Source: an uncultured Clostridia bacterium
GTDB lineage: Bacteria > Bacillota > Clostridia > TANB77 > CAG-465
DNA: 58,802 bases
Direction of reading: 5' to 3'
NCBI GenBank assembly: GCA_944383035.1
Contig: CALWOE010000001.1
Span: forward strand, 1 to 58,802
The position numbers and the translations under genes were made by a program. Below the pieces are notes generated by a model, which did no database searches, was not told where the DNA came from, and saw only the letters and a list, made by a program, of their open reading frames with translations. Below are positions 1 through 58,802 of the stretch, piece by piece; the first letter of the stretch is position 1, and each line of letters begins with the position of its first letter.

Positions 1-71
1 CTGACACTTCGTCGATACTTACGCGTGTATTGGACTTTCACCAACTAGATATATACCATGCACGGCACACC
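1..71 (-). ncRNA. Possible 5' portion of a structured RNA (RNase P RNA-like), truncated by the window edge
   Basis: This patch is locally GC-richer and lies right after the rpmA terminator. The minus strand reads GGTGTGCCGTGCATGGTATATATCTAGTTGGTGAAAGTCCAATACACGCGTAAGTATCGACGAAGTGTCAG. It contains GAAAGTCC (the CR-I core of RNase P RNA), then ACAC, a short hairpin, GAA and GTGT, which resembles the type-B P5/P5.1 layout. Only about 70 nt are visible and there is no room for a promoter. Confidence 0.2.
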
Positions 72-100
72 AAAAAAGACAGATATTAAATATCTGTCTT
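72..100 (-). terminator. Rho-independent terminator downstream of rpmA
   Basis: Minus strand AAGACAGATA-TTTAA-TATCTGTCTT (10-bp stem) followed by TTTTTT. Confidence 0.8.
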
Positions 101-108
101 AAATTTTA

Positions 109-369
109 CTATTTTTCTACTGGATAAACACTTGCTTTAGTTTTAGTTCTTCCTTTTCTTTCAAATTTTAAAACACCATCAACTAATGCAAATAATGTAT
201 CATCTTTACCGATACCAACATTTGTACCAGGATGTACTTTAGTACCTCTTTGTCTATAAATGATATTTCCAGCTAAAATAAATTGACCGTCAGCTCTTTT
301 AGCGCCTAATCTTTGTGCAGCACTATCTCTTCCATTTTTTGTAGAGCCGCCTCCTTTTTTATGTGCCAT
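109..369 (-). CDS. rpmA: 50S ribosomal protein L27
   Basis: Translation [22 protein letters not shown]... is the canonical L27 N-terminus. A GGAGAG RBS lies 9 nt upstream. Confidence 0.97.
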
Positions 370-400
370 CGAAATTCACTCTCCTATCTTAAATTAATTT

Positions 401-799
401 TTAAGCTTCTTTTTTTTCTACTTTTTTATCTGCTTTTTCAGTTTTTTCTTCTGATTTAGCTGTAGTTTTTCTTGCTCTTGAAGCTGTTACTGTTATTTTT
501 TCAATTTGAATTTTTGTATATGGTTGTCTATGACCTCTCATTTTTCTTTCATTTTTCTTAGCTTTATATTTGTAAACTAAGACTTTTTTAGATTTGCCAT
601 GTCCAACAACACTAGCTTCAACTTTAGCACCTTTTACAGTATTTTCACCGATAGTTACTTTTTCACCATCAGATACTAAAAGTACCTTATCAAAAGTTAC
701 TGTTTTTCCTTCTTCAAGATTTTCTAATCTGTCAACAAAAACAATATCTCCTTCTTGTACTTTGTACTGTTTTCCACTAATTTCAACAATTGCGTACAT
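401..799 (-). CDS. rplU: 50S ribosomal protein L21 with a Lys/Glu-rich C-terminal extension
   Basis: [14 protein letters not shown]... is the L21 signature. The last ~30 aa ([28 protein letters not shown]) are an extra basic/acidic tail. Confidence 0.95.
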
Positions 800-918
800 T
801 TTATTTCCTCCTTAATTCTAGCTTTTTCTCACCATTAAGGTAGTGGAGTTATCCACATTTTGCACCTTTTCTGTGTGGAATACTCAAATATTATACCATT
901 TAAAATATAAAAAGTCAA
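800..918 (-). promoter_or_regulatory. rplU promoter plus ~85-nt structured leader (L21-leader-like)
   Basis: Minus strand TTGACT (913-918), 17-nt spacer, TGgTATAAT (890-895). The leader contains hairpin TCCACA-N16-TGTGGA and a second short hairpin before the GGAGG RBS. Its position matches the known Firmicute L21 leader. Confidence 0.5.
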
Positions 919-946
919 CGAAAAAACATATAATTTGCTTTTTTTA

Positions 947-1480
947 TTACTTTTCTTGAATAAAAATTTCAAATTTTTTTAAAGCATCTTCAAATATATT
1001 ATTTAAATCTTGTAAATTAGATTTAGAAAATTTCTGAAGTACAAAATCTTTTAAATCTTGATTTTGATTTTTTAATCCACCAATCCCAATTTTTAATCTT
1101 CTAAAATCTTTAGAATTTAGCATTTTCACAATATTTTTTGCACCATTATGAGAGCCACCACTACCATTTAATCTATACTTTGTTTTTCCAAATTCTATAT
1201 CAATATCATCAAATACGACTAATATATCTTTAACATCTATCTTATAATAATTTTTTAACTTTACTACAGCATTACCACTTAAATTCATATATGTTTGTGG
1301 TTTTGCAAAAATTACTTTTTCATTATTTATAACTATCTGTGAAGTTAAACTATCACATTCTTTTTTAGTAATTTTAAAATTATAAATTTGTGATAAATAA
1401 TCTAAAAACATAAACCCAATATTATGTTTAGTAAATTCGTATTCTTTACCTGGATTTCCAAGTCCTACAACTAATTTCAC
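947..1480 (-). CDS. pth: Peptidyl-tRNA hydrolase
   Basis: MKLVVGLGNPGKEYEFTKHNIGF... is the conserved Pth N-terminal motif. Length is 177 aa. Confidence 0.93.
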   Translation of the reverse strand: MKLVVGLGNPGKEYEFTKHNIGFMFLDYLSQIYNFKITKKECDSLTSQIVINNEKVIFAKPQTYMNLSGNAVVKLKNYYKIDVKDILVVFDDIDIEFGKTKYRLNGSGGSHNGAKNIVKMLNSKDFRRLKIGIGGLKNQNQDLKDFVLQKFSKSNLQDLNNIFEDALKKFEIFIQEK

Positions 1481-1646
1481 ATCTTCACTTCCTTTATATG
1501 TTATTTTTGTTACAAATTCTTGTTATATACTTGAATTTTTTGTATATTTATAGTATCATTATTATATATTAACTTAATTAATATGTCAATTAAATATACA
1601 TGTAAATGTATATGATTATATAGAATACTGAAAGCGGTGATATAAC

Positions 1647-4145
1647 TTGTTAGATACAATATTTAAAAAGTTACATATTAAAAGTCCAGAAAAGATTTTA
1701 ACTTATATGTTTTATGGATTATCTGCACTGATTTGTTTAGGCGCAATAACTAAAATGCTTGGTTTTTTGGTTGGAAATATTAGAATAGAAAACAATATTT
1801 CTCCTTACCTATATGCAATATTTATTACTTTCCCTGTATTTGGATTTTGTTTTTTTGCTGCATCTAGTCTAGCAAAAAGTGATTTACACAAAATAAGAAT
1901 GTATATAGTAACATGTGTTCTAATTGCAATTACACTTGGTTCAATGACATGTACTTGGCTAAACAACATAATTTGGTATTTCTTAGAAATGATTCCAAAT
2001 TATTCTAAAGTTTATGCCCTATACCCAGAATTTTTCCCACCAGCAATTAAAACTGCATGTCTTGCAATACCATTTGTTGCTGTATTTAATATATTAGATT
2101 ACTTTCTAATTATCTTAAGAGATGAAGATTTGCCACAAGCAATTGGTGGATTTGCTGGTATTTCTCTTAAGAAAAAAAGTGAAACTGGAGCTTATTCTTG
2201 TGAAAATATTATTTGTAAAGCCAAGGGCTCTGCTGTACCTGTAGTTGTTCCAGAGAAAAAACGTTATGAAGCAACTTTAGTACAAGGTGCTACTGGTACT
2301 GGTAAAACAGCTACTGTACTTTTACCAATGAGTGCATTTGACTTAGAAAAAAAATTCTTCTTTAGAGAATATGCTAAAAAAATTGGTTATTCAATGCTAA
2401 AAAGAGGAATTGCATATATGGGCGGTCCGTTTACAAATGATTATGTAAATAGAAACTTCTCACTAAATTATTTAAGACCTCGTCGTGGTATGGAAGAACA
2501 ATTTATGACTGAAGTAAAACCAATAATGCAATATATAGATAACTCAACTGGCGAAATAACATATAGGAATTTGGGTATTACAGTTCTTGAAAATGACGGA
2601 AACTTTATTTCACAATTCATTGGAGTTGCAAAAAATTTTGATATTGAAGTATTAACAATTGATCCTGCTGCTCCTGAGACTACACTTAGTATTAATCCGT
2701 TTGCAATACCCGATGCATCAAAATGTGCATCTATTATCGGAGATGTTTTAAATGCAATGTATGAAAGTACTGGTGGTGGAAAACCAGGAGATCCATTCTT
2801 TACACAAGTAACAATGGATGCTTTCCAGAACTTATCTATTTTACTAAAAGAAATGTATCCTATTTTGCACAATGGAGAAATGGCAAGTTTAGAAAATATG
2901 CTAGAACTTTTATATAATTTTGATGCTGTTGAAGAAATGACAGAAGAAATGAAAAAAATTCCAGAGTTAGAACAAAAATATAAATTACTTATTAAATACT
3001 TTGAAAAGAATTTCTATAAGCCATCACTTAATATAAATGGATTTGAAATTCCAGGAACTCGTGGTAGTGGTAGAAAAGATACAGAAAAATTCTTGTATGG
3101 TGCTATTACACAACTTAATAACTTAATAAGACATCCTGGACTTAAAGCAGCACTTTGTGGAAAAGAAAATGTTATTGATTTTGATAAAGCTTTAAAAGAA
3201 GGTAAAGTAATAACTGCATGTTCTAGAAAAGGTGAACTTGGTATTTTACAAGCTAAAGCTTTTGGTATGTTCTTTATACTACAATTCCAAGATGCAGTAC
3301 TTAGAAGACCTGGTAATGAAGAATCAAGAACTCCACACTTTATGTATATAGATGAATTTCCAGAATATATTACCAAAGACATGGAAGTTATGTTTACATT
3401 ATTTAGAAAATATAGATGTGGTGTTACAATAGCAATCCAAAACTTATCACAACTTGAAAAAAGTGGAAAAAGTTATTATAGACAAACAGTTCTTGCAAAT
3501 ACAAAAACTCAAATTATATTTGGAGATACTGTACCAGAAGATAGTAGATATTGGTCTGAAGCATTTGGTAAAGTTAAAAAGCCAGATTATAATAGTAGCT
3601 TTAAAATATCTGATGATGGTAACATTGATAAAACAAGAACTATGAAAATGGAAGATAAATTAAGAGCAAAACCATTTAAAATTACAGATCAAGGATTTGG
3701 AGCAGTATTTTACAAGACAAAAACAGCTAGTGGTAAAACAGTATACGGTCAAGGAAAAACAAGTTTCCTAGATCCAAAATACAAAGAAAAAGCAAATGTT
3801 GCTATGTATAATTTTGAAAAGTATATGATGTCAAAGCCAGAGTCACCATCTATAACAATAAATGATAGTGACAGTTCAACAAATGATGATGCATTATTTG
3901 GTGTAAATACAACTTCAAAATTATCTGAAAAAATGAAAAGAATTGCTGATGAACCAATTATAGGTGTTAATAGCATGACAAATTTAGAACCACCAAAAAT
4001 GGAAACAACTGATAATATCGAACAAAACTTAGATGATTTTGAAATAATATTTGATGATACTGAAAACAAAGCTGAAAATGCAGAAACAGATGGTGGTGCT
4101 ATAACAGAAAATTATGAATCACCTACAATTAAGCATAACAAATAA
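1647..4145 (+). CDS. Membrane-anchored VirD4/TraG/TraD-like (type IV coupling protein-like) P-loop ATPase
   Basis: About 4-5 N-terminal TM helices. Walker A is QGATGTGKTAT and the Walker-B-like motif is HFMYIDEFPEY. The RKYRCGVTIAIQNLSQLEK block is typical of the TraM-recognition/T4CP C-terminal domain. The C-terminal tail is acidic and low-complexity. TTG start is as given in the track, so the start is uncertain. Confidence 0.75.
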   Translation: MLDTIFKKLHIKSPEKILTYMFYGLSALICLGAITKMLGFLVGNIRIENNISPYLYAIFITFPVFGFCFFAASSLAKSDLHKIRMYIVTCVLIAITLGSMTCTWLNNIIWYFLEMIPNYSKVYALYPEFFPPAIKTACLAIPFVAVFNILDYFLIILRDEDLPQAIGGFAGISLKKKSETGAYSCENIICKAKGSAVPVVVPEKKRYEATLVQGATGTGKTATVLLPMSAFDLEKKFFFREYAKKIGYSMLKRGIAYMGGPFTNDYVNRNFSLNYLRPRRGMEEQFMTEVKPIMQYIDNSTGEITYRNLGITVLENDGNFISQFIGVAKNFDIEVLTIDPAAPETTLSINPFAIPDASKCASIIGDVLNAMYESTGGGKPGDPFFTQVTMDAFQNLSILLKEMYPILHNGEMASLENMLELLYNFDAVEEMTEEMKKIPELEQKYKLLIKYFEKNFYKPSLNINGFEIPGTRGSGRKDTEKFLYGAITQLNNLIRHPGLKAALCGKENVIDFDKALKEGKVITACSRKGELGILQAKAFGMFFILQFQDAVLRRPGNEESRTPHFMYIDEFPEYITKDMEVMFTLFRKYRCGVTIAIQNLSQLEKSGKSYYRQTVLANTKTQIIFGDTVPEDSRYWSEAFGKVKKPDYNSSFKISDDGNIDKTRTMKMEDKLRAKPFKITDQGFGAVFYKTKTASGKTVYGQGKTSFLDPKYKEKANVAMYNFEKYMMSKPESPSITINDSDSSTNDDALFGVNTTSKLSEKMKRIADEPIIGVNSMTNLEPPKMETTDNIEQNLDDFEIIFDDTENKAENAETDGGAITENYESPTIKHNK

Positions 4146-4146
4146 A

Positions 4147-4171
4147 ACTTAGGATATTCCTAAGTTTTTTA
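4147..4171 (+). terminator. Rho-independent terminator after the T4CP-like gene
   Basis: ACTTAGGA-TAT-TCCTAAGT followed by TTTTTT. Confidence 0.75.
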
Positions 4172-4233
4172 TTTTTTATTTTCTTGAACTTTTTTTGTAT
4201 TTATGGTATTATTTAAAAAATGGAGGGAAATAT

Positions 4234-4632
4234 ATGAAATTTAAAATTCCTTTTAAAAATAATATATCAAATTCAGAAAAAATTATTATTTATACATCAT
4301 TAATTATGATTTTAATACATATACTTGGATGTGTTTATCAACTTATAACTAAAGCTCCAATTTGGGCTATAATTCTAAAAATAATATATATAGTATTATT
4401 TACTATTCTTATAATAAAATTAAGTAAAAGAGATAATTTTGCTAAAATTACAACTATTTTACTTTTTATGATGTCTATTATTAGTATTTTTGTATCTCAT
4501 GATTTCTTATCTATATTAGTAATTATATATATTTCATATAATTTATATTTAAGTTATGGTAATACAGTTACAATTCAAAAGAAAGAAACAAATAAAAAAA
4601 GTAGTAAAAATACAAAAATAAAGAATAAATAG
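4234..4632 (+). CDS. Small polytopic membrane protein, function unknown
   Basis: ATG at 4234 is preceded by a GGAGGG RBS, so the track start at 4195 is probably too early. Four hydrophobic helices and a Lys-rich C-terminus. Confidence 0.6.
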   Translation: MKFKIPFKNNISNSEKIIIYTSLIMILIHILGCVYQLITKAPIWAIILKIIYIVLFTILIIKLSKRDNFAKITTILLFMMSIISIFVSHDFLSILVIIYISYNLYLSYGNTVTIQKKETNKKSSKNTKIKNK

Positions 4633-4640
4633 TAAAAGAT

Positions 4641-4668
4641 AAACAGGCTTGTTTTTTCAAGCCTGTTT
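4641..4668. terminator. Bidirectional terminator between convergent genes
   Basis: AAACAGGCTT-N8-AAGCCTGTTT with A/T runs on both sides. It lies between the small membrane gene (+) and sigA (-). Confidence 0.8.
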
Positions 4669-4670
4669 AT

Positions 4671-5996
4671 TTATGATTCTGAATTCATAAAATCTTTTAA
4701 TCTTTTACTTCTACTTGGATGTCTTAATTTTCTTAATGCTTTTGCTTCTATTTGTCTTATTCTCTCACGAGTAACATCAAATTCTTTACCAACTTCTTCT
4801 AATGTTCTCATTCTTCCATCTTCTAAGCCAAATCTTAATTTTAGTACTTTTGCCTCTCTAGGTGTAAGTGTTTGCATAACATCTTCAATATGTTCTCTAA
4901 GTAATACATCTGCTGCTTGTTCAGATGGAGATGGTGCATCATCATCAGGAATAAAGTTTCCAAGATTACTCTCATCTTCTTCACCAACAGGTGTTTCAAG
5001 AGAAATTGGTTCTTGTGCAACTTTTAAAACTTCTCTTACTTTTTCAACAGGCATTTCTAATTCTTCAGCTATTTCTTCTGGTGTTGGTTCTCTACCTAGA
5101 GTTTGTAACAAATGTCTTGATGTACGCATTAATTTATTTATTGTTTCAACCATATGAACTGGTATTCTAATTGTTCTTGCTTGATCTGCTATAGCACGTG
5201 TAATTGCTTGTCTTATCCACCATGTTGCATATGTACTAAACTTATATCCTTTTGATTGATCAAATTTATCCACTGCTTTAATTAATCCTAAATTTCCTTC
5301 TTGAATTAAATCCAAAAAGTGCATTCCTCTACCAATATATTTTTTTGCAATACTTACAACAAGTCTTAAATTAGATTCAATAAGTTGTTTTTTTGCTTCT
5401 TGATCTCCATTTAACATTCTTTCTGCAAGTTCATTTTCTTCTTCATAAGTAAGTAATTTAATTTTTCCAATTTCTTTTAAAAACATTTTTACTGGATCAT
5501 CTACATTTAAGTTTTCTACAAAAGACATATCTTTCATATCATCTAGTAAAATATTTTTTTCTATCTCTGTTATATCTTCAAGATTAGGTTCTATATCAAG
5601 CTCTGCAACAGAATTTTGATCATCAGAAGAACTTTTTTCTTCAGTCTCATTTCCACCTTGTTCTACTAACACTCTATTTGCTTTACTAAGTAAATTAGCT
5701 TTTTCTTCTTTTGAAATTTCTTCTTTTTCATCAAGAACTATATTTATTCCTGATTTTGCAAAGTAATCATATATTTTTGCAACATTCTCTGGACTAATAT
5801 TATTTTTATCTATAAATTCAATAATATCTTTATATGATACTTTTTTAGATTTTCCACATTTTTTTATAAATTCATTTAATACACTTTTATTTAAAGTTTC
5901 TGCTTTATTTTCTTTTTTATCATCTGTAACTTTTTCTTTTTCTATATTTTTTATTTTTTTTATATTGTTTTCATTTACGTTTGTCTCTTTTTTCAT
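4671..5996 (-). CDS. sigA: Primary RNA polymerase sigma factor (sigma-70/SigA)
   Basis: Regions 2-4 are recognisable ([57 protein letters not shown]). It sits downstream of dnaG as in the classical operon. Confidence 0.96.
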
Positions 5997-6009
5997 TAAA
6001 TTATCTCCT

Positions 6010-7827
6010 TTATTTAAGTTTTGATAACTCTACTATTATTTGATTTAATTCAAGTTGTAATATTTCCATTTCATCTTTTGATATATTTTCTGATGTTCTT
6101 TTTAAAATCTCATCCCTTCTTAAATATAGTCTTTCCTTCATTTTATTTTTCAATACATCTGTAAGTAACTTTTTCCTATCTGTTTGCGAAATATCGATAT
6201 ACATTATATCAGTGATTTCCTTCATAAGTTCTTCATCATGTATTTTTGTTATAACATCAATTTTTGATAAATCATTTGTTTTTGAAAGATCAATTAAAAA
6301 GGAATATACTTTTTTTACTTCTTTATTTTCAATATCTTCTAATTTTATCTTATCAAATATTTCTTTTATTATTTCCTTATCTTTACTCAAAAGTAATGCT
6401 ATTATATATTGTTCTTGACGCTTCTTCATATTTGTTACAAGTCTCATTTTCCTATTTAACATTTGTGTGTCGATAACTAAATCATCATTCTTACTCATAG
6501 AAGATTTAATTTTTCTTTCCACCTCTTTTAAAATTGGACCTGTAGCAATTTTATACTTATTAGAAACTTTTTCAATATATATTTCTCTTTCTATATTATT
6601 ATCAATTTTTGCTAATATATCAGCTACTCCAGTTAGAAATTTAATTTTGGTATCAACATTATTTACATCTAAATCTTTTTCTAACTTTGAAATCTTAAAT
6701 TCTACTAATGAAATTGCATTTTTTACACAATTTCTAAAGCGTTCTACTCCATATTTATTTATATATTCATCTGGATCTTTAACATCTTTTTTATCTAACA
6801 CTAAAACTTTAACATTTAAATTTTTAGCAACTAAAATATCAAGTCCACGTAATGTTGCTTCTTGCCCAGCGCCATCTTGATCATATCCAATTATAACATT
6901 ATCGGTATATTTTTTTATAAGTCTTGCTTGATTTTCTGTAAGTGCCGTACCTAAAGATGCAACTGCATTTGTTACTCCACTTTTTTGCAAAGCTATTGCA
7001 TCCATATATCCTTCTACTATTATAATACTATCTAATTTTTCTTTTCTAGCAAGATTCATAGCATATAACGTTTTTCCTTTATGATAGATATCATTTTCTG
7101 GAGAATTTATATATTTAGGTAATGAATTATCTAAAACTCTTCCTCCAAAAGCTATTATTTTATCTTTTACATCCAATATTGGGAACATTAATCTAGAAAA
7201 ATATCTATCATATATCTTCCCTTTTTCATTTTGAACAACTACATCTGACTTTAAAATATCTTCTTTTTTATATCCAAGATTAATTAAATAATCATATAAA
7301 GGAATTTTTCCATTTGCATATCCTATAGCAAATCTTTTCAATGTTTTCATATCAAATTTTCTTTTGATTATATAATCTTTTACATGATTTGACTTTTCTT
7401 TTAAAAGTTCCATTAAATTGTTGTGATAATATATAGCTATATCTTTATACATTTTATATAATGTTTCTTTGAAATCTTTTTTACTTTCATTATATTTTGT
7501 ATTAAATGTTTTTATTTCATATTTACTAAGATCTATATGTGCTCTTTCTGCTAAAAACTCAAGCGCATCATAAAATTCAAGATTTTCAATTTTCATTATA
7601 AAAGTTATAACATTACCACCTTGAGAACATCCAAAACATTTAAATATTTGCTTATCCATAGACACGCAAAAAGAAGGTGTTCTTTCTCTATGAAAAGGAC
7701 AAAGCCCCATAAAGTTTCTACCGCTTTTTTTTAAGTGTACATATTCAGAAATTACCTCTACAATATCATTTTGTGATATTACTTCTTCTATTAAATCATC
7801 TGAATAAAATGCCACTTTTTTATTCAC
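6010..7827 (-). CDS. dnaG: DNA primase
   Basis: Zinc-ribbon [14 protein letters not shown]...CFGC, a TOPRIM region ([23 protein letters not shown]), 605 aa. Confidence 0.95.
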
Positions 7828-7835
7828 CTTCCTTT

Positions 7836-9083
7836 TTATGCAACTAACATTTTTACTCTTTCATCTCTATTTAAATATAAATTTGAAGTATTTATTATTG
7901 CTATAATAACAAGTAAAATAGCAAATAATGGTTGATATATAAATACTGCTTTAGTAGTAAAAGCAACAGTTAAAAATATTAAGATAAATATTAACTTTAT
8001 AATTGTAGATTTTGTATCATATCTTCTTCTTAAGAAAAATGATAATAATTCTATTAAAACTATATAAACAAAAAGTATCATATAATAAGTAGTTGACGTA
8101 CTCAAAAACATATTTGAGAAATTAGTTATAGATGAAATATTAATATTACTTATTATAATTTTTAAGTTTGAGTTTAAATTTATAATACTATCAAATATTT
8201 GCATATTATAAAATGAGTTTATATATTTTATACCATTTACTAAACCAAAATATACTAATATAGCAAAAAAAGCTATTATTACTATACTAACATATAATTT
8301 ATTAATATTTATTCTTTCAATTTTATATAAATCTTCTCTTTTTTCCTGAGTTAATTTTGACATCATTTTTTTTGGAAAATTAATATGTGTATTATCTAGA
8401 TTAAATGTAATAAATATACTAAATAACATAAGAATAATATATACATAAAAATTAATTCCAAATAAAACTGAAAATCCTATTAATACCCCAAGTAATACTG
8501 ATAAAATCACATATTTTTTTGTTCTTAAGCCACGTTGTTTTAATTCATCAATTAAAACTTGTAATACAAATAATGCAGCAAAAAAAACTAACATTAATAA
8601 TTTAGAATTTATAAAGTATGTTTTATCTAATATAACATTTGGTAAAGTTGTAGCACCAAACATAGCAAGAACTGACAACATATCACTCTTAGATATATTA
8701 AATATAATTTTCTTTACAAATATACATATAAAATAGTTAATAATTAAAGAAAATACAATAAATTTAATTGAAGCGTTATCTAAAATATTTCTCATACTAA
8801 TATAAGATGCAATTAAATTTACTATTGTAATATAAATATATCTATATATAAGTGAACTACTTCTTTGTACTTTCATCCTATATAATTTTTCTTTTATATA
8901 CATATATATTAATACTAATAATATTAAAACTATAACGTAGCCTACTTTTATAAGATTTGAAGTCACAGAATTTGTGACTCCAAACCCATTTTTTATTACT
9001 CCTATATTTAAATAAATTAAAAACAATGTAAATATCACAAACACTGCTACTATTAAACTACGTGAAATTTTACTTTTTAACAT
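7836..9083 (-). CDS. Polytopic integral membrane protein, function unknown
   Basis: 415 aa and at least 10 hydrophobic segments. It lies 8 nt upstream of dnaG and downstream of a sugar nucleotidyltransferase gene. I recognise no family motif. Confidence 0.65.
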   Translation of the reverse strand: MLKSKISRSLIVAVFVIFTLFLIYLNIGVIKNGFGVTNSVTSNLIKVGYVIVLILLVLIYMYIKEKLYRMKVQRSSSLIYRYIYITIVNLIASYISMRNILDNASIKFIVFSLIINYFICIFVKKIIFNISKSDMLSVLAMFGATTLPNVILDKTYFINSKLLMLVFFAALFVLQVLIDELKQRGLRTKKYVILSVLLGVLIGFSVLFGINFYVYIILMLFSIFITFNLDNTHINFPKKMMSKLTQEKREDLYKIERININKLYVSIVIIAFFAILVYFGLVNGIKYINSFYNMQIFDSIINLNSNLKIIISNINISSITNFSNMFLSTSTTYYMILFVYIVLIELLSFFLRRRYDTKSTIIKLIFILIFLTVAFTTKAVFIYQPLFAILLVIIAIINTSNLYLNRDERVKMLVA

Positions 9084-9148
9084 AATTTATACCCACTTCT
9101 ATTTGAATTTTATTTACTTTTGCTTTTGTTTATTTAAATAATTTAAAA

Positions 9149-9886
9149 TTATTTTTTATTACTATATAGTTCATTAACTTGTGCTAATGCATCATGAGTT
9201 CCTACATCAAAGCAATCTCCTTCAAATGCATATGCATATACTGGCATTATTTTATAAAGATAACTTACTAAATTACCAGGTGCATCACAAGAATTTCCTT
9301 CATCTAAATATGTTTTAATATTCTTTAAAACTTCTCTTGGATATATATATTCAGCATAAGCTGCATATTCTCCTTTTGGTTCTGCTGGTTTTTCTTCAAA
9401 ACTTAATACTTTCATATTTTCATCTAATTCAACAACACCAAGTCTTTTTAAAAGTTCTCTATCTTCTTTTTTTACACATATACAAGGTGCTTTTTTCTTT
9501 GAATAAAATTCAGCAAAATCTTTAAGTTCAAAATCAAATAAATTATCTGATGCTAATACTAAAATATCATCATCAATTTTTGCTTGTTCAATTGTAAAAT
9601 TAATATCACCAATTGCACCTAATCTATCCTCATTATTAGTTGTTTTGTCATTAAATACAGTAATTGGCTTTATATTATTTTTTTCTGTAGCCCATTTTTC
9701 AAAATGTGGTGTATATTTAGCATTTGTTACTAAATATATTTCATCAATTTCATCTATTTTATTAATCTTATCTAAAGTATAATCAATTATTGGTCTTCCA
9801 CCAACTTCAAGTAATGCTTTTGGAAAATTTTCAGTAAGTGGAAATAATCTAGTAGCATAACCTGCACATAATAAAATACATTTCAT
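9149..9886 (-). CDS. Sugar-phosphate nucleotidyltransferase (NTP_transferase family)
   Basis: N-terminus MKCILLCAGYATRLFPLTENFPKALLEVGGRPIIDY matches the G-x-G-T-R-L nucleotidyltransferase signature. Confidence 0.85.
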   Translation of the reverse strand: MKCILLCAGYATRLFPLTENFPKALLEVGGRPIIDYTLDKINKIDEIDEIYLVTNAKYTPHFEKWATEKNNIKPITVFNDKTTNNEDRLGAIGDINFTIEQAKIDDDILVLASDNLFDFELKDFAEFYSKKKAPCICVKKEDRELLKRLGVVELDENMKVLSFEEKPAEPKGEYAAYAEYIYPREVLKNIKTYLDEGNSCDAPGNLVSYLYKIMPVYAYAFEGDCFDVGTHDALAQVNELYSNKK

Positions 9887-10026
9887 AAAAACTCTCTCCT
9901 TACTATCAAATAAATAGTCTAAAAAAGATAGACTTTGTCACATTATATCATATTAAAATCTAATTTTCAAGCTTAAATAACATAATATTTAAGCCTGCGA
10001 CTATTAATAAGTAGCAGGCTATTTCA

Positions 10027-10920
10027 TTATACTTCTAAATCATTTAATTTTTGTTCAAATTCTGATATTCTTTGTTCAGTTTCATATTGTTCTATTCTAT
10101 TTAATGCATATAAATATTTTCTTTCTTGAGATAATAATGCTTGATATTCATCATTCCAATCTTCATGAGATCTTAAATTTGCATGAACTTCATTTAATTT
10201 TTCTTCTAGTACTAATTTTACAGGTTCAATTAAAGATTTACCTTTTTCAACTTTTATACCATTATCTACCATATGAGTTACAACTTCAGCAAATAATCTT
10301 TCACCTTGTAAATTAACTCCATTATCTGGATTATCATGTAAGATATTTACCATTTTATTTACTTCATCAATTCCAACCTTTTCAAATATAGTATCAACTC
10401 TAGAATCAATAAATTGTCCATTTTCTCCGAATACCTCTTGACCTTTTATAAATAAATCAACATTGTTTTGTATAATTCTAGCTTGTTCGATTGGTAATTC
10501 TTCAGTTGCAATTTTTAATGCATGTCTATCATAATATTTTCTAAATGCACTATTACACATTTCTTGTTCCTCTGCATATGGTTTGAAATATTGAGCATAA
10601 TCTCTTAAAACTTCATATTGAGTTTTTTCACCACTTACATTTCTTCTAAGTTCTTCAACATTCTCCCCAAAATAAGCAGTAACTTTGTGATCTATTCCAT
10701 CTGGTTCAAAATTAAATACTGGGTTTTGTTCAACATTTTGCTCTACTGCATTTTCATTATTTAGTTCGTCTGCATTATTATTTACATCAACATTTGTATC
10801 TTCAGATGAATCTAGTAGAAGATATTCTGGTTTTCCTCCAAAAAATTTAGAAAACATATTCTTTATACCGCTTAAATCTTCCAAAAATAACTTCCATTCA
10901 TTTTTCCAAAATTCTAACAT
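10027..10920 (-). CDS. Hypothetical protein with N-terminal FWKNEWxLF motif (paralog of 11233-11481)
   Basis: 297 aa. AGAGGTG RBS. The N-terminus MLEFWKNEWKLFLEDL is shared with the neighbouring small ORF. Confidence 0.65.
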   Translation of the reverse strand: MLEFWKNEWKLFLEDLSGIKNMFSKFFGGKPEYLLLDSSEDTNVDVNNNADELNNENAVEQNVEQNPVFNFEPDGIDHKVTAYFGENVEELRRNVSGEKTQYEVLRDYAQYFKPYAEEQEMCNSAFRKYYDRHALKIATEELPIEQARIIQNNVDLFIKGQEVFGENGQFIDSRVDTIFEKVGIDEVNKMVNILHDNPDNGVNLQGERLFAEVVTHMVDNGIKVEKGKSLIEPVKLVLEEKLNEVHANLRSHEDWNDEYQALLSQERKYLYALNRIEQYETEQRISEFEQKLNDLEV

Positions 10921-11196
10921 ATATAAACACCTCTTTTGTATAACATACTTTTACATTATTTCTTTATTACATATTATATAAAATGTGAAAAAAAAAAGCA
11001 ATAACAAGAATATTTTATTTTTATTACATTTTTATTACAAAAAGTGTATTTTGTATAATCAAATATTGTTTTTAAAATAAATATTCAAGTTACAGTTTAC
11101 AATAATAGTTTTTTTGCATTATATAATATTTTTTATTTTATCTAATCATATAATATTTTATATGTTAATTATACATAAGTTTCTAAAAAAAAGCAA

Positions 11197-11226
11197 GAAA
11201 AAAACTAAAGAATTAAATCTTTAGTC
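11197..11226 (-). terminator. Terminator after the 82-aa W-motif gene
   Basis: Minus strand ACTAAAGA-TTTAAT-TCTTTAGT followed by TTTTTTT. Confidence 0.7.
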
Positions 11227-11232
11227 TTATTC

Positions 11233-11481
11233 TTATTTAAATGTAACTGGTTGTGTTAAAAATTCAACCGCATTATTTATATCTTCTTTAAATAAATTCC
11301 ATTGATTTTTCCAAAAACCACCAGTTGAAGCTTTTTCTTCAATTTCTTCAATTGTAGGATTTAACATTTCTTTATTTGGAAAAAATACTCCTTTAAAAGT
11401 TACTGGTTGTAAGAAAAATTCTCCTAATTCTTGCATGTCATCTAGGAATAAATTCCATTCATTAACAAAAAAATCTTTCAT
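11233..11481 (-). CDS. Small protein made of two tandem copies of the (F/W)xNxWNLFxxD...QPVTFK module
   Basis: The start is moved to ATG 11481 (MKDFFVNEWNLF...) because it has the same AAAGAGGTGTT-ATAT RBS context as gene 10027-10920. 82 aa. Confidence 0.6.
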   Translation of the reverse strand: MKDFFVNEWNLFLDDMQELGEFFLQPVTFKGVFFPNKEMLNPTIEEIEEKASTGGFWKNQWNLFKEDINNAVEFLTQPVTFK

Positions 11482-11609
11482 ATATAACACCTCTTTTGTA
11501 TAAAATATCACTAATTTATTTATATTATACTGAAACATATAGTAAAAATCAACTACAAATTAGTAACAATTTTATTACAATTGTGTTACACATCAAAATT
11601 TATTTTAAT

Positions 11610-11924
11610 TTATTCATATTTATTTAAAATTTCTATTATTTCTTTTTTAGTTTTAAATCCAATATATTTATCAAGTAATTTACCATCTTTGTATATTAAC
11701 ATTGCTGGAATTGTATCAATAAAATATCTTTTTGCTATTTTTTTACTTTCATCAACATTTAATTTATATATTTTATAACTTGATCTAGAATTGGAAATTT
11801 CTTCTAAAATTGATGACAATCTCATGCATGGTCCACACCAAGTTGCATAAAATTCAACAAGTTTTAATCCATCTTCTTTTAAAATAGTATCATCAAAATT
11901 TTCATCTTTAATTTTATATATCAT
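11610..11924 (-). CDS. trxA: Thioredoxin
   Basis: WCGPC active site, 104 aa. Confidence 0.92.
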   Translation of the reverse strand: MIYKIKDENFDDTILKEDGLKLVEFYATWCGPCMRLSSILEEISNSRSSYKIYKLNVDESKKIAKRYFIDTIPAMLIYKDGKLLDKYIGFKTKKEIIEILNKYE

Positions 11925-11933
11925 ACACTCCTC

Positions 11934-12344
11934 CTACATATTTTTAGGATACTCTATTAAATCTTTATATATAAAATTTGCAAGTGCAGCATATTCCCAT
12001 ATATAAATATTATAATAGCCCATACTATTAAACTTATTTATCGCTTGCTTACTTCTGCTTCCTGTTGAGCAATATATCATTATATTTTGTTCTTTTTTTA
12101 TACTATTAATACTCTCTTCTATTTTATTTACAGGCATGCTGATAGCATTTTTAATATGCATCATTTCATATTCGTTTTCACTTCTTACATCTATTAATAC
12201 CACTTCGTTATTTTCTATCATTTCTCTTGCTCTTTTTAATGGAACAAGATTATATATCATTTTATTTTGTCTTGGTCTAAAATTATTTCTTCTACAATTA
12301 TTATTCATATTTCCAAAAAGTAACCTTCTTAAATTATATATCAA
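11934..12344 (-). CDS. Rhodanese-domain sulfurtransferase
   Basis: IYCSTGSRS active-site loop (CxxGxR). It lies 9 nt upstream of trxA. TTG start with a GAAGG RBS, so the start is uncertain. Confidence 0.8.
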   Translation of the reverse strand: MIYNLRRLLFGNMNNNCRRNNFRPRQNKMIYNLVPLKRAREMIENNEVVLIDVRSENEYEMMHIKNAISMPVNKIEESINSIKKEQNIMIYCSTGSRSKQAINKFNSMGYYNIYIWEYAALANFIYKDLIEYPKNM

Positions 12345-12527
12345 TATTAAAACCTTCTTTCTATTAAATTATATGTTAAAAATATATAATTATTACTAAT
12401 GTATATTTTATTTTATAAAAAAATAGAGAACAAAAATATAAAAAATTAACTAAATAAAAAAATAAAAAAAAGCTAGAAATTTTATTTTCTAACTTTTTAC
12501 CTTAATATTTTTATTATAGCTTTTAAT

Positions 12528-13814
12528 CTATATTTCTACTTCTACAATATATCCTTTACTTTCTAATTTTTCTTTTACATCATCATAGATAAAAAAATCT
12601 ATCGTTATCTTTTTAGAACTTATTTGTTCTTCTGTCAAATTCTCTATTATATAGAAATATTGATTATATTTTACATTTTCAAGTAATTCTTGAATTATTT
12701 TATTTTTTTTACTTTCATCTGTATCCCAGGATAGAGTAGAATCTTCTTCTATTTCAAAGCCATAATTTCTTAATTTTTCTTTAATTTTAGGATTTAGATA
12801 TATATCACAAATTCTATCATTTCCGTAAAACATTTCTTCTTTTATTTCAAAGACTAGATTTTCATACTGTTCTTCAATAATTTCATCAATATACTTTTCT
12901 GCCTTTGTCCCTTTTTTTGGGTTATATATATCTATTTTACGTGTAGAAAAATCTACTTCAAAACCAAAATCTTTTAACATATCAATAACTTCTTTATAAT
13001 ACAAATCATTTTCAACAAAAACATCATCACCATCCATAATTTCTGTTCTTATTTCAAACAAAAGATAGTCAAAATCGTTTTCAATTAATTCTTGTTTTAT
13101 ATCATATGCTTTTGTACCTTGTTTTAAATCTAATACTGATACCCAACAACCATTGATTGCATGATTAAAATCCCTTATGTCAAATCCATCAACTTTTAAT
13201 TTTTCTTTTACTTTAGAATATACATGTGGAAAATATATTGATTTTTTACCATTCCACATATTATTTTTTATTTGTTTTATTAAGTTTAAATATTCTACAT
13301 CTACAAGATATTCTTCATGTTCTTTAAAAAAATTACTATTTTCTTTAATACCATTTTCCCAATGGATACAATACATTTGCTCATCCTTAAAATTTATTTC
13401 AAATCCAAGATATTTTAACTTATCTATTACTTCTTGATATAAAGTATTTTGTATTCCATATGCAAATTCATGTTTTTGTATTTTAATAGATATATTACTA
13501 AGTATAGTTTTTAATTGCTCCTCTTTTACATAATCAAGTAATTTTTTTGCATTTGTACCATCTTTTAAATCATCAAAAATTATGTGTAATTTTTCATCAT
13601 CACTGTCAATTCTTTTTACAAGATATGCCTCAAACCCATCTTTTTTCAACCAATCGACCATGTAATCTTCTATCATGAAGTTTAAATCGCAATAATAGTA
13701 ATGTTTGCATTCTAACATACTAGAATAAATTTTGTTTAATAAAAAAGTTTTGTACCTTTCTTTTTTAAAGCTTAATTCTTTAAGTTCTTTTACAAGCATT
13801 TCTACATCTTTCAT
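12528..13814 (-). CDS. Hypothetical protein built from six ~70-aa repeat modules
   Basis: The start is moved to ATG 13814 (GAAGGGAG RBS). Six recurrences of the motif h-x-x-K-L-K/R-x-x-G-F/Y-E/D-h: WLKKDGFEAY, KLKYLGFEIN, KLKVDGFDIR, MLKDFGFEVD, KLRNYGFEIE, KLESKGYIVE. Confidence 0.65.
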   Translation of the reverse strand: MKDVEMLVKELKELSFKKERYKTFLLNKIYSSMLECKHYYYCDLNFMIEDYMVDWLKKDGFEAYLVKRIDSDDEKLHIIFDDLKDGTNAKKLLDYVKEEQLKTILSNISIKIQKHEFAYGIQNTLYQEVIDKLKYLGFEINFKDEQMYCIHWENGIKENSNFFKEHEEYLVDVEYLNLIKQIKNNMWNGKKSIYFPHVYSKVKEKLKVDGFDIRDFNHAINGCWVSVLDLKQGTKAYDIKQELIENDFDYLLFEIRTEIMDGDDVFVENDLYYKEVIDMLKDFGFEVDFSTRKIDIYNPKKGTKAEKYIDEIIEEQYENLVFEIKEEMFYGNDRICDIYLNPKIKEKLRNYGFEIEEDSTLSWDTDESKKNKIIQELLENVKYNQYFYIIENLTEEQISSKKITIDFFIYDDVKEKLESKGYIVEVEI

Positions 13815-13976
13815 AATATTTTCTCCCTTCAATATTAATCTTAAGGAATTTCTTTAATAATCATCGCAAAAAACTATCAAGAAATTATCCTTGTAAAAAA
13901 AACATAATACTTTTTTATTATACCATAATGATTTTATTCTTTCAATACACAACAATTTGTTACAAAAAAAAATGAG

Positions 13977-16688
13977 CTATTGCTCATTTTTCACTTTATT
14001 TTTATTTACATATTTTTTATATATAAATATTCTTGCAAGTATTAATTTTAAACATTCAAACACTGCAACTGATGCAACACTTATAACAGCTATTATATAA
14101 ACAACATCTTTTGGTAATGGTACAAGTCCAAGCCAAGAAGATAAAACTGGTACATTTAATATTAATAATTGTAGCATCAATGTTGTTATAACGCAAAGTA
14201 ACATATGCATATTTGAAAAAATACCAATTTTAAAAATAGATTTTTTATCTGATCTACATATAAATGCAAATAACATTTCTATTATTGCAAGTGTTGTAAA
14301 TGCAGCAGTAGTACCAATCTCTGGAGAATAACTTGCGCTTATTACAAAATATAATACTAATATTACAACTGCTTTTAATACACCAGGTATAACTATTCTT
14401 GAAATAAGTAATGGTGTAAAAAGACTTGTTTTTGATGCTCTAGGCTTTTGCCTCATAATTCCTGGTTCTTCTTTTTCAAAACCAAGTGCAATTGCAGGAA
14501 TTGTATCAGTTATTAAATTTATCCATAAAATTTGTATTGGTAAAAATATTGTTTTGTTAAATAATGTTGCTATAAATATAATTAATACTTCTGCTAAATT
14601 TGAAGCAAGTAAATATGCAATTACATTTTGAATATTGTTATATATTCTTCTACCTTCTTTTACAGCCACAACAATTGTAGAAAAATTATCGTCTGCTAGG
14701 ACCATACTAGATACACTTTTAGATACTTCTGTTCCAGTAATCCCCATTCCAATACCTATATCTGCTCCTTTTAGGGCAGGTGCATCATTTACACCATCCC
14801 CTGTCATTGCCACCGTCATATTATGTTTTTTCCATGCTCTTACAATTCTGATTTTATTTTCCGGAGAAACTCTTGCATACACACGTATATCTTTTACATT
14901 ATTATACAATTCTTCATCTGTCATTTCATCTACTTCAAGTCCTGTTACTGCTTTTGTATTTTCTTTTAGAATTCCAAGTTCTTTAGCAATTGCCATTGCC
15001 GTATCTATATTGTCTCCTGTTATCATAACAGGTATCATTCCAGCAGTAAAACACTTTTCAACTGCCTTTTTTGCTTCTTTTCTTGGAGGATCAATCATTC
15101 CAACAAGTCCTACAAATACAAGATCATTTTCATTTTTATCTATTTTGTCTAAGTTATCTCTTACTTTATATGAACATGCAAGTACTCTTAATGCTTGTTT
15201 TGCTAGTTTTAAATTTTCATTTAAAATTCTATCTTTATGTTCTTGTGTAATTTCTACTTCCTTACCATTTTCTAAAATCTTTGTACAATTTTGTAAAATA
15301 GATTCTACTGCGCCTTTAGTAGAAAACAAATATTTATTATCCACTAAATTAACAGTTGTCATCATTTTTCTTGTAGAATCAAAAGGTAATTCATCTACTC
15401 TTTTACAAGTATCTTCCATTGTTTCTTTATCATAACCAATCCTTTGTACAAAATCAATTAATGCTGTTTCTGTAGGATCTCCAAGCATTACCTTATTTCC
15501 ACCATCTTCGCCAAATTTTGTATCATTACAAAATAGTACAATTTTAGCTAAAATATCTAAATCTTTTTCTTTTTTATCATCTATATTTATATTTTTTAAA
15601 TCACTTTTTTGTTTTACTTCTTCAACATTATACTCTTCAAAATTAAAGTAAATTTTTCTTAAACTCATTTTATTTTGAGTTAGAGTTCCTGTTTTATCTG
15701 AACAAATTACTTCTGTTGCACCTAATGCTTCTACCGCAGATAATTTTCTTACAATAGCTTTTTCTTTTGCCATTTTTTGTACACCAATTGCAAGAGTTAT
15801 TGTTATTACTGCACTTAACCCCTCTGGAATTGCAGCTACTGCAAGTGATATTGCAAGCATAAATGTATCTTCTATATTATTACCACTAGCAAAACCTACT
15901 ATAAACATGATTATTGCTATTATTATAACTACTACACTTAAAAATTTACTTAATTGGTTTAATTTCTTTTGAAGTGGTGTTGTTTCTGTTTCTTGATTTG
16001 AAATTGCATCTGCAATTTTACCAAGCTCTGTATTCATTCCAGTAGCACAAACTACAGCTTCTCCTCTACCATATACTACATTACTTCCACTATATAACAT
16101 ATTTGTTCTATCTGCTAAAGCTTGCTTTTTATCTGTTTTAATTTCTTCTTGTTTTTTATCTACTGCTACCGATTCGCCTGTAAGTGCTGATTCTTCTACT
16201 CTTAAACTGTGATTTTCTATTATTCTCATATCAGCTGGTATACTGTCTCCTGCTTCTACAAGTACAATATCTCCCACAACAAGTTCTTCTGTTTTTACAC
16301 TTTCTACACTTCCATCCCTTTTAACTTTTATATATGGAAGTGACATATTTTTTAATGCTTCTATTGCTTTTTCAGCTTTACTTTCCTGTATTACACCTAA
16401 AATTGCATTTAAAAATACAACGACTAAAATTATTATTGTATCAATCATGCTTTCTCCACTTTTTAGTGATACAAAAGCTGAAACAATTGCTGAAATTATA
16501 AGTATTATAAGCATAACATTTTTAAATTGATCTAAAAACATTAAAAATATTCCACGTTTTTTAGTTTCTTTTAATTTATTATATCCATCTTTTTGCAATC
16601 TTTTCTTTGCTTCTTCGTCAGTTAAACCATCTTTACTTGTTTTTAAATTTTCTATAACCTCATCTATCTTTTGTTTATAAAATTCCAT
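13977..16688 (-). CDS. P-type Ca2+-transporting ATPase (P2A/PMCA-SERCA-like)
   Basis: CSDKTGTLTQN phosphorylation motif, TGDGVNDAPALK hinge, TGES actuator motif, 10 TM pattern, 903 aa. Confidence 0.92.
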   Translation of the reverse strand: MEFYKQKIDEVIENLKTSKDGLTDEEAKKRLQKDGYNKLKETKKRGIFLMFLDQFKNVMLIILIISAIVSAFVSLKSGESMIDTIIILVVVFLNAILGVIQESKAEKAIEALKNMSLPYIKVKRDGSVESVKTEELVVGDIVLVEAGDSIPADMRIIENHSLRVEESALTGESVAVDKKQEEIKTDKKQALADRTNMLYSGSNVVYGRGEAVVCATGMNTELGKIADAISNQETETTPLQKKLNQLSKFLSVVVIIIAIIMFIVGFASGNNIEDTFMLAISLAVAAIPEGLSAVITITLAIGVQKMAKEKAIVRKLSAVEALGATEVICSDKTGTLTQNKMSLRKIYFNFEEYNVEEVKQKSDLKNINIDDKKEKDLDILAKIVLFCNDTKFGEDGGNKVMLGDPTETALIDFVQRIGYDKETMEDTCKRVDELPFDSTRKMMTTVNLVDNKYLFSTKGAVESILQNCTKILENGKEVEITQEHKDRILNENLKLAKQALRVLACSYKVRDNLDKIDKNENDLVFVGLVGMIDPPRKEAKKAVEKCFTAGMIPVMITGDNIDTAMAIAKELGILKENTKAVTGLEVDEMTDEELYNNVKDIRVYARVSPENKIRIVRAWKKHNMTVAMTGDGVNDAPALKGADIGIGMGITGTEVSKSVSSMVLADDNFSTIVVAVKEGRRIYNNIQNVIAYLLASNLAEVLIIFIATLFNKTIFLPIQILWINLITDTIPAIALGFEKEEPGIMRQKPRASKTSLFTPLLISRIVIPGVLKAVVILVLYFVISASYSPEIGTTAAFTTLAIIEMLFAFICRSDKKSIFKIGIFSNMHMLLCVITTLMLQLLILNVPVLSSWLGLVPLPKDVVYIIAVISVASVAVFECLKLILARIFIYKKYVNKNKVKNEQ

Positions 16689-16705
16689 TATTTTACACCA
16701 CCATC

Positions 16706-17932
16706 TTAGTTTTTAGTATTTTTTCCTTTTTTAAATAAATATGTACTAATAGTACCAACTGAAAGTATAATTAATAGCATAGTTATATATACACCAACTA
16801 CTGGTAATCTAGCAAGTATATATAATGATACAAATATGAAGAATAAAGATACAACTTCTGAATAATTTGTATTATTATATTTTTTCAAATATTTAGTATT
16901 AATATATTTATTTAAAATTATTGCTATTACAAATGTTGAAAGTAAAGAACATATAATTATATAGAATAAATATACAATTAAAAATCCAACTAACACATTT
17001 GCAGCATCAAGAAATGTTGAAAGTAGGAAATATACTAAAAATACAAGTGGTATGACAAGTAATGATAGTGATCCTACAAGAACAACTTTTCCAAAATTAT
17101 TTTTAGTTTTTTCATATAAATTATCAAAGAAATCTTTTTTAGAAAACCTCTTAACGATTAAATATATAAGTACTAATATTAATGAATAAATTACACAATC
17201 TAAAACTATTGTAAATAAACTTTTAGTTTCTTTTTGTTCTAAGAAATTTACTATTGCATTTTTATATGTTTCTTTAATTTTTAAGTCTTTATTATACGTA
17301 TCTATTACAAGTTTTCCTTTTATATTATTATCTGAAGAAGTTGTAATATTTTGTGTTTGAACTCTTAAATCTCCACCTACTTCTCCATTTACTACTACAT
17401 TATTTGCAGTACCAATAACATTTCCTTCTACTTTACCTTCAATTACAATTTCAGGTGCATAACATACCAAATCTCCGCTTACAACAGCATCTTTAGCTAT
17501 TGTTATTTTATTAGATGATAAAATAAATGCTGATTTTTGAATATTATTATTAATAACAAAATTTTCTACTGCAAATCCAAACACATTCTCAACAGGAGCA
17601 TTTATTCTTACTGCACCATTACTAAGTAAAATCTGAACTGCTTCTTGTTTATTATTTACTTCTATATCTTTTGCAGAAAAAAGCAAGCCTAATTTATTAT
17701 CATCCTTATCCATAATTATTCTATCTGTTGAAAAAATAATATATGGTAATTTATCTAAAGTTGACTCACTCGTTTTGTATACATCCTCTTTTATATCTAT
17801 ATTTAATACAGATTCTTTTTTTGCCTCATTCTCTGTTGCATATATATTTGTTGTTCCAAAAAAAACAACAAAAAGAAAAATACTTATTATAGTTAATATT
17901 TTATTTTTGCTTTTTTTCATAATTAATCTCAT
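16706..17932 (-). CDS. Membrane protein with a bactofilin-like (polymer-forming, beta-helical) repeat region
   Basis: N-terminal signal/TM. The central repeat VVSGDLVCYAPEIVIEGKVEGNVIGTANNVVVNGEVGGDLRV resembles bactofilin/DUF583 repeats. C-terminal 4-5 TM helices. It lies 17 nt upstream of the Ca-ATPase. The start could instead be the second ATG at 17920. Confidence 0.6.
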   Translation of the reverse strand: MRLIMKKSKNKILTIISIFLFVVFFGTTNIYATENEAKKESVLNIDIKEDVYKTSESTLDKLPYIIFSTDRIIMDKDDNKLGLLFSAKDIEVNNKQEAVQILLSNGAVRINAPVENVFGFAVENFVINNNIQKSAFILSSNKITIAKDAVVSGDLVCYAPEIVIEGKVEGNVIGTANNVVVNGEVGGDLRVQTQNITTSSDNNIKGKLVIDTYNKDLKIKETYKNAIVNFLEQKETKSLFTIVLDCVIYSLILVLIYLIVKRFSKKDFFDNLYEKTKNNFGKVVLVGSLSLLVIPLVFLVYFLLSTFLDAANVLVGFLIVYLFYIIICSLLSTFVIAIILNKYINTKYLKKYNNTNYSEVVSLFFIFVSLYILARLPVVGVYITMLLIILSVGTISTYLFKKGKNTKN

Positions 17933-17997
17933 TCCTTCCTTGCCTCCGCTAACGCTACGTCTGCGGAAGGCACAAATCTTTATTAAAAATTTTTAAC

Positions 17998-18026
17998 TTG
18001 CTATAGTTACCATAATTTGTTATAAT
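17998..18026 (+). promoter_or_regulatory. Sigma-A-type promoter inside the IS110 left end, driving the upstream ncRNA
   Basis: TTGCTA, 17-nt spacer, TATAAT. Confidence 0.5.
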
Positions 18027-18032
18027 ATCTTT

Positions 18033-18248
18033 AGATGTATAGATAGACTGAAGAGCACGTCGGGTTGAGTGGCGAATAATTACCACTTTTGTAATTATAT
18101 CCCGTATAATTATATGTGACGTGTACCTTTTAAGCACAAATGAGTGCAACATATCCTACTTTAAGTAGGTGGAGTGCGTAACCTTATCTTTGTATTTAAC
18201 AAAGTCCGTTAATCTAGCTGGGTACACATAGTAAATGTCTATACATCT
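18033..18248 (+). ncRNA. IS110 5' non-coding structured RNA (bridge/seek-RNA-like)
   Basis: A closing helix AGATGTATAGA (18033-43) / TCTATACATCT (18238-48) encloses two multi-helix domains. Domain 1 is closed by CACGTC (18056-61) / GACGTG (18118-23). Domain 2 is closed by GTACC (18123-27) / GGTAC (18221-25). Each domain holds 2-3 short hairpins. The region is GC-richer than its surroundings and lies immediately upstream of the recombinase RBS. Confidence 0.5.
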
Positions 18249-18274
18249 TATTTTTATTTTTTGGAGGTAACAAA

Positions 18275-19517
18275 ATGTTAAAAATTTGTTACAATATTTG
18301 TTGTGGCATCGATGTTCATAAGAAAATGTTAGTTGCTACTATTGCTACTACAAATGAACGCAAAGTTACCACATATCAAACCAAACAATTTTCTACTTTT
18401 ACTAAAGATATTAAGAAACTTAAGCAATGGCTTATTGATAATAACTGTAAAGATGTCTGTATGGAATCCACTGGTAAGTATTGGATTCCTATTTTTAACA
18501 TTTTAGAGGATTCTTGTAATATTACCATTACTCATCCTAAATATGTTAAAGCAATTCAGCGGTAAAAAAACTGATACTAAAGACTCTGTTTGGATTACGG
18601 ATATTTTTAAACATGGTCTTGTTGAAGGTAGTTTTATGCCTCCACTTGCTATCAGACAACTTCGTGATTTAATGCGTTATCGTTTTAAACTTGTTAATTG
18701 CAAAAGTTCTGAAAAGAATAGATTTCAAAATTCTTTAACTGTTTCTAATATTATGATTTCTAATATTCTTACAGATACTTTTGGTAAAACTTCTAAATCA
18801 ATTTTAGAATTAATACTATCTAAAGAAGATAATGTTTCTATGGAAGAAATTAAACCTCTCCTTAGAAAAAATCTTAAATCATCTCCTCAAGAAATTTTAG
18901 ACTCTGTTGAGGGGAATCTTACTCATGAACAAAATTCTAAAATGAAAGTTTGTCTTAACCATTACGATAATATTCTTGATTGCATTAATCAAATTGAACA
19001 GGCTATATTACCATTAATTCAGCCTTTTCAAAATGAAATTAATTTGATTTTAACTGTACCAGGTGTGAAAGATATTTCTGCTATCACTATACTTTCTGAG
19101 ATTGGAGCTGATATGTCTGTATTTAAAGATGCTGAACATCTTTGCTCTTGGGCCGGTCTCACTCCCCAATGTAATGAAAGTGCTGGTAAAAAGAAATCTG
19201 TTCATATTAGTAGAGCTGGCATCTATTTAAAACCTTTACTTATTCAATGTGCTAACAATGCAATTCGTGATAAAAAATGTCCTTATTTTAAATTAAGATA
19301 TGATGCTATCAAAAAACGTAGAGGTCATAAACGTGCAATTATTGCAATTGCTAGAATGTTACTTACTTGCATCTATCATATGCTTTCTAAAAATGAACCA
19401 TTTAATCACCAAATTTATGAGCAGTTATCTCAAAAAAATTTCAAATCTAAAGATAAAAAACTAAATATCAATAATGCTATTAAGTTTTTAGAATCTCAAG
19501 GCTACAAAGTTAGTTAA
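18275..19517 (+). pseudogene. IS110-family DEDD recombinase/transposase, interrupted by a frameshift
   Basis: The N-terminal part (CGIDVHKKML, CMESTGKYW) stops at 18563-18565. The C-terminal Transposase_20-like part (GKKTDTKDSVWITDIF ... SWAGLTPQCNESAGKK) continues in another reading frame. The shift maps to 18557-18560 (ATT CAG C GGT). Confidence 0.85.
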
Positions 19518-19736
19518 ATTTTATTATATTTAATTGTTTGGTATTAATTTAATATTTCCATTATTTTCCATAAAGTGCTATTTTTTAGGACTTTTATTTT
19601 TTATGGGATTTTTCCTTTATTATTTTTCAACCTTTTCATCTCCTAAATATAACCTAATTATATAAAAGATGTACGGAAAAATCAAGCTTTTTACAACTTA
19701 TGTCAAAATTCTTACATTTTGTAACAAATTTGAAAC

Positions 19737-19765
19737 AAAAAACTATACTAATTAAAGTATAGTTT
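19737..19765 (-). terminator. Terminator of gpr
   Basis: Minus strand AAACTATAC-TTTAATTA-GTATAGTTT followed by TTTTG. It overlaps the stop codon. Confidence 0.7.
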
Positions 19766-20723
19766 ACATTGACATATTAATTCCTGATGATATTATATTT
19801 GCCATATCTTCTATTAAGCTATCAACTTCCTTTGGAGTTACAATATAATTTTGTGTATCTAAAACATTAGCTATCATATCATATCTTGTTTCATTTTCTA
19901 GTTTTTCAAAAATTTCTGCTGTTAAATTATTTTCTTTAGTATTAGAATAATTGGTTATTTCTTCTTTTGTATTTTCAATTAATTTGTCTATTGCTTCATT
20001 TGTAATTGTTGCCATATCCACTACTGTTGGTATTCCTACTGCTATTACATCAACACCTAAATTTTCTTTTTTTAATCCTACTCTTTTATTTCTAACACCA
20101 GCACCTGGCGTTATTCCAGTATTACTAAGTTGAATTGTTTTTCCGATTCTATGTATACTACCAGATGCTAAGCTATCTATTGCAATTATTATATCTGGTT
20201 TTACTACATTTGTTACTGAATTTACTATCTCATATGTTTCTATTCCAGTTGTACCTAAGACACCAGGAGATATTGCACTTACATCGCGTGTATTTTCATC
20301 TATTAAATCTTTCGCAAGATGTAATAAATGTCTTGTAACTTCTATATTTTGTACAACTTTTGGACCTAAAGCATCAGGAGTGACATATATATTACCTAAA
20401 CCTACTACTAATACTTTCTTTTTCTTATCTTTACCTATCATTTCAGTTATTTTTAAAGATAATTTTTTACTTATTTCATTTTTTTCTTCTTCTTCTAATG
20501 TACTAAGTTCTGGTATTTCTATTGTTACATATCGTCCAATATCTTTTAATAAAGCCTCTTTACCATTCTCATTTAACACATCTACAGTAGTTATATTAAT
20601 ATTATCTTCTGTTTTACTATCTACTTTTATACCATCAATTTCACTTAAATTATGTACTTTCTTGTATGTATCAAATCTTTCATCTGCCATATCTGTTCTA
20701 AAATTCAAATATTTTTTATTCAT
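19764..20723 (-). CDS. gpr: Germination protease (spore SASP endopeptidase)
   Basis: Conserved GPR blocks: VVGLGNIYVTPDALGPKV, GVLGTTGIETYEIV, IIAIDSLAS, ISNTGITPGAGVRNKR, VTPKEVDSLIEDMANIIS. Confidence 0.92.
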   Translation of the reverse strand: MNKKYLNFRTDMADERFDTYKKVHNLSEIDGIKVDSKTEDNINITTVDVLNENGKEALLKDIGRYVTIEIPELSTLEEEEKNEISKKLSLKITEMIGKDKKKKVLVVGLGNIYVTPDALGPKVVQNIEVTRHLLHLAKDLIDENTRDVSAISPGVLGTTGIETYEIVNSVTNVVKPDIIIAIDSLASGSIHRIGKTIQLSNTGITPGAGVRNKRVGLKKENLGVDVIAVGIPTVVDMATITNEAIDKLIENTKEEITNYSNTKENNLTAEIFEKLENETRYDMIANVLDTQNYIVTPKEVDSLIEDMANIISSGINMSM

Positions 20724-20800
20724 TACAAAAACACCTCAAAAATATTATGAATTTGTTTTTATTTTTTTATACAAAAAAGGCTCTAATTAAATATTAGAAC

Positions 20801-21709
20801 CTACATATTGCAAATTATTTCTTTTAAACCAATTTCAAAATCCATATCACCATTTTTTGTCTTATAATCATATTCGCCAAATAAATAGATAATATTTTTT
20901 AATTCATTTAATGTATATTTATCCACTGCTAGATTTAATTTTTTAAAAGTATATGGATGCATTTTTATTACTTGCAAAATATTATATACTTTTTTTTCTT
21001 TTAAATATTTTATCATATACATTTGTTTTATTTGTTTGTATAACATTATATATATTTTTACTATTGATTCTTTTTGTTTTAATATTTGATCAAGTTTTAA
21101 TATTGCACTTTGTTTATTTTTATTTACAATATCATCTAAAAGATCAAAAATCTTTGCATTTAAAGTTTTAGAACAAATTTTTTCAATTACATCCTTTGTA
21201 ACAATAGATGATTTACCAAGATAAATAACTAATTTTTGTAACTCATTTACTATGTTTGATTTTTCTTCTCCACAAATACTTTGCATATATTCTGCATCTT
21301 CTTTAGAGATTTTTATATCATATTTTTTTAAAATAGTCATTATATATGAGACTATTTGCTTTTCATCTAAATGTTTAAATTCTGTAATTTGAGCTATTTT
21401 ACTTAATTTTTTATATTCGCTAAGTCTTTTATCAACACTATCTTCGATTATAACAAATGTTACATCATCATCTGCTGATGATATTAAATCTACATTAAAT
21501 TTTAATTTTGTATCTTTTATAATTATTAACTTTTTACTTCCAAAAAAAGTTACTTCATCGCATAAAGTAGAAAGTTCATCTAAATTATCATTTGTTACAT
21601 AAAATAAATTTAAGCCAACTTCTAATTTATCAAATCCTTTTTTAATTTTTTCAACTGCTAAATCCAAATCATATTTTTCTTCACCAAAAAATAAATAAAT
21701 TTTACTCAT
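20801..21709 (-). CDS. holA: DNA polymerase III delta subunit
   Basis: N-terminus IYLFFGEEKYDLDLAVEKIKK and overall length/pattern are typical of HolA. It is somewhat short at 302 aa. Confidence 0.75.
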   Translation of the reverse strand: MSKIYLFFGEEKYDLDLAVEKIKKGFDKLEVGLNLFYVTNDNLDELSTLCDEVTFFGSKKLIIIKDTKLKFNVDLISSADDDVTFVIIEDSVDKRLSEYKKLSKIAQITEFKHLDEKQIVSYIMTILKKYDIKISKEDAEYMQSICGEEKSNIVNELQKLVIYLGKSSIVTKDVIEKICSKTLNAKIFDLLDDIVNKNKQSAILKLDQILKQKESIVKIYIMLYKQIKQMYMIKYLKEKKVYNILQVIKMHPYTFKKLNLAVDKYTLNELKNIIYLFGEYDYKTKNGDMDFEIGLKEIICNM

Positions 21710-21717
21710 TATACCAC

Positions 21718-23034
21718 CTACTTATCTAAAACATTTTCTTTAAAGTCTTTTATATCTGATATAGCTATTTGTGATAACATTGAATATTTTTGTTTTTTAT
21801 CTTTTATTTTTTTATCAAGTGGTTTTAATATTCCAAAATTTGCATTCATTGGTTGAAAATTTTTACTTTCTGTTGATATATATTTACTTAAACTTCCAAG
21901 CATTGTTGTATCTGGAAAAGTTATTTTTTTATTCTTAAGCCTTGCTACTATACTATATGCTACCATCATACCTGATGCTGCAGATTCTACATATCCTTCT
22001 ACTCCTGATATTTGACCTGCAAAATATATATTATTATTACTTTTTAAACAAAAGTTATTATCAAGTAATTTACCACCATTTATATAACTATTTTTATGCA
22101 TTACTCCATATCTTACAAATGATGCATTTTCAAGACCAGGTATCATACTAAATACTCTTTTTTGTTCTCCAAATTTTAAACTTGTTTGAAATCCAACTAA
22201 ATTATATAACGTTTTATTTTCATTTTCAGCTCTTAATTGTACAACGGCATAATTTTTCTCTCCTGTTTTAGGATTATCTAACCCTACTGGTTTTAATGGT
22301 CCAAAAAGTAATGTATTTTCTCCTCTTTTTGCCATTTCTTCAATTGGCATACATCCTTCAAATAGTACTAATTTATCAAAATCGTGCCTTGGAGCACTCT
22401 CAGCATTTACAAGACTTTTATAAAAAGCTAAATACTGTTCTTTATTCATTGGTAAATTTAGATAATCTCCGCCTAAATCTCCATATCTATCCATGCTATA
22501 TGCTATATTCATATCTATACTATCTGCTTCTACTATTGGTGCTGCTGCATCATAAAAATATAATCCTTCATTACCAATTAATTTCATTATATTGTCTAGT
22601 AAATTGCTACTTGTAAGTGGTCCTGTTGCAACAACTGTAATACCATCAAGCTTTGATAGGTCATCTATTTGTTCATATATTATTTCAATATTTTTATCAT
22701 TTTTTATTTCATTTGTTATTATATCAGAAAATTTATCTCTATCAACTGCAAGTGCTTGTCCTGCAGGTATTTTTGACATATATGCAGCTTTTATAAACAA
22801 ACTATCTAAAATTTCCATTTCTTTTTTTAGTAACCCACAAGCATTAGTTAAAAGTTCAGATTTTAAAGAGTTACTACAAACAAGTTCAGCAAAATTATTA
22901 GATTTATGTGCTTCTGATTTATATTTAGGTTTCATTTCATAAAGTCTAACTTTAATATTATTTTTAGATAATATATGTGCGCATTCGCACCCAGCAAGTC
23001 CTGCACCAATTATATTAATTCTTTTATCTTCCAC
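21718..23034 (-). CDS. trmFO: Methylenetetrahydrofolate-tRNA-(uracil54-C5)-methyltransferase
   Basis: FAD motif INIIGAGLAGCECAH, 438 aa, GTG start behind a GGAGG RBS. It has the classical position next to topA. Confidence 0.92.
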   Translation of the reverse strand: MEDKRINIIGAGLAGCECAHILSKNNIKVRLYEMKPKYKSEAHKSNNFAELVCSNSLKSELLTNACGLLKKEMEILDSLFIKAAYMSKIPAGQALAVDRDKFSDIITNEIKNDKNIEIIYEQIDDLSKLDGITVVATGPLTSSNLLDNIMKLIGNEGLYFYDAAAPIVEADSIDMNIAYSMDRYGDLGGDYLNLPMNKEQYLAFYKSLVNAESAPRHDFDKLVLFEGCMPIEEMAKRGENTLLFGPLKPVGLDNPKTGEKNYAVVQLRAENENKTLYNLVGFQTSLKFGEQKRVFSMIPGLENASFVRYGVMHKNSYINGGKLLDNNFCLKSNNNIYFAGQISGVEGYVESAASGMMVAYSIVARLKNKKITFPDTTMLGSLSKYISTESKNFQPMNANFGILKPLDKKIKDKKQKYSMLSQIAISDIKDFKENVLDK

Positions 23035-23198
23035 TTTTATCCTCCATTATTACTCTTTATTTATACAATATTATATATCAAGAAACTTTATTTTACAAGA
23101 AAAGTTTAAAATATTTTATTCGACAAAATTAGTGTAAATATTTTTTTATTTTATGCAAATTTCTACATTTTTTTTACAATTATTGATTTATAATATAG

Positions 23199-23316
23199 AT
23201 GTATTCACAATACATTATCCAAAATTCCTTATATGACTTTTAAATAAATATAATTACCCTTTTATTTGGTAACTATATGTTACCTACACAAGTACAAAAG
23301 TACTTGTGTTTTTTTA
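23199..23316 (+). ncRNA. Candidate small RNA ending in an orphan plus-strand intrinsic terminator
   Basis: Three successive hairpins: ATGTATT-CAC-AATACAT (23199-215), GGTAAC-N5-GTTACC (23268-284), and ACACAAGTAC-AAAA-GTACTTGTGT (23286-309) followed by T7. The U-run exists only on the plus strand, while both flanking genes are on the minus strand. The 5' end and promoter are not defined. Confidence 0.3.
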
Positions 23317-23388
23317 TATAATTTTAAACTATGAACATATATTTATAAATATTAAAATAAATAAAATATATAAACATAAATATAAAAA

Positions 23389-23418
23389 TAAAAAAGATAG
23401 AACAAACTATCTTTTTTA
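23389..23418 (-). terminator. Terminator of topA
   Basis: AAAGATAG-AACAAA-CTATCTTT flanked by A and T runs, immediately after the topA stop codon. Confidence 0.75.
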
Positions 23419-23421
23419 TGA

Positions 23422-25464
23422 TTACTTCTTTTTAGTTTTTGTTTTTGATTTTGTTTTGGATGTAGATGTAGATTTAGTTTTTGTTTTTGTTTTATTTACT
23501 TTATCTTCATCAGATTCATATGTTTCTTTTTTCGGTTTATTCCATGAGATATAATCACATGTTTTTGGACTATTTTCACATACATAAAAAGTTCTTCTTT
23601 TCTTTGTCTTTTTAACAAGAATTTTTCCACCACATTTTGGACATGGAATATCTATACTTTCTACTAGTGGTTTTGCATTTTTACATTCTGGATAACCAGG
23701 ACATGCTAGAAATTTACCAAACCTTCCTTGTTTTATTACCATATTTCTTCCACAGTATTCACATATTACATCACTTACTTGTTCTGGTATATGAACTTTT
23801 TCAATTTTATCTTCTACTTTTGTTAAGTTATCTATAAATGGTGTATAGAATTCTTTTAACATATCAACATATTTTTCTTTATTTTCTGCAACCATATCTA
23901 ATTTATTTTCCATATTTGCAGTAAATTTTACATCAACTATATCTTTAAAATTTTTCTCCATTAATTCAGTTACTATTATTCCAAGTTCTGTAGGAACAAT
24001 ATACTTTTTCTCTTTTTCTACGTAATATCTTTCTTCTAGTGTTGAAATAGTTGGTGCATATGTACTTGGTCTACCAATTCCCTTTTCTTCCATTACTTTA
24101 ACTAAACTTGCTTCTGTATATCTTGCTGGTGGTTCTGTAAATTTTTGTTCTTTTATTAAATCTTCTTTTTTTAGTACATCGCCAACATTTAAATTTGGTA
24201 ATATCTTTAATTCATCTTCATCATTTTTAAGATCATCTTTTCCTTCTATGTATAATCTCATAAATCCATCAAATTTTATTGTACTTCCGCTTAAAGTAAA
24301 TATGTATTTATCTGCTTTAATTTTTATACGTGTTGTATCATAAATTGATGATGACATTTGTGATGCTAGAAATCTATTTAAAATTAAAGTATATAATTTT
24401 ATTTCATCTTTTGAAAGTGAAGAAAAATCAAAACTTAAATTTGTTGGTCTTATAGCCTCATGTGCATCTTGAGCAGTATCTTTAGTTTTAAATACTCTAT
24501 CTTTATAATACTTGCTACCAAATTTATTTAAGATATATTCTTTAGCACTCTTTTTTGCTTCATCTGATAATCTAGTAGAATCTGTTCTCATATATGTTAT
24601 ATGTCCTGCTTCATATAGCCTTTGTGCTATCATCATTGTCTTTTTTACACCAAAACCAAGTTTTCTAGAAGCTTCTTGTTGAAGTGATGATGTAGTAAAC
24701 GGTGGTGTAGGATTTTTCATCCTTTCTGATTTTTTTACATCTAAAACTACAAAATCTTTATCTTTTACTTGATTTATTACATCATCTACTTGTTTTTCTG
24801 TTTTAAGTTCTATTTTTTTTGTTTCATCACCATAAAATTTTGATTCTATTTTGTCCTTTCCATTTGTAAGTTTTGCTGTTAATAACCAATATTCTTCTTT
24901 TTTAAAGTTTTTGATTTCCCTTTCTTTATCTACAACAAGCTTTAAAGTTACTGACTGTACACGACCAGCACTTAATCCTTTTTTTACTTTTTTCCATAAT
25001 AGTGGTGATAATTTATATCCTACTATTCTATCTAAAACACGTCTTGCTTGTTGAGCATCTACCAAATTTTCATCTACTGTTCTTGCTTTTTTTACAGCAT
25101 TTTGAACAGCTGATTTTGTTATTTCATTAAATTCTATTCTACATTTTTCATTCTTATCTATATCAAGTACATTTCTTAAATGCCATGCTATAGCCTCTCC
25201 TTCACGGTCAGGGTCAGTAGCTAAATATATTTTTTCTTTATCTTCAGCTTTTTTCTTTATTTCTTTTACAATATTTGCTTTACCTTTCATTGTTTTATAT
25301 TCTGGTTTAAAATCATTTTCAATATCAACACCTAATTTACTTGCTGGTAAATCTATTATATGACCTTGTGAAGCTATTACATCATATGTACTTCCTAAAT
25401 ATTTTTTTATTGTTTTTGCCTTCGAAGGCGATTCTACAATTACTAATTTCTTAGCCAATTTCAT
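23422..25464 (-). CDS. topA: DNA topoisomerase I
   Basis: KKLVIVESPSKAKTIKKYLG TOPRIM start, C-terminal Zn-ribbon CxxC pairs, and a terminal K/T/S-rich tail. The start is moved to MKLAKKLVIVESP (ATG 25464). Confidence 0.95.
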   Translation of the reverse strand: MKLAKKLVIVESPSKAKTIKKYLGSTYDVIASQGHIIDLPASKLGVDIENDFKPEYKTMKGKANIVKEIKKKAEDKEKIYLATDPDREGEAIAWHLRNVLDIDKNEKCRIEFNEITKSAVQNAVKKARTVDENLVDAQQARRVLDRIVGYKLSPLLWKKVKKGLSAGRVQSVTLKLVVDKEREIKNFKKEEYWLLTAKLTNGKDKIESKFYGDETKKIELKTEKQVDDVINQVKDKDFVVLDVKKSERMKNPTPPFTTSSLQQEASRKLGFGVKKTMMIAQRLYEAGHITYMRTDSTRLSDEAKKSAKEYILNKFGSKYYKDRVFKTKDTAQDAHEAIRPTNLSFDFSSLSKDEIKLYTLILNRFLASQMSSSIYDTTRIKIKADKYIFTLSGSTIKFDGFMRLYIEGKDDLKNDEDELKILPNLNVGDVLKKEDLIKEQKFTEPPARYTEASLVKVMEEKGIGRPSTYAPTISTLEERYYVEKEKKYIVPTELGIIVTELMEKNFKDIVDVKFTANMENKLDMVAENKEKYVDMLKEFYTPFIDNLTKVEDKIEKVHIPEQVSDVICEYCGRNMVIKQGRFGKFLACPGYPECKNAKPLVESIDIPCPKCGGKILVKKTKKRRTFYVCENSPKTCDYISWNKPKKETYESDEDKVNKTKTKTKSTSTSKTKSKTKTKKK

Positions 25465-25513
25465 CAAACCTTTCATTTACAATTTCTGATTATAACACAA
25501 AAAAATTTTCATA

Positions 25514-26677
25514 TCAATCTTTATATATTATATTTAATAAATTTGTTATACATCTAGTTGCACACTTTGCTTCCTCTATAGTATTTCCAGTCGCTCCAAC
25601 CTCTATTAGTAAAGAATATTTATTCAGATCTTGATTATAAAGTGAATTTCTAATAATCATTGGTCTGAACAGTCCTGGATATAATACATCTGCAAGTCTT
25701 TGCAGTTTTAATGCAAGTTTTAAATTATCTAAATAATAATCATTTTTATTTGTATCAGTACCAACACCTACTACAAACATACATTGTGCAACATTTACTC
25801 CATTTATATTTACTTTTGGAGCATATGTTAAGTCTGCAATTGCATCTCTATGTACATCAATACTTATTGCTGCTCCTCCCATAGCTTTTAAAGCATTTTT
25901 AACAGTAATTCTTGATCTTTGATAAGCACTGGTATATGTTCCATAATCATGAGGAGTTGTATCATTTGTTGCATTTATTCCTTTAGAATTTAAATTATCT
26001 CTTAGTTCCTTTGCAATTGATATCATATTAAATAATGCATCTTGTGTTCTCATTGTTCCACTATATGAAAATTGATACTTTTCACTATTTGTATATGTTT
26101 CTGATGTATGTGTATTGTATAGCAAAATTCTATCATTTGTTTTTGTAAAAATAATATTTGCATTTAAAAGACTACTAAAATCTATATTTCTATATGAAGA
26201 ATAATTTAATATTTTCATATTATCTATACTAATTCTTTGTATAGATGATGAATTTTCTGTTACATTAACTGATGGAATATTACTTAATACAGCCTCTACA
26301 GAGTTTTTGTCTGTTATTACAGCATCTAACTTTTCATAATCACTTAAATATTCATTTTGCTTTTGAGTCATATTATCTTTATCATTTTGTGCTACTTCAA
26401 TATTTCTATCATATGTATAATTTTTTTCATTATACAAACTATACATAGAAAATATACTAGATGCGCTTATTTGTATTTTATCTGCTTGTCTAAAATTTGT
26501 CGCAAGTGAAAATACATTTTTCAAAATACTTGTATTATTTCCTAAAAAAATCATTACAAAAACTAAAGTAACTGATAATATTAAATATAACATATTTGAA
26601 AATAAAAAACTAATTAATTTATTTGTTATAGAAATACTATTTTTTTTCTTGCCTAAAAAAATAGCCGTAATTTTCAT
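25514..26677 (-). CDS. spoIIP: Stage II sporulation protein P
   Basis: N-terminal TM. C-terminal SpoIIP amidase-like blocks ISIDVHRDA, CMFVVG, LLIEVGATGNTIEEA. Confidence 0.85.
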   Translation of the reverse strand: MKITAIFLGKKKNSISITNKLISFLFSNMLYLILSVTLVFVMIFLGNNTSILKNVFSLATNFRQADKIQISASSIFSMYSLYNEKNYTYDRNIEVAQNDKDNMTQKQNEYLSDYEKLDAVITDKNSVEAVLSNIPSVNVTENSSSIQRISIDNMKILNYSSYRNIDFSSLLNANIIFTKTNDRILLYNTHTSETYTNSEKYQFSYSGTMRTQDALFNMISIAKELRDNLNSKGINATNDTTPHDYGTYTSAYQRSRITVKNALKAMGGAAISIDVHRDAIADLTYAPKVNINGVNVAQCMFVVGVGTDTNKNDYYLDNLKLALKLQRLADVLYPGLFRPMIIRNSLYNQDLNKYSLLIEVGATGNTIEEAKCATRCITNLLNIIYKD

Positions 26678-26727
26678 AAAACATCACCTTATGTTTTAAT
26701 TTTATTACGGTTATTTATAATATATGA

Positions 26728-27147
26728 CTAATCGAGTAATTCATTCATATCTTGACTATATTTGTCAAGAAGTCTTACAGTTTTTTCTTTTAAATCAATT
26801 ATCTCCTTTTTCATATCTAATAATTTTTCTTTTTCCATTTCTATTAAATGTTCGATTCTTTCTTTTTCTTGAAGTGCTTCATTACGAGAAGTTTCTACAA
26901 TTTTTTTTGCTTGATCTTCAGCAGTTATTAAAGCATTAGCTACTTTTTCTTGTTTTTTAATATAATCAAGTTCATATCTTTCTAATTTTTTCTTTACAAT
27001 TGTAAGTTCATTTTGTAATCTATTTACATCAGAACGTTCTGCTTGTAATCTACTTTCATAATCTGCTTTCATATCTTTTAAATATTCTTCAACTTCTTGT
27101 TTGTTATATCCAAACATTTCGTTATTAAATTTCTTCTCGTTCTCCAT
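26728..27147 (-). CDS. DivIVA-domain coiled-coil protein
   Basis: N-terminal FGYNKQEVEEYL (the DivIVA F-x-x-x-GY-x-x-x-EV-x-x-(F/Y)L motif) followed by coiled coil. 139 aa. Confidence 0.7.
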   Translation of the reverse strand: MENEKKFNNEMFGYNKQEVEEYLKDMKADYESRLQAERSDVNRLQNELTIVKKKLERYELDYIKKQEKVANALITAEDQAKKIVETSRNEALQEKERIEHLIEMEKEKLLDMKKEIIDLKEKTVRLLDKYSQDMNELLD

Positions 27148-27264
27148 TTAAAACTACCTCCATTACTGCACAATATAGTATCATTATATCAAATTTTTTA
27201 TTTTTTTTCAATCTTTTTTTATAAATTACATAAATTTGCAAATAATAATTTTAGGTGATTTTTT

Positions 27265-27723
27265 ATGGATAAAGATATTAATATGACTGATAAAGAATAT
27301 TCAGATTATGTTGATAAAAAAGCAACAAATTCGCCAATGTTAAAACATATAATAATGGCATTTTTAGTAGGTGGTTTTATTTGTGTTATAGGTCAATTAA
27401 TAACAAATACTTTTATGCATTTTGGTGTACCTAAAGATAGTGCTACAACTATAACCACAATTATATTAATATTTATCGGTGCTTTTTTAACATCTATAAA
27501 TGTATATTCAAAAATTGGTAAATTTGCTGGTGCTGGTTCTACAATCCCTATAACTGGTTTTTCGAATTCAGTAGTTGCTCCAGCAATAGAATTTAAAACA
27601 GAAGGATATGTTTTAGGTCTTGGTGCTAATATGTTTAAAATAGCTGGTCCCGTACTTGTTTATGGTATAACTTCTTCTGTAATTATAGGGTTTATATATT
27701 GGTTAATTAAACTTTTTTTATAG
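27265..27723 (+). CDS. spoVAC: Stage V sporulation protein AC
   Basis: 152-aa four-TM protein, first gene of a spoVAC-AD-AE triplet. Conserved ITGFSNSVVAPAIEFKTEGY block. Confidence 0.9.
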   Translation: MDKDINMTDKEYSDYVDKKATNSPMLKHIIMAFLVGGFICVIGQLITNTFMHFGVPKDSATTITTIILIFIGAFLTSINVYSKIGKFAGAGSTIPITGFSNSVVAPAIEFKTEGYVLGLGANMFKIAGPVLVYGITSSVIIGFIYWLIKLFL

Positions 27724-27733
27724 GAGGTAAAAT

Positions 27734-28750
27734 ATGAAAATTGGAAAACAAACTATAAAATTAGAAAACACCCCAAAAATATTAAATACAAGTAGTATGG
27801 TCGGTCCAAAAGAGATGCAAGGTCCACTTTCATCATATTTTGAACTTCACACTGATGATATATTTTTCGGAGAAAAAAGTTTTGAAAAAGCAGAAAGTAA
27901 AATAATGAAAACATGTGTAGACAATTTAATTGCAAAAAATGGATTATCAAAAGAAGATATAGACTACATATTTGCTGGAGATCTTCTAAATCAATGTATC
28001 TCTTCAGCATATTGTATTAGAGATTTAAATATACCATTCTTTGGGCTATATGGTGCCTGCTCTACATTTTGTGAAGGTTTAATGCTTGCTTCACTTTTTG
28101 TAAACGCTGGATATGCACAAAAAGTAATAGCTACAACTTCTTCTCACTTTTGTAGTGCAGAACGACAATTTAGAATGCCACTAGAACATGGAAATCAGTT
28201 AAGTCCTACAGCACAATGCACAGTAACAGCTAGTGGATCTGCCTTAATAGTTCCAAAAGATGTAAATTCTGATTCACCATATATAACTTATGTTACTCCT
28301 GGTAAAATTGTTGATATGGGAATAAAAGATATGACTAATATGGGAGCAGCAATGGCTCCAAGTGCTTATTCTACAATAAAAGCCCATTTACAAGATACAG
28401 GAAGAAGTATTGATTATTATGATGCAATTGTTACAGGTGATTTAGGAATAATTGGTTCTGATATTTTAAAAGATCTATTTAAAGAAGACGGCTTAGATAT
28501 CTCAGAAATTCATAATGATTGTGGTGTTTTAATTTATGATAAAGATTCTCAAGATACACATTGTGGAGGAAGTGGATGTGGATGTATGGCAAGTGTTTTT
28601 AGTGGCTATTTCTATGAACAACTAAAAACAAAAAAATTAAACAAAATTTTAATTGTCGCAACTGGAGCGCTAATGAGTCCTGTATCCTCTCAACAAGGTG
28701 AAAGTATTCCAGGAATTGCTCATGCAGTAGCAATTGAAAATGAGGTGTAA
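27734..28750 (+). CDS. spoVAD: Stage V sporulation protein AD
   Basis: 338 aa, thiolase-like fold pattern (GACSTFCEG). Position in the operon fits. Confidence 0.9.
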   Translation: MKIGKQTIKLENTPKILNTSSMVGPKEMQGPLSSYFELHTDDIFFGEKSFEKAESKIMKTCVDNLIAKNGLSKEDIDYIFAGDLLNQCISSAYCIRDLNIPFFGLYGACSTFCEGLMLASLFVNAGYAQKVIATTSSHFCSAERQFRMPLEHGNQLSPTAQCTVTASGSALIVPKDVNSDSPYITYVTPGKIVDMGIKDMTNMGAAMAPSAYSTIKAHLQDTGRSIDYYDAIVTGDLGIIGSDILKDLFKEDGLDISEIHNDCGVLIYDKDSQDTHCGGSGCGCMASVFSGYFYEQLKTKKLNKILIVATGALMSPVSSQQGESIPGIAHAVAIENEV

Positions 28751-28752
28751 CT

Positions 28753-29118
28753 ATGGATATGATAATAGAACTTTTAAAAGTATTTGTAACTGGTGGTTTA
28801 ATTTGTGTAATTGGTCAAATTTTAATAGATAAAACAAAACTTACACCTGCTAGAATACTTGTAATATTTGTAACTTTAGGTGTTGTATTTACATTTCTTG
28901 GAATATATGCACCAATAGTTGAGTTTGGTAAATCGGGTGCAACAGTACCAATATCTGGATTTGGATATTCCCTTGCAAAAGGTGTTATGCAAGAAGTAGA
29001 TCAAATTGGTTTTTTAGGAATATTTACAGGTGGTGTAAAAGCATGTTCTGCAGGTATATCTGCTGCAATAATATTTGGATTTTTAGCAGCTTTATTTGCA
29101 AAACCAACAATAAAATAG
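28753..29118 (+). CDS. spoVAEb: Stage V sporulation protein AEb
   Basis: 121-aa membrane protein paralogous to SpoVAC (PISGFGYSLAKG). Third gene of the operon. Confidence 0.88.
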   Translation: MDMIIELLKVFVTGGLICVIGQILIDKTKLTPARILVIFVTLGVVFTFLGIYAPIVEFGKSGATVPISGFGYSLAKGVMQEVDQIGFLGIFTGGVKACSAGISAAIIFGFLAALFAKPTIK

Positions 29119-29238
29119 CTATATTATAAAAAAATTTTAAAATTATTTTTATAAAAAAATTAAATTAATTTTTAAAATATATTTTTGTATAATTTTTTAT
29201 ATTTTGCAAATAATATTTATGTACGAGGAGGAATTGTT

Positions 29239-29421
29239 ATGAATAGTTTAAATCAAATTGAATTACAAAATATACGTCACATATGTGGACACTCTACAAC
29301 TTTTTGTGATAAGATTTCTTATTACAAAACTTTAACTTCTGATCAAAATGTTACAAACATTTTAGATCAATTAAATACTGAGCTTTGCAATTTAAAAAAT
29401 GAGCTTAAGTGTATGTTATAG
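29239..29421 (+). CDS. Small CotF-like/spore-coat-associated protein (tentative)
   Basis: The start is moved to ATG 29239 behind a GAGGAGG RBS. 60 aa. Paired with the next CotF-like ORF. Confidence 0.5.
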   Translation: MNSLNQIELQNIRHICGHSTTFCDKISYYKTLTSDQNVTNILDQLNTELCNLKNELKCML

Positions 29422-29433
29422 GAGGTGTTTTAT

Positions 29434-29679
29434 ATGAATGAAAAAACAGCAATAAGCGATGTTTTATCATCAACAAATACTATGATTACTTTACTTAATT
29501 ATTCAATCGAACAAGCAAACAATAAAAATTTTAGAGATGATCTAAGAAATGCAAGAAACAAATTAGAAAGTTTACAATGGGAAGTTTATACATGTGCTAA
29601 AGATAAAGGATACTATGTTCCAGCAGCACCAGGTGGTATGGCTGACGTTGAACAAGTAAAAAATAGCGTTACAAAATAA
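29434..29679 (+). CDS. Spore coat protein F-like (Coat_F domain, tentative)
   Basis: The start is moved to ATG 29434 behind a GGAGG RBS. The pattern DVLSSTNTMITLLNYSIEQANNKNFRDDL...KGYYVPA resembles the Coat_F domain. Confidence 0.6.
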   Translation: MNEKTAISDVLSSTNTMITLLNYSIEQANNKNFRDDLRNARNKLESLQWEVYTCAKDKGYYVPAAPGGMADVEQVKNSVTK

Positions 29680-29723
29680 AAAATATAAAAAGCTTGAAAT
29701 ATTTTAAATTTCAAGCTTTTATT

Positions 29724-30764
29724 TTAATTTAATGTTACAGGATAATCTTTTGGAACAAGTTGTACATATGTTATTCCATCATTTAAAGTTATTTCATTAC
29801 CTTCTAAATCCTTAAAATATGTTTTTGATTTATCAGAAGCTTTAGACCATGTTATTTCAATACATTTTCCTTCTGTTAAATAATATCCTGTTCCTGTACC
29901 AATATTTTCTAATTCTTGTCTTCCTTTTGTTTCAGTATCTGGTAAATTATAATTATTAACATACATTATAACTATATTTTTTGCATAATAATGATTTCCT
30001 GTTTCTCTATCTTTATCTGCTACACCTCTCATATATCTATAATATACTTTATCTGTAGCATTATATGTATAAGATGTATTATGCAAATTTGAATATTTAA
30101 TATATATATTATTTACATCAGTTGCATTTTTTAATTCAACACTTTTTGCCGAATAATTATATAATGGTTTATCAGAAGATGTAACTTGTAAATAATTTTT
30201 CTTTGTTGCAAATTCTCTAATATTTTCCATACTAGAAAAAGCATTATGGTACCCGTAACCAACTCTCCAAAAATATGAATCATATATACCATTAATATTA
30301 TTTACATTATATTTTTTTATATATTCCTCAGCCTTAGGACTCCAACCAAAATGAGCAAATATAGCATTATGTTCCATTACATAGTGAACAAAATAATGTC
30401 TTGTACTTCTAATAGGTCCTACTTTTGAAGTATCTTTATTTTGAAAAAAAGCCAAAAGTCTTGTTTCTCCACCTTCTATTATCATTTCATAAATCATATA
30501 TGCATCTTGTAGACCAGAATGAGGCCAAGCAGCTCTTTCATTATCTATAGATACTGCTATTGGTCTAGTATTTCCACTATATATATTTATTTTTTCCTCA
30601 TATACTCCTTCATCTACATTATCTATCTGATTGTCTAAGTTATCATTTGCAAGAGATGTTAATTCTATTTTATTTCTAAAATAATAGATTAAAAATATAG
30701 TTGTACCTATTATAGCAAATGTCAAAAATAGCACTATAAATATTTTTAATTTTGATTTTTTCAT
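29724..30764 (-). CDS. DUF3048 (YerB-like) secreted/membrane-anchored protein
   Basis: N-terminal TM anchor. Block PIAVSIDNERAAWPHSGLQDAYMIYEMIIEGGETRLLAFF is characteristic of the YerB/DUF3048 family. Confidence 0.78.
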   Translation of the reverse strand: MKKSKLKIFIVLFLTFAIIGTTIFLIYYFRNKIELTSLANDNLDNQIDNVDEGVYEEKINIYSGNTRPIAVSIDNERAAWPHSGLQDAYMIYEMIIEGGETRLLAFFQNKDTSKVGPIRSTRHYFVHYVMEHNAIFAHFGWSPKAEEYIKKYNVNNINGIYDSYFWRVGYGYHNAFSSMENIREFATKKNYLQVTSSDKPLYNYSAKSVELKNATDVNNIYIKYSNLHNTSYTYNATDKVYYRYMRGVADKDRETGNHYYAKNIVIMYVNNYNLPDTETKGRQELENIGTGTGYYLTEGKCIEITWSKASDKSKTYFKDLEGNEITLNDGITYVQLVPKDYPVTLN

Positions 30765-30780
30765 AAAATCACCACTTTTA

Positions 30781-31338
30781 TTATTTTATTTTTTCTTTAT
30801 CACTTATCTCTTTTTGTTTACCGTCATTTTCTATATCTTTTGTAGCTTGTTCTACAACTTCTTGTTTTATAACTTCTATGTCTTCTTTGACATTTTTTGT
30901 TTTTTCATTTTCTGTAATTTTCTTATCTTCTTTATTTTTCTGTTTTAACTGTACTTTTTGTATTTTATTTTTATCTAACATAGGATTTAATATATATTTT
31001 ATAAAAAATTCTAAATAAAGTTCCTTTGCTTGATCTTTTTTTAACTTTTTTTTGACTTTAGTACTATCTGTTGTAGATACCAAATAAAATTCTCCATTAT
31101 CATAATACAAAGCTTCTGTACCATCAACTAAAATCATTCTTTTATCATTTACATTAGAAATCTTTTCATCAAGTTCATTTAGTATCTTATCAAAATTTAC
31201 ATCTTCTTTTATTTTATTATATAAAATTTTTAACTCTGCTTGAGAATATGTCTTCCCAGCTTTTATTTTATCAGTAATTTCTTTTAATTCTACTAAATCA
31301 TAATAATCATACTCATTTTGTATATTTTTATCTTCCAT
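30781..31338 (-). CDS. Hypothetical Lys/Glu-rich protein
   Basis: 185 aa. Its start overlaps the mrnC stop by 11 nt, which suggests translational coupling. I recognise no family. Confidence 0.55.
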   Translation of the reverse strand: MEDKNIQNEYDYYDLVELKEITDKIKAGKTYSQAELKILYNKIKEDVNFDKILNELDEKISNVNDKRMILVDGTEALYYDNGEFYLVSTTDSTKVKKKLKKDQAKELYLEFFIKYILNPMLDKNKIQKVQLKQKNKEDKKITENEKTKNVKEDIEVIKQEVVEQATKDIENDGKQKEISDKEKIK

Positions 31339-31744
31339 TTGATACCTCCATATTCGTTATCTCAATGCTTTTTTTTATAATTTCTTCTAATCTATTTATA
31401 TTTTTAGTTAAATATAAATAACCAATTAAAGCTTCAAATCCAGTAGCTTTTTTATATCTTACAACATCTACGTTTTTTGATACATTTTGTATATTTGTAT
31501 TTCTACCTCTTTTATATATATTAATTTCTTCCTCTGATAAATCATTTAATATATTATCTATAACTTTAGCTTGTCCAGCAGCACTTATATATTTTATTGA
31601 TTCTACATGTAACTTACCAGTTTTTTCGTTACTAATTGATGAAAGATACATTTTTATATATAAATTATGCACTGCATCTCCTATGAAAGCTAAAGTTTGC
31701 ATTGATACCTTTTGTAAATCTATATTTTTTATATATTCTTCCAT
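31328..31744 (-). CDS. mrnC: Mini-ribonuclease 3
   Basis: LAFIGDAVHNLYIKMYL (RNase III-like signature of Mini-III), 138 aa. Confidence 0.85.
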   Translation of the reverse strand: MEEYIKNIDLQKVSMQTLAFIGDAVHNLYIKMYLSSISNEKTGKLHVESIKYISAAGQAKVIDNILNDLSEEEINIYKRGRNTNIQNVSKNVDVVRYKKATGFEALIGYLYLTKNINRLEEIIKKSIEITNMEVSNGR

Positions 31745-31831
31745 AGTGTCTCCTTTTATAATAATTTTATTATATATTATTTTTATTTATTTTTCAACAA
31801 ATTGTGATATAAATTTATAATGTAAAAAAAC

Positions 31832-31877
31832 AAAAAAGACAAATGTGAATATTTAATATCACATTTGCCTTTTTTTA
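31832..31877 (-). terminator. Terminator of groES-groEL
   Basis: Minus strand GGCAAATGTGATA-TTAAA-TATTCACATTTGTC followed by TTTTTT. Confidence 0.75.
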
Positions 31878-31888
31878 TCCTAATATTT

Positions 31889-33520
<1,632 letters not shown>

Positions 33521-33533
33521 TTATCATTCCTCC

Positions 33534-33830
<297 letters not shown>

Positions 33831-33837
33831 TTAATTT

Positions 33838-33864
33838 TTAGCACTCTCTTTATTTAAGTGCTAA
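33838..33864. promoter_or_regulatory. CIRCE operator (HrcA binding site) upstream of groES
   Basis: TTAGCACTC-tctttattt-AAGTGCTAA. This differs by one base from the consensus TTAGCACTC-N9-GAGTGCTAA. Confidence 0.9.
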
Positions 33865-34053
33865 CATATTATATCACTTTTTTTTTATAGTTTCAATAGA
33901 TGAAATAAAAATATACAATAAATTATATATTTTTTAATTTAATTTATTCCAAAATATTTAATAAATATTATTTTTAATTTTATTAAATAAATTTTTATAT
34001 TTAATTTTTTTACTAATTATATTTTGAACTAATTAGTTTTATATTGTAAAAAT

Positions 34054-34371
34054 ATGAATAATTTTTACAAAAGATTTATTAATCTGGTTTTAACTTTTAT
34101 TATGATCATATCATGTAGTAGTATAGCTTTTACCTCAGAGATAACGGGTGGTGAAAAAGTAAATACTGATATGACATTAGAATTTATTTCTCCAGAAGAA
34201 TTAAAAATATGTAATGATGTAACTCAAAGCCATTTTATGGTAATTTTGGGATATGCTATTGTTGATAATGAAAAATATATATATGTTTGTACAGGTCTTA
34301 TAAATCCAGTATTTTCATATTTAAAATGGGGAACAGATACTTTAAGAATGCGTTCAGTTAACATTTTTTAA
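34054..34371 (+). CDS. Putative small lipoprotein/secreted protein
   Basis: Signal-peptide-like N-terminus with a lipobox-like MIISC. No convincing RBS. Confidence 0.4.
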   Translation: MNNFYKRFINLVLTFIMIISCSSIAFTSEITGGEKVNTDMTLEFISPEELKICNDVTQSHFMVILGYAIVDNEKYIYVCTGLINPVFSYLKWGTDTLRMRSVNIF

Positions 34372-34554
34372 CTACAATTTAGATTGGTTAATAAAAGATA
34401 CTACTTTTTAGTGTATATTAATAAAAAGAAGTAAAATAGGAAGTCTTATTTAATTGAGCCTAAATTATTAGACAAAAAGTTTAATAAGGTATAGGGACAG
34501 TAGATATTGACTTCCTATTTTTTATATGTTATATTAAAAAAAAGGAGTGACTTT

Positions 34555-34983
34555 ATGAAGAAAAAAAATTTAATTATATTTATAATTATAATTATCATAT
34601 TAGTTATTTTCTTTATATTATCAAATAGAGAAATTAGTATAAAAGAAAGTACTTTAAAAAAGATATTTACTTTAAATAATTATGAAAATGTAGAAATTTT
34701 TTTTATTGATATAGTAGGAAATAAACAGGAAAGTATAGATAATAAAGATAAAAAAATATTGTTTTTAAATTCTATAAAAGATGAAAGAATAAAGCCTATA
34801 TTTGAAAATCCCGATAAAATAAATTCTAATGAAGCATATAGAATGTTAATTGAATATAATAATAAGCAATATAGATTATTAATTTTCTCTAATAATACAC
34901 TTGTAATTAATAAAAAACGTTATTCAACTAAAAATAATTTATATGAACTAGTGTCATCTATATTTGATAATGGTTCGTTATAA
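34555..34983 (+). CDS. Membrane-anchored hypothetical protein
   Basis: The start is moved to ATG 34555 (AAAGGAG RBS). N-terminal TM (IIFIIIIIILVIFFIL). 142 aa. Confidence 0.55.
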   Translation: MKKKNLIIFIIIIIILVIFFILSNREISIKESTLKKIFTLNNYENVEIFFIDIVGNKQESIDNKDKKILFLNSIKDERIKPIFENPDKINSNEAYRMLIEYNNKQYRLLIFSNNTLVINKKRYSTKNNLYELVSSIFDNGSL

Positions 34984-35408
34984 TATTTAGATTTATTAAT
35001 AATATTATTATTTTTGTATATTAATAAATTATAGAAATATTTTATTTTTTATTTTATAAAAATTATGATAAATAAAAGTAATTTAATAAAAAAAGAAAAG
35101 ATAAATTAATAAAATACAAATATTTGACTATTAAAAGATATTAAAAATTATAATATAAAAATATAGTAATAAAAAAATTAAATTAATTCTTAAAGATATA
35201 TTATAGTCAATATCTATATTTTTATTTTATACTTATGCTTGATACCAGTAATGAGAACTTAATGCACTTGTTTTTAGTTTAAGACCGTATTTATTAGCTT
35301 GTTTTACAATTTCAGGTACTTTTAATAAGACTTTAAACATTATGTTTACCCATGATATTTACTTTATACGTATCAACATTTATTTTTAATTTTTTTGGAA
35401 TGTTTTTT

Positions 35409-35442
35409 AAAAATGAGTGAAGTTTTTTTCACTCATTTTTTT
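35409..35442. terminator. Hairpin A of a duplicated terminator (AATGAGTGAA arms)
   Basis: AATGAGTGAA-N6-TTCACTCATT flanked by an A-run and a T-run, so it could act in both directions. Confidence 0.6.
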
Positions 35443-35467
35443 ATAAATAGTGTATTTTTTAATTACA

Positions 35468-35495
35468 AAAAATGAGTGAAAATTCACTCATTTAA
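35468..35495 (-). terminator. Hairpin B, proximal terminator of copA
   Basis: Same 10-nt arms AATGAGTGAA/TTCACTCATT. On the minus strand it is followed by TTTTTT. Confidence 0.7.
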
Positions 35496-35548
35496 TTTAT
35501 CAGTATAAATATTTTTATATATAATTAATAATTAATAATTAATAATTT

Positions 35549-37765
35549 TTATTTGTTATTTTTTGTTTTAAATAAATTTATTCTTAAGGCATTCAATATT
35601 ACAGATATTGAACTTAAACTCATAGCAAGAGCTGCAAACATTGGAGATATAAGTGAATGTGTTATAGGATATAAAACTCCACATGCAATTGGTATACAAA
35701 TTGCATTATAGAAAAATGCCCAAAATAGATTTTCTTTTATAACTTTAAAAATATATTTACTTAGCATTATTGCATTATATACATCATAAATATCATTTTT
35801 CATTAAAACAACGTTTGCACTATTTGTTGCAATATCAGTTCCACTACTAATTGCAATTCCAACTGTTGCTGCAGTTAATGCTGGTGAATCATTTATTCCA
35901 TCACCTACCATTGCAACTTTTTTACCATCTTTAATTAAATCTTTAATAAAATTAGTTTTATCTTCTGGTAACATACTAGCTTTTATATTTTTTATTCCAA
36001 TTTTCTTACCTATATTTTTAGCTGAATTATATATATCACCTGTTAACATATATGTTTTTATATCTTTATTAGTAAGTTTTTTAATTAATTCTTTACTTTC
36101 TTTTCTTTCAATGTCAGATACAGCAATTATTCCACTTAATTTATTACTAATAACAACAAACATTACTGTACTTCCATCATTATACATTTTTTCATATACT
36201 TTTTTATGTTTTGTTATATCTATCTTTAAGTCGTAAATTAATTTTTCATTACCAATATATATTTCTTTACCATCTAATTTTCCATATATCCCTTTACCAA
36301 TAATACTCATATAACTATCTGCTTTTTTTAATTCAACATTTTTCTCTTTAGCATAGTCTACTATTGCAAGAGATAATGGATGAGAAGAAAGTGCTTCTAC
36401 AGCATATATACATTCTAACAATTTATTTTTATTTATATCTATTTCTTTTATATTTGTAACAAATGGTTTTCCAACAGTTAAAGTACCTGTTTTATCAAAA
36501 ACAACTGTATCTACTTTACTTAAGTTTTCTATTGCTTCTGCCTCTTTAAACAATATACCTAAACTTGCTGCCTTACCAGTACCTACAATAACAGATACTG
36601 GAGTTGCTATTCCAAGTGCACACGGACATGATATTACAAGAACAGATACAAAAACTTTAACTAAAAATGCAAAATCAAATCCAATTATTGCCCAAACTAT
36701 TGTTGCAATTATAGCTATTGCAAGAACTATATATGTAAAATATCCTGAAACTATATCTGTTATTCTTTGTGTTGGAGCTTTTGATACTTGTGCTTTTTTT
36801 ACCAAGTCTATGATATGAGCTATCATTGTATCAGATCCTATTTTTGCCACCTTAAATTTTATATATCCATTATTTAAAATTGTACCGGCAATAACTTTTT
36901 CTCCAACTGTTTTATCTTTTGGTATACTCTCACCTGTTACCATTGATTCATCAATACTTGCAATTCCATCTATTATTTCACCGTCAACTGGTACTCTCTC
37001 ACCAGTTTTTAATTCTACAATATCATTTAATAAAATTTCATCTACTTTTAAAGTAAGTTTATTTCCATTACGTATAACAACACTTAATTTTGGTTTTAAA
37101 TTTATTAATTTATTTAATTGCTCACCAGTTTTAACTTTGGATTTTTCCTCTAAATATCTTCCAAGTTCCACAAGAGTTATAATTGTAGCAGTTGATTCAA
37201 AATATAATGTTGATAAAAATTCTGTATGTCCCATTATAACCATAATAAAAGAATAAACACTATATAAATATGAGGCTGATGTTCCTACTGCAACTAATGT
37301 ATCCATATTTGGTATTTTCTTAAAAAGCAATCTAAATCCTACTACATAAAATTTGTATCCAAGTAAAACTACAATTGTTGATAATATAAACTGAGAGAAT
37401 GCAAAATTTACACTATGTGTATGCATATTCAAAAAATTGGGAAGTGGTAAACCTATCATATGCCCCATCGATATGTACATAAGAAGTACTGTTGTTATTA
37501 TAGATACAATTAATTTAAATAATTTTAAATTAAATTTACTTTTTTTCTTTTCTTTTTCTTCATCATTAATTATATAAAAACCTAATGATTTTACAGTATT
37601 TTCTATCTCCTCAAAAGTAATATTATTGTTATACTCAATATCCATTGTTTCTGTTGCAAAACTTACTTCTACAGATACAACGCCATCTTTTTTCTTTAAT
37701 AATCTTTCAAGACCAGATGAACATGCTACACATGTCATTCCACCTATTTTATATGTTTGTTTCAT
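35549..37765 (-). CDS. copA: Copper-translocating P1B-type ATPase
   Basis: N-terminal HMA domain GMTCVACS, CPC transmembrane motif (ISCPCALGIATP), DKTGTLT, GDGINDSPAL. 738 aa. Confidence 0.93.
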   Translation of the reverse strand: MKQTYKIGGMTCVACSSGLERLLKKKDGVVSVEVSFATETMDIEYNNNITFEEIENTVKSLGFYIINDEEKEKKKSKFNLKLFKLIVSIITTVLLMYISMGHMIGLPLPNFLNMHTHSVNFAFSQFILSTIVVLLGYKFYVVGFRLLFKKIPNMDTLVAVGTSASYLYSVYSFIMVIMGHTEFLSTLYFESTATIITLVELGRYLEEKSKVKTGEQLNKLINLKPKLSVVIRNGNKLTLKVDEILLNDIVELKTGERVPVDGEIIDGIASIDESMVTGESIPKDKTVGEKVIAGTILNNGYIKFKVAKIGSDTMIAHIIDLVKKAQVSKAPTQRITDIVSGYFTYIVLAIAIIATIVWAIIGFDFAFLVKVFVSVLVISCPCALGIATPVSVIVGTGKAASLGILFKEAEAIENLSKVDTVVFDKTGTLTVGKPFVTNIKEIDINKNKLLECIYAVEALSSHPLSLAIVDYAKEKNVELKKADSYMSIIGKGIYGKLDGKEIYIGNEKLIYDLKIDITKHKKVYEKMYNDGSTVMFVVISNKLSGIIAVSDIERKESKELIKKLTNKDIKTYMLTGDIYNSAKNIGKKIGIKNIKASMLPEDKTNFIKDLIKDGKKVAMVGDGINDSPALTAATVGIAISSGTDIATNSANVVLMKNDIYDVYNAIMLSKYIFKVIKENLFWAFFYNAICIPIACGVLYPITHSLISPMFAALAMSLSSISVILNALRINLFKTKNNK

Positions 37766-37779
37766 TAAAACCTCCTTCC

Positions 37780-37812
37780 AAAAAATAGTTAAAGATTAAC
37801 TTTAACTATTCA
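37780..37812. repeat. 33-nt hairpin repeat, copy 1 (between proS stop and copA RBS)
   Basis: AAAAAATAGTTAAAGATTAACTTTAACTATTCA is identical to 39673-39705. On the minus strand it folds as AATAGTTAAAG-TTAAT-CTTTAACTATT plus TTTTTT. Confidence 0.9.
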
Positions 37813-37834
37813 ATCTAATTATAAAAAAATATTA

Positions 37835-39271
37835 TTAATATTGTTTTCCCCATATTACCATTTTATTTGCTTTTTTTCCGCAACATACACAAACATCTCC
37901 AATATTTTCTTGTTCAAATGGCATACATCTAGATTTAGCTGTAGTCAACTCTTTTATTTTTGCTTCACATTCGCTACTACCACACCACATAGCTTTTATA
38001 AATCCTTGCTCTTCATTCATATTATTTTGGAATTCTTCTAAATTAGATGCTGTAGTTGTTTTTTGTACCATTCTTTTTTTACATTTCTCAAACATATTTT
38101 CATGAATATTATTTAATAACTTATCTATATAATTTTCTAATTCTTCTAATTTTATAATTGATTTTTCTAAAGTATCTCTTCTAACAACTACGCAAACTCC
38201 ATTTTCTATATCTCTTGGACCTATTTCTATTCTTATTGGAACACCTTTCATTTCCCAATAATTAAATTTGTAACCTGGTGATACTTGATCTTTTAAATCA
38301 ATTTCAACTCTATATTTATTCTTTAATGAATTATATATTTCTTCTGCTTTTTCTTTAACACCGTCTTTATGTATTGCTATTGGTACTATAACCACTTGAA
38401 TTGGTGCTACTTTTGGAGGTAATTTCAATCCTCTATTATCACCATGAGCCATAATTATTGCACCGATCATTCTAGTAGATATTCCCCAAGAAGTTTGATA
38501 AGGATATTTTTGTTTTCCATCTCTATCTTGAAATTTTACATCAAAAGCCTTTGTAAAATTCTGTCCAAAATAATGTGATGTTCCAAGTTGTAAAGCTTTT
38601 CCATCATACATCATTGCTTCTATTGTATATGTTCTATCTGCGCCTGCAAACTTTTCTGTTTCTGTTTTTATACCTTTTATTACTGGTATAGCTAAAAAAT
38701 TTTCTGCAACATCTACATATATTTCAAGCATTTTTAAAGTTCTTTCTATGGCTTCTTCTTTGGTTTCATGAATTGTATGTCCTTCTTGCCATAAAAATTC
38801 TCTTGAACGTAAAAATGGTCTTGTTTCTTTTTCCCATCTTAATACATTACACCATTGATTATATACAAATGGTAAATCTCTCCACGAACTTAACCACTTT
38901 TTATACATTGTCATAATTATTGTTTCAGATGTTGGTCTTATACATAATCTTTCTTCTAGTTTTTCTTCTCCGGCTTCTGTTACCCATGCTACTTCAGGGG
39001 CAAATCCTTCCACATGATCTTTTTCTTTTTGAAGCATACTTTCTGGAATTAATAATGGGAAATAAGTATTTTTTACACCAGATTTCTTAAACAGATTATC
39101 TGCATAATTTTGAATATTTTCCCATATAGAATATCCATATGGTTTTATTGCAATACAACCTTTTGTGTCTGTATAATCAGCTAATTCTGTTTTTATTACA
39201 ATATCTGTATACCATCTTGCAAAATCATCATCTATATTAGTAATTTCTTTTACAAATTCATCTTTTTTCAT
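37835..39271 (-). CDS. proS: Prolyl-tRNA synthetase, archaeal/eukaryote-like type
   Basis: 478 aa. It lacks the bacterial-type insertion (editing) domain and has a C-terminal Zn-binding domain (CGSSECEAKIKE...CVCCGKKANKMVIWGKQY). Class II motifs are present. Confidence 0.92.
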   Translation of the reverse strand: MKKDEFVKEITNIDDDFARWYTDIVIKTELADYTDTKGCIAIKPYGYSIWENIQNYADNLFKKSGVKNTYFPLLIPESMLQKEKDHVEGFAPEVAWVTEAGEEKLEERLCIRPTSETIIMTMYKKWLSSWRDLPFVYNQWCNVLRWEKETRPFLRSREFLWQEGHTIHETKEEAIERTLKMLEIYVDVAENFLAIPVIKGIKTETEKFAGADRTYTIEAMMYDGKALQLGTSHYFGQNFTKAFDVKFQDRDGKQKYPYQTSWGISTRMIGAIIMAHGDNRGLKLPPKVAPIQVVIVPIAIHKDGVKEKAEEIYNSLKNKYRVEIDLKDQVSPGYKFNYWEMKGVPIRIEIGPRDIENGVCVVVRRDTLEKSIIKLEELENYIDKLLNNIHENMFEKCKKRMVQKTTTASNLEEFQNNMNEEQGFIKAMWCGSSECEAKIKELTTAKSRCMPFEQENIGDVCVCCGKKANKMVIWGKQY

Positions 39272-39328
39272 ATTTAATATTATTCCTTTCTAATTTATTA
39301 TAATATAAAAGAATATATTATAATAATT

Positions 39329-39357
39329 ATTATACAATACCTTTTTATAATTTTCAA
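39329..39357 (-). promoter_or_regulatory. proS promoter
   Basis: Minus strand TTGAAA, 17-nt spacer, TATAAT, about 55 nt upstream of the proS ATG. Confidence 0.55.
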
Positions 39358-39397
39358 TATAATATATAATAAAGATTATCTAGGCTATTTATTATAC

Positions 39398-39541
39398 TTA
39401 ATTACATAATTTGTAATAAAATATTTTTCTTCTATATTTAGGTATAAATACTATATGATATTTGCAATTCCATTTAGTATGTGATAAACTTATTAAGTCA
39501 TCACTATTATTTTTTATTTCTTTTTTAAATATATTAGTCAT
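39398..39541 (-). pseudogene. IS200/IS605-family TnpA (Y1 transposase), N-terminal 47-codon remnant
   Basis: MTNIFKKEIKNNSDDLISLSHTKWNCKYHIVFIPKYRRKIFYYKLCN* carries the hallmark HTKWNCKYHIVFIPKYRRK block, then stops after ~45 of the ~150 expected residues. It is not in the ORF track because it is under 60 aa. Confidence 0.75.
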
Positions 39542-39660
39542 GATAAAAACTCCCTTCATTTTTTCTTATACTTGCCGAAATGTATAAGTATTATATCATG
39601 AAGGGAGTTTTTTTACTACAAAGCTTAAGCCTACTTTACTACCGGCACAGCCGGAAGTTT
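39398..39660 (-). mobile_element. IS200-like element remnant (left end plus truncated tnpA; right end missing)
   Basis: GC-rich subterminal hairpin CCGGC-TGT-GCCGG (39642-54). A 13-bp stem AAACTCCCTTCAT/ATGAAGGGAGTTT (39547-39610) sequesters the GAAGGGAG RBS of tnpA, as described for IS200. Confidence 0.65.
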
Positions 39661-39672
39661 ATTTACAATAAT

Positions 39673-39705
39673 AAAAAATAGTTAAAGATTAACTTTAACT
39701 ATTCA
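39673..39705. repeat. 33-nt hairpin repeat, copy 2 (overlaps the scpA stop codon)
   Basis: Identical to 37780-37812. It contributes the last two sense codons and the TAG stop of scpA. Confidence 0.9.
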
Positions 39706-40499
39706 TTCATATTTGACAAATCAATTTTTATATCAAAATCAGTATTCTTTTTAACATTTATATCAGAAAATAATTCTTCTTGATCAAGTAATACCTGCTT
39801 TGTTCTACTTAACTCTAAAACTCCTAAAAAAGCTGTTACTACCTCTATATTATCACATTTAACTGGATTAAACATTTCATTAAATACAAGGTTATTATTT
39901 TCATTTAGATAAGATACAATTTGGTTTACTTTATCTTTTATTGTAACTTTTTCATAAAGTGCTATTTTATTTAATTCTGATGATTTTTTATTTATCTTAT
40001 TTATATTTCTTTGTAACATATCTACATACATATCATGTAAAACATTTTTATCTAATTTTTCACCAGAATATGTTGTTTTTTTATTAAATTTTATTTTTTC
40101 ATAACTTTTTGAAAAACTACCAAAATGTTCTTTATACATTGTATATATTACATCAGCAATTTCTTTATATTTTTTATATTCTATAATTTTTGCTATTATA
40201 TCTTGTTCAGTTAAAACTTCTTCATCATCTTCTTTTGGTGTAATTTCAGGTAATAATTTCCTTGCTTTTATATCAAGTAATGTTGCTGCCATAACTATAA
40301 ATTCACTTGTTACTTCTAAGTTTTCATCTGTCATTTGATTTAAATAACTGATATATTCATCTGTAAGTGTACTTAACGATATATCAAAAATACTCATTTT
40401 ATTTTTTGAAATAAGATATAAAAGTAAATCAAGTGGCCCTTCAAAATTTTGTAAAACAAAGTTATATTTAGGTTTATTTTTTATAATACTTTCTTGCAT
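39699..40499 (-). CDS. scpA: Segregation and condensation protein A (kleisin)
   Basis: N-terminus FEGPLDLLLYLISKNKMSIFDISLSTLTDEYISYL is the ScpA signature. 266 aa. Confidence 0.88.
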   Translation of the reverse strand: MQESIIKNKPKYNFVLQNFEGPLDLLLYLISKNKMSIFDISLSTLTDEYISYLNQMTDENLEVTSEFIVMAATLLDIKARKLLPEITPKEDDEEVLTEQDIIAKIIEYKKYKEIADVIYTMYKEHFGSFSKSYEKIKFNKKTTYSGEKLDKNVLHDMYVDMLQRNINKINKKSSELNKIALYEKVTIKDKVNQIVSYLNENNNLVFNEMFNPVKCDNIEVVTAFLGVLELSRTKQVLLDQEELFSDINVKKNTDFDIKIDLSNMNE

Positions 40500-40507
40500 A
40501 CAAACAC

Positions 40508-41227
40508 CTATAAACTAATTGCAAGTTCTAATGCGATTTTAATCATTTCATCAAATGTATTTTGTCTATCATCTGCAGATAATGATTCTCCTCTTAATGG
40601 TGCATCAGATACTGTAAACATAGCAATAGCATTTTTATTTGATATTTTAGCATTTGTGTATAAAGCAAGAGTTTCCATTTCTACACCTAAAGCTCCTGTA
40701 TTTTTCTCTTTTATTAAATTCTCATTTGAATTATAGAATTTATCTGATGTAAATACTTTTCCAATTTTAACTGTAGTTTCATTATTATTTACAATAATTT
40801 CTTTTAATTTATTTAACAACTCCTCACTGCATACTGGATTAATATTATTACAATTTTCAAATGTATTTAGGTAATTAGAATCAGTTACAACTTCATTTGC
40901 AACTATAATATCTCTTAATTTTACATCATCAGATAATGCGCCTACACTACCTACTCGAATAATATTTTCCACATTATACCCATCAAATAATTCTTTTGAA
41001 TATATTCCCATAGATGGTATTCCCATACCACTTCCTTGAACTGATATTTTTACATCTTTGTATGTACCAGTAAAACCTAGCATACCTCTAACATTATTAT
41101 ATAACTCAACATCTTTTAAATATTTATCAGCTATATATTTTGCTCTTAATGGATCACCTGGCATTAAAACTGTTTTTGCAATATCTCCTAAATTAGCACT
41201 ATTATGTGGTGTTGGCACATTTATCAT
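40508..41227 (-). CDS. deoD: Purine nucleoside phosphorylase, DeoD type
   Basis: TPHNSANLGDIAKTVLMPGDPLRAKYIADKYL and GVEMETLALY blocks. 239 aa. Confidence 0.9.
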   Translation of the reverse strand: MINVPTPHNSANLGDIAKTVLMPGDPLRAKYIADKYLKDVELYNNVRGMLGFTGTYKDVKISVQGSGMGIPSMGIYSKELFDGYNVENIIRVGSVGALSDDVKLRDIIVANEVVTDSNYLNTFENCNNINPVCSEELLNKLKEIIVNNNETTVKIGKVFTSDKFYNSNENLIKEKNTGALGVEMETLALYTNAKISNKNAIAMFTVSDAPLRGESLSADDRQNTFDEMIKIALELAISL

Positions 41228-41243
41228 ATAACTACCTCCTAAA

Positions 41244-41663
41244 TTACATATACGTATCTATATTAGTTTTAAATCCTCTTCTATATAAATACTGTTTCTT
41301 TTTTAAATCATCTAAATTTTTTAATTTGGAATTTAAAAGTTTTTCAATTATTTTTTGTTCATAATTATTATCTTTTAAATATTCTAATTTATTTTCAATT
41401 ATACACTTATCAAGGCCTTTTTGCAATAGCTTTTGCTTTATTTCAAAGATTGAATATTTTAAAAGACGCATACTTTGTTTTAAATATGCGTCTATATATT
41501 CCTCATCATTTAAATAATTTAAGTCTGATAGATAATCTATAACTTGATTTATTATATTATCATCAAAACCACTTTTTTTTAGTTTCTGATAAACTTCATA
41601 CTTTGTTTTCTTTGCCATTACAATATATTTTACAGCCTTTTCTTTTGCTATTTCAAACTCCAT
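41244..41663 (-). CDS. recX: RecX-like regulatory protein (short)
   Basis: It lies immediately downstream of recA. Helical-repeat pattern KAVKYIVMAKKTKYEVYQKLKKSGFDDNIINQVIDYLSDLNYLNDEEY. 139 aa. Confidence 0.75.
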   Translation of the reverse strand: MEFEIAKEKAVKYIVMAKKTKYEVYQKLKKSGFDDNIINQVIDYLSDLNYLNDEEYIDAYLKQSMRLLKYSIFEIKQKLLQKGLDKCIIENKLEYLKDNNYEQKIIEKLLNSKLKNLDDLKKKQYLYRRGFKTNIDTYM

Positions 41664-41681
41664 AAAATATACCTACCTTTT

Positions 41682-42764
41682 TTATTCTTCTATATCAAAA
41701 ACATCATCATCACTGATTGGTTCTTTTTCATCGTCTGCATCAGCACTTGGTATTTCATCTAAACTTTTTTCAAATGCCGCATTGAAATTATCTCTAACTT
41801 TTTGTTCTATTTCATTTAATAAATCTGGATTTTCTTTTAAATAAGCTTTAACATTTTCTCTACCTTGTCCAATTTTTTGACCATTATATGAGAACCATGC
41901 TCCACTCTTATTTACTATATTCATATCAGTAGCAATATCTAAAACACATCCTTCATTTGATATTCCTTTTCCATAAACAATATCAAATACAGCTTCTCTA
42001 AATGGAGGTGCTACTTTATTTTTAACAACTTTAACTTTTGTTCTACTTCCCATTACTTCTCCATTTATTTTTATTGCTTCTTGTTTTCTTACATCAAGTC
42101 TTATAGATGAATAAAACTTTAATGCTCTACCACCAGTTGTAGTTTCTGGGTTACCAAACATAATACCAACTTTTTCACGCAATTGGTTTATAAATATAGC
42201 AACTGTTTTAGATTTAGCTAAAACACCTGTTAATTTTCTTAAAGCTTGAGACATAAGTCTTGCTTGTAAACCAACATGACTATCTCCCATTTCACCATCA
42301 ATTTCAGCCTTTGGTACTAATGCTGCAACAGAGTCTACAACTATTATATCAATAGCGCCACTTCTTACCAATTGTTCTGTTATTTCTAATGCTTGCTCTC
42401 CTGTATCTGGTTGAGCAACAATTAAATTATCAATATCTACTCCTAAATTTCTAGCATAAACTGGATCTAGGGCATGTTCTGCATCTATAAATGCAGCAAC
42501 TCCACCCATTTTTTGTGCTTCTGCAATTGCATGTAATGCAACTGTTGTTTTACCAGATGATTCTGGTCCATAAATTTCTATTATTCTTCCTCTTGGATAT
42601 CCACCAATTCCTAAAGCTATGTCTAAACTTAAAGCTCCAGTTGGTATAGAATCTACATTAACAGTTGAAACTTCTCCAAGTTTCATAACTGATCCTTTAC
42701 CGAAATTTTTTTCTATTTGTGCTAAAGCAATGTCTAACGCTTTTTTTCTTTCTTCTGATATCAT
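41682..42764 (-). CDS. recA: Recombinase A
   Basis: Canonical RecA (GPESSGKTT Walker A). The start is moved to ATG 42764 (AAGGGGGAA RBS), because the track start at 42794 falls essentially at or upstream of the predicted transcription start. Confidence 0.97.
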
Positions 42765-42794
42765 ATATATTTCCCCCTTGTTTACTTCACACAA

Positions 42795-42823
42795 ATTATA
42801 CCAAACAAAAGTTCGTTTGTCAA
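42795..42823 (-). promoter_or_regulatory. recA promoter with embedded LexA (Cheo/DinR) box
   Basis: Minus strand TTGACA, 17-nt spacer, TATAAT. The spacer contains GAACTTTTGTTT (42803-42814), matching GAAC-N4-GTT(C/T). Confidence 0.75.
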
Positions 42824-42842
42824 CTAGTCATTTAATTTTTTA

Positions 42843-44471
42843 TTAAATAATATTTTCTAAATCATTTGTCAAAGAAACTTTTAATTTATCATTTATCATA
42901 TCAATAACATTATTTGGAACCCCAAAATAATATCCTTGAACATATCTTACACCAATCTCATTTAAAAGTTGTAATGTTTCTAAATTTTCAACGCCTATTG
43001 CTATCATTTTTATATCTCTTGAAATAGAATATGTAACAAGTTCATTAATATATTTTCTTTTCTCATTATCATTCACAATGTCTACTACAAAAGATCTATC
43101 TGGTACAATATAGTCAATATCTAATACATTTAAATCATCTATGCTTAAAGATCCAAGGCCAAAGTTATCTAAAGCTACAAGTCCTCTATTTTTATGTATT
43201 GTATCAATTGTATCCTTTAAATTATTTATATCTTTTTTATCATAGTTATGAAATTCCAATACAACTTTATTTTTTGCCATATAATCATAAAGTCTTGGTT
43301 TATTTATATACTTATTATAACTTTCAAGATCAGAATTTACAAAAATAAAATCAGATTCTTTTGATAAAATTGATGAAAAATCATCTATTCCATTAACAAG
43401 TAATGTTTGTTGCATTTTTTCATATCTTCCAATATCTTTTGCATAAGAAAATAATTCCATAATATCAACTTTTTTTGAGCTTTCAATTTTTGTAAATGTT
43501 TCATAACCATAAACTGATTTATGCTTTAAATCTATTATTGGTTGATAAAGTGGTAAAATTTTTCTTTTACTAATTATATCTTCTATTAAATGCTTCATCT
43601 CTTCTTGTGTCATTTTCTCATTTATTACTGGACTTTTATTTTCTGCATTTGCTGATTGCACTTGTTCATTTTCTACATCAACAGATACTTCTTTTTCAAC
43701 AGAATAAGCAAAATATGTATTTATAAATTCAATATATTTGCTTTTTACTAATTTATATTTATTATATACTTCTACACTTTTTGCTTTAGCATCAGAATCT
43801 TTAACATCCATAAGTAAATAAAATAGTTCTTTATTATTTCCTAATTTCCCAGCCAAAAATTTCATATTATCATATGTAATTTCGCCTTCATTTAAATATT
43901 TATCATGATATTTTATTAATGTTAATATTATATTTTTTTCTTCATCATTAAAATAAAATCTATTTAAAATCCCAGTTGCAAGTTCAACAGATTTCTCATC
44001 ATGATTTGCAAAACTATCCTTACCATCACTTTGTATCACTTTTACATATGGTTTTCCAATATCATGTAAAAACATAGTCCATTTAAGCAATTTCTTTTGC
44101 CAATCCCCTACTGGTATTTGTGGATTTCCAACATTTTCTATAGATGTAACAATATGTTTAAAAACATCATATTTATGATAAGGAGAATTTTGTTGGCAAT
44201 TAAATAAATTTTCTCCATATTCATTTACAACATAGAACTCAGGAAAATGTTTTTTAAATATCATATCTTGGCTTATTTTAAGTAATATAAAAGCAACATT
44301 ATCATCCTCTAAAACATCTGTATATATCTTAGTTAATTCTTGTGGATTATTATCATAGATATATAACTTTTGTATTATATTTTGTATTCTTGTTTCTTCT
44401 TTTAGATCCATAAGATCTGCTTCTATGCTAAAAAATCCATCATCAGCAAAAAACTTTTCAAATTCATCCAT
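42843..44471 (-). CDS. HD-domain plus EAL-domain protein (putative c-di-GMP phosphodiesterase; EAL motif reads ETF)
   Basis: HD motif FLHDIGKP. C-terminal EAL-family blocks YQPIIDLKHKSVYGYETF, DNFGLGSLSIDDL, IAIGVENLETLQLLNEIGVRYVQGYYFG. Confidence 0.78.
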   Translation of the reverse strand: MDEFEKFFADDGFFSIEADLMDLKEETRIQNIIQKLYIYDNNPQELTKIYTDVLEDDNVAFILLKISQDMIFKKHFPEFYVVNEYGENLFNCQQNSPYHKYDVFKHIVTSIENVGNPQIPVGDWQKKLLKWTMFLHDIGKPYVKVIQSDGKDSFANHDEKSVELATGILNRFYFNDEEKNIILTLIKYHDKYLNEGEITYDNMKFLAGKLGNNKELFYLLMDVKDSDAKAKSVEVYNKYKLVKSKYIEFINTYFAYSVEKEVSVDVENEQVQSANAENKSPVINEKMTQEEMKHLIEDIISKRKILPLYQPIIDLKHKSVYGYETFTKIESSKKVDIMELFSYAKDIGRYEKMQQTLLVNGIDDFSSILSKESDFIFVNSDLESYNKYINKPRLYDYMAKNKVVLEFHNYDKKDINNLKDTIDTIHKNRGLVALDNFGLGSLSIDDLNVLDIDYIVPDRSFVVDIVNDNEKRKYINELVTYSISRDIKMIAIGVENLETLQLLNEIGVRYVQGYYFGVPNNVIDMINDKLKVSLTNDLENII

Positions 44472-44675
44472 ATTTCTAACCTCTCTTATTTTTTTATATC
44501 ATTAATTAAAATATAATTTACATGTATATCTTACTATATATCTAAAAAAAAAGCAACACTAATACAATACTTTAATACTAATTATTAATATAACATTATT
44601 TTATTTTTTTGTTATATTATTTGAGTAATTTATTTAGTTATATTCATATATTTTTAACATTTTTTATGTTATTTA

Positions 44676-44779
44676 TTGACTTTTGAAACTTTTAATTGTA
44701 TAATATATGAGTATTATACAGTTAGTCAACTAAACCCCGGAAAGTTTGACGGACTTTATTTTTTATAGGAGGATTCAAA
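44676..44779 (+). promoter_or_regulatory. rplM promoter plus structured leader (L13-leader-like)
   Basis: TTGACT (44676-81), 17-nt spacer, TATAAT (44699-704). The leader contains GTCAAC-N13-GTTTGAC around a CCCCGG core, followed by a GGAGG RBS. Confidence 0.5.
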
Positions 44780-45214
44780 ATGAATAATACTACACATAGC
44801 GTAAAAGCTAATGAAATTGAAAAAAAATGGTATGTGTTAGATGCAGCTAACAAACCTCTTGGAAGAGTTGCTACTGAAGCTGCTAGACTTTTAAAAGGTA
44901 AACACAAACCTACTTATTCAACACATTTAGATTGTGGAGATAACGTAATTGTTATAAATTCTGATAAAATTGTTCTTACAGGGAACAAATTAAATCAAAA
45001 AGTTTACAGACATCATTCTGGTTATATTGGTGGTATGAAAGAAACTAAATATAACGTATTAATGGCTAATAACTCAGATAAAGCTTTATTATTAGCAGTA
45101 AAAGGTATGTTACCAAAAAATACATTAGGTAGAAACATGCTTAAAAAATTAAAAGTATTTAAAGGTGCTGAGCATAATCATGAAGCTCAAAAACCTGAAA
45201 TATGGAATTTTTAG
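44780..45214 (+). CDS. rplM: 50S ribosomal protein L13
   Basis: KWYVLDAANKPLGRVATEAARLLKGKHKPTY... is canonical L13. Confidence 0.97.
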   Translation: MNNTTHSVKANEIEKKWYVLDAANKPLGRVATEAARLLKGKHKPTYSTHLDCGDNVIVINSDKIVLTGNKLNQKVYRHHSGYIGGMKETKYNVLMANNSDKALLLAVKGMLPKNTLGRNMLKKLKVFKGAEHNHEAQKPEIWNF

Positions 45215-45227
45215 GAGGATATAGAAT

Positions 45228-45623
45228 ATGTCAAAAAAAGAATACATATATGCAACAGGAAAAAGAAAATCTTCTATTGCTAGAGTTAATATAATTCCTG
45301 GAACTGGAAAAATAACTATAAATGGAAAAGATATGAATGATGTTTATACACTAGATACATTAAAAGCTATTGTTTTAAAACCTTTTAATGTTGCAAACTT
45401 AATGGAAAAATATGATGTAGTTGCTACTGTAAGAGGCGGCGGATTTGCTGGTCAAGCAGGTGCTGTTGCTCACGGTATATCTAAAGCTTTAGCTTCAACT
45501 GATGTAGAAGTTCGTGGTGTATTAAAAAGACATGGACTGCTTACAAGAGATTCAAGAGTTAAAGAAAGAAGAAAATATGGTCTTAAGAAAGCAAGAAAAG
45601 CTCCTCAATTCAGTAAAAGATAA
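45228..45623 (+). CDS. rpsI: 30S ribosomal protein S9
   Basis: The C-terminus RDSRVKERRKYGLKKARKAPQFSKR is canonical S9. Confidence 0.97.
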   Translation: MSKKEYIYATGKRKSSIARVNIIPGTGKITINGKDMNDVYTLDTLKAIVLKPFNVANLMEKYDVVATVRGGGFAGQAGAVAHGISKALASTDVEVRGVLKRHGLLTRDSRVKERRKYGLKKARKAPQFSKR

Positions 45624-45637
45624 GAAGTTTTTCATGC

Positions 45638-45671
45638 AAAAAACAGAAGTTCAAATACTTCTGTTTTTTTT
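45638..45671 (+). terminator. Terminator of rplM-rpsI
   Basis: ACAGAAGT-TCAAAT-ACTTCTGT followed by TTTTTTTT. Confidence 0.8.
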
Positions 45672-45929
45672 GTCTGTTAAAATCACTTTACAGAAAATTT
45701 TTTCTAATAATTCTTTTGGTATATTATTTTTTTTATCTACTATTTCTATATTACAAGTATATGGTATTTGTTTTGTATATTTATCATAATATGCATAGAT
45801 TAACTCAAATTTTACTTGTATTCTACCAATATAAACAAATCTTTTAAAAATAATATACTCATTAGATATTTTTTTATCAACCATTAAATCATAATCTAAA
45901 ATTTTAATATGATTTGGCAGATTAAACAT
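45651..45929 (-). CDS. Hypothetical 92-aa protein
   Basis: The start is moved to ATG 45929 behind an AAGGGGGAG RBS. Its 3' end overlaps the rpsI terminator. I recognise no family. Confidence 0.5.
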   Translation of the reverse strand: MFNLPNHIKILDYDLMVDKKISNEYIIFKRFVYIGRIQVKFELIYAYYDKYTKQIPYTCNIEIVDKKNNIPKELLEKIFCKVILTDKKNRSI

Positions 45930-46067
45930 AAATCTCTCCCCCTTTATATTAATAATCATTAATATACAAAAAAATACTTAATATATTATATTCTAAATTT
46001 ACTATATAATAACAAAAAACATATAAACTTTTTAAATTTATATGTTCTTTTAATTAAAATTTATTTA

Positions 46068-46982
46068 TTATTTTTCTTTTCCTGAATTTAAAGCTTTTGT
46101 ATTTGTATTTTTAGATAACATTTTTTTTGCAAGCGCACAAATAATTGGATTTGTTGCTGAAATTGCTTCTATATTTTTCTTTAAACCTAAAGTCTTAAGA
46201 CAAGTATCAGTATAATCTACAACCATATCAAGTCCTGAGACAAATGATGCCATATCAGAATTTAAAAATACCATTGGTGTAGCCATTTCTTCTGGAGTTG
46301 CAAGTCTTCCAGCAAGACCAGCTTGTTCTATTAACTTATCTTCTCCCCCAATCATATCTTGAAATTCTTGTTTCATACCAGTATCTGTTGATGCAGGTAG
46401 TACGTTATTTATCCTAATTCCAAGTTTTGCAAATTCTACTGACTGTTCACAAGCAAATTGTGACATACATCTTTTTGAATACATATACGCAAAAGTAGCA
46501 GGAGCAGTACTTGCCAATTTTCTAGTTACACTTTCTACTTCTTCCCATGTTTTTGCATGTACTACTTTATTTTGTTCTTTTTTAAACTTTTTCCATTCTA
46601 AACCAGCTGTTGATGTGCAATATACAATAGAAGCTCCTCTTTCCATTCTGTCTTTTAAATAATATAATGTAATATACATATTTGATGTGTAGTTACAATC
46701 AAAAGTTGTCCTATAATCTGTTTTTGAACCAGAAAGACCAGCAACTCCAAAGAAAGAATCTATCTTTTCTGGAATATTTTTAAATACTTCATCAATTTGT
46801 TCTTTTTTTGATAAATCACATTTAAAGAATTTTGTTATTCCAGAAACATCACATTCATTTAAATCTATAGCATATACCTTTGCTCCTAAATCAACTAATA
46901 TTTCAGCAACTGCTTTTCCCATACCACTTGATGCACCTGTTACAACACATACCTTATTTTCATATCCAAAATAACTTTTCAT
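46068..46982 (-). CDS. Short-chain dehydrogenase/reductase family oxidoreductase
   Basis: VCVVTGASSGMGKA Rossmann motif, YxxxK (YMYSKRC), 304 aa. Confidence 0.87.
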   Translation of the reverse strand: MKSYFGYENKVCVVTGASSGMGKAVAEILVDLGAKVYAIDLNECDVSGITKFFKCDLSKKEQIDEVFKNIPEKIDSFFGVAGLSGSKTDYRTTFDCNYTSNMYITLYYLKDRMERGASIVYCTSTAGLEWKKFKKEQNKVVHAKTWEEVESVTRKLASTAPATFAYMYSKRCMSQFACEQSVEFAKLGIRINNVLPASTDTGMKQEFQDMIGGEDKLIEQAGLAGRLATPEEMATPMVFLNSDMASFVSGLDMVVDYTDTCLKTLGLKKNIEAISATNPIICALAKKMLSKNTNTKALNSGKEK

Positions 46983-47171
46983 TTGTACCTCCTTAAAAAC
47001 AAATTATTAATTCATTTAATTTTTTATACAAAAAAGTAGTATAATTTATTTTAATTATACTACACAAAAAAAATTATTTAAACAATTTAAGTTATTTTTT
47101 ATACAAAAATTCTACTCTGCTAATTTATTATACTCTTCTTGGTAAGAGCCTGGTATTTTTAAAAGTCTGTT

Positions 47172-48101
47172 TTAAATAAGAAAATTCATAATCAAATCAA
47201 TTATAACTTCTTTTTCTTTTGGGTTTGACTCCGCAATAAGTAATGTTAAGGCTGTTAAAGTGTTATTATCAATAATTTGTTTACCATCCTTATACAAAAT
47301 ATCATAATAATTTAAGAAATATATAAACAATGTTGCTGCGATGCGTTTATTTCCATCTATAAAAACATGGTTTTTAACAATCATGTATAAGAAATTAGAA
47401 GCTTTTTCTTCTATACTTTGATAAACATCATTATTATCAAACGTTTGATAAATATTTCCTATAATTGCTTCTAAACCTTTATTTCTTTCAATAGCAAAAA
47501 TATCACTTTCTTCATTAAATCTTAATTTATTAATTATTTCTAAACAATCTTTGTATTTTATTTGTTTTTTACTATTATTTCCTTTAGGTTTTAATAATGT
47601 TCTATGATCATAATCATCTAATAAGTCAAGAGCTTTTGAATAACTTCCTATTACTTTTAAAATTTCTTTGGCATCATTATTTTCTAATTTCTCATCAATT
47701 CTATTTGCAATATCTATTAATTTCACCGTTTTTTCTAAATATTCTAGTCTTTTTTGATTAACAGCATAGCCTTTTAACATATAATCTTTTAAAACTTTTG
47801 TTGCCCATTTTCTGAAGATAACACCATTTTGTGATTTAACACGATATCCGACTGATATAATTACATCTAAATTATAAAAAGGTACTTTTTGTTTAACACC
47901 ATCAACGTGTAAATTTTGCACGTTGTGATTTTCTATTAATTCTTGTTCCTTAAAAATGTTTATTATATGTCTTCTTATATTAGATTCCTCTCTGCCAAAC
48001 AATTCAGCCATTTGTTTAACATTTAACCATACAGTTTCGTTTTGCATATTAACTTCAAGTTTTACTCCTTGATTTTCAAAAATAATTATTTCGTTTTCTA
48101 T
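47172..48101 (-). CDS. RhuM-family N-terminal domain fused to a Fic/Doc (death-on-curing type) domain
   Basis: RhuM block VWLNVKQMAELFGREESNIRRHI...VISVGYRVKSQNGVIFRKWATKVLKDY. Doc motif HVFIDGNKRIAA. The conserved RhuM N-terminus (IENEIIIFENQGVKLEVN) extends 18 codons upstream of the track ATG, to an ATA codon 9 nt after an AAGGGAG RBS. Confidence 0.78.
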   Translation of the reverse strand: MENEIIIFENQGVKLEVNMQNETVWLNVKQMAELFGREESNIRRHIINIFKEQELIENHNVQNLHVDGVKQKVPFYNLDVIISVGYRVKSQNGVIFRKWATKVLKDYMLKGYAVNQKRLEYLEKTVKLIDIANRIDEKLENNDAKEILKVIGSYSKALDLLDDYDHRTLLKPKGNNSKKQIKYKDCLEIINKLRFNEESDIFAIERNKGLEAIIGNIYQTFDNNDVYQSIEEKASNFLYMIVKNHVFIDGNKRIAATLFIYFLNYYDILYKDGKQIIDNNTLTALTLLIAESNPKEKEVIIDLIMNFLI

Positions 48102-48139
48102 GACTCATCACTCCCTTTCTTTTTTACGTTAATAATATT

Positions 48140-48877
48140 TTAATTTAATTTTTCATACTCTTCATCAGTTACTGGTTCACACCATTCATTTGATGTATTT
48201 TCGCCTGGTACTTCAATTGAAATGTGACTAAACCAACAATTTGCAGCTCCATGCCAATGTTTTACATTTGCAGGTATTACCACTACATCTCCGGGATTTA
48301 ATTTTCTTACTTTTTTACCTTCTTCTTGATACCAACCTTCACCATCTGTACATATAAGAATTTGACCTCCGCCTTTAGTTGCATTGTGCTTGTGCCAATT
48401 ATTACGACATTTTGGAGAAAAAGTTACATTTGCAATTCCTACTGATGGTTCACCCGCTTTTGCTAATGGATTTAAATAACTCTGACCAATAAAATATTTT
48501 GCATAAGCATCATTAGGTTGTCCAAGTCCAAACATAGGATTAAATTCTTTATTGTCTCCTACATCTTCACTATATACTTCTGCTATCATTGGAAATACTG
48601 TCCATGCATTTGCCCAACCTGTATAAAAAGCAAGTTGTGTAACTATTTCTACTGCTTCTTCTTTAGTTACTCCGTGTGCTTTCCCCATTTGTAAATGTGC
48701 TTTTACTTGTGGAAAATTTTTTGCTCCCATCAATGCTGCAATAGTTATCATTGAACGATCGTGTAATGAAAGTTTATCTTCTCTTCCCCATACTTCTCCA
48801 AATAAAATATCATCATTATATCTTGCAAATTCTGGTGCTAACTTTCCAAGATTTTCTCTTCCTGCTGTTTGTTTCAT
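48140..48877 (-). CDS. Carboxymuconolactone decarboxylase (AhpD-like) domain plus cupin domain protein
   Basis: CMD block SLHDRSMITIAALMGAKNFPQVKAHLQMGKAHGVTKEEAVEIVTQLAFYTGWANA. C-terminal cupin NWHKH...GDVVVIPANVKHWHGA. Confidence 0.8.
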   Translation of the reverse strand: MKQTAGRENLGKLAPEFARYNDDILFGEVWGREDKLSLHDRSMITIAALMGAKNFPQVKAHLQMGKAHGVTKEEAVEIVTQLAFYTGWANAWTVFPMIAEVYSEDVGDNKEFNPMFGLGQPNDAYAKYFIGQSYLNPLAKAGEPSVGIANVTFSPKCRNNWHKHNATKGGGQILICTDGEGWYQEEGKKVRKLNPGDVVVIPANVKHWHGAANCWFSHISIEVPGENTSNEWCEPVTDEEYEKLN

Positions 48878-49138
48878 AAATATTACCTACCTTTCTTTTT
48901 TAATAATTTTATATATAATAAGAAACTTTATGAAAAAATAAGTATTTATAAAATATTTAGCAAAATCATTATGCAAATTTTCTATTTTTATATTCCTCAT
49001 TATTTATATAAAATCATAATATCTTAAGATATTTAAATTATATCAAACATCTGTTTAATTGTAAATATATTTTATAAAAATAATTTTTACTACTTGATTA
49101 AAGTTTACATATATTATATAATTTTTTTGGTGATTACT

Positions 49139-50221
49139 ATGTACAAAAGAAAAGGAATATCATTAATTACAATTATACTTATATGTATTGTTATAATAAT
49201 AGCAATTGCAATAATAACTAATATTGTAAACGATAAAAAAGAAGAAAACAGCTTAATAATTGACTATTCAACACCAAATACAATATCAGAAAAATTTGTT
49301 TATTTTTTAATAAATAATGACTTTGAAAATGCATTTAAATGTGTATACATACCAAATGATTCATATATAGATGTTAATGATTTTAAAGATTATATATTAA
49401 ATCATTCAAATTTAAGTATATTACCAAATGATAATGGATATGAGATTAAAAATTCATATGTAAATTCATCTGCAGATATGAACAGAGCGTGTGTCATTAC
49501 ATTAGAAAATAATAATAGAAAAGAAATGAAAATAACAATTAATACTACACAACAAAATAGTAATTGGATGATAAATCTCAATAATTTTAGTTCGCCTTTT
49601 AAATTTACTGTTCCAAAAGATTCTGATGTTTATTTAAGTGATTCTTTAGTAAATAAAAATTTAAAAGAAACAAAAGAAAATACTGATATATATTCTGTTC
49701 CATCAACATATTATTACGAAAAAGATGTAACAGTAAAAAATCAATTTGGTGAAACTAATGAAACTATAAATATAAATGAGACTTCACAATATGAGTTTGA
49801 AATATTACCAAGTGAAGATACTTTATCAAAAGCATATGAATTTATAAAACTTGCATTTAAAGATACTTACACAAATTATACAACAAACTTTGATGCATCA
49901 TATGTACAAAAATATTTTAATACTAGAATTAATGCCTCTTTTATTAAAGATTATTTAGATCAATTAACACTAAATAATTCCAGAAAAAATTTTGAAATAT
50001 CTTATATGAGTATTGACGAAAAAAATAAATCATACTGTATAAATTCAAATTTACTTAAATTAAATTTTGCTTACACAATGAGATATGGAAATAATGATGC
50101 AAATTCTATGTCAAAATATTCTACTATAACATTAGAGAAAATTAATGATACTTGGAAAATATATAACTTAGATGATAGTAAATTTTTAACTTATTTTAAT
50201 CCAAATATTAAAGAATTTTAA
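49139..50221 (+). CDS. Membrane-anchored hypothetical protein
   Basis: The start is moved to ATG 49139 (MYKRKGISLITIILICIVIIIAIAII). A single N-terminal TM is followed by a ~330-aa Asn-rich extracytoplasmic region. Confidence 0.55.
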   Translation: MYKRKGISLITIILICIVIIIAIAIITNIVNDKKEENSLIIDYSTPNTISEKFVYFLINNDFENAFKCVYIPNDSYIDVNDFKDYILNHSNLSILPNDNGYEIKNSYVNSSADMNRACVITLENNNRKEMKITINTTQQNSNWMINLNNFSSPFKFTVPKDSDVYLSDSLVNKNLKETKENTDIYSVPSTYYYEKDVTVKNQFGETNETININETSQYEFEILPSEDTLSKAYEFIKLAFKDTYTNYTTNFDASYVQKYFNTRINASFIKDYLDQLTLNNSRKNFEISYMSIDEKNKSYCINSNLLKLNFAYTMRYGNNDANSMSKYSTITLEKINDTWKIYNLDDSKFLTYFNPNIKEF

Positions 50222-50252
50222 CAATTAAAATATAAAATATACTAATTTTTAA

Positions 50253-50288
50253 CCCAAATTATAAATCTATTAGATTTTATAATTTGGG
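50253..50288. terminator. Bidirectional terminator between convergent genes
   Basis: CCCAAATTATAAATCT / AGATTTTATAATTTGGG long hairpin with one bulge. Confidence 0.7.
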
Positions 50289-50295
50289 CTTTTCT

Positions 50296-50988
50296 TTATT
50301 CTTGTAACATATTTAATGTATCTGATTTATCCAAATTTTCTATACCTTGTATATTATAATATGTTTGTGGTATATTTCCAATAATTACATTTTCAGCAAT
50401 AATGACATCATTAGAATAGTTAATTTTTTCACTTAAAAATGGTGCTACACACATCATATTAGCATTAATACTAAGATATATAGAATGTTTTGTTTGATTT
50501 ATACCAGTAGATTCAAAATTTGATTTAAATTTTATTTCTATTATGCCATCTGGTACAATTTTTACATTAAAGTCTGGTCCAAATCCACTAATTAATTTAA
50601 TTCCAAATAAATTACCTAGTGGATATTTTACTTTTAAAGTTTCCGTATTAGTTATATAATTTTGAATATCTGTTGAAAGTTTAGAAGAAAGTAAATTTAT
50701 TTTATTTACATTTGCTTTAATAGAATCAATATTACCATTTTCGTCTTTTTGTATAGTAACAAAATCATCATATTCAAGACTAGACATATTATTTTTAATT
50801 GTTTCATTTATTGCATTTAGAGCAAGTACTTTAACATTTGTATTAATAAGTGGTTCTAATGTTGGTACAATAACCATATTTATGATAAATAAAAAAAGTA
50901 TAACAACAAGAAATACATATATAAAAAAGACAAATGACTTTTTTAATTTCATTTGTCTAAATGTAAGCATATAATATTTTAATCTCAT
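50296..50988 (-). CDS. yunB: Sporulation protein YunB
   Basis: N-terminal TM plus the conserved YunB core (KYPLGNLFGIKLISGFGPDFNVKIVPDG ... INQTKHSIYLSINANMMCVAPF). Its ATG overlaps the upstream stop (TAATG). Confidence 0.75.
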   Translation of the reverse strand: MRLKYYMLTFRQMKLKKSFVFFIYVFLVVILFLFIINMVIVPTLEPLINTNVKVLALNAINETIKNNMSSLEYDDFVTIQKDENGNIDSIKANVNKINLLSSKLSTDIQNYITNTETLKVKYPLGNLFGIKLISGFGPDFNVKIVPDGIIEIKFKSNFESTGINQTKHSIYLSINANMMCVAPFLSEKINYSNDVIIAENVIIGNIPQTYYNIQGIENLDKSDTLNMLQE

Positions 50989-52523
50989 TATCTAATAATT
51001 AATATTTTTTCTCCCACATTAATAACATCTGGATTTTCTATATTATTAGTTTTAACTATTTTTTCAACACTTGTTTTGTATTTCTTTGCTATTTTCCATA
51101 AATTATCACCAGGTTTAACAACATAAATATTAATACTATCTAGAGTTGATATATCAAGTTTTTCATCTACAATATCTTTTATAATATCAAATAAAGATAC
51201 ATTCTCTATATGAGTATTTACATCTAAAATAAGTTTTACATCTAAATCACTACCACTTTGTGTAATAGTTACAGTTGCATCTTTTATTTCAACATTTGCT
51301 TTCATATTATCAGTATAGTTATCTATTTCAAATGTTTCATTTACTAATATATCTATTGTTTTACCACTTAGCACTCCAGTTGAAATATCTTGTAATAATA
51401 ACACTACCTTTGCATTTCCTTCTAAAGTAACCATATTTTGATTTTGTCTTGGTACTATACTTGTTGTATCTATATAATAATCTAGTAATTTTGTATTTTC
51501 TGGTAAAATATTTACTAATTTATCTTTTATTTCAAAGTCTTTATTATAATCTACATCTTTTGTTACAACATCTACACTCATACTATCATAATTTAACATT
51601 CTTGTTTGACTATAAAAATCTTCTATATATTCAACATCCATATCTTCATAAAGCGTAGTATTTGCCTCTATTTGATAATCTACATTTATTGTTTTATTTG
51701 TTGTAATATCATCATTTAATCTAAAATTAAAATCTTTTAACAGATATTCAATATCAAATTTAGAATTATCATTAATATTGCTAAATTCTATCATTGCAGA
51801 AAACGGAACCGAAACATTAGTTTTTTTAATATTTTCACTTTCATTATTTGCTGTGTATAATATTTTTAAATTCAAATCTCCTTTTACCATTATTTTATTA
51901 TAACTTTCTTTTAATTCAGTATTTGAAATACTTGTATCTATACGTAAAATTTCAAATAAATCTTCTGCTTCTTTAGGTAACATCACATCATCATGAGATG
52001 CTATTATACTTTTTTTATCTTGTATAATATTTTTAAATGTTTGATTGTTCCTTTTACATTCTATACTATCTTCACAATCAAAATCTGTAATTAATGATAT
52101 CTTTTCTTTATTTTTTATTTTAACTTTAAATAATATTTCTGTTTTTACACTGATTTTTCTTTCATTTGGTAGAGAATATATAATATTTTTTGTAAATGGT
52201 TTTATTATTATATTATAATCTTTATTTACATCTTTAATATCTAAAATTTCTTCGTATGGATGAGTTACAAATAATCCTCTTGTGTTATATTTTTCATCAT
52301 CAACACCATAAATTATATAATAATTTATCTTACCAGTTACTTTTATTTTATTTTCCATAACTTCAAAATCAGAAATATATGGAAATGCACTTACATTAAT
52401 TATTTTCATAGCATCAGGTTTTGTATCTGGTACAATAATATCCTGTTCAATCCATTTTGCAATATCTATATATTTTGTACATTTATTTAAAAACAACTCA
52501 TTTTTATTTGTATTTATTTGCAT
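50988..52523 (-). CDS. DUF3794-repeat protein with C-terminal LysM domain (SipL/SpoVID-like spore morphogenetic protein)
   Basis: C-terminal LysM YVVKPGDNLWKIAKKYKTSVEKIVKTNNIENPDVINVGEKILI. At 511 aa its size and architecture resemble clostridial SipL. Confidence 0.7.
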   Translation of the reverse strand: MQINTNKNELFLNKCTKYIDIAKWIEQDIIVPDTKPDAMKIINVSAFPYISDFEVMENKIKVTGKINYYIIYGVDDEKYNTRGLFVTHPYEEILDIKDVNKDYNIIIKPFTKNIIYSLPNERKISVKTEILFKVKIKNKEKISLITDFDCEDSIECKRNNQTFKNIIQDKKSIIASHDDVMLPKEAEDLFEILRIDTSISNTELKESYNKIMVKGDLNLKILYTANNESENIKKTNVSVPFSAMIEFSNINDNSKFDIEYLLKDFNFRLNDDITTNKTINVDYQIEANTTLYEDMDVEYIEDFYSQTRMLNYDSMSVDVVTKDVDYNKDFEIKDKLVNILPENTKLLDYYIDTTSIVPRQNQNMVTLEGNAKVVLLLQDISTGVLSGKTIDILVNETFEIDNYTDNMKANVEIKDATVTITQSGSDLDVKLILDVNTHIENVSLFDIIKDIVDEKLDISTLDSINIYVVKPGDNLWKIAKKYKTSVEKIVKTNNIENPDVINVGEKILIIR

Positions 52524-52753
52524 TCTTAATCCCCCTTAAATATTTCTAGTACAATATATGATAATTACAAATAAATATGATAAAAATATTTTATATTTGT
52601 AACTTTATCTTAAAAATATTCATAATATTATATTAGTTAAATAAATTTTTATTTAACATTAGATATTTATCTTTAACTATAACTTTTCTATAAATAAAAT
52701 TAATAATATATACTATATAATCTCCTTAATTTAATATTTAATATTTAATATAT

Positions 52754-52793
52754 AAAAACAGAAGTGGTTACATTTAAACCACTTCTGTTTTTT
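52754..52793 (-). terminator. Terminator after the 184-aa gene
   Basis: Minus strand ACAGAAGTGGTT-N7-AACCACTTCTGT followed by TTTTT. Confidence 0.75.
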
Positions 52794-53346
52794 AATGATT
52801 AGCTAAAATCTTTATTTGTTCTGTTGGTAACTTATTTTGAATTTCAGCATATTTTTTATTACTAATTAATTTAAATGGTAATACTTCTTCTTGAATTGTA
52901 TAGACAGCATTTAAAGCATCACAATAAAGAAAATATTTCTCTTGAGTAATCTTATTAGAATATACTAAATTAAATACTTCTTTAAAATAAAATTCCTTCC
53001 GTTCTGAAATTTTTTTGTATTCTTGTAAAAAATCAGATTTATTTAAAGCTAAAATTTTATTTATTTCTTTAAGTACTTCGATTGAACCACAAAGAATAAT
53101 TTGTCTAAATGTCGGTTCTTCTTTTAATTTAGAAAAACTTAATTTTTGTTCTTCAGTTAAAACAACATTTTCTAAATCTGTTTCATAATTTAAAATACAG
53201 TAGATTCTTTCTACATAAAATTTACAGCGATATGCATATTCTTCCCAATACATAGAATAATTCTTATCATTTAAACTATTTGATTTAGCTTTTTTCCATG
53301 CCAAATTAATAAAGTCCAACATAATACTAATTTTTTGACTTTCCAT
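52792..53346 (-). CDS. Hypothetical 184-aa cytoplasmic protein
   Basis: GGAGG RBS, its own strong promoter and its own terminator. I recognise no family motif. Confidence 0.6.
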   Translation of the reverse strand: MESQKISIMLDFINLAWKKAKSNSLNDKNYSMYWEEYAYRCKFYVERIYCILNYETDLENVVLTEEQKLSFSKLKEEPTFRQIILCGSIEVLKEINKILALNKSDFLQEYKKISERKEFYFKEVFNLVYSNKITQEKYFLYCDALNAVYTIQEEVLPFKLISNKKYAEIQNKLPTEQIKILANH

Positions 53347-53430
53347 ATAACTTTCCTCCTAAATAAAATATTTATTCGGAGATTTACTCTCCGAATAGTT
53401 TTCAGAGAGTTAAAAATAACTCGTTACTGT

Positions 53431-53460
53431 ATTATAGCACATTTTCAATATTTATGTCAA
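53431..53460 (-). promoter_or_regulatory. Strong sigma-A-type promoter of the 184-aa gene
   Basis: Minus strand TTGACA, 18-nt spacer, TGcTATAAT (extended -10). The ~85-nt leader has hairpins GAGTTA-N5-TAACTC and TTCGGAGA-N5-TCTCCGAA. Confidence 0.6.
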
Positions 53461-53482
53461 ATGTGATGTATTAAAATTGCAT

Positions 53483-53513
53483 AAAAAAAGAACAACATAT
53501 ACAAGTTGTTCTG
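53483..53513 (-). terminator. Terminator of veg
   Basis: Minus strand AGAACAAC-N8-GTTGTTCT followed by TTTTTTT. Confidence 0.75.
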
Positions 53514-53530
53514 CCCTCTTATAATCACCT

Positions 53531-53815
53531 TTATAATCTAGTATACTTTGGTGTTGAAAAATCATAATTAGTAATTACCTCACCAGTTGGTAAGCTTAAT
53601 TCCAAAGTATTTGTAACTAAGTCAGTATAACTATATGATAATTTATTTGATGTATCATTTTCTTTAAATACAAATAAATTAGGATATATACTATCAATGA
53701 CACCTCTTCTATAAATACATTTGTTTCTTCCAACATTTGCTTTTACAAAAATTTCTTGACCAACATAACTTTCAACGTCATTTCTAATTTTTGACAATGC
53801 TTCTTTAGATACCAT
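53531..53815 (-). CDS. veg: Veg protein
   Basis: LSKIRNDVESYVGQEIFVKANVGRNKCIYRRGVIDSIYPNLFVF matches the conserved Veg family. 94 aa. Confidence 0.9.
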   Translation of the reverse strand: MVSKEALSKIRNDVESYVGQEIFVKANVGRNKCIYRRGVIDSIYPNLFVFKENDTSNKLSYSYTDLVTNTLELSLPTGEVITNYDFSTPKYTRL

Positions 53816-53849
53816 TCATATCACCTCATATACCAATCTTATGTAACAA

Positions 53850-53878
53850 ATTATACCACCATTTAATGGATAAGTCAA
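53850..53878 (-). promoter_or_regulatory. veg promoter
   Basis: Minus strand TTGACT, 17-nt spacer, TGgTATAAT (consensus with extended -10). Confidence 0.7.
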
Positions 53879-53997
53879 AGAAAAAACTTGTCCAAAGTAC
53901 CAAATATTACAAAAATATGTAAACAAAAGTTTAAGTTTTTATTAACTTCCAAACTATTGTTTACATACAATTTTATAATATTAAATTTATGTTACTA

Positions 53998-55266
53998 TTA
54001 CTTTGAAGTATTAATATATTCTATTGCTCTATTTAACTGAGTATCTTGATCACGAGGAACAAGTAAAGTACTTGTTATATTCTCTGGAAGCTTTACTTCT
54101 ATATTAGGTTCAATTCCATTTTTATGAATCTCAACTCCACTTGCAGTATAATATTTAGCAGTAGTTATTTCTAAAGCACCTCTTAAAGAAAGTCTTTGAA
54201 TTGTTTGAACAATACCTTTTCCATAAGTTTTCTCACCAACTAAAACTCCTCTATTTGAATCTTTTATTGCACCTGATAAAATTTCTGCAGCACTAGCACT
54301 ACTAGAATTTGTTAGAACAGCAATTGGTAAGTCAATTTTTTCATTATCTGTACTTGTATATTTTTCTTCTGAGCCATCTTTCCTTACTAATTTTACTATA
54401 TCACATTTTGGAAGTATAAAATCAGCTAGAGCTACTGCTTCATCAACAAGTCCACCAGGATTATTTCTAAGATCAATTATAATTCCTTTTAAATTATTAT
54501 TTGATTTTTCCAAAAGTTTATTATATTCTGCTTTAAATTGATCAGTAACGCCATTATCAAAAGACCATATTTTTATATATGCAATATTTCCATCTAATAA
54601 TTCAGATTCCGTATTATTCGTAGCTATAATCTTTCTTGTAACTTCTTTATCAAAAGTTTCATTACCACGTTTTATAGTAAGTTTTACTTTTGTATTTTCT
54701 TCTCCTTTTAATGCATCTACACTTTTTGCATAATTTTCTTTTGTAACAGTTTCTCCCTCTACTTTTATAATTAAATCACCTTTTTGAAGACCAGCTTCTG
54801 CTGCAGGACTATCTGGCATAATTCCAACTATTATAATTGCATTATTTGTACTATCAAATGATATATGTGTGCCTAAACCACCATATTTGTCTTTATCACC
54901 TGAATTTAATACTTCTTCAAATTCTTCATCAGTTAGATACTGAGTATATGGATCTTCTGTTGCAGCAGCCATTCCTGAAATAGCACCATCTACTAATTTA
55001 TCTACATTAAATTCTTCTATATGCTCGTTTCTAATTCTATTTAATGCCTCTTTAAATCTATATACAGCTTTTTGTTCTAATGTGTCTCCTTCAGATAAAC
55101 TAGAATTACCTGTTATAAGTGGCAATGCTATATATATAAATGAAGCAAAAACTGCAACAACAATTATTATAACAAGAGATATAGTCAGTGCATCAGTTAT
55201 TATTCTACCCTTATCTATTTTAAATTTTCTTTTATTATTATTATTATTAAAATCTTCTTCCATCAT
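53998..55266 (-). CDS. S41-family carboxy-terminal processing peptidase with PDZ domain
   Basis: N-terminal TM, PDZ region (GLQKGDLIIKVEGE), catalytic blocks NSSSASAAEILSGA and KGIVQ. 422 aa. Confidence 0.9.
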   Translation of the reverse strand: MMEEDFNNNNNKRKFKIDKGRIITDALTISLVIIIVVAVFASFIYIALPLITGNSSLSEGDTLEQKAVYRFKEALNRIRNEHIEEFNVDKLVDGAISGMAAATEDPYTQYLTDEEFEEVLNSGDKDKYGGLGTHISFDSTNNAIIIVGIMPDSPAAEAGLQKGDLIIKVEGETVTKENYAKSVDALKGEENTKVKLTIKRGNETFDKEVTRKIIATNNTESELLDGNIAYIKIWSFDNGVTDQFKAEYNKLLEKSNNNLKGIIIDLRNNPGGLVDEAVALADFILPKCDIVKLVRKDGSEEKYTSTDNEKIDLPIAVLTNSSSASAAEILSGAIKDSNRGVLVGEKTYGKGIVQTIQRLSLRGALEITTAKYYTASGVEIHKNGIEPNIEVKLPENITSTLLVPRDQDTQLNRAIEYINTSK

Positions 55267-55288
55267 ATCACCTTAAATTCACTAAAAT

Positions 55289-55317
55289 ATTATATATTAT
55301 ATTACAACTTTAGTCAA
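55289..55317 (-). promoter_or_regulatory. Promoter of the S41 peptidase gene
   Basis: Minus strand TTGACT, 17-nt spacer, TATAAT. Confidence 0.55.
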
Positions 55318-55330
55318 TATATCACTAAAC

Positions 55331-55365
55331 AAAAAGAAAAAGCCTTGAAATAAATCAAAGCTTTT
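55331..55365 (-). terminator. Terminator closing the tRNA-like RNA unit
   Basis: Minus strand AAAGCTTTGA-TTTATT-TCAAGGCTTT (10-bp stem, one mismatch) followed by a T-rich tract (TTCTTTTT). Confidence 0.7.
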
Positions 55366-55374
55366 CTGAAGGGA

Positions 55375-55482
55375 TGAGAGTAATTGGAGTCGAACCAATT
55401 ATTTAAATTAAAAAATTTCGTGGAAATGATGGTCAATTAAGCTTTGTTTTCAAAAAGAATTTAAATATAACCGTATACTCTC
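55375..55482 (-). ncRNA. tRNA-like RNA 1 (108 nt): acceptor stem plus T-arm, no D-stem, anticodon arm replaced by a 10-bp helix and a 48-nt insert
   Basis: The minus strand reads GAGAGTA-TACGGTTA-TATTTAAATT-[48 nt]-AATTTAAATA-ATTGG-TTCGACT-CCAAT-TACTCTC-A. The 7-bp acceptor is perfect. The T-arm is canonical (5-bp stem, TTCGACT loop). GG is present in the D-region. No CCA is encoded. Confidence 0.5.
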
Positions 55483-55490
55483 AAGACAAA

Positions 55491-55628
55491 TGGAGAAAGT
55501 AGTTGGGATTGAACCAACATTTTAGACTTTAATGACATCTACATAGAACGGGGTACTATCGTGGCAAAATTTGTTGTATACATCATTTTATTTAAGTCTA
55601 GTGTACTACCAGTTTGTACTATACTTTC
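55491..55628 (-). ncRNA. tRNA-like RNA 2 (138 nt): acceptor, D-arm, T-arm and encoded CCA, with the anticodon loop replaced by a 64-nt insert
   Basis: The minus strand reads GAAAGTA-TA-GTAC-AAACTGGTA-GTAC-AC-TAGACTT-[64 nt]-AAGTCTA-AAAT-GTTGG-TTCAATC-CCAAC-TACTTTC-T-CCA. The acceptor, D-stem and T-stem are all perfect. U8, G18G19 and the T54-C56 equivalents are present. Confidence 0.55.
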
Positions 55629-55686
55629 AAAATAACTAAAACCAATTTTACTAATAAAAAAATTATAAATATATTAATGTAGATAT

Positions 55687-55715
55687 ATATTATCATAATT
55701 AAATATAAAAGTCAA
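55687..55715 (-). promoter_or_regulatory. Candidate promoter of the tRNA-like RNA unit
   Basis: Minus strand TTGACT, 17-nt spacer, TAATAT, about 55 nt upstream of the 5' acceptor strand of tRNA-like RNA 2. It is divergent from the rpsU promoter. Confidence 0.45.
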
Positions 55716-55754
55716 GTTTTTTTATGTAATTTTCAACTTTTATATATGACAGTC

Positions 55755-55783
55755 TTGACTTATATTGCAAATTATTGTATAAT
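55755..55783 (+). promoter_or_regulatory. rpsU promoter
   Basis: TTGACT, 17-nt spacer, TATAAT. Confidence 0.65.
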
Positions 55784-55853
55784 TTAATAGTAAAATTTGA
55801 AATACTTATGAAAATGAATTTAGGTATTTCCCACTGGAAGGAGGGAAAATAGA

Positions 55854-56027
55854 ATGCCAGGTATAAAAATAAAAGATAACGAAAGTTTAGATAATGCATT
55901 AGCAAGATTCAAAAAACAATGCGCTAAATATGGTGTTCTTGCTGAAATACGTAAAAGAGAACATTATGAAAAGCCTAGTGTAAAAAGAAAGAAAAAATCA
56001 GAAGCTGCAAGGAAAAGAAAACATTAA
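55854..56027 (+). CDS. rpsU: 30S ribosomal protein S21
   Basis: It is not in the ORF track because it is under 60 aa. [57 protein letters not shown], with an AAGGAGG RBS. Confidence 0.93.
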
Positions 56028-56075
56028 TAGCAATGTATAGATAGTACTTTTCTATTAATTTTTATATGATAGAAT

Positions 56076-56115
56076 AAAAGAGTTTGAAACAAATATATTT
56101 CAAACTCTTTTTTTA
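56076..56115. terminator. Bidirectional terminator between rpsU (+) and rluB (-)
   Basis: AAGAGTTTGAAA-N8-TTTCAAACTCTT flanked by A and T runs. Confidence 0.8.
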
Positions 56116-56124
56116 TAAATTTTA

Positions 56125-56817
56125 TTATTCAAAAATTTTCTTTAAATCTTCTTTTTTTAAATATCTATAAGTACCAAGTTTTAAGTTACCAAGTTCTAAA
56201 TGACCTATACTTATCCTTTTTAAATTTAATACTTTAAGACCAACAGCCTTACACATTTTTCTTACTTGTCTATTTTTCCCCTCACTTATCTTTATTTCTA
56301 TTATATCTTTAGCTATTAATCTTACTTTGGCTTCTTTAGTAATATATCCTCCTATATCTACTCCATGTGTTAACCTAAATATCATATCTTTGGTAACATT
56401 TTTATTTAATTTTACTATATATGTCTTATATATTTTATTTTTAGGATGCATTAGTTTATTTGAAAACTCTCCATCATTTGTAAATAAAAGTAATCCTTCC
56501 GTATCCATATCAAGTCTGCCAATCGGAAATACTCTTATATTTTCTTTTATTAAATCTAAAGTACATTTTCTACCAAATTGTTCATTATTTGTTGTTATAT
56601 ATCCTATTGGTTTATTTAACATTATATAAACTTTATCATTATTTATTTTAATAACATTATTATTTAACATTACTATATCTTTAGTTTCATCTATAATTGT
56701 TGCCAAGTCAAAAATTACTTTTCCGTTTACTTTCACTTTTCCATTTTTTATATATTCCTCTGCTTTTCTTCTTGAACAAACTCCACTAGATGAAATATAT
56801 TTATTTATTCTTATCAT
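56125..56817 (-). CDS. rluB: RsuA/RluB-family pseudouridine synthase with S4 domain
   Basis: N-terminal S4 (RINKYISSSGVCSRRKAEEYIKNGKVKVNG). Catalytic GRLDMDTEGLLLFTNDG. Confidence 0.85.
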   Translation of the reverse strand: MIRINKYISSSGVCSRRKAEEYIKNGKVKVNGKVIFDLATIIDETKDIVMLNNNVIKINNDKVYIMLNKPIGYITTNNEQFGRKCTLDLIKENIRVFPIGRLDMDTEGLLLFTNDGEFSNKLMHPKNKIYKTYIVKLNKNVTKDMIFRLTHGVDIGGYITKEAKVRLIAKDIIEIKISEGKNRQVRKMCKAVGLKVLNLKRISIGHLELGNLKLGTYRYLKKEDLKKIFE

Positions 56818-56908
56818 AAAATCCTCACAAATCTAAATTACTAGCATAATATATATTAATCATAAGCTTATGTTCATATATATTTTTGATACGCCAAAAG
56901 GCGTATCA

Positions 56909-57829
56909 TTATTTTTCTTTTTTTTCTAAAATTTCTATTAAATCTTCAAAATATTTTGGAAGATTACTATCAAATTCAACATATTTATTTGTTGTTGGAT
57001 GGATAAAACCAAGTGTTTTTGCATGTAATACTTGTCCATTTATTTTAAATTTTGAATCTTTTTTTCCATAAACACTATCTCCTAAAAGTGGATATCCCAT
57101 ATATGCCATATGTACTCTTATTTGATGAGTTCTTCCTGTCTCTAAAGTAGCTTCAACTAAAGTTAAATTTGAATTATAAAATCTTTTTAGAACTTTTATA
57201 TGAGTAACAGCATTTTTAGAATTTTTATTTGTTACAGCCATCTTTTTCCTATCTTTTTCAGATCTTCCAATTGGTAAATCTATATCCATAGTATCTTTTT
57301 TTACAATGCCTTTTACTATAGCAATATATTTTCTTGTTATACTATGTTCTTTAAATTGACTAGAAAGCTTTTTATGAGCATTATCATTTTTAGCTACTAC
57401 TATAATTCCCGATGTATCTTTATCAATTCTATGTACTATTCCTGGTCTTACAATACCATTTATTGATGATAAATTATTTTTATGAGAATACATTAGTGAA
57501 TTTACTACTGTACCTGTATAATTTCCATTTGCAGGATGTACTACCATTCCTTTTTCTTTATTTATAATAATTATATCATCATCTTCATAAATAATATTAA
57601 GTGGTATATTTTCTTCTTTAATATCAAGTAATTCATCTTTAGGTATAGTAACTACTATTTTATCTTTATTTTTTAATTTATATCCAGATTTTTCTTTTTT
57701 ACCATTTACTAATACATTTCCAGATACAATAAGTGTTTTTATATAACTTCTTGTACGATCTTTAATATTTTCACTTAAATAAATATCAAGTCTTTTTTTT
57801 GCATTTTCAGAATCTATAATAAACTCCAT
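56909..57829 (-). CDS. rluD: RluA/RluD-family 23S rRNA pseudouridine synthase
   Basis: S4 domain plus HRIDKDTSGIIVVAKN catalytic motif and GRTHQIRVH block. 306 aa. Confidence 0.9.
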   Translation of the reverse strand: MEFIIDSENAKKRLDIYLSENIKDRTRSYIKTLIVSGNVLVNGKKEKSGYKLKNKDKIVVTIPKDELLDIKEENIPLNIIYEDDDIIIINKEKGMVVHPANGNYTGTVVNSLMYSHKNNLSSINGIVRPGIVHRIDKDTSGIIVVAKNDNAHKKLSSQFKEHSITRKYIAIVKGIVKKDTMDIDLPIGRSEKDRKKMAVTNKNSKNAVTHIKVLKRFYNSNLTLVEATLETGRTHQIRVHMAYMGYPLLGDSVYGKKDSKFKINGQVLHAKTLGFIHPTTNKYVEFDSNLPKYFEDLIEILEKKEK

Positions 57830-58725
57830 TATTTTACCTCATCATTAAATATTTTCTCTATATCATTTATATTAAACCTATATACCTTATTACAAAAATG
57901 ACAAGTAAGTTCTAATATTCCATCATTATCATTTGCTGCTTTTATTGCTTCATCTTTTCCAAGTGCTATTATCACATTTTCTATTCTTTTTTCATTACAA
58001 TCACATACATAATTTATATTTTTAGTTTCTGTTAAAACTATATCATTATCTCCTGTTATTGTTTTTGCTACATCATCTATATTTGAAAGATCTAACATTA
58101 AATTTGTAACACTTGAAATATTGTTATTTATTGTTTCTAAAATATCAATTATACTTTCATCACAATCAGGAAGTGGTTGAATTATATATCCTGCTGCCAT
58201 TTGAACCTTTTGATCTTTTCCTATATTTACCCCTAAAGATACAACTGATGGAGTTTGTTCTGATGTATAAAAGTAATATGCAAAATCTTCTGCTATTTCT
58301 GATGTTATTAAATTACATTTGCCAACATATGGTTCTTTAAGTCCAATATCTTTTATAACAGTAAGTATTCCTTTACCTACTGCTTTTGCAACATCCAATT
58401 TATTATTTTCATTTAATGGTAAATTCACATCATTATTTAAAGCATATGCTTTTATATTTAAATCTTTATTACCACATGCTACCATTTTCTGTATTTTACC
58501 ATCACCACTTATTTGTACTGTAAGTCTATCATCTTTTTCTTTTAAATCACTTGACATCATAATTGTAACAATAATTAGTCTCCCAAGTGCTGCAGTTACA
58601 ACATTTGATAAAAGATGCATATCTCTTGCTTTTTGTACCATATTGGTTGCATTTACAACTGTTACTTTTACACTTTTGTTATATGCTAAATATTTTTTTA
58701 AAATATCATTATTTTCTATCTTCAT
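57829..58725 (-). CDS. hslO: Redox-regulated chaperone Hsp33
   Basis: C-terminal zinc centre CDC...CHFC. The N-terminus aligns to Hsp33 from MKIENNDILKKYLAYNKSVKV, so the start is moved to ATG 58725. Its stop overlaps the rluD start (TAATG). Confidence 0.88.
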   Translation of the reverse strand: MKIENNDILKKYLAYNKSVKVTVVNATNMVQKARDMHLLSNVVTAALGRLIIVTIMMSSDLKEKDDRLTVQISGDGKIQKMVACGNKDLNIKAYALNNDVNLPLNENNKLDVAKAVGKGILTVIKDIGLKEPYVGKCNLITSEIAEDFAYYFYTSEQTPSVVSLGVNIGKDQKVQMAAGYIIQPLPDCDESIIDILETINNNISSVTNLMLDLSNIDDVAKTITGDNDIVLTETKNINYVCDCNEKRIENVIIALGKDEAIKAANDNDGILELTCHFCNKVYRFNINDIEKIFNDEVK

Positions 58726-58802
58726 AATATCTCGTATAATCAATTATATAGAAATATTAATCTATTTAATTGATTAATTCCTTTCTTTTAAATTTTTGAT
58801 AT

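Follow-up and report, generated by a model that had tools for sequence, protein, structure and literature searches.

The spacer between rpsU and the gene of an S41 peptidase (ctpB homologue) in an uncultured gut Clostridia species raises the question of what two tandem elements are that resemble tRNAs at the acceptor/T-arm end and carry inserts of 64 nt and 48 nt in place of a 7-nt anticodon loop. This description was given by the first-pass annotation and agrees with our analysis of the window, by which we mean the whole 58.8-kb stretch of DNA. Judged from the sequence, the two elements appear to be tRNA-derived RNA genes in a small putative transcription unit of their own which matched no described RNA family. 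Neither of them is a chance product, and the sequence provides solid grounds for their origin from tRNA. The earlier statement that they could not be assigned to a known RNA family needs to be qualified, since RNA 2 matches the general tRNA model with 43.8 bits; apart from this no Rfam family was matched.

Both elements were found at the annotated positions and 8 nt apart, and every sequence element listed for them is present (Table 1). The putative promoter consists of a -35 element TTGACT (55715-55710), a 17-nt spacer with an upstream TG (55695-55694) and a -10 element TAATAT (55692-55687). Since this AT-rich DNA contains many promoter-like matches (20 found, 11.6 expected), the match is by itself weak evidence. 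The terminator stem-loop (55366-55337) is followed by a run of T and weakly resembled a terminator-type ctRNA model in the Rfam search. Both signals of the promoter-to-terminator unit proposed earlier are thus present. Among the 15 independent assemblies that span the unit there is a single SNP on the promoter and leader side (55629-55720) and none in the terminator; an additional partial assembly (L042) carries C>A at 55336. We infer promoter, processing and RNA ends from the sequence. The neighbourhood comprises rpsU, rluB, rluD, hsp33, the S41 peptidase gene, veg and sipL, and the peptidase gene has its own near-consensus promoter (TTGACT-17-TATAAT, 55317-55289). The G+C content is 25% in the genome, 27-33% in the two RNAs and 20% in their flanks.

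Table 1. Positions of the features of the RNA unit within the window.
Feature	Positions	Strand	Basis
Putative sigma-A promoter of the RNA unit	55687..55715	-	sequence match
5' leader, about 50 nt from the inferred transcription start to G1 of RNA 2	55629..55686	-	inferred from promoter position
RNA 2, 138 nt	55491..55628	-	tRNA model match and fold
Long arm of RNA 2, at the position of the anticodon arm	55524..55601	-	fold and sequence
Shared motif, copy in RNA 2, UUGCCACGAUA, apical region of the long arm	55557..55567	-	pattern scan
8-nt spacer UUUGUCUU between RNA 2 and RNA 1	55483..55490	-	sequence
RNA 1, 108 nt to discriminator A73	55375..55482	-	sequence
Shared motif, copy in RNA 1, UUUCCACGAAA	55416..55426	-	pattern scan and fold
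Intrinsic terminator, 12-bp stem, 6-nt loop, then CUUUUUGUUU	55327..55366	-	sequence

RNA 2 starts with a 7-bp acceptor stem (GAAAGUA/UACUUUC, 55628-22 paired with 55501-495), followed by U8 and the D-arm GUAC-AAACUGGUA-GUAC (55619-603), and ends with the T-arm GUUGG-UUCAAUC-CCAAC (55518-502), the discriminator U73 and an encoded CCA (55493-491). The nucleotides required for the tertiary pairs are all in place (U8, A14, G18G19, A21, U54-U55-C56, A58, G53-C61 and A15/U48). The score on the Rfam tRNA model RF00005 exceeds the gathering score of 29 bits, with a 64-nt insertion being placed in the anticodon loop. At the position of the anticodon arm a 7-bp helix (UAGACUU/AAGUCUA) closes the insert. 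Part of the insert pairs imperfectly with itself (AUGAUGUA.UACA / UGUA.GAUGUCAU), and its terminal region comprises about 31 nt. The result is a long irregular hairpin without a 5-bp anticodon stem closing a 7-nt loop. A helix as good as the 7-bp helix occurs in 24% of shuffled sequences, so it is not unusual by itself. The minimum-energy fold consists of the tRNA core and the long arm (-23.8 kcal/mol), and the folding z-scores of the two RNAs are modest (-1.6 and -1.9).

RNA 1 has an equally perfect 7-bp acceptor stem (GAGAGUA/UACUCUC, 55482-476 paired with 55382-376) and a T-arm AUUGG-UUCGACU-CCAAU (55399-383), while its A73 is followed by UCC instead of CCA. The acceptor stem leads into the connector UACGGUUA, and both a D-stem and a variable region are missing. 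A 10-bp repeat (UAUUUAAAUU/AAUUUAAAUA) closes the 48-nt insert. According to ViennaRNA, however, the pairing GGUUA(11-15)/UGACC(47-51) has a probability of 0.89 compared to 0.03 for the 10-bp A-U helix, the energies of the two competing folds being -16.2 and -14.3 kcal/mol, respectively. The modelled interior fold therefore appears ambiguous, although the 10-bp repeat is nonetheless unusual (1.5% of shuffles). On the tRNA model RNA 1 reached 12 bits (E = 5.7), and no other Rfam family was matched. In the Rfam check suggested earlier RNA 2 thus scored above the gathering score of the tRNA model and RNA 1 below it, with no match to tmRNA, Y RNA or group I intron models for either.

Could RNA 2 be a tRNA gene with a short intervening sequence in its anticodon loop, the removal of which would give a decoding tRNA with the anticodon UAA? 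Such a removal could proceed via a new small self-splicing element or via cleavage and RtcB-type ligation. The Rfam alignment positions the 64-nt insertion after loop position 37, the loop reading CUUAAA. ARAGORN, which did not call any tRNA and thus missed RNA 2 in its default mode, reports RNA 2 in intron mode as tRNA-Leu(taa), giving it a variable arm of 24 nt and placing a 42-nt intron at 37/38. This would fit tRNA-Leu(UAA) being the classic host of bacterial tRNA introns, and an essential tRNA with a catalytic intron could account for the near-invariance of the insert among strains. However, with 42-64 nt the insert is far too small for a group I core, and even at E <= 10 neither Intron_gpI nor any other intron or ribozyme family was matched. 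By inspection no bulge-helix-bulge motif can be drawn either, as the helix UAGACUU(A)AAU/AUU(A)AAGUCUA is continuous with a single A.A mismatch; the first-pass annotation had argued against both intron types. Furthermore, folding RNA 2 as a type II tRNA-Leu costs 7.4 kcal/mol relative to the long arm, and even after in silico splicing another fold is better. RNA 2 also carries U73 where bacterial tRNA-Leu has the discriminator A73. The Leu call is also non-specific, because 344 different deletions in RNA 2 yield ARAGORN tRNA calls with arbitrary, varied anticodons. In RNA 1, the paralogue of the same architecture and with the same motif, none of about 3,000 single deletions (15-60 nt) gives an ARAGORN tRNA. 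No splicing endonuclease or ligase was seen among the ORFs scanned in the window. Taking these points together, it seems unlikely that RNA 2 is converted to a decoding tRNA. The new intron type considered earlier is thus retained as a candidate role for RNA 2 and fails for RNA 1. There is a slim chance that the insert of RNA 2, and that of RNA 1 in its ancestral state, represents a new kind of short intervening sequence in bacterial tRNAs (42-64 nt at 37/38), the removal of which would yield a functional tRNA and would proceed neither by group I self-splicing nor by cleavage through a bulge-helix-bulge endonuclease. In that case the insert would be nearly invariant because of the demands of catalysis or recognition, and excision of the inserts would define a new type of bacterial tRNA intron.

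In both RNAs the acceptor/T-arm minihelix is intact and ends either in CCA or in a form to which CCA could be added, as would be expected of aminoacylated tRNA mimics, either a minimal tmRNA-like RNA for ribosome rescue or a donor of aminoacyl groups away from the decoding site (for example in cell-wall or lipid aminoacylation). One fold of RNA 1 reproduces the layout of the tRNA-like domain of tmRNA. RNA 2 shares its discriminator U73 with Cys and Gly tRNAs, and its 3' half resembles tRNA-Cys genes of phage clusters. The tmRNA-like layout noticed earlier for RNA 1 is nevertheless weakened, as it depends on the disfavoured 10-bp helix. The absence of G3:U70 in both RNAs (G3-C70 in RNA 1, A3-U70 in RNA 2) had been recognised correctly and speaks against a tmRNA-like role, as does the lack of any tmRNA family match at E <= 10. 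The tmRNA mode of ARAGORN found nothing by default and at a lowered threshold made a spurious permuted call ('Tag not identified'). A plausible tag frame is lacking, and the sole ORF of the RNA 2 insert is shifted by a one-base deletion in one assembly (L041). The synthetases for Cys and Gly require anticodon bases, which are absent from both RNAs. An aminoacylated mimic of either kind is therefore improbable.

The two sites stand out within the window. A scan for T-arms (5-bp stem, G53-C61, UUCRA loop) returned only these two on either strand, both with a 7/7 acceptor stem, whereas 296 kb of syntenic DNA from 39 relatives contained one match lacking an acceptor and no combination of T-arm and acceptor. 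From the sequence comparison RNA 1 and RNA 2 are paralogues whose differences preserve the tRNA-like structure. Their acceptor stems are alike at 6/7 pairs and their T-stems at 4/5, and none of the 12 acceptor and T-stem pairs is broken in either copy. Of the 31 core positions 7 differ. Four belong to the compensated pairs 3:70 (A-U to G-C) and 49:65 (G-C to A-U), and the others are position 57, a purine in both copies, and the freely variable T-loop positions 59 and 60. Random sets of seven substitutions retain all core constraints with a frequency of only ~2e-4 (P about 2e-4). The compensated differences could, however, predate the inserts if the copies stem from two different functional tRNA genes.

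The hexamer CCACGA, which had been reported to be shared by the inserts, is present and extends to UUNCCACGANA. In the window the latter (pattern TTNCCACGANA) is confined to the inserts, with one copy in each against 0.06 occurrences expected, and its copy in RNA 1 can form a small hairpin (UUUC-CAC-GAAA). The 8-nt complement between the inserts, in contrast, is within chance, since we estimate ~0.2 such matches for AT-rich inserts of this size. Neither a small self-cleaving ribozyme nor a riboswitch aptamer was detected in the inserts, with no Rfam match at E <= 10. A C/D-box or K-turn was considered and rejected, the sole signal being an antisense snoR25 hit (23 bits, gathering score 50) that we regard as chance. 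A coding role of the RNA 2 insert was likewise dropped due to the L041 deletion, which frameshifts its 15-codon ORF.

For the distribution of the unit, 29 syntenic loci were obtained from species-representative genomes via the S41 peptidase and a further 10 via an identical S21 protein. All 39 loci of these relatives show the same gene order and a spacer of ~220-260 nt without the RNAs. No tRNA, no nhmmer sequence match and no T-arm with acceptor was found in them, and 16 of these loci compared with Rfam gave nothing at gathering thresholds. Since the spacer of the relatives lacks the RNAs, the unit is best regarded as an insertion specific to one species-level lineage. Proteins more than 55% identical to the peptidase were restricted to variants of the same species (98% or more) in the protein database. 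BLAST against phages and plasmids gave no homologue, and pattern scans of viral contigs gave only chance matches within coding sequence or ordinary tRNAs. A metagenome scan with the consensus of both T-arm and 3' acceptor returned 84 matches, none of them relevant, in coding sequences, a mitochondrial tRNA and tRNA-Cys and tRNA-Met genes of phage clusters. None of these searches thus revealed a homologue outside the species, so any comparison for covariation is confined to the two paralogues. Full-text searches of the literature gave no description of this architecture. A functional link to the S41 peptidase or the pseudouridine synthases was rejected, as the synteny is conserved in relatives without the RNAs.

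The position of the unit exactly between two divergent promoters, within a spacer that is low in diversity throughout, might indicate that it regulates the peptidase or rpsU gene in cis or locally rather than producing free RNAs. We consider this very improbable, because a strong terminator separates the unit from the peptidase gene with its own promoter, the unit is antisense to nothing in rpsU, and the relatives retain both genes and promoters without it.

All of the 15 independent assemblies, which represent 10 peptidase haplotypes, carry the RNA pair. The 254 nt of the pair contain one SNP, at the variable D-loop position 17, compared to 14 SNPs in the 182-nt spacer between the peptidase gene and veg (p = 3.4e-5). 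The inserts alone have no SNP in 112 nt (p = 0.0013). RNA 1 and the long arm of RNA 2 are both free of SNPs, the latter showing a 1-nt deletion in a CCCC run (55553) in L041 only. About 8% of the synonymous sites of the adjacent gene vary. Inside the peptidase gene diversity returns over a distance of ~40 nt, as would not be expected after a broad selective sweep. Part of the signal may nevertheless come from neighbouring regulatory constraint or linkage, since the entire rpsU-peptidase spacer is low in diversity. The strain comparison thus indicates, at the level of the sequence, that both RNAs including their inserts are under selection within the species.

These data also bear on the question whether the pair is a non-functional relic, i.e. 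two acquired or duplicated tRNA genes that were broken by small indels and are now transcribed or silent without any role. The missing anticodon loops, the lost D-stem of RNA 1 and the occurrence in one species-level lineage only would be in line with decay. A short direct repeat TTAAA flanks the insert of RNA 2, as might for example be left by a MITE-like insertion, and the literature connects irregular tRNA-like polycistrons with mobile elements (PMC7609411). However, a relic is difficult to reconcile with a single SNP in the pair against 7-8% variation at neighbouring neutral sites, with intact stems in both copies whose changes are compensated, and with the persistence of G/C-rich patches in such an AT-rich genome. 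Moreover, the inserts have no convincing terminal inverted repeats. Neither has a second copy in the window, which makes a MITE less likely. We therefore consider decay without function quite unlikely.

In our opinion the locus most plausibly encodes two paralogous, tRNA-derived RNAs that do not decode and that are maintained by selection in gut Clostridia of a single species-level lineage, which is AT-rich and forms spores, a reading which we favour tentatively and rate at somewhat below an even chance. The sigma-A-type promoter would give rise to a precursor of ~350 nt ending at the intrinsic terminator. The enzymes of tRNA maturation would be expected to cut both elements from it, because the acceptor/T-arm stacks as well as the D-arm and the tertiary nucleotides of RNA 2 are intact. 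If the RNA is processed like a tRNA, RNase P would cleave at G1 and remove the leader, trimming of RNA 2 would stop at its encoded CCA, and RNA 1, in which A73 is followed by U, would presumably depend on RNase Z and the CCA-adding enzyme. This processing scheme follows established rules of tRNA processing and the precedent of YrlA in M. smegmatis, the tRNA-like domain of which has a 7-bp acceptor stem and undergoes cleavage by RNase P and CCA addition (PMC4201824). The products would retain two parts of a tRNA, the elbow and the acceptor/T-arm limb, with a long irregular hairpin in place of the anticodon limb, and judging from sequence and folding they could not read codons because they lack a 7-nt anticodon loop as transcribed. 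The tRNA-like module may then serve processing, stability and docking, while the insert, which displays UUNCCACGANA and equals the core in conservation, may bind a specific partner, either a protein or an RNA. Of the roles that the first-pass annotation had in mind, a decoy (its possible targets being RNase P, the CCA-adding enzyme, a T-box, EF-Tu or a synthetase) and a novel intron, the sequence singles out none.

Known bacterial tRNA mimics are few (tmRNA, YrlA-type Y RNAs and tRNA-Other), and each of them has revealed a new pathway. The architecture described here differs from all of these in combining a normally oriented tRNA core, processable ends, a conserved cargo hairpin for the anticodon arm and a tandem duplication; its importance is limited for now by the apparent restriction to a single uncultured species-level lineage. 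The tRNA-like domain of tmRNA (SsrA), including reduced forms without the mRNA part, likewise has a 7-bp acceptor stem, a CCA end, a canonical T-arm and a long helix replacing the anticodon arm. RNA 1 in its less probable fold (0.03 against 0.89) additionally shares the stemless, GG-containing D-loop and the long helix with a directly adjacent T-arm and no variable region. In contrast to tmRNA, which is a single universal gene, the present RNAs are two tandem, lineage-specific paralogues of 108-138 nt that lack G3:U70, a tag frame, pseudoknots and a match to any tmRNA model.

YrlA-type Y RNAs combine a module mimicking D-arm, T-arm and acceptor with a long helix at the position of the anticodon stem, as is the case here (PMC4201824). 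Their topology is, however, circularly permuted: the RNA ends lie within the Ro-binding stem, whereas the RNAs described here end in the acceptor stem and have a closed long helix. The motif GNCGAAN0-1G is absent, the sequences here reading CACGAA(A) and CACGAU(A), no Y RNA signature was matched in Rfam, and neither an rsr (Ro60) gene nearby nor a TROVE-domain protein among the 20 larger ORFs scanned in the window was found.

With the tRNA-Leu(UAA) genes that contain group I introns RNA 2 shares the insertion in the anticodon loop, the CUUAAA loop and the ARAGORN call. The catalytic core of group I introns (P3-P9) typically comprises 200 nt or more, whereas the insert of RNA 2 has 42-64 nt and no such core, is located at 37/38 instead of 34/35 and is accompanied by U73; RNA 1 cannot be restored to a tRNA at all. 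The archaeal and eukaryotic bulge-helix-bulge introns are short, intron-sized inserts at the canonical position 37/38 as well, but their motif of two 3-nt bulges separated by a 4-bp helix cannot form here, and we know of no splicing endonuclease in bacteria.

The pseudo-tRNA 'tRNA-Other' of Bacillus cereus is tRNA-derived and non-translational and may have another role (PMC3399842), and together with the allo-tRNA-like polycistrons (PMC7609411) it provides examples of non-translational tRNA derivatives, some of them in tandem irregular units. These RNAs keep the cloverleaf with its anticodon arm, which is replaced by a conserved insert of 48-64 nt in RNA 1 and RNA 2, and share no sequence similarity with them. 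The same architecture is found in engineered 'tRNA scaffold' RNAs, synthetic constructs in which a cargo RNA replaces the anticodon arm and the tRNA core confers processing and stability. To our knowledge no natural, selected counterpart of the tRNA scaffold has been described; if expressed and processed as predicted, the two RNAs would represent such a counterpart and would offer a handle on the factor that reads UUNCCACGANA.

All sequence elements listed in the first-pass annotation for the minus strand at positions 55331-55715 are present, including a promoter-like site and an intrinsic terminator on either side of two tandem tRNA-shaped RNAs that carry long inserts instead of an anticodon arm, and the observation is real. 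RNA 2 has a 64-nt insert closed by a 7-bp helix (UAGACUU/AAGUCUA). Its 7-bp acceptor stem and its D-arm, which includes G18G19, are both perfect; U8, a variable region of 4 nt, a canonical T-arm, U73 and the encoded CCA are also in place, and ViennaRNA reproduced the fold originally drawn (-23.8 kcal/mol). In RNA 1 both acceptor stem and T-arm are perfect, an 8-nt connector contains GG, the 48-nt insert is closed by a 10-bp repeat, and A73 is followed by UCC at the 3' end. The 10-bp helix proposed for RNA 1 was only partly borne out: the repeat exists and was found in just 1.5% of shuffles, but the ViennaRNA ensemble prefers a GGUUA/UGACC pairing (0.89) to the 10-bp A-U helix (0.03). The 8-nt complement suggested between the two inserts lies within chance (approximately 0.2 expected by our estimate).

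The RNA 2 insert is bordered by a direct repeat of UUAAA, and the arms of the RNA 1 helix also form an 8-nt direct repeat since AUUUAAAU is palindromic. These repeats could be target-site duplications of an old insertion or simply parts of the helices.

Positions of the RNA pair, its flanking signals and further features of the window
Feature	Position	Strand	Remarks
Promoter-like site	55715-55687	minus	extended -10; brackets the pair upstream
RNA 2	55628-55491	minus	138 nt
RNA 1	55482-55375	minus	108 nt; 8 nt downstream of RNA 2
Intrinsic terminator	55366-55327	minus	strong; brackets the pair downstream
UUAAA repeats, RNA 2	55600-55590 / 55534-55524	minus	GACUUAAAU ... CAUUAAAGUC
S41 peptidase promoter	55289-55317	minus	TTGACT-17-TATAAT
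rpsU leader hairpin	55798-55846	plus	GAAAUACUUA/UAAGUAUUUC
rpsU	55854-56027	plus	57 aa
GIDA-family ORF	21718-23034	minus	438 aa
IS110-family transposase	18543-19517	plus	DEDD_Tnp_IS110, Transposase_20
TraG/VirD4-type ORF	1647-4145	plus	832 aa; coupling-protein domains

RNA 2 scored 43.8 bits against the Rfam tRNA model (gathering score 29), with 64 nt aligned as an insertion following position 37 of the anticodon loop. RNA 1 reached only 12 bits with this model and matched no Rfam family; apart from the tRNA hit of RNA 2, the earlier statement of no known RNA family is supported. ARAGORN in default mode reported nothing in the whole window. A structural scan of both strands of the 58.8-kb window for a 5-bp T-stem closed by G53-C61 with a UUCRA loop detected RNA 1 and RNA 2 as the only sites. 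At each, a 3' acceptor strand comes next and pairs perfectly over 7 bp with an upstream segment; the identical scan over 296 kb of DNA from relatives gave one match, which had no acceptor.

Judged by their sequences, the two RNAs are paralogues of tRNA origin without an anticodon loop. Their acceptor stems agree at six of seven pairs and their T-stems at four of five. They differ at seven positions of the 31-nt acceptor/T-arm core: both partners of pairs 3:70 (A-U to G-C) and 49:65 (G-C to A-U), each fully compensated, T-loop positions 59 and 60, and purine 57 (A/G). U54, U55, C56 and A58 are identical. Only ~2e-4 of random seven-substitution sets satisfy the same constraints. If, however, the copies arose from two separate tRNA genes, the compensated differences could be older than the inserts. 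The CCACGA noted earlier in both inserts belongs to UUNCCACGANA, which is present in each and otherwise absent from the window (0.06 expected).

TrmFO is the folate-dependent tRNA U54 methyltransferase. The GIDA-family ORF has the size of TrmFO and, from family and length, probably encodes it; if so, the organism would modify T-loops of the type kept in both RNAs.

ARAGORN in intron mode did read RNA 2 as a tRNA-Leu(UAA), assigning 42 nt to an intron at 37/38 and 24 nt to the variable arm. However, the long-arm fold is more stable than this one by 7.4 kcal/mol, the Leu fold is still not the best after in silico splicing, and U73 differs from the A73 discriminator of bacterial tRNA-Leu. Furthermore, 344 different single deletions of RNA 2 gave tRNA calls with arbitrary anticodons, and the Leu call is therefore not specific. 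As previously stated, the inserts are too short for group I introns (that of RNA 2 is several-fold shorter than the core and matches no intron or ribozyme model). A bulge-helix-bulge motif cannot be drawn either. It seems unlikely that RNA 2 is a spliced tRNA. None of ~3,000 single deletions of RNA 1 was accepted by ARAGORN. Since both paralogues share architecture and motif, splicing accounts for the pair less well than a non-decoding role does.

Within the species the pair is carried by all fifteen independent metagenome assemblies sampled (ten peptidase haplotypes). Across the 254 nt that cover both RNAs, variation amounts to a SNP at 55612 (C>A), which falls on D-loop position 17 of RNA 2, a freely variable site, and the loss of one base from a CCCC run in a single assembly. 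In the 182 nt of the peptidase-veg spacer there are 14 SNPs (Fisher p = 3.4e-5), although low diversity also extends over the remainder of the rpsU-peptidase spacer, which limits this evidence for selection. A second downstream spacer of 184 nt contains 10 SNPs, and approximately 8% of synonymous sites in the peptidase gene are variable. The inserts alone, 112 nt in total, contain no SNP (p = 0.0013). Diversity returns ~40 nt inside the peptidase gene, making a broad sweep unlikely. We consider it quite unlikely that this nearly invariant pair is a non-functional relic.

The window is an ordinary chromosomal region of a spore-forming, AT-rich Clostridia bacterium (25% G+C), with rpoD, dnaG, topA, the putative trmFO, groEL, proS, recA, spoIIP and spoVAD and the local order hsp33-rluD-rluB-rpsU<>S41 peptidase-veg-sipL. 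This order is kept in 39 syntenic loci of relatives (peptidase 45-55%, S21 100% identical), where the rpsU-peptidase gap is only ~220-260 nt and contains two divergent promoters and nothing tRNA-like. Therefore, the RNA unit is a lineage-specific insertion of ~330 nt. In a database of 5.8 billion proteins the peptidase has same-species variants (98% or more), followed by a gap down to 55%. Nothing similar to the unit was detected in phage and plasmid DNA collections, in five pattern scans of viral contigs or in one metagenome scan with the consensus of both T-arm/acceptor sequences. In the latter, the ordinary tRNAs closest to the RNA 2 3' half were phage-cluster tRNA-Cys genes with U73. A role as local regulatory element of the adjoining genes seems highly improbable.

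Several neighbouring features were also observed. The S21 protein is identical to that at the compared loci (L001, L030-L039), and 5,177 indexed blocks of the assembly collection contain exactly this sequence. The rpsU leader forms an invariant 9-10-bp hairpin with a hypervariable 16-30-nt loop directly upstream of the ribosome-binding site GGAGGGAGGG; it is kept in these relatives, matches no Rfam family and possibly acts as an autoregulatory leader for S21. The ctpB-like S41 peptidase has its own near-consensus promoter (11/12) directly after the RNA-unit terminator, and in relatives the corresponding box, TAGTCAA(C/T), can be recognised. The IS110-family transposase and the TraG/VirD4-type ORF are signs of mobile DNA, neither being linked to the RNA unit. 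L139, an IMG/VR viral contig with an 18-tRNA cluster, carries at ~7990-8050 (+) an orphan T-arm and 3' acceptor half (GTTGGTTCAATTCCAACTACTCTCA) directly 3' of a promoter-like TTGACAATTTA...TATAAC, a sequence that recurs ~130 nt further upstream. A 5' half to match it was not found and ARAGORN made no call; a split or half tRNA and the remnant of an attachment site are both conceivable.

We tentatively propose, at somewhat short of even confidence, that the pair represents selected, non-decoding, tRNA-derived RNAs that would share one transcript and be processed by the enzymes of tRNA maturation. Their tRNA-like module may serve processing, stability and docking, and the conserved insert with its CCACGA-containing motif may confer specificity for a putative partner. 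These unusual tRNA-like non-coding RNAs are under selection and so far confined to one uncultured species.

The nearest architectural analogue is the engineered tRNA scaffold. Compared with tmRNA the pair is, as already remarked, far smaller and lacks G3:U70, and neither a tag frame nor a model match was found; a charged tmRNA-like or donor RNA is improbable. In YrlA-type Y RNAs the topology is permuted relative to the pair, whose sequence lacks their GNCGAAN0-1G motif, and no rsr gene lies near the unit. In B. cereus tRNA-Other and the irregular allo-tRNA-like polycistrons the anticodon arm is retained (PMC3399842, PMC7609411). YrlA nevertheless provides a precedent for the processing of a tRNA-like module, as in M. 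smegmatis RNase P cleaves this module, whose acceptor stem has 7 bp, and CCA is added to it (PMC4201824).
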